Virus record (IMG/VR): IMGVR_UViG_3300032272_000071
Span: 1 to 24,504 of that record
Length of the DNA: 24,504 bases
Strand: one strand, 5' to 3'
Origin: a virus
Lineage: Duplodnaviria; Caudoviricetes
Under the pieces are notes generated by a model. The model was not told where the DNA came from. It worked only from the letters and a program-made list of their open reading frames with translations, and ran no database searches. The translations under genes were made by a program, and so were the position numbers. This document shows, piece by piece, positions 1 to 24,504 of this stretch (within the stretch, counting starts at the first letter, position 1; every line of letters begins with the position of its first letter).

Positions 1-10
1 TGGTTCTCAT
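1..10 (-). CDS. 5' end of a further pentapeptide-repeat paralog, running off the window
   Basis: Minus strand ATGAGAACCA (M-R-T) preceded by the same 48-bp spacer/RBS as the other array copies. Confidence 0.7.
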
Positions 11-58
11 AATAATACCTCGGTTAAAGAATGGTTGTTTGGTGGGCCGTATATATCC

Positions 59-616
59 TCAATTAGTTTGTACTAAGGTTGCATACGAAAGTATGGAATC
101 TTGCCACTTTGCCCACCAAGCTAATGCTTGACGGTCCATCATTCCGATCTCTTTCTCCGTGAATCTTTCCCATTCCTCTACAGTATGCCTCTCGCATCCT
201 ATGGCTAAGGATTCTGGGTACACGGTGATCTCCCAGGGATGACCGTATAGTCGGGATACATGAGTGTTTTCTAAGTCACTTCCTCCCAAGTTACTATAAC
301 CCAAGTTACTATTACTCAAGTTACTCCCACTTAAGTCACTCCATCTCAAGTCACTATTACTAAAGTTACTCCCACTCAAGTTACTATCACTCAAGGCACT
401 CAATCTCAAGTCACTCCCTCTCAAGTCACTATTACTCAAGTTACTTCCACTTAAGTCACTATCACTCAAGTTACTTCCACTTAAGTCACTATCACTCAAG
501 TCATTTCCTCTCAAGTCGTAGTTAATAAGAACAAGCCTTTCTCCTCCTTTATTGTTTAACCACAGCAAATGTTGATTAATGCTTTCTTTTAGTTCTTCTT
601 TGGATAGGGTTCTCAT
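59..616 (-). CDS. Pentapeptide-repeat protein (17 repeats) with conserved phage C-terminal IGCERH domain
   Basis: S-[DN]-L-[SR]-x repeats; C-terminal WEITVYPESLAIGCERH..EEW..F...I..MD..AL.WW; RBS GAGGT. Confidence 0.92.
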   Translation of the reverse strand: MRTLSKEELKESINQHLLWLNNKGGERLVLINYDLRGNDLSDSDLSGSNLSDSDLSGSNLSNSDLRGSDLRLSALSDSNLSGSNFSNSDLRWSDLSGSNLSNSNLGYSNLGGSDLENTHVSRLYGHPWEITVYPESLAIGCERHTVEEWERFTEKEIGMMDRQALAWWAKWQDSILSYATLVQTN

Positions 617-664
617 AGTAATACCTCGGTTAAAGAATGGTTGTTTGGTGGGCCGTATATATCC

Positions 665-1372
665 TCAATCAGTTTGTACTAAGGTTGCATACGAAAGTAT
701 GGAATCTTGCCACTTTGCCCACCAAGCTAATGCTTGACGGTCCATCATTCCGATCTCTTTTTCCGTGAATCCTTCCCACTCCTCTATGGTATGCCTTTCA
801 CATCCTATGGCTAAAGATTCTGGGTACACGGTGATCTCCCAGGGATGACCGTATAGTCGGGATACATGAGTGTTTTCTAAGTCACTTTCTCTCAAGTTAC
901 TATAACTCAAGTTACTATAACTCAAGTTACTCCCACTTAAGTCACTCCATCTCAAGTCACTATTACTAAAGTTACTCCCACTCAAGTTACTATAACTCAA
1001 GTCACTCCGTCTCAAGTTACTATAACCCAAGTCACTATTACTCAAGTTACTCCCACTTAAGTCACTCCATCTCAAGTCACTATTAATAAAGTTACTCCCA
1101 CTCAAGTTACTCCATCTCAAGTCACTCCGTCTCAAGTCACTATTACTCAAGTTACTTCCACTTAAGTCACTATCACTCAAGTCACTTCCTCTCAAGTCAC
1201 TCCCTCTCAAGTCACTATTACTCAAGTTACTTCCACTTAAGTTACTATCACTCAAGTCACTTCCTCTCAAGTCATAGTTAACAAGAACAAACCTTTTCCT
1301 TCCTTCATGATTTAACCACAGCAAATGTTGATTAATGCTTTCTTTTAGTTCTTCTTTGGATAGGGTTCTCAT
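665..1372 (-). CDS. Pentapeptide-repeat protein (27 repeats)
   Basis: Same architecture as 59-616; RBS GAGGT. Confidence 0.92.
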   Translation of the reverse strand: MRTLSKEELKESINQHLLWLNHEGRKRFVLVNYDLRGSDLSDSNLSGSNLSNSDLRGSDLRGSDLSDSDLSGSNLSNSDLRRSDLRWSNLSGSNFINSDLRWSDLSGSNLSNSDLGYSNLRRSDLSYSNLSGSNFSNSDLRWSDLSGSNLSYSNLSYSNLRESDLENTHVSRLYGHPWEITVYPESLAIGCERHTIEEWEGFTEKEIGMMDRQALAWWAKWQDSILSYATLVQTD

Positions 1373-1420
1373 AATAATACCTCGGTTAAAGAATGGTTGT
1401 TTGGTGGGCCGTATATATCC

Positions 1421-2008
1421 TCAATCAGTTTGTACTAAGGTTGCATACGAAAGTATGGAATCTTTCCAAATGCTCCACCATGGCAATGCTCCATTATCCA
1501 TCATGCCGATCTCTTTTTCCGTGAATCCTTCCCACTCCTCTATGGTATGCCTTTCGCGCCCTATGGCTAAGGATTCTGGGTATACGGTGATTTCCCAAGG
1601 ATGCCCATATATTCTGGATACATGAGTGTTTTCTAAGTTACATCTACACAAATCACTCTCACTCAAATCACTCCATCTCAAGTTACTCCCTCTCAAGTAA
1701 CTCCGTCTCAAGTTACTATTACTCAAGTTACTTCTTCTCAAATCACTCCGTCTCAAGTCACTATCACTCAAGTCACTCCGTCTCAAGTTACTCCCACTCA
1801 AGTCACTATCACTCAAATCACTATATCTCAAGTCACTCCGTTTCAAGTCACTGTCACTCAAGTCACTCCGTCTCAAGTTACTTCCACTCAATTTACTCCT
1901 TTTCAAGTCATAGTTAATAAGAATAAGCCTTTCCCCTCCTTCATGATTTAACCACAGCAAATGTTGATTAATGCTTTCTTTTAGTTCTTCTTTGGATAGG
2001 GTTCTCAT
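1421..2008 (-). CDS. Pentapeptide-repeat protein (19 repeats)
   Basis: Same architecture; GCERH changed to GRERH; RBS variant CCGATGTA. Confidence 0.9.
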   Translation of the reverse strand: MRTLSKEELKESINQHLLWLNHEGGERLILINYDLKRSKLSGSNLRRSDLSDSDLKRSDLRYSDLSDSDLSGSNLRRSDLSDSDLRRSDLRRSNLSNSNLRRSYLRGSNLRWSDLSESDLCRCNLENTHVSRIYGHPWEITVYPESLAIGRERHTIEEWEGFTEKEIGMMDNGALPWWSIWKDSILSYATLVQTD

Positions 2009-2038
2009 AATAATACATCGGTAAATGTATATATGTTA

Positions 2039-2242
2039 TTACGATACAATCGTAAAATTATTCGTATGATACATACTTTCTAACGTATGTAATCGTTTAC
2101 TTATAGTTGTAGTAGTTTGTCTCCTCGGTTTATTAGTAAACGAACATATAATCATATTACCATATTTTATATGTACGATACCTTTTGTACCTTTTTTAAG
2201 GAGTTGATTGTATATGGTTACTGGGGTTACTTGGTTATTCAT
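2039..2242 (-). CDS. Hypothetical protein, 67 aa
   Basis: ORF fills the gap between co-oriented genes; AAAGG upstream. Confidence 0.55.
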   Translation of the reverse strand: MNNQVTPVTIYNQLLKKGTKGIVHIKYGNMIICSFTNKPRRQTTTTISKRLHTLESMYHTNNFTIVS

Positions 2243-2266
2243 AGTAGTTTGCCTTTGCGCTAGGGG

Positions 2267-2701
2267 TTAGTTCTGTATTTTTTTGGCATAGGAAAGAATA
2301 GTATCTTTCCACTCCCTCCACCATGTCAACGCTCCCTCGTCCATTCCCTCTATCCGAGATTCCGGGAAATGGCTCCACTCTTCTATAGTATGCCTCTCAC
2401 ATCCTATCGCCAATGACTCAGGGTATACTGTTATCTCCCATGGATGTCCCTGTAGGCGGGATACATGAGTGTTTTCTAAGTTACTCCCCCTCAAGTCACT
2501 CTCTCTTAATTTACTCCCTCTTAATTTACTCCCCCTCAAGTTACTTCCACTCAATTTACTCCAACTCAAGTCACTCCCCCTCAAGTCACTACAACTCAAG
2601 TCATAATTAACAAGAACAAGTCTTTTCCCCCCGTTGTCGTTCAACCATAGCTGATGTTGGTGGATTCTTTCTTGGAGCGTTTCTTGTGAAATAGTTTTCA
2701 T
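2267..2701 (-). CDS. Pentapeptide-repeat protein (9 repeats)
   Basis: Diverged paralog with same N-cap, repeats and IGCERH domain; RBS ACCGAGGTG. Confidence 0.9.
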   Translation of the reverse strand: MKTISQETLQERIHQHQLWLNDNGGKRLVLVNYDLSCSDLRGSDLSWSKLSGSNLRGSKLRGSKLRESDLRGSNLENTHVSRLQGHPWEITVYPESLAIGCERHTIEEWSHFPESRIEGMDEGALTWWREWKDTILSYAKKIQN

Positions 2702-2892
2702 AATAACACCTCGGTGCTGGTCTGGGCTTGTTAATTAATACTACGAATATTATTTATTCGTATTGATATTGTACTTTGTACAAATACAATATATAATCAT
2801 TGGAATCTTTTATTATATTTTTGTTACGTATTTTGATTGTTTCTAATAAATGTCAAATCCTTCCCTGGATTTATTGCGGATAGCGGGGCTGT

Positions 2893-3651
2893 TTAGTGAA
2901 CGGCGGATTCCATCACTTGGTTATTGTTGGAAGTCTGCCCAACGATAACCAAATCCGTAGCTGGCTCGTCAAAGAACATAGGCGCATCCTCGCGGGATAA
3001 CTTGCCTGCTGCTGCATTCTTTTTTCCATCTATGATAAATTGTTTATATCCTTTTTCTTTCTTAACCTCTTTCCTATCTTTCTTAATCATAGCGAGGATT
3101 TCTTCATCGGTCAGTTCTTCTCCCGTCGCTGCCATATTCTTCTCAATCACGCGAGCGAGTTGTTTGGTGCTAACTGCCGGAATCTTAAACACCTTCAATT
3201 CGTCGGCCGCCATGTCATACCAAGGCGTACCACGAACCCGGTCCATCCACCCCTTGTTGTATTCAACTCTAGACTTCCTCGTGATTTTACCAGTAGGACG
3301 TTTAGTGTCCCTATCACGTTCTACATTAAACATCCCATACTTTTCCAACCACAACGGGATTGCTTCTCTTCGCAGGTTTTGACCGATTGCCATAGTGATG
3401 CCCAACATCTCCCGCACTCCCGCCAAACTTTCTGAAGTTTTTTCTTTGTCGCGTCCTACATCGGAACACGCCTTGAGTAAAATCAAATGCGTGTTATGGT
3501 CGGAATTTTGGGCCATCAAAATCGCTTGCGCATAGAGCAATCCATCGTCTGATACATAACCGATTCCGGCGTTTTTCAGCTGGGACCTAGTGCTGTCTTT
3601 CGACACCAAGTTGTTTATAATCTTTTCTAATTTTTTGGTCTCGTCAGTCAT
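2893..3651 (-). CDS. Conserved phage early hypothetical protein, 252 aa
   Basis: Long ORF with TAGGT RBS; motifs RREAIPLWLEKYG and TPWYD resemble, from memory, an uncharacterised early protein family of podophages. Confidence 0.8.
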   Translation of the reverse strand: MTDETKKLEKIINNLVSKDSTRSQLKNAGIGYVSDDGLLYAQAILMAQNSDHNTHLILLKACSDVGRDKEKTSESLAGVREMLGITMAIGQNLRREAIPLWLEKYGMFNVERDRDTKRPTGKITRKSRVEYNKGWMDRVRGTPWYDMAADELKVFKIPAVSTKQLARVIEKNMAATGEELTDEEILAMIKKDRKEVKKEKGYKQFIIDGKKNAAAGKLSREDAPMFFDEPATDLVIVGQTSNNNQVMESAVH

Positions 3652-3755
3652 AACAATACCTATTTAGGGTTGGGAATGTATAAAACTACTATTAACTATA
3701 CATATATGTAACTATATGTTACGTTATTACGTACAATTAATAGTGTAATTTACAC

Positions 3756-3965
3756 TCATAGGTTGAGGTTGTCATAATACCGAAACTGGGCATCGGTGCG
3801 GTAATATTTACGCTGATTAAGCATTTTTGTTATACTCAATCGACTTAATATATACCGATCAAGAGATGTTTTATCTTCACAGGACAAATAATTAGCAGCG
3901 ATTTCGGTTTTATCAACAAGATAATAACTTTCTGCAAGGCCTAAATGTACGTGTAGGGTACTCAT
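3756..3965 (-). CDS. Hypothetical protein, 69 aa
   Basis: Starts 3 nt after the stop of 3969-4202, co-oriented. Confidence 0.6.
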   Translation of the reverse strand: MSTLHVHLGLAESYYLVDKTEIAANYLSCEDKTSLDRYILSRLSITKMLNQRKYYRTDAQFRYYDNLNL

Positions 3966-3968
3966 GTA

Positions 3969-4202
3969 TTATCCCGAATTGTAATTAAAGTTTAGTTCGT
4001 CTTTGATTTTTATTCCGTCTCTTACAAATGTAGTTACCTCCCCGATAAAGAATTTATCGGCCAATTTATAATATTCTCCGGAAGAATCCAGACCTACAGA
4101 AGTTACTTCGACCTCACCTCCTTCCGGTGTTTTATAAAAAACAGTACCAAATTGATAAGCTGCTTGCGCGCTATAAAATCCATACTTAGTAGGTTGTTTC
4201 AT
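3969..4202 (-). CDS. Hypothetical protein, 77 aa
   Basis: RBS AGAGG upstream of ATG; protein-like composition. Confidence 0.75.
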   Translation of the reverse strand: MKQPTKYGFYSAQAAYQFGTVFYKTPEGGEVEVTSVGLDSSGEYYKLADKFFIGEVTTFVRDGIKIKDELNFNYNSG

Positions 4203-4300
4203 TGTGTTCGCCTCTTGTTTGGAAAATAATATATATTAAAATAATATATATCATTTGTGGTCTGCCGTCCGTGGCATATCATCTTTCTTTTCCAGCCGGC

Positions 4301-4834
4301 TTAGGGAGCGCATCTCACGGCGTGTGCACAGGAGAGTATAGCATCTTTCCAAATGCGCCACCAAATCAACGCTCCCTCGTCCATTTTGTCTATCCGCTCA
4401 TCTGAGAAACACTCCCATTCCTCAAGAGTGTGCCTCTCGCATCCTATCGCCAAAGACTCAGGGTACACGATTATTTCCCACGGCTGTCCTTGAATCCTGC
4501 ATGTTCGTGTATTATCTAATACACTTTCACGGAGATTACTCCAACTGAGATCACTACCACTGAGATTACTCCTACTGAGATCACTACCACTGAGATCACT
4601 CTCACGTAGATCACTCCTACTGAGATCACTCCAACTGAGATCACTACCACTGAGATCACTCTCACGTAGATCACTCCTACTGAGATCACTCCAACTGAGA
4701 TCACTCTCACGGAGATTACTCCCACGGAGATTGTAATCCACCAAGACAAGCCTTTCTCCGTCGGATGGGTTGGCAAGCCACGCCCTGTGAGATTCCACTT
4801 TCTCCGCTAATTCCTCTTTCGTAATGTTTTTCAT
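4301..4834 (-). CDS. Pentapeptide-repeat protein (15 repeats), most diverged paralog
   Basis: Same architecture; start moved to ATG 4834 (MKNITKEEL aligns with MRTLSKEEL; AGGTG 7 nt upstream). Confidence 0.9.
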   Translation of the reverse strand: MKNITKEELAEKVESHRAWLANPSDGERLVLVDYNLRGSNLRESDLSWSDLSRSDLRESDLSGSDLSWSDLSRSDLRESDLSGSDLSRSNLSGSDLSWSNLRESVLDNTRTCRIQGQPWEIIVYPESLAIGCERHTLEEWECFSDERIDKMDEGALIWWRIWKDAILSCAHAVRCAP

Positions 4835-5449
4835 GTTGATCACCTATATAGGTTAGTACCTGTGAGTCTTAGGGAGGGACATATGGACAGATCAAGTAAC
4901 CTCTTAAAAAAATAATATATATCATTACTAACAACTAATATATAATATATTACTAGTAATATACTAATATATTATATATCAATGATCAGTATGATATACA
5001 CTAGTGAGGCTATATTCCCGCACTCACAAGGTGTTGCCAAAGGGTTATTAGTGTATTCTATCGAATGTATGTTAAACGTAACGTTATATCACGTTATCAA
5101 ACGATAGGGTTATGGTTAAAACCCCCGCCCATCCAGTATTTATACGATAATAAACCATGATATGTATGATGGGCGAAATGTTTAACTCGCCTCAGGGCAT
5201 ACTATATTGATCTCTATATTAGAGTATAGTTATACTGTCCAGACTAGCATCCATGCCTGGCCTAGCTATGTTGGTGTTGCTAGCGGGTAGCGGCCGCTCG
5301 TTTGTCCATGCGGTTGGAGTGTAGTGCCGTTTACCACGCTACCAAAGTAGCGAAACAGTACACCAACCATGCCACGTCCAGGTGCCCCCTATGCACGAAC
5401 TAGGTGGGGTGTCAACCCTCCGCCGTTCGGCTTATCCTTCGATTTAGGT

Positions 5450-5478
5450 AGTCTAGCAAACCCGCCTCCCGTTGTCAA
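5450..5478 (-). promoter_or_regulatory. sigma70-type promoter for the leftward block
   Basis: TTGACA-17 bp-TAGACT with extended -10 TG. Confidence 0.8.
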
Positions 5479-5485
5479 CCCCTTT

Positions 5486-5501
5486 TGCAAATAAATTTGC
5501 A
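5486..5501. promoter_or_regulatory. Palindromic operator-like site
   Basis: TGCAAAT-AA-ATTTGCA just upstream of the -35 of the 5450-5478 promoter. Confidence 0.4.
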
Positions 5502-5541
5502 GGGCTGAGGGGGTGAGGGGTGTTTGACTAACCATGAGCAC

Positions 5542-5570
5542 AGTATATATAGCCCATCTACGTATGTCAA
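5542..5570 (-). promoter_or_regulatory. Second sigma70-type leftward promoter
   Basis: TTGACA-17 bp-TATACT with AT-rich upstream sequence. Confidence 0.82.
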
Positions 5571-5824
5571 GTGTTTTCGTACGATATTATCATAAATATA
5601 TAATGGTAATTTTGTTAACGTTATAAGTATAATATATGTATGTATGGGGTATATAAGGGTTTTTGTTTATGCTTGTAGTATCATATGGTGTTATTAGTAT
5701 CATACGTTGACATTAGAGATAGGATGCGATAGTCATAATCGATACTAATATTGTTATTAATTAATATTATTAATGTTGGTATTAATATTATATATTAATA
5801 ATATTATGTTGTTTAGATCAATCG

Positions 5825-5911
5825 AGCTCCCCCCAAGCTCCCCCCAAGCTCCCCCCAAGCTCCCCCCAAGCTCCCCCCAAGCTCCCCCCAAGCTCCCCCC
5901 AAGCTCCCCCC
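5825..5911. repeat. 11-bp tandem repeat (AGCTCCCCCCA) x8; G6 tracts on minus strand
   Basis: Eight C6 tracts at exact 11-bp period, followed by a degenerate unit to about 5930. Confidence 0.97.
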
Positions 5912-5952
5912 GGCCCTGCCCCACCAAGCTACTGTCATCGTCCGGCAGGCAG

Positions 5953-5977
5953 AAAAAAGCCGCTCTATTAAGCGGCT
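5953..5977 (-). terminator. Rho-independent terminator
   Basis: Minus strand AGCCGCT-TAATAG-AGCGGCT followed by a T run, downstream of 6069-6407. Confidence 0.85.
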
Positions 5978-6068
5978 GGGGAATTGTTCCGATACCGGTG
6001 CTAAAAGCCTATCATGTTATTTCTTAGCTCTTTACTCCACGGCATATATCGTACCGGCTAGAGGATTA

Positions 6069-6407
6069 TTATAACAAATCTTGATACTTGTTATGTAGTT
6101 GGTGGTGGATACAGTAAATCGTGTTACCGATCTTCCGCACCTTGTACCTAGATGCAGGAATTCCCCAGTATCTCGCATCGGTAGCGTGAATGGTATTCCG
6201 TTTGGTGATCCTCAGAGTGGTCAACTCTTCCCCGGCACGGGTGGGAGGTGTGCCATCAATCACAACCGCCCGCTTGCCTACAGTCCTCGCCCTACGTGCA
6301 GCAGGATCGCGAGGCTCGGCAAACCGCGCCGACTTGGGAGGCGCGGCCCGCCTAGCCCGCGCTTTCGTGTTTTGTACATTCTTGAATACCTGATTAAATG
6401 TGGTCAT
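6069..6407 (-). CDS. Basic Arg/Ala-rich hypothetical protein, 112 aa
   Basis: Start moved to ATG 6407 (GAGGT RBS upstream); has its own promoter and terminator. Confidence 0.72.
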   Translation of the reverse strand: MTTFNQVFKNVQNTKARARRAAPPKSARFAEPRDPAARRARTVGKRAVVIDGTPPTRAGEELTTLRITKRNTIHATDARYWGIPASRYKVRKIGNTIYCIHHQLHNKYQDLL

Positions 6408-6452
6408 ATCAATTAACCTCGCAACATAACAGAAGGAATGAACAGAGTGCAT

Positions 6453-6482
6453 ACTCTAGTACAAGCGAGAGTAACGTGTCAA
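6453..6482 (-). promoter_or_regulatory. sigma70-type promoter for 6069-6407
   Basis: TTGACA-18 bp-TAGAGT. Confidence 0.6.
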
Positions 6483-6860
6483 CCCTAAATGATTTATGGT
6501 AGTCATCAACGATACTGATACCGATACCGATACTGCCTTGCCTAGCTACTCCCAAGGGGTGGATATAAGGGTAGACGCTAAGAGAAAGGAGTATATACAC
6601 GTATTGGTATTGTATAAGTATTGTATAAGTATTAATGTAACGAGAATCATTATTGTTTAGATTAAGATATGAGTATGTATCGATTACATGGGTACATTAT
6701 ATTGTTTTGTTTGGTTATAACACAACACTTTAACGTAATATTGTGGTATATAAACAACATAATTATATGATAATTTAATTAAAATATGGTCCCATACTAT
6801 TAAATATCGTTATCAATGTTTAATTAGGGGGTATCGTGTATATGTTCTATATAGATATAA

Positions 6861-7017
6861 TAACCTATACAGATATATTACTTATTTTTGTTAACCTATA
6901 TAGTTATATTAACTATATAAATAAGCTGGAGATACGATTATAATAACCTATATAGTTACGATAGTAAAACATAATAACCTATATAAACATAAATATAAAT
7001 ATATAATAGCCTATATA
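6861..7017. repeat. Cluster of TAACCTATA(TAG) motifs, iteron/operator-like
   Basis: Copies starting at 6861, 6892, 6944, 6975 and variant TAGCCTATATA at 7007 in very AT-rich DNA. Confidence 0.7.
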
Positions 7018-7202
7018 AATAGTATAAAATATATTTACATGGACACACTATAAGCGATACCGAATAATATTATATTTATTGGACCCATGCCTGTACAACA
7101 AGGTGTACAACTCTTGTATAACTAATTATGTATAAATATATGGAAATATATCTAATAATTTAAATTATTTTAAAATAAATGTAAAAATAATGAAAAAAAG
7201 AC

Positions 7203-7230
7203 TTGACAAATGAGAAAAGTGTGGTATAAT
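7203..7230 (+). promoter_or_regulatory. Consensus sigma70/sigmaA promoter
   Basis: TTGACA-16 bp-TATAAT with extended TG and A-rich UP element. Confidence 0.9.
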
Positions 7231-7236
7231 CCCCCC

Positions 7237-7940
7237 TATGGAAAAGATTAAACTTTTCTTGTGAATCCGTGCTTTTATTGAAGCTTCAGGGGGCGGCCCC
7301 TGTCGTCAGTCACTCGTTTTAGATGGTTATCCAGGTAGTAAAGAGTGTTACCCGCACTTAGTCTCTATCCCGTCTATTACACGCCTTGTCAGTTGATAAG
7401 TTTAAAAAGCTTATTGATTGGCTGGTTAACCGAAACTGTTATCGAGTAGACTCAACTGTCTAATGGTCGGCAGTGAGTTAATGTTATATCTTTGATAGAA
7501 GCACCTAGAATGGAACAGACTTAACTTTGGCGACTCTTTTGAGGTATCGGAATTTAGGCCCCGGTACTAGTGCCTCCGGTCGCAGCAGGAGTTGATAAAC
7601 AAGAACCCTAGCCTCAGATAACCATGTTGGCTCATGGATAAATTAGGGTTAAGCTATCTAGTGCTTGTTAAGCATTTGCTGGCTACAACGATAATTCAAA
7701 GTTAGGCATAAGGTAGATAGTTAACGATACGTAGGCAACTTGCTTTGAGAAGGCAAGCAGTCTTGTAGGCATTGACTAGGCATAAGTACCCTTACCCCTT
7801 TGTGGGGGACGGGTACATAGTTACGTGATTAGGCTATAGACCTTGCACACGTAACATAATGATTATGCTGGAACGAGAGTCGCCCAAAATACTCTCCTTC
7901 CTTTACCTTATCTAGGTTAACGGAGGCACTCTTATGCCTA
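7237..7940 (+). ncRNA. Candidate large structured non-coding RNA (~700 nt), class unassigned
   Basis: No ORF of 60 aa or more; GC-richer island between AT-rich flanks; dedicated promoter; more than 12 helices, several with G-U pairs valid only on the + strand; long-range stems; ends approximate. Confidence 0.8.
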
Positions 7941-8043
7941 TAATAAAGTAATATTAAAAATATTTATATAAATAATAATATAAAATAATATATAATAATA
8001 TAAAATATATAATAATATTAATATAATATATTATATAACATAT

Positions 8044-8074
8044 ATAAAATCTATGTTTAAGACATAGATTTTAT
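8044..8074. other. Perfect 13-bp inverted repeat (weak terminator or operator)
   Basis: ATAAAATCTATGT-TTAAG-ACATAGATTTTAT. Confidence 0.6.
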
Positions 8075-8169
8075 TAACATAATATAACATAATGTAACAT
8101 TAGATAATTTAATGAATGATCCATTAAAAGATAACCACGATAAGTTTAAAAAAAAGATACAGTCTAAAC

Positions 8170-8198
8170 TTGACAAATGCTCTAGTAGATACTATACT
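8170..8198 (+). promoter_or_regulatory. sigma70-type promoter for the rightward packaging/structural block
   Basis: TTGACA-17 bp-TATACT, A-tract upstream. Confidence 0.8.
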
Positions 8199-8318
8199 AA
8201 ACAATATCCAAGCCCTAGGGTTTGCTATACGAGGAAAAAGCCTGTGAGGGAAGGATACACGGATGCTTTCATTAAGTTGTTAAACCAAACTAAGTCTAAA
8301 TAAAAGGTATGATAGAGT

Positions 8319-8555
8319 ATGAGTAAAGAACACGATAAAGAATATGGATTTCAGTTGATTGCTGAATATCGAGATAATGATGAGGAATTTGCTTATAGAC
8401 TTACCGGTAAACTACCTAAAAGTGGCAGCGCGCTAATGTTCCCGTATAGAGGATTATCGGAAGTTCAAGTGGTTAAGATGGAATACTTAATAAAGGAAAT
8501 GATGGATTCCTTATTCGCTTGTAGTAAAAAAGAGTTGGATGAATCTTCAAGTTAA
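8319..8555 (+). CDS. Hypothetical protein, 78 aa
   Basis: AAGGT upstream; first of a run of tightly packed + strand ORFs. Confidence 0.7.
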   Translation: MSKEHDKEYGFQLIAEYRDNDEEFAYRLTGKLPKSGSALMFPYRGLSEVQVVKMEYLIKEMMDSLFACSKKELDESSS

Positions 8556-8763
8556 TATAATAACCGATGAAAAAGATGTAATCTGTATTAATCTTACTGA
8601 AGAGCAAGAGAAACAAATATTGAGTGTGTTATTTAACAAAAAGCCGGATAAAGTAATTCCTATACCTTACCCATATTATAATCCTTGTTATCCTAAGCCT
8701 CCTTTATGTGACCCACTCATTACAACACAAAAAACATATTGTATGGATAATACAATTACTTAA
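8539..8763 (+). CDS. Hypothetical protein, 74 aa, Pro/Tyr-rich tail
   Basis: Overlaps the previous ORF, co-oriented. Confidence 0.65.
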   Translation: MNLQVNIITDEKDVICINLTEEQEKQILSVLFNKKPDKVIPIPYPYYNPCYPKPPLCDPLITTQKTYCMDNTIT

Positions 8764-8776
8764 CTATTCATAACTA

Positions 8777-8977
8777 ATGAACAGAGTTAATATAGACTAT
8801 TACGTTTTACAACGTTTAAACGATTTCTTATTCCATGGTTATTTATCCAATAACAGAATAGATGTAAAGAAACCAATAAAAGTGTTTAAAGATACAGGAA
8901 GAGGTAGATTGATAGTGTTTCAAGATAGAAAGTATCAATTACCAAAACAACGTGAGGTGCTGGATTATGGGTCTTGA
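8777..8977 (+). CDS. Hypothetical protein, 66 aa
   Basis: Operon packing; no clear RBS. Confidence 0.55.
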   Translation: MNRVNIDYYVLQRLNDFLFHGYLSNNRIDVKKPIKVFKDTGRGRLIVFQDRKYQLPKQREVLDYGS

Positions 8978-9101
8978 TTTTATCTATGAAGGAAATATAT
9001 TAGCCACTGGGATAGCTACTGCTTATTTAATAGCATTATTGTATTTACTTACCCAAACAAAGAAATATTACACTAGGTCAATGAAGGATACATTTGACTA
9101 A
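8967..9101 (+). CDS. Small membrane protein, 44 aa (not in ORF track)
   Basis: GAGGTG RBS 7 nt before ATG; MGLDFIYEGNILATGIATAYLIALLYLLTQTKKYYTRSMKDTFD with one hydrophobic segment followed by basic residues. Confidence 0.65.
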   Translation: MGLDFIYEGNILATGIATAYLIALLYLLTQTKKYYTRSMKDTFD

Positions 9102-9375
9102 AATCATGAATTATCCACTTAGGTCAATGCCGGAACATCGCAGAGGATGGTTTACTTTGGACAGGGAATTAGGTATATTCACTATTATGAATGTTCTTAC
9201 TGAGATAGAATTTATTCCTATTGAGGTAACTCATGGTGTGAAACAAACTCGATACGAAGGATATTCTACTAAGTTTGATGTGATTGATGAAGAGGAACTA
9301 ACTCCTGAATACAGTGTTAAAGTACAAGTTATTCCTAATAATGTTATTGTATACACAGAACGAGTTACAGACTAA
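9094..9375 (+). CDS. Hypothetical protein, 93 aa
   Basis: TTG start 5 nt after AAGGA; alternative ATG at 9106. Confidence 0.75.
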   Translation: MTKIMNYPLRSMPEHRRGWFTLDRELGIFTIMNVLTEIEFIPIEVTHGVKQTRYEGYSTKFDVIDEEELTPEYSVKVQVIPNNVIVYTERVTD

Positions 9376-9394
9376 TAATCAATTTTAAAACAAA

Positions 9395-9655
9395 ATGCCT
9401 AAATACAGTTCAGCTAAAAGTAAATATGATACGGAATATGGCTCTACGAGGAAAGAGAAGCGCAGACGTGCTATAAGAAATAAAGCTAGACGAAGAGCAA
9501 TAGCCAAGGGAGTGGACTTGGAGGGCAAGGACATGGGCCATCGTAGTCGAAGTCTAAAGGGCGGTGTACGTCCTCAGAGTATTTCCAGTAACCGTAGTCA
9601 TGGTGGCAAAGTTGGTAATAAAGCAGGGAAAGCTCGTGGTGGTCGTAAATCGTAA
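9395..9655 (+). CDS. Small basic HNH-like protein (degenerate)
   Basis: RAIRNKARR..GKDMGH..LKGG..SNRS pattern of small phage HNH proteins; sits directly before terS. Confidence 0.6.
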   Translation: MPKYSSAKSKYDTEYGSTRKEKRRRAIRNKARRRAIAKGVDLEGKDMGHRSRSLKGGVRPQSISSNRSHGGKVGNKAGKARGGRKS

Positions 9656-9666
9656 AATATTAAGAA

Positions 9667-10125
9667 ATGCCTACTACACCAAGAAAATCAATATCCGTAG
9701 ATTTAACTACGGAACAAGAAACATTATTTGTTCGGGAATATCTTAGAACCAAGAATGCTACTGAAGCTGTTAAAAAGGCAGGATATAAGACTACTAATTA
9801 TACTAATAAAGGTGTCAGGTTACTTAAAAAGAATAGTGTAAAGGAACTTATTAGAAAGGAACTTGCTAAGAATCGCAAGGTGTCTGTGTTAGATCCGGAG
9901 GATGTTATTAATGGTTTGTGGTTGGAAACTCAGAATGAAAAAACTTCTTCCAGGGACAAGATTACAGCTTGGGTGAAGATAGGTGAGTTTATTGGAATGA
10001 CCCCGGATCCATCCGCCAAGAAAAAGGAACGTGCTGACGTTAGTGTTAATATCGTTAATTACGGTGATAAGAAAGTTGATCAACCAAAAGTAATAGATAT
10101 TACTTCCAATAAATTAACTAAATAA
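9667..10125 (+). CDS. terS: Terminase small subunit
   Basis: LTTEQETLFVREYL..NATEAVKKAGY..GVRLLK HTH of the Terminase_2 type; precedes terL. Confidence 0.9.
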   Translation: MPTTPRKSISVDLTTEQETLFVREYLRTKNATEAVKKAGYKTTNYTNKGVRLLKKNSVKELIRKELAKNRKVSVLDPEDVINGLWLETQNEKTSSRDKITAWVKIGEFIGMTPDPSAKKKERADVSVNIVNYGDKKVDQPKVIDITSNKLTK

Positions 10126-10134
10126 TAATTTTAT

Positions 10135-11481
10135 ATGATCCAACTTCCATATAAGTTTAAACCTTATCCTCACCAGTTAAAATTGCTAAGAGCTATGGAC
10201 AGCGGTACTAAACGTGCATGTGTGGTATGGTCTCGAAGGATGGGAAAGGACAAGACTTTATGGAATTTGGTTATTAAAAAGACTCAAGAAAGAGTTGGTA
10301 TGTATTTATATTTTGTCCCTGAATACAAACAAGGACGACGTATTATTTGGGATGCTATCGATAATGATGGATTACGATTCTTAGACCACGTTCCATCTGA
10401 AATAGTATATAGTATGAATAGTCAGGAAATGAAAATTACTTTTAAAAATGGATCTATATTACAGATTGTAGGTACGGATGATTTCGATAAGATACGTGGA
10501 TCTAATCCAGTAGGTTGTGTGTATTCAGAGTATGCTTATCAGAATCCGGCAGCATGGGAAGTGGTTAAACCTATTTTAAGACTGAACGATGGATGGGCCG
10601 TCTTCCAGTCTACATGCAACGGAAAAAATCACTTTTGGCAAATGTATGAAAAAGCCAAGGAATTAAAATATTGGTTTACTGATAATGTGGATGTAACTCA
10701 GGCAACGGATTGGAATGGGAATCTACTGTTATCTGAGGAAAAGATCAATGAGGAACGGTTGGAAGGGATGCCAGAGGAAATGATTCAACAAGAATATTAT
10801 AATAATCCCAATGCAAACACAATAGCATATTATTACTTGGAGCAACTTACCTTAGCAGAAAAAGAAGGACGATTAGTCGAATTACCCTATATTAATAGTA
10901 TACCTGTAGATACGTGGTGGGATATTGGCATATCGGATGCAACGGCGATCTGGTTCTCCCAACGGCTTGGTAAAGATATTAATCTAATAGATTATTATGA
11001 ACATAAAGGTTCGGGACTAGATTATTATATAAGATTATTACAAGAAAAACCATATATTTATGGACAACATAATGCACCTCATGATATAAAAGTACGTGAG
11101 TGGACCTCAGGCAAATCAAGGGTGGATATAGCTGCCGATTTAGGAATTAATTTTGAGATACTTCCTAAAATAGATTTTCAGGATGGTATAAATGCTACAA
11201 GAATGTTATTTCCTTATTTCCATATAGATCCGGTAAAATGTAAATTAGGTATTGATGCTTTACTTGACTATAAGAAAAAACCTATTGATGAATTTAGACA
11301 ATTATACGATCCGTTTCCTATAAAGAATTGGGCAGTACATGGAGCGGACGCTTTACGAATGATTGGCATTGGATTGAATATGCCGGCAGAATTAAAAAAA
11401 GATAGAAAGATAAAAGGATTTGACCGATACAAAAGAGCTAGAAAATTACGTAGAACTGCAAAATCCTGGAAAACAGCATAA
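10135..11481 (+). CDS. terL: Terminase large subunit
   Basis: Walker A SRRMGKD, Walker B CVYSEY, ST coupling motif, nuclease WDIG and HGADALR. Confidence 0.96.
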   Translation: MIQLPYKFKPYPHQLKLLRAMDSGTKRACVVWSRRMGKDKTLWNLVIKKTQERVGMYLYFVPEYKQGRRIIWDAIDNDGLRFLDHVPSEIVYSMNSQEMKITFKNGSILQIVGTDDFDKIRGSNPVGCVYSEYAYQNPAAWEVVKPILRLNDGWAVFQSTCNGKNHFWQMYEKAKELKYWFTDNVDVTQATDWNGNLLLSEEKINEERLEGMPEEMIQQEYYNNPNANTIAYYYLEQLTLAEKEGRLVELPYINSIPVDTWWDIGISDATAIWFSQRLGKDINLIDYYEHKGSGLDYYIRLLQEKPYIYGQHNAPHDIKVREWTSGKSRVDIAADLGINFEILPKIDFQDGINATRMLFPYFHIDPVKCKLGIDALLDYKKKPIDEFRQLYDPFPIKNWAVHGADALRMIGIGLNMPAELKKDRKIKGFDRYKRARKLRRTAKSWKTA

Positions 11482-13523
11482 TGGCAAAAAGTGAATTAAT
11501 GATCGCGGATGAGGAATGGCAAAGGTATACAACTGCCTTACATAATGCTGGTCATATCCGCTATCAGGAAGCGGCAAAGTATGCTGAATCTATGTATCTG
11601 GGTGCCGGGCGGCAGTGGACGGATGAAGAAAAGGATGCTCTTGGTGATAGGCCTTGGTTGGAAGTTAATCGTATTTTAGGTATCGTAAATAAAGTTTTAG
11701 GTTATCACGCTAAATCAGAAATCAGTATAGGATTTACTGGACGTGAAATTGAAGATGACGATGTATCAGAAGTATTAAGCAAAGTTGCTAGTTACGTTTT
11801 AGATAAACAAATATTCAAAGATAAAGAAGGCGAGGTATTCGCTGACGGATTAATTCAACGTAGAGGATATTTTGATATACGTATAGAGTTTGATGATAAT
11901 ATGTTTGGTAATATCAAAATAACTACGGAAGATCCATTGGATATTATCCCTGATCCTGATTCGCAATCATATGATCCGGAAGATTGGAAATTTTTTATTA
12001 AATCACGATGGCTAACGCTAGACGAAATAGAACAGAATTACGGACGAAGTAAGATGCTTCGTGTTAGGAGAATGTCTCCTACTGATGAGGGCAATTTCGG
12101 CCAAACCGATGGAGAAGCAGAAAGAAATAGTTTTAACGAGGACGAAGAGGAAGGCGGAAGTTATGTACGTTCTTATCATACTACTTCCAACGGAGAGATA
12201 AGAGCAAGAGTAATAGAACGACAGTATAAAATTAATACTAAACGTAAGTTTTTTATAGATTCCGCTACAGGAGATATGGAACCGGTTCCTGATGAACTAG
12301 AGGATAAAGATGCAAGACGTTACGCTAATGATACAGGAAAAGATATTATAACTAGGACCGTACCTAGGGTACGTTGGAGAGTCTGTACCAACAATACTGT
12401 TTTGTTTGACGATTGGAGTCCTTACGATTTTTATACATTAGTAGCTTATTTTCCTTTTTTCCGTAGAGGCAAGACTATAGGTTTAGTTGATAATCTTATT
12501 AGTCCACAAGAGTTTTTTAATAAACTATTGTCTACTGAGTTGCATATTTCCGGGTCTGCCGCTAATTCTGGGTGGCAGGTTGAAGAAGGACAATTGGTTA
12601 ATATGGATACCGAGGATTTAGAGGACGTAGGTTCTCAAAACGGACTTATTATTGAACGTAAACGTGGCTCGCCGCCGGCAGAAAAAATTAAACCTAATGA
12701 TGTTCCTGCCGGTATCGATAGACTTACACAATCCGGACCTGAGTTTATAGAAATAGTTGCAGGTGTACGTGATTTAGAACAATCACAAATTAATTCCGAT
12801 AAAGCTTTAACACAAGTAATAGAGGAAACTGCTCTTCCATTAGCTCCCTTGGTACAAAACTTAGCACGAACAAGAAAATCCTTTTCAGAAAAATTATTAC
12901 GGTTAATACAAACTTATTATACTGAACCACGTATTTTAATGATAACCAGTATAAATAAAAAGACTGGACAAAGCGAGCAACAAGAGTTACCAATAAATAT
13001 TGAAGACGATGATGGAAATATTTATAATAATTTATCCACCGGAAAATATGATGTAGTAATTACCGAGGTTCCAACGGGAACAGGTTATAGGGAAGCTCAA
13101 TTTAATCAAGCCGAGCGCCTAATTAAAGCTGGTGTACCGATACCTAATACATATGTTATTAAAAATTCTATATTAGACGACAAACAATCTATTATTGAGG
13201 CAATGCCTGAGACTCCTAGTCCAGAGGAACAACAACTACAACAGCAACAGACCGCATTAGCTTTATCCGAACAGCAAGAAAAGATAAATAAACTTACTGC
13301 CGATACGGCAAATCGTAACATAGAAACAATGCGAAAGGCGGTGGAAATAGGTAAGATGTTAAAAGAATCTCCTGATTTAGCCTTGTTCGTAGATAATATA
13401 CTAAAAGGCTCAGGGTATGATCCTAATGTAACTATGCCGGAAGAAACAAAACCAAAGAATCAGCAGCAACCAGTACAACTAGAACAACAACTACAACAAC
13501 AGACTGAATTAGGATTACAATAA
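11481..13523 (+). CDS. Portal protein, P22-like
   Basis: 680 aa after terL; GRQW..RPWLEVNRI, GLVDNLISPQEFFNK, GKYDVVI motifs; Q-rich C-terminal coiled coil. Confidence 0.92.
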   Translation: MAKSELMIADEEWQRYTTALHNAGHIRYQEAAKYAESMYLGAGRQWTDEEKDALGDRPWLEVNRILGIVNKVLGYHAKSEISIGFTGREIEDDDVSEVLSKVASYVLDKQIFKDKEGEVFADGLIQRRGYFDIRIEFDDNMFGNIKITTEDPLDIIPDPDSQSYDPEDWKFFIKSRWLTLDEIEQNYGRSKMLRVRRMSPTDEGNFGQTDGEAERNSFNEDEEEGGSYVRSYHTTSNGEIRARVIERQYKINTKRKFFIDSATGDMEPVPDELEDKDARRYANDTGKDIITRTVPRVRWRVCTNNTVLFDDWSPYDFYTLVAYFPFFRRGKTIGLVDNLISPQEFFNKLLSTELHISGSAANSGWQVEEGQLVNMDTEDLEDVGSQNGLIIERKRGSPPAEKIKPNDVPAGIDRLTQSGPEFIEIVAGVRDLEQSQINSDKALTQVIEETALPLAPLVQNLARTRKSFSEKLLRLIQTYYTEPRILMITSINKKTGQSEQQELPINIEDDDGNIYNNLSTGKYDVVITEVPTGTGYREAQFNQAERLIKAGVPIPNTYVIKNSILDDKQSIIEAMPETPSPEEQQLQQQQTALALSEQQEKINKLTADTANRNIETMRKAVEIGKMLKESPDLALFVDNILKGSGYDPNVTMPEETKPKNQQQPVQLEQQLQQQTELGLQ

Positions 13524-14185
13524 TGGCAACATACACAGAATTACCAACTACTAACAGCCATGTTGATTTGCCTGTTTTTGCTGGTAATGTTATGGCAGAT
13601 GCCACTTACCGACAGAGTATTGCGGTAGATAATACTACTGATTCTGTTGTTTCTGAGTTTAGTCCAGATATTATTGAAAATAAAGTTATAGGTTTATCTA
13701 ATTCTACACAATTTATTTCAAAAATAGACTTGACATTAATTCAAAACTATGATATAATACCTACTATTACTTATAATACAAATCTTGATATATCTTTCTC
13801 ACAAATAGATATTATATCAAATTCAGGTGGATTGTTATTTGAAGTAGATATAGTTAATACTTTAACGCAGGCGACTGTCTTTGGTAGAGTACATGTTGTA
13901 AATACGGATGTGGCTCTTTCTATTATAGAAGGAGAATCTGTTTCGGCAAAATCCAATTATGAAGTTGATATTCCTTTGTCGAGTACTTTAGCTTTAAACT
14001 ATATAGTATCGACTATTCATGGATTAGGATTAACTTTAGAATCAATAGATTCACTTGTTATTGGGGCTGCTAAAATATCAGGATTATTCACATTAAGTGA
14101 TTGTAGAAAAATAAATGTAGTGTACGAAAATAGAACAATAACTGTACAGTATGAAAACAGAACAATTCAAGTAAGGTGTAACTAA
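13523..14185 (+). CDS. Putative virion protein, 220 aa, beta-rich
   Basis: TAATG coupling to portal; C-terminal YENRTI repeat x2. Confidence 0.75.
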   Translation: MATYTELPTTNSHVDLPVFAGNVMADATYRQSIAVDNTTDSVVSEFSPDIIENKVIGLSNSTQFISKIDLTLIQNYDIIPTITYNTNLDISFSQIDIISNSGGLLFEVDIVNTLTQATVFGRVHVVNTDVALSIIEGESVSAKSNYEVDIPLSSTLALNYIVSTIHGLGLTLESIDSLVIGAAKISGLFTLSDCRKINVVYENRTITVQYENRTIQVRCN

Positions 14186-14187
14186 AA

Positions 14188-14301
14188 ATGTCATTAGGAT
14201 TAAAAGAAGCAACTGCTAAGTCGAATACTCAAGTTGATGAGTCTGTAGACTTTGGAGATATACTTAATGTTACTACAATCTTTACTGTCGCTACTGTATA
14301 A
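14188..14301 (+). CDS. Small ORF, 37 aa, possibly a gene remnant (not in ORF track)
   Basis: Exactly fills the gap; AAGGTG upstream; TAATG overlap with the next gene. Confidence 0.45.
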   Translation: MSLGLKEATAKSNTQVDESVDFGDILNVTTIFTVATV

Positions 14302-14606
14302 TGGCATACGAAATTGAATCTAAATTCATTGATCCCGATGAAGACTTGGATTTTGGCTTCGATTGGGAAGATTGGCTCGCATCGGGAGATTCTGTTTCCA
14401 CTAGTAGTTGGAATGTTACAGAGGGAACGGGGACGGAACTTAGTCTTCACGACGATGCTATTGATACTGCTGTTACTTCTGTTTTTATAGACCCTGATGA
14501 AACTATTGTAGAGGATGGTGATATTTTTACTATTACAAATACAATTGTAACAACTGGTTCAAGAACTGCTGAACGTTCATTTTATTTATCTATTATGGAA
14601 AAATAA
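14301..14606 (+). CDS. Small acidic Ig-like virion protein (fibre/tail adaptor-like)
   Basis: DPDEDLDFGFDWEDWL..GDSVSTSSW..ITNTIVTTGSRTAERSF motif typical of a widespread phage family. Confidence 0.75.
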   Translation: MAYEIESKFIDPDEDLDFGFDWEDWLASGDSVSTSSWNVTEGTGTELSLHDDAIDTAVTSVFIDPDETIVEDGDIFTITNTIVTTGSRTAERSFYLSIMEK

Positions 14607-14609
14607 ATT

Positions 14610-15083
14610 ATGAAATATTTTATAGATACTGAATTTTATAATAATCCACCTAAAAACTTAGAGCTTCTTAGCATAGGCATTCTTTCAGATGATGATAGAG
14701 AGTTTTATGGTGTTATGGCACATGCAGGTTTTATAGCAGAACAAGATGAATGGTTAAAAAAGAATGTATATCCTACTTTAAATATAAATTATTTAAATAC
14801 ATATTATTCATATAAAGATTTAAAAGAGGGCATAGAAAATTTTATTACTGGAGATACTATAGAATTTTGGGGTTGGTTTTGCGGATTTGATTTTACATTA
14901 TTTTCTAGAATATTTGGTGAATTTGAAAATTATCCAAATAATTGGCCTTTTTATTTTAATGATATTGAACAAGAAATTCATAGATTGAATATAAATTTAG
15001 AGATGAAAGATATTAAGTCTAATCATAATGCGTTAGACGATGCTAAGCAGATAGCAAAATTATATTATAATTATATAGGATAA
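14610..15083 (+). CDS. DEDDh 3'-5' exoribonuclease (Rv2179c/RNase AS-like)
   Basis: YFIDTEF, LLSIGI, FWGWFCGFD, HNALDDA motifs. Confidence 0.88.
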   Translation: MKYFIDTEFYNNPPKNLELLSIGILSDDDREFYGVMAHAGFIAEQDEWLKKNVYPTLNINYLNTYYSYKDLKEGIENFITGDTIEFWGWFCGFDFTLFSRIFGEFENYPNNWPFYFNDIEQEIHRLNINLEMKDIKSNHNALDDAKQIAKLYYNYIG

Positions 15084-15177
15084 TAATACAATTATGTATT
15101 AATTCACTATTGTTGTATTCTTCGGTAACAAGTACGATAACTTGGAATTAACGTAATTAAAACGAGAAAATATAACT

Positions 15178-16203
15178 ATGGCAACATCAAATGTAGATCC
15201 TAGAAACAAGCAAGATGAGGAAGTTCGAGGTGATTGGATTATGGGTTTTGAGAATGAAGAGGAATTCAAAAAAGCCCGCGGTGACTATCTAGACGACGAA
15301 GAGGATAATAAGGATTCAGAAGATACGGAAGATACTTCAGAAAAGGATGATGAAGATGTAGAAGATGATACTTCCGACGAAGAGTTAGAAGATAAGTCTT
15401 CCAAAGAAGAAACTACGGATATTGAAGAAGAACATAAAACTAATATACAGATACCTAAATATCGTTTTGATGAAGTAAACGAGGCTAAGAAGTCGTTGGC
15501 TTCAGAAAATGAGAAATTACGTGACACATTAAATAAGTTTTATGATAAGATCAGCGAACGGGAAGAGACTGTACCCAAGAGTGAAGTTATTGATTACGAT
15601 GCCGAGTTAACTGAGGCACGTCACAAACTATTTGATGCATTAGCAGAGTCGGACGCAGAAAAAGCGTTAAATATCCAAAAAGGTATTGATATTATAACAA
15701 CAGCCCAGCTTAACCAAAGATTAGAAGAACAAGCTACAAGTTTTTATGAAAAGACCAGTACTGCTATTAAAACACAAACAGCAGAGGATAGATTTAAAGA
15801 TTTAGCACAAAGTTATCAGAAAGAGTATTCTTATTTAGATACAGAAGATGATAACTACAGTGAAGACGCAGTAGAAGAGTTACGAGAACTATTACAAGAT
15901 AAAGTTGCGGCAGGAAAGCCAAAAGATGAAGCATTGAAGTCTGCGATGAACACTGTTAATCGTTTATATGGAAAGAAAAAAGAAACTAATCTAACGGATG
16001 CTTTATCTAGTACTAAGAAAAAAGATTCTATTAAACGTAATATAGATACGGAGAAACGTCAACCTCCTCAGAGTAAAGGAGCTTCCTCTGCGACCGATCA
16101 CACTGTGAAAATAGAAGAGATAGCTGGTATGTCGGAACGAAAGTTCAGAGAGTTAACGAAAGATAAAAAACTATTAGCTGAACTGCGTGGTGACGTACTT
16201 TAG
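15178..16203 (+). CDS. Capsid scaffolding protein
   Basis: Acidic N-terminus, IPKYRFDEVN, coiled coil, C-terminal LRGD; immediately before the capsid gene. Confidence 0.85.
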   Translation: MATSNVDPRNKQDEEVRGDWIMGFENEEEFKKARGDYLDDEEDNKDSEDTEDTSEKDDEDVEDDTSDEELEDKSSKEETTDIEEEHKTNIQIPKYRFDEVNEAKKSLASENEKLRDTLNKFYDKISEREETVPKSEVIDYDAELTEARHKLFDALAESDAEKALNIQKGIDIITTAQLNQRLEEQATSFYEKTSTAIKTQTAEDRFKDLAQSYQKEYSYLDTEDDNYSEDAVEELRELLQDKVAAGKPKDEALKSAMNTVNRLYGKKKETNLTDALSSTKKKDSIKRNIDTEKRQPPQSKGASSATDHTVKIEEIAGMSERKFRELTKDKKLLAELRGDVL

Positions 16204-16322
16204 AAAAAATTAATATGTTTGTACTACATTAAAAAGTACCGGCTCGACCTCCGCATGGTTCGTTACCGTTCTCCTACGATATAGGATAAGCAATTAAATT
16301 ATAAATAACGAGGTAATGAATC

Positions 16323-17462
16323 ATGGCTTTAACTAATTTTAGAAATAACTTTGCTAACCTAGACGATGGCAAGAAAATCGTATGGAGTCGTCAATTATGG
16401 CAGGATGCTCGCGATAATATGTTTTTCAACAAGTTTATGGGTTCCGATCAAAACAGTGTAGTGCAGCGTATCACTGATTTGACCAGAACCGAACGTGGCG
16501 AAGAGGTCGTCATGCAATTAGTTGCTGATCTGATCGAAGACGGCGTTGTGCATGACAATGAACGGGAAGGCATGGAAGAGTCCTTACAGAACTATGAAGA
16601 GCGTGTTAATATCGATCTAATCTCTCATGGTGTTGCAAACACCGGTAAGTTAAGTGACCAGAAGAGCGTTATTGATTTCCGTAGTCAGGCAAAGGATAAA
16701 CTTGCATATTGGCTGGCCAATCGCTTAGACCAACTAATGTTCTTAACTCTGTCAGGTTATGATTACACTCATACTACGGGCGGGGCACAACGTTCTTCTA
16801 GCGCTTTCTCGGCACTAGCATTTAATACTGATGTTAGCGCACCTACCACAAATCGTCATTATCGTGTAACTAACGATGCATCGGGTGTATATACCGGTTT
16901 AGCAGCAGGGGATACTACTTCCGTAGATGCCACCGATACTTTGTCTTATCGTGCATTGGTTGACATCTGTACTCAAGCAAAGGTGAATTACGTAAAACCA
17001 TTACGTAGCGGTGGAAAGGACTTATATGTAGTATTTTGCCGTCCAGAAGCTTTGGCTCAACTGAAAAAGGATGATGAGTACCAACGTGCCGTCGTTACTG
17101 GTCTGCCACGTAGCGAAATGAATCCTTTCTTCTCTGGTGGAACCGTGACTGTTGATGGACTTATCCTACATGAGCATCGCCTAGTGTTTAATACTACCGA
17201 AGCTACCGCCGGTGCTTCTCCTTATGGTAAATGGGGTGCTGGTACTGCAATCGATGGTTCACGAGCATTAGTGTGTGGTGCACAGGCTCTTGGTGTTGCC
17301 GACCTAGGTAATCCGGAATGGGCAGAGGAAACTTTCCAATATAAATCACGTTATGGTATTAATGTCGATAAAATGTTTGGTCTGGTTAAACCAAAGTTCC
17401 ATAGTATATATAGTGATACTGTTGAAGATTTTGGTGTGATTGCATTGGATCACGCTATCTAG
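16323..17462 (+). CDS. Major capsid protein, N4-gp56/DUF4043 type
   Basis: MALTNF..VWSRQLW..QRITDL..EGMEESL..NPFFSG..CGAQAL..DFGVI; strong RBS GAGGT. Confidence 0.93.
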   Translation: MALTNFRNNFANLDDGKKIVWSRQLWQDARDNMFFNKFMGSDQNSVVQRITDLTRTERGEEVVMQLVADLIEDGVVHDNEREGMEESLQNYEERVNIDLISHGVANTGKLSDQKSVIDFRSQAKDKLAYWLANRLDQLMFLTLSGYDYTHTTGGAQRSSSAFSALAFNTDVSAPTTNRHYRVTNDASGVYTGLAAGDTTSVDATDTLSYRALVDICTQAKVNYVKPLRSGGKDLYVVFCRPEALAQLKKDDEYQRAVVTGLPRSEMNPFFSGGTVTVDGLILHEHRLVFNTTEATAGASPYGKWGAGTAIDGSRALVCGAQALGVADLGNPEWAEETFQYKSRYGINVDKMFGLVKPKFHSIYSDTVEDFGVIALDHAI

Positions 17463-17469
17463 CAAATAT

Positions 17470-17500
17470 AATACTCCTTGTTGATGAAGGGGTATTTTTT
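17470..17500 (+). terminator. Rho-independent terminator after the capsid gene
   Basis: AATACTCCTT-loop-AAGGGGTATT followed by TTTT. Confidence 0.75.
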
Positions 17501-17531
17501 AAATTAACGTGATCAATGAGGATAAAAATAA

Positions 17532-18173
17532 ATGACAGCTTTCACAGCAGCAAACTTAGCGGCGCGGATACAGCGTACTCCTGTAACTTCGCCTGTTAGG
17601 AAAATTCTTCGTGACATTAGCGACTCTGCCGTAATTACAGATGCAGACAGCGACGTACAAACTGCCGTAAATGTGGGTGTAGCAGGCACCGGAGTTACCG
17701 CCGTAGAGTACGGTGATGGACATAACCATACCACTGTATTAACCATAGCTGCTACCGATGCAGTAACGGTTGCCGATAACGCAGCTCTCGCCGATGGGCA
17801 TTTGGTGTATACTTTTCCTGCCGGTGCTATTATCGTTAACTCAGGTTACCTATCCGCTGCTATTTCCGTAGCGGAAGATACTACCAACTCTGCCGCCGAA
17901 GCCGCTCTAGGGACTGTGGTAGGTGCGGGCGCTAATGCAACTCTTGGTGCAGTTGGTGCTACCTCAGAGGACATTTCCGGCCCTGCTGCTTCTATTACAT
18001 GTGATGGTGCAGCAGAAGTAGTAACTATGCTTGCAACCGATATATTGATTGCTGCTGCTGGGGCGCATACTGTATTCTTCAATATTGCATCTACTTGGGG
18101 GAATACTGCCGGTACAGACCTAACAGGAGATTTAAGCGGGACCGCTGTGATCAATTGGAAGTTTGTAGTTTAA
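17532..18173 (+). CDS. Ala/Thr-rich virion protein, probable capsid decoration
   Basis: GAGGA RBS; beta-rich with FPAGAII motif; follows capsid. Confidence 0.7.
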   Translation: MTAFTAANLAARIQRTPVTSPVRKILRDISDSAVITDADSDVQTAVNVGVAGTGVTAVEYGDGHNHTTVLTIAATDAVTVADNAALADGHLVYTFPAGAIIVNSGYLSAAISVAEDTTNSAAEAALGTVVGAGANATLGAVGATSEDISGPAASITCDGAAEVVTMLATDILIAAAGAHTVFFNIASTWGNTAGTDLTGDLSGTAVINWKFVV

Positions 18174-18188
18174 CCTGGAAATAATACA

Positions 18189-18683
18189 ATGGCAAAAAGA
18201 ATTATCTCTAGGTTTCTAGATACAAATGGAGACGGAACCGGGACAAAAAGTGCGATTGGTGACTATTCTTTAGCAGCGGATGATTTTTATATAGAGGCAG
18301 GGGATAATCCCTTGGTTATTTCTAGATTAATCGTATCTGCTGAAGATACTACGGGTATGACTGCCCAAGAGTATGGAAATCTTGGGGCTGCTTTAACCAA
18401 TGGCGTATCAATTTTAGCGGAACTTGATGGAACGGAGTACGATTTATGTGACGGTGTTCCAATAAAAACAAATGCTGGGTGGGGAACCACTTGCTATGAT
18501 ACCCAGATAACCGGGGCATCTTGGGGAAGTGGAAATGACGTTTTGCTTGTCCGATGGACTTTCTCTAAATCTGGAACTCCAATACTATTAGAATCTGGTG
18601 ATAAAGTAATTGCACGTGTAAATGATGATTTACAAGGTTTACTTAGTCATTATTTTATGATACAAGGTTACGAAATTTACTAA
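18189..18683 (+). CDS. Hypothetical beta-rich protein, probably virion-associated
   Basis: 164-aa ORF in the structural operon. Confidence 0.75.
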   Translation: MAKRIISRFLDTNGDGTGTKSAIGDYSLAADDFYIEAGDNPLVISRLIVSAEDTTGMTAQEYGNLGAALTNGVSILAELDGTEYDLCDGVPIKTNAGWGTTCYDTQITGASWGSGNDVLLVRWTFSKSGTPILLESGDKVIARVNDDLQGLLSHYFMIQGYEIY

Positions 18684-18749
18684 AACATTAACTGATAACA
18701 ATAAAAATAAATACAAGGATGTAGAGAATTTGTTAGGAGATATAAAAAT

Positions 18750-19433
18750 ATGATTACTGAATTGGAACTTGTTCCTCATGTGGTAACTCCTGGAGAAAAG
18801 ATCCAGGTACAAGAATATAATATTCGCAATGTTCATCTACATCAAGTGCTCAACACTATTAGCCGGAGCATGAACGCTATCATTGAAATGGATATGGGTA
18901 ATAGTGGTAGTGGTCTTTCTCAGGGAGAAGCTTCCGCTATAAATGCAGATTGGAGTCGTATTAATACTGAATGGCAGCGTGCTCTACAACATAGAAGCCT
19001 TGCCCCGACAGGAGGGCTGGAGGCTGTATATTCTATTCTTATGATGACTCAAAATCAGATGTTGATGATTCGGAATGTACGGGCACAGCGAGTAGTGCAA
19101 GCGTATTGGAACTTGGGAGAACGTATTATTAATTCCGATTCTTCTTCGCTTGAATATGATATTCAGACCGTTGATGAACACGATATAAGTGAGCATTTCG
19201 CCTATATTAATAGCGTTCTAAGTGATTATGTAGGCTCTATTTCAGGGGAAGAGTATACTCGTGGAATGATGATTCCCGCACACACGCATCTAGGCACCGT
19301 CAGTCCTCCTGAGAATATGGGAGAGTCCCAGATTCGTGAACCCGGTCCAGAGGCTCCTCAGTCGATTCCTGTACCTGATGTGCCAGACTCCCCAAGCACT
19401 GCTTCTACTCCAGGAACCAATACTAATGCTTAG
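18750..19433 (+). CDS. Hypothetical helical protein with internal duplication and Pro-rich tail
   Basis: AGGAG RBS; two IRNV-initiated repeats. Confidence 0.8.
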   Translation: MITELELVPHVVTPGEKIQVQEYNIRNVHLHQVLNTISRSMNAIIEMDMGNSGSGLSQGEASAINADWSRINTEWQRALQHRSLAPTGGLEAVYSILMMTQNQMLMIRNVRAQRVVQAYWNLGERIINSDSSSLEYDIQTVDEHDISEHFAYINSVLSDYVGSISGEEYTRGMMIPAHTHLGTVSPPENMGESQIREPGPEAPQSIPVPDVPDSPSTASTPGTNTNA

Positions 19434-19524
19434 TTAGTAAATATATTAGATCAAAAGGATTTGATTTAATTAATTGTTAAATGGATTTTAAATAATAACC
19501 AACTGATGATGAATAGGTAAAAAA

Positions 19525-19923
19525 ATGGCTATAACTAAAGATCAAGGCCGTCAAGAGGCCATTACTGCTCGTGTTACTTTTACTTTTGGTACTGGTAACG
19601 ATATAGCAGTTGAGGGAACTTATGGCGCAATCGACGTGCCCAATGATGCAATTGTAATCGGAGGTTTTGTGAATATCTCCGATGCTACCACTGCAACAGT
19701 GGATATTCATGTAGGCGATGGTGATGATGATAATCGGTACGCAGATAACGTAGATGGCGCTGCGGTTGCATTAACTGCTCTTACTTTAACTGGATATAAG
19801 TATACCTCAGCAGATACCATTGGTATTATGGTAGATACTGCCGATCCAGCCACCGCTGGTACTGGTGAATTAGTAGTAACTTATATTGTTGAGGGTCGTT
19901 CCTTCTTCGCCCAAGAAACCTAA
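19525..19923 (+). CDS. Capsid cement/decoration protein (jelly-roll type)
   Basis: GRQ..AIDVPNDAIVIGG..VGD..RY..LTLTG..Y.VEGR pattern seen in proteins that follow this capsid family; followed by a terminator. Confidence 0.7.
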   Translation: MAITKDQGRQEAITARVTFTFGTGNDIAVEGTYGAIDVPNDAIVIGGFVNISDATTATVDIHVGDGDDDNRYADNVDGAAVALTALTLTGYKYTSADTIGIMVDTADPATAGTGELVVTYIVEGRSFFAQET

Positions 19924-19933
19924 AAGTGGTTTT

Positions 19934-19956
19934 GCCGGAATGGATTCCGGCTTTTT
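19934..19956 (+). terminator. Rho-independent terminator
   Basis: GCCGGAA-TGGA-TTCCGGC-TTTTT. Confidence 0.88.
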
Positions 19957-19997
19957 CCTTAATTTAATAACAGAATACGATAACTTTAGTAACATAT

Positions 19998-20408
19998 ATG
20001 AAAAGATTCAAATCAAGAGACGGACTAACCAAACGCCTTATTTATGGAGGGGAGGTTTGCCTTGTCGGCAATGAGTTTAGGGAAATACCCCAACATTTTG
20101 AATCTGCTGCTTATGCCGGAGGTTGTATCTCAGATGATATGGTGATGAAAGCTGCTTTGACCACAGAATATAGTCAAAAAGTAATGGATGCTATGCAGAA
20201 TCGGGTGGAGTCCAGTACTAAGGTAAGAGATATTATTAAAGGCTGGTGTATTTTAGGAGATGCAACAAAATTTTATAAAGGTGCTCCTACACTGAAGGCT
20301 ATACGCAATGAGTTTGGTTTCGGTGTAGAATTTGGTCAACAAGAAAGGAATACAGTTTGGAGAGGATTAGTAGAGGAAGGTTTCAAAGCTCCGGAGCCTG
20401 CTAAATGA
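19998..20408 (+). CDS. Conserved phage hypothetical protein, 136 aa
   Basis: ORF overlapping the next gene; AYAGGCIS and ERNTVW motifs. Confidence 0.8.
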   Translation: MKRFKSRDGLTKRLIYGGEVCLVGNEFREIPQHFESAAYAGGCISDDMVMKAALTTEYSQKVMDAMQNRVESSTKVRDIIKGWCILGDATKFYKGAPTLKAIRNEFGFGVEFGQQERNTVWRGLVEEGFKAPEPAK

Positions 20409-21169
20409 ACTTATTAGAGTTGGTAACTGCTGCAAGAGAAGACATATTGGATGACGAGGGCGGTTACGGTGTTGACTGGACCACTTCTACGTCTGAGCCA
20501 TTACTTCGGTGGTCGAACACACAAATAGTTCGCTATCTAAACGAAGCTGAAAAGGAGATTGCTAGGAGAGCAAAGATTCTAAAGGAAGCTGAAAATCCTT
20601 CAGTAACACGGATAGCAGTAAAAGCGGATAAAGCTTCTTATAATTATTCAGATAAAATTATACAACCGTTACATGCAAAATTAGTTACTTCGGAACGTGT
20701 ATTACAAATAATTTCAATAAAGGAAGTATTGGATCAAGGAGATTGGGATACAAGGACAGGATTACCAAGTTGTATAATTTACGATTGGAACTCAAATAAA
20801 TTACGATTCAATGTTATACCAACGGAAGACGATACGTTACGGTTAATTGTATATAGGTATCCAATTAATTCGTTATCGTGGGATTCTACTACAGCAGATA
20901 AAATAACTCCTGAAATCCCGGAAAGACATCATTATTATATGATTTATTATGCTGCTTATTTAGCTTATCTAAAAGATGAAGCAAACACTGCTGATTTAGA
21001 TAGGGCAGAATATTTTCTAAATAAGTTTGAAGAAGAGTACGGTCCCAAAGAGTCGGTATATTCCGAAACTAAGAAACGTAGGCGTCTTCCGGTTAACTCT
21101 CGTTATGGTGGCCTTCCTATAGAATATGAACGTTACAGACGGAATCCTTATGGATTAAGAGATGCCTAA
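20405..21169 (+). CDS. Head-tail adaptor protein
   Basis: WSNTQIVRYLNEAEKEIARRA and PEIPERHH..AYLKD motifs; position after head genes. Confidence 0.8.
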   Translation: MNLLELVTAAREDILDDEGGYGVDWTTSTSEPLLRWSNTQIVRYLNEAEKEIARRAKILKEAENPSVTRIAVKADKASYNYSDKIIQPLHAKLVTSERVLQIISIKEVLDQGDWDTRTGLPSCIIYDWNSNKLRFNVIPTEDDTLRLIVYRYPINSLSWDSTTADKITPEIPERHHYYMIYYAAYLAYLKDEANTADLDRAEYFLNKFEEEYGPKESVYSETKKRRRLPVNSRYGGLPIEYERYRRNPYGLRDA

Positions 21170-22196
21170 ACAACAGCGGACAGTCAAAACAGATAAGTTT
21201 AGGGGTTTAACTAATATAGTTGCTCCTAAAAGAACTCCTTTAGAGTTATATCATACAGCGGACAACGTTGATATAGACGAACAATTATCTTATAAAAAAC
21301 GTCCTGGATATGAAAAAGTATATAGTGGAGCCGACGTAAACAGTATAAAATGTTTTAATAACTTTTGTTTATTTAACGATGATGGCTTACTAACTTGGAT
21401 AGATGAGGCATTTAGTACGGGTACTTTAGGTACGGTAGCGAATACGGAAGAAATAGTATATTGTGAATATAACGGAAGTATATTTTTTAATTCATTTTCA
21501 TATAATGGAATTATAACCAATAAAGCATATCAAGTATGGGCTGCACCTACGCAATCTACTGTAGAAAGGTCATATATAAAAGTAGACGGATCTTCTTATA
21601 CAAAAGAATATGAGATAAACAGTGCTCCTGCTTTGGAAAGTAGCATTCCATTAGGGGATGTTATGGAAACTTTTTATAATAGAATCTTTATAGGTAACGG
21701 AACAATATTGTATTTTTCAGAACCATTTGCTCCTTCTTGGTTTGGTGGAATGTATTTTCAGTTTCCTAGTAAAGTAGTTTCTTTAATGCCTGTAAGTTCT
21801 GGCATGTATATAGCTACTGAACTAACATTATATTATTTATCAGGATTAAATCAAGAATCTTGGAAATTAAGTATCATAGATCATATACGTACTGTAAAAC
21901 GAAGTGAACAATTAGTATCCAGTGAAGTGGTTAGAGTAGAAAATTCTCCACTAGGAGAACAATGGTTAATTACTACAGATAAAGGTATATTAGTACTTAA
22001 AGATAACGAATTTGTTATTAATTTAACAGAAGATAGAGTTACAATACCATTTTCGCCTTCAGGCGCTTCTGGTTATTTTCAACGTGATGGTGTGGATAGA
22101 TATATTTCTATTCTAGATAATAACGATACTGATAGAGCGGTTTTCACTGATTCAGTGTCATCAACAGTAATAAGAAATGGGGTAGAATTGACATGA
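21162..22196 (+). CDS. Putative tail nozzle/stabilisation protein (beta-propeller-like)
   Basis: FRGLTN..ADNVDID..KRPGY N-terminus and LYFSEP motif; follows adaptor. Confidence 0.7.
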   Translation: MPKQQRTVKTDKFRGLTNIVAPKRTPLELYHTADNVDIDEQLSYKKRPGYEKVYSGADVNSIKCFNNFCLFNDDGLLTWIDEAFSTGTLGTVANTEEIVYCEYNGSIFFNSFSYNGIITNKAYQVWAAPTQSTVERSYIKVDGSSYTKEYEINSAPALESSIPLGDVMETFYNRIFIGNGTILYFSEPFAPSWFGGMYFQFPSKVVSLMPVSSGMYIATELTLYYLSGLNQESWKLSIIDHIRTVKRSEQLVSSEVVRVENSPLGEQWLITTDKGILVLKDNEFVINLTEDRVTIPFSPSGASGYFQRDGVDRYISILDNNDTDRAVFTDSVSSTVIRNGVELT

Positions 22197-22702
22197 CCAA
22201 TGAAATCAACGCATCTTCGGACGATCTAGAATTTGGGGGAGTTTATAAACATGCTGTATTTCGTAAAGGGGTTCGGATTACTCCTTGGGAAGTAGCGGAT
22301 AATCTAGTTGTAACCGAGGGACGTACTCACCTCTTGAGCGTAGGATTTAACCAGGGATCACAAGTAACTACCTGGTTTGGTGGGCTACTTGGTGCTGCCA
22401 CTTCTCCCGCCGCTGGTTGGACTATGACTGATATTACCGAGTTTACCAATTATGATGAAGCAGTTCGAGAGTCTTACGTAGAAGATACTCCTGCTGCCGG
22501 CAGTGTAACTAATACCACTACAATGGATTTTACAATCAGTGTAGACAGTTCAACTGTATACGGTGCTTTTCTTTGTTCCGACAACACCAAGAGTGGTACT
22601 TCCGGTACGTTGATGTCGGCAGCTTTGTTTGCGAATGCTCGTGTACTATACGATGATGATGTATTAAAAGTTACTTATACTCTTAATACTGCTTCCAGTT
22701 AA
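22193..22702 (+). CDS. Virion structural (tail-associated) protein, 169 aa
   Basis: NLVVTEG..TWFGGL..VYGAFL..GTLMSAALF..DDVLKVTY motif family. Confidence 0.75.
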   Translation: MTNEINASSDDLEFGGVYKHAVFRKGVRITPWEVADNLVVTEGRTHLLSVGFNQGSQVTTWFGGLLGAATSPAAGWTMTDITEFTNYDEAVRESYVEDTPAAGSVTNTTTMDFTISVDSSTVYGAFLCSDNTKSGTSGTLMSAALFANARVLYDDDVLKVTYTLNTASS

Positions 22703-22707
22703 TTAAA

Positions 22708-23091
22708 ATGATTCCAGAATTACATTTAACAAAAAAGGATTTTAAACTAGAGTGGTTTTCTGGCACGGGCAAAGGTGGACAACATCGCAACAAACATCAA
22801 AACTGTTGTAGAATAACTCATATAGATAGTGGACTTAGAGCACAAGGAACCGAGTCAAGAGAACGAGTTGCTAATCAGAAAAAAGCATTTATTAGGCTTG
22901 TTAACTTAATAATTGCTTATTACTCACAAGAAGAAATTAAACCAATTTCAGTAGAAGTTATTCGTAATTATCATGGTGTGCGTAATGATGTACAAGATAA
23001 AGCAAGTGGTGTTCATTCTTCTTACAAACATGTAGTGATTGATGGTATAATGGACGAGATGATAGAGGCAAGACGACGTGCTTGTGTGTGA
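22708..23091 (+). CDS. Class I release-factor-like peptidyl-tRNA hydrolase (GGQ domain)
   Basis: GTGKGGQHRNK..RITHIDSG..SRERVANQKKA; C-terminus IRNY..V.D..DG.MDEMIEA resembles the RF1/RF2 C-terminus. Confidence 0.9.
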   Translation: MIPELHLTKKDFKLEWFSGTGKGGQHRNKHQNCCRITHIDSGLRAQGTESRERVANQKKAFIRLVNLIIAYYSQEEIKPISVEVIRNYHGVRNDVQDKASGVHSSYKHVVIDGIMDEMIEARRRACV

Positions 23092-24504
23092 TGCAGGCTT
23101 ACTCCGGCCCTATCAAGGTAAATGTATATCCTGAAAATGCTGGAGTAGCCTCTCGTACCTTTGTAGGACAGTATGTAAATATAGGAAGAATCTTACTTGG
23201 ACAGTTACACAAAGGTAAAAATAAGGTAGCAAGAAGAAAACAAATACTTCCTAATGGAATCAAAATTGATGTTAGAAAGTATTATAGTATAAACGAAGTA
23301 AATATAACTATACCAATAGAACAACAGGAATTTATATTACAGTTTGGAGGTATATTATCTCAACCGGAATATATATCCAATGGTAGTATTATATATCCTA
23401 ATACACCTATAATTAAATTTAATAGTCAAGGATTATTTAATATAGGATCGTATGCACAATATCAAAAATATAATTATACTGGTGAGTATTCACATGGAAC
23501 AAATATTATGGATACTTTATCATTTGATAAACAAACTATTTATTATAAAAATAGGATACTGGTATCTCCTGAGCCATTAGGTAATTTTAATAGTTATTTA
23601 TCGGAAGTAGGAATGGATTATGCTTCCGTTGGTTATATAAACAACAGAAGAATGTTTTTTGCAGTAAAGTTTCAAGAAAATAAAGAAGAACCTATAGCTT
23701 CTGTTATATACTCTCAGCTTTTACCTCCTGGTTATTCTGTAAATGATATTATATCGTATCGTGGTAGTTTATATCCATTGGAAAGATATAATATAAGTAC
23801 AATAGATTATCCCACGATACCCAATACTAACTTTATATTACCTTACGTTTTCGATTTTACGAAAATAGAAGGAACTCCTAATTTTACAGAAGAAGGTGAT
23901 TATGTATTGGAACAAGTTACAGACGAAATATATAAATATAATAATTATAAATTAAGAACTAATATACAAGATAATGCACCGATAGATCCTAATTTATGGT
24001 TACAACAGATAGAAACCGATTTTGTATTAAATAGTATAGAATTAGAATATCCATTATACGAATCAGGTCACGTTACCGATTTTGCAGATGCTATAGTCGG
24101 AAAGCCGGATGTTATTTATATATTTGGTGAAACAAAAGAGACGTTGGAAGATAGTATAGAGTTTACGGATACGTATGAAGCGGATAGTCCTACGTTTAGT
24201 CCGGAGGTAGGTCCATATTATCCAGATCCTTGTGGAATGGGACAAGAACCTTTATTTCATGGTAATATGAGATTGTATGCAGGTGCCGCTGGACAAATAG
24301 TACAGATAAACCCGGACACCAGGACGCAGAATGCTTCTACTTGTTTTAGAGATTTTCCTAATAGTACAAATACACACACTGTATTCTTAGGACCAAATGC
24401 ATATTCTCAAATATATAATTACGAATACGAAAATTTAGATTTTAAAGTTCCAAGTAACGCAGATGAAATTACTGGTTCTACAGGAAGTTTGAAGATATTC
24501 TCCA
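23091..24504 (+). CDS. Large hypothetical (probably virion/tail) protein, at least 471 aa, runs off the window (not in ORF track)
   Basis: TGATG overlap; frame MQAYSGPIKVNVYPEN... read with no stop codon to the window end. Confidence 0.85.
   Translation, partial: MQAYSGPIKVNVYPENAGVASRTFVGQYVNIGRILLGQLHKGKNKVARRKQILPNGIKIDVRKYYSINEVNITIPIEQQEFILQFGGILSQPEYISNGSIIYPNTPIIKFNSQGLFNIGSYAQYQKYNYTGEYSHGTNIMDTLSFDKQTIYYKNRILVSPEPLGNFNSYLSEVGMDYASVGYINNRRMFFAVKFQENKEEPIASVIYSQLLPPGYSVNDIISYRGSLYPLERYNISTIDYPTIPNTNFILPYVFDFTKIEGTPNFTEEGDYVLEQVTDEIYKYNNYKLRTNIQDNAPIDPNLWLQQIETDFVLNSIELEYPLYESGHVTDFADAIVGKPDVIYIFGETKETLEDSIEFTDTYEADSPTFSPEVGPYYPDPCGMGQEPLFHGNMRLYAGAAGQIVQINPDTRTQNASTCFRDFPNSTNTHTVFLGPNAYSQIYNYEYENLDFKVPSNADEITGSTGSLKIFS

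Follow-up and report, generated by a model that had tools for sequence, protein, structure and literature searches.

The window analyzed here, the whole 24,504-nucleotide stretch taken from IMG/VR record IMGVR_UViG_3300032272_000071, covers 24.5 kb of a virus record estimated to be 38% complete. Its right arm encodes TerS, TerL, a portal protein, a major head protein, and an RF-1-domain protein (22708-23091, within the structural arm), and its left arm runs in the opposite orientation and holds repeat-rich small genes. Between the two arms lies a nearly non-coding divergent block of about 3.2 kb, which holds AT palindromes, a tandem array of an 11-nt C-rich unit (5825-5911), and the candidate RNA that is the subject of this report. 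The capsid shares 46% identity with that of Pseudomonas phage KPP25, and for Acidovorax phage AP1 the figure is 54%. The head module is KPP25-like; the closest non-identical relatives share about 51% identity in TerL and 63 to 68% in the capsid. A sister strain (G002), 98.8% identical over its overlap with the window, lengthens the known genome and carries a Thg1 gene (Pfam), along with translations that we read as RNA ligase, ribonucleotide reductase, and MazG. The Thg1 and RNA-ligase-like genes lie at 1449-2714 and 8845-9546 of L284, with no tRNA gene in the covered parts of that strain. ARAGORN likewise found no tRNA gene in the window, itself an incomplete record.

Promoters, boundaries, and coding capacity

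From the upstream promoter toward the packaging genes, the block contains the following features.

7203..7230, + strand: sigma70-type promoter with extended -10 (TTGACA-16-TATAAT with TG), 12/12 match
7237..7940, + strand: predicted non-coding RNA of about 704 nt (no ORF, folding)
7941..8110, no strand: extremely AT-rich spacer of 7% GC at which the GC-rich segment stops (composition)
8170..8198, + strand: second promoter, 11/12, preceding small ORFs and the terS-terL-portal-capsid arm

The preliminary description called the promoter at 7203-7230 perfect, and all 12 consensus positions do match, with an extended -10; none of the other promoter-like sites in 5000-11000, 36 in all, reaches 12/12. 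Judging by the spacing from this promoter, transcription would start near 7237, and we infer a 3' end near 7940. The segment was also said to be sharply richer in GC than its flanks, which holds (0.43, compared with 0.22 upstream and 0.07 downstream), although the rise over the coding arm, at 0.37, is modest. This GC-rich stretch begins directly after the promoter and stops at the last helix. As claimed, no ORF of at least 50 aa overlaps 7237-7940. Because TAA, TAG, and TGA all occur in every one of the six frames, stop recoding cannot open a frame, and the six translations, read through stops as X, matched nothing in Pfam or PHROG; a recoded or decayed protein gene was rejected on these grounds.

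Two statements about context survive only in part. The notion of an independent transcription unit agrees with the promoters found upstream (7203-7230) and downstream (8170-98), but the + strand within 5000-11000 yielded no intrinsic terminator. The link to the packaging genes is one of position only, and the distance to terS is 1.7 kb, with another promoter and a number of small ORFs in between. Elsewhere in the window, a small basic 112-aa ORF at 6407-6069 (- strand), GC-rich for this genome, is served by a promoter of its own (6482-53) and has a ribosome-binding site and a terminator (5977-58). It belongs to no Pfam or PHROG family, and its structure neighbors, AbrB/MazE-like, are all sub-threshold.

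Predicted fold and strand asymmetry

The comparison with dinucleotide shuffles proposed in the preliminary description came out in favor of structure: the + strand has a minimum free energy (MFE) of -228.1 kcal/mol (z -4.8), and none of 150 shuffles folded as low. The - strand scored z -2.6, equaled by 2 of 100 shuffles. The MFE gap between strands, -38.8 kcal/mol compared with -20.8 +/- 7.4 in shuffles, was reached in none of 80. This gap stems from the 5' domain, domain I, which has a z of -5.6 on the + strand and -0.7 on the - strand (asymmetry z -5.1, 0 of 60 shuffles), whereas the asymmetry of domain II alone is non-significant (12 of 60). An authentic group I intron taken from a related phage served as control and gave z -2.8 and an asymmetry of -2.1, weaker than domain I. 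Since G-U pairs turn into A-C mismatches on the other strand, such asymmetry points to RNA over DNA hairpins, and a 5' domain predicted to fold solely as the + strand argues for an RNA rather than a DNA element.

Other measures set bounds on this signal. Strong stems (-12 kcal/mol or lower) number 7, compared with 4.7 +/- 2.3 in shuffles (p 0.21), and repeated k-mers are at chance level. In a coarse run of 9 shuffles over 20 windows of 704 nt, the candidate scored z -3.5 on the + strand, and 3 of the 19 other windows (4900, 6300, and the coding 15300) scored -3.3 to -4.9 on that strand. In the corresponding block of a relative (G033), five windows of the GC-rich non-coding part ranged from z -0.9 to +0.5, no better than shuffles, so position and GC content alone do not yield the candidate's folding signal.

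The predicted anatomy of the candidate, in its parts, is as follows.

7240..7259, + strand: 5' hairpin, 7 bp, pairing probability (P) 0.97
7269..7504, + strand: domain I; its closing helix of 15 bp (7269-83/7490-7504) has a 13-bp core with P 0.95-0.97 from 4 to 37 C
7388..7422, + strand: 16-bp hairpin with five G-U pairs, P 0.97
7520..7940, + strand: domain II, with two competing global folds (predicted)
7569..7578, + strand: 10-bp perfect partner of 7921-30, -18.7 kcal/mol, the strongest helix in the RNA
7703..7712, + strand: first of two identical 10-mers (the other at 7777-86), each a perfect partner of 7931-40
7718..7869, + strand: core common to folds A and B of domain II, P 0.93-1.0
7921..7940, + strand: 3' tail, two abutting 10-mers with perfect internal complements

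Sixteen helices had been listed by eye, and 15 of them pair fully as given; the remaining one, 7449-60/7469-79, needs a 1-nt bulge. In the nested ensemble, 8 of the 16 have a pairing probability of at least 0.9 and 6 a probability of about 0. The long-range pairings fared worst: the four proposed multibranch closers (7424-29/7521-26, 7436-40/7514-18, 7544-49/7725-30, and 7529-38/7875-84), as well as helices 7311-15/7343-47 and 7652-60/7714-22, have probabilities of about 0 there. Constraining six of the listed helices, namely the four closers and two inner ones, raised the energy from -228.1 to -203.2, a penalty of 25 kcal/mol. The five G-U pairs of the 16-bp stem 7388-7403/7407-22 are present as described. 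The helix predicted to close domain I, 7269-83/7490-7504, was absent from the preliminary description; it encloses hairpins at 7287-7302, 7320-76, 7388-7422, and 7449-79.

Domain II can be drawn in two ways. In fold A, the nested MFE structure, 7709-17 pairs with 7902-10 and the 5' and 3' ends are paired; fold B is pseudoknotted, closed by 7529-38/7875-84, and has its last 20 nt folded back. The multibranch architecture proposed earlier is one of at least two competing folds. Common to both is a 3' core in which a long hairpin (7718-78) is flush-stacked on a three-way junction (7779-7869, with arms 7786-7816 and 7820-55). The 3' tail at 7921-40, which the preliminary description missed, is a candidate double pseudoknot or switch strand. 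Complements of this 10+10 form arose in 4 of 5,000 shuffles, or 28 of 5,000 by a looser rule, for a statistic that was picked after the feature was seen; among 68 windows scanned, 10+10 or more occurred in 6 others, all very AT-rich spots. Nested folding gives the pseudoknot helices P 0-0.06 and favors a different global fold, and the pseudoknotted model sums to about -236 kcal/mol before pseudoknot penalties, comparable to the nested -228.1. The prediction is robust for the 5' hairpin, domain I, the 16-bp G-U hairpin, and the 3' core.

Only one closed GNRA or T-loop-like hairpin was present. Three functional guesses were dropped: four copies of UAGGCA as a protein-sponge motif (p 0.23), an anti-tRNA-Glu loop at 7739-57 (any hairpin carrying that loop matches), and antisense to the phage's own genes (chance 12-14-mers only).

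Searches for relatives and known RNA families

No diverged homolog was found, as all searches returned identical copies or noise. The identical copies comprise one record (L291) and contig pieces in four runs from four studies, with zero changed letters. L291 is identical not only over the segment but also over nearly all of 5825-9016, and its identity therefore says nothing on selection. One contig, covering 7290-7508 and retrieved with the candidate as query, comes from a run labeled metatranscriptomic and flagged as probably DNA, and so does not count as evidence of expression.

Distant blastn, run against 50,697 records of phages and 72,556 of plasmids, turned up nothing beyond chance matches of 29 to 33 bases, and BLAST against 50 whole related virus records gave two matches of 15 to 20 bases. 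With nhmmer, the best E value was 9.7 over 483 loci gathered via terminase, portal, capsid, a small neighbor gene, and the first motif scan, and nothing was found among the loci (120, 120, and 92) that three scans of viral contigs for motifs had gathered; of these scans, the first covered 48 of 64 parts and the second 4 of 64. Single-sequence covariance models of 7715-7890 and 7265-7430, run against 100, 92, 8, and 100 sources plus 47 whole records, meaningfully matched the window itself alone. Prokaryote genomes, in sets of 5, 401, and 400, held no match. Distant relatives would escape searches of this kind, and the one scan of metagenomes targeted terminase and not the RNA. Within the literature covered, which takes in a minority of subscription journals, no RNA of this type is described for KPP25-like phages, and a short piece of it could be cataloged in the supplements of PMC10690425.

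Related phages keep the long non-coding divergent block without the candidate sequence. Similar blocks occur in L130, L293, L706, and L707, and perfect promoters lie within the block in L293, L095, and L707; promoter and position alone are therefore not evidence. In L293 an equally perfect promoter at the same position is followed by short repeats, and the comparable gaps of KPP25 and L293 consist of repeats, whereas the candidate has no significant direct repeats. In L707 (G039; 9650-8940, - strand), a different segment of about 710 nt follows a perfect promoter, with z -6.8, many long hairpins, a terminator-like end, and no Rfam or phage match; near its 5' end is a word that we take to resemble a hammerhead core. 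The candidate has no alignable likeness to it (alignment z 1.0), and kinship with the left-hand unit at 5535-5000 (- strand) of its own window was also rejected (z 2.6). That unit mirrors the candidate on the early side: a promoter at 5570-5542 (- strand, 11/12) precedes about 535 ORF-free nt with 47% GC and z -4.5 (0 of 100 shuffles), ending in an AT-rich hairpin at 4998-4918. Its strand asymmetry is weak (2 of 60), and it matched nothing in Rfam or among phages. At equivalent positions in L130 (G008), 4930-4400 (- strand) and 5930-6330 (+ strand) are ORF-poor, with z -3.2 and -3.9. Between the latter and window 5535-5000 there is a weak alignment in an AT-rich stretch (1 of 200 shuffles), which may reflect composition only.

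The Rfam search proposed in the preliminary description found no family matching 7237-7940: there was no hit at gathering level in the window and none up to E 10 in 7000-8200. The reported lack of tmRNA, RNase P, and group I or II intron signatures was borne out by ARAGORN, Rfam, and core-motif descriptors, all negative. For group I, RF00028, a model that detected a real intron in L286, gave no match, and a motif descriptor found a single GACTA without a downstream P7 partner. A descriptor of group II domain 5 built from its consensus (AGC/CGC triad, G-U pair, 2-nt bulge) had 0 matches on either strand. Single-family searches with ROOL (RF03087; no match even at E 10) and OLE (RF01071; no match) were negative in runs whose positive controls gave no signal, and a GOLLD search (RF02032) scored 4 candidates, none at E 10 or below. 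GOLLD and ROOL were also not found in 25 related records, again with no positive control signal.

The likeness to GOLLD and ROOL suggested at the outset holds for size, phage location, and predicted long-range pairing, but not for model matches or tRNA neighbors. ROOL RNAs average 581 nt (PMC5737381) and are described as phage- or prophage-borne, with many junctions, three pseudoknots, intertwined 5' and 3' parts, and few conserved bases (PMC12286853, PMC5737381). The candidate is similar in size and has predicted long-range 3' pairings, but it has no RF03087 match; ROOL itself forms an octamer cage. GOLLD, likewise large and phage-borne, has 5' and 3' domains that can be separated (PMC12286853), and the candidate has two predicted domains but no match to the 416-position GOLLD model, lies outside any tRNA cluster, and is about 100 nt shorter than typical members. 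Adjacency to tRNA genes, frequent in ROOL and GOLLD loci, is absent here, with 0 tRNA genes in the window and 0 in G002. Phage K (Kayvirus) produces two abundant intergenic lncRNAs, lnc001 and lnc002, of about 630 and 1150 nt, the first from its own early promoter (PMC9241854). Their expression is demonstrated and they adjoin tRNA genes, whereas the candidate is a prediction without such neighbors; the distant blastn of the phage collection gave the candidate nothing but 29-33-base chance matches. Ribozymes of the group I, group II, and circularly permuted group II types resemble the candidate in size range and complex folding, but no catalytic-core motif was found in it and it lies outside any gene. 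The pRNA of phi29 is a phage RNA with its own gene that multimerizes by loop pairing; the candidate is about four times as long, and its phage has TerS and TerL, a motor type that is not known to need RNA. The phi29 packaging RNA is also named in PMC12286853.

A candidate trans-acting RNA and its alternatives

Folding, strand asymmetry, and negative family searches support a large + strand RNA outside Rfam, and we consider it probable that 7237-7940 is a real structured + strand RNA. That it is a stand-alone, trans-acting RNA gene is the reading we favor, at about even odds, and that the downstream genes have a promoter of their own counts in its favor. Alternatively, the same strand could supply an unusually long structured 5' leader for the operon of packaging and head genes: transcription would read through the AT-rich spacer, and a switch between the two folds of domain II would time or antiterminate late expression in cis. 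The absence of an intrinsic terminator on the + strand, the shared strand of candidate and late arm, the two mutually exclusive folds of similar energy with a duplicated partner for the 3' tail, and the L293 late arm likewise headed by a perfect promoter all fit such a leader. We still regard it as unlikely, as the downstream genes could be transcribed from 8170-98, no ribosome-binding site falls within the fold, with about 170 nt or more to go before the first ORF, and relatives run the same arm without the candidate sequence; the cis antiterminators and attenuators described so far are also much shorter than its roughly 700 nt.

The block itself, nearly non-coding over about 3.2 kb, with its 11-nt tandem repeat and AT palindromes, with counterparts in L130, L293, L706, and L707, and with neighboring windows that fold equally well, could instead suggest a DNA element of a genome end or origin (a terminal repeat, pac site, or replication element), the folding signal reflecting single-stranded DNA hairpins or local composition. 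That domain I folds on the + strand only and relies on G-U pairs, and that the segment is without significant direct repeats, unlike the KPP25 and L293 gaps, makes this quite improbable. Neutral or recently acquired non-coding DNA with a folding score high by chance would account for an orphan sequence, for stem counts at chance, and for z of -3 or lower in other windows, but with 0 of 150, 0 of 80, and 0 of 60 shuffles reaching the observed folding and asymmetry values, and with a GC-rich segment bounded by the promoter and the last helix, it seems very improbable. An uncharacterized catalytic RNA or decayed self-splicing intron, whose 3' tail would act as an internal splint for circularization or back-splicing, we hold to be the least probable of these readings. 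The tail would pair perfectly with 7703-12 (or 7777-86) fused to 7569-78 (4 of 5,000 shuffles), a group I intron is present in a related phage, and circularly permuted group II ribozymes occur in nature (PMC8637638), but the segment interrupts no gene, has no group I or II Rfam match, no D5-like hairpin, and a GACTA without a P7 partner, and flush coaxial helices give the same geometry without any chemistry.

Returning to a stand-alone RNA, its mode of working would, by analogy, most plausibly be GOLLD/ROOL-like, with membership in neither family. Host sigma70 polymerase would transcribe the RNA of about 700 nt from the 7203-7230 promoter, starting at about 7237, and the product would act in trans as an RNA scaffold that probably assembles with itself in the manner of GOLLD and ROOL. 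ROOL and GOLLD are reported to form RNA-only cages via kissing loops and pseudoknot-like bridges (PMC12286853). In the candidate, a two-domain fold may be completed by long-range pseudoknots in which the 3' tail locks onto 7569-78 and 7703-12 (or 7777-86), and the same tail pairings between molecules could drive oligomerization. Speculatively, the particle could serve as a decoy or shelter in a contest over host translation, an idea drawn solely from the RF-1-domain gene in the window and the Thg1 and RNA-ligase-like genes in the sister strain. More tentatively than for the RNA itself, and at less than even chances, we propose that it is the founding member of a new class of ornate phage RNAs of about 700 nt with a tail-zipped RNA-only assembly, and that the KPP25-like divergent block is a slot for several unrelated giant RNAs. 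The slot idea draws on the second orphan of about 710 nt in G039 and the opposite-strand candidate of about 535 nt in this genome.

Few known bacterial or phage RNA classes are this large, and two of them form ribosome-sized RNA-only cages of unknown purpose; the report on these leaves open how general cages are among large phage RNAs (PMC12286853). If the proposal is true, an unrelated 700-nt phage RNA without tRNA neighbors would test the generality of cage formation. Orphan RNAs of this type escape covariation-based surveys, and in the largest viral survey within the literature covered the candidates from IMG/VR span just 29 to 151 nt (PMC10690425).

A group I intron missing from the annotation of L286 (MW202615.1, 13803-14125; Rfam 67 bits) lies just before the annotated capsid gene, which it appears to split. 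In the left arm of the window, 59-2701 and 4301-4843 (- strand) hold five paralogous genes with pentapeptide-like repeats and a common C-terminal domain. Differences between L291 and the window are clustered at these paralogues and at 9017-9271, and L291 differs by one unit in the 11-nt array.
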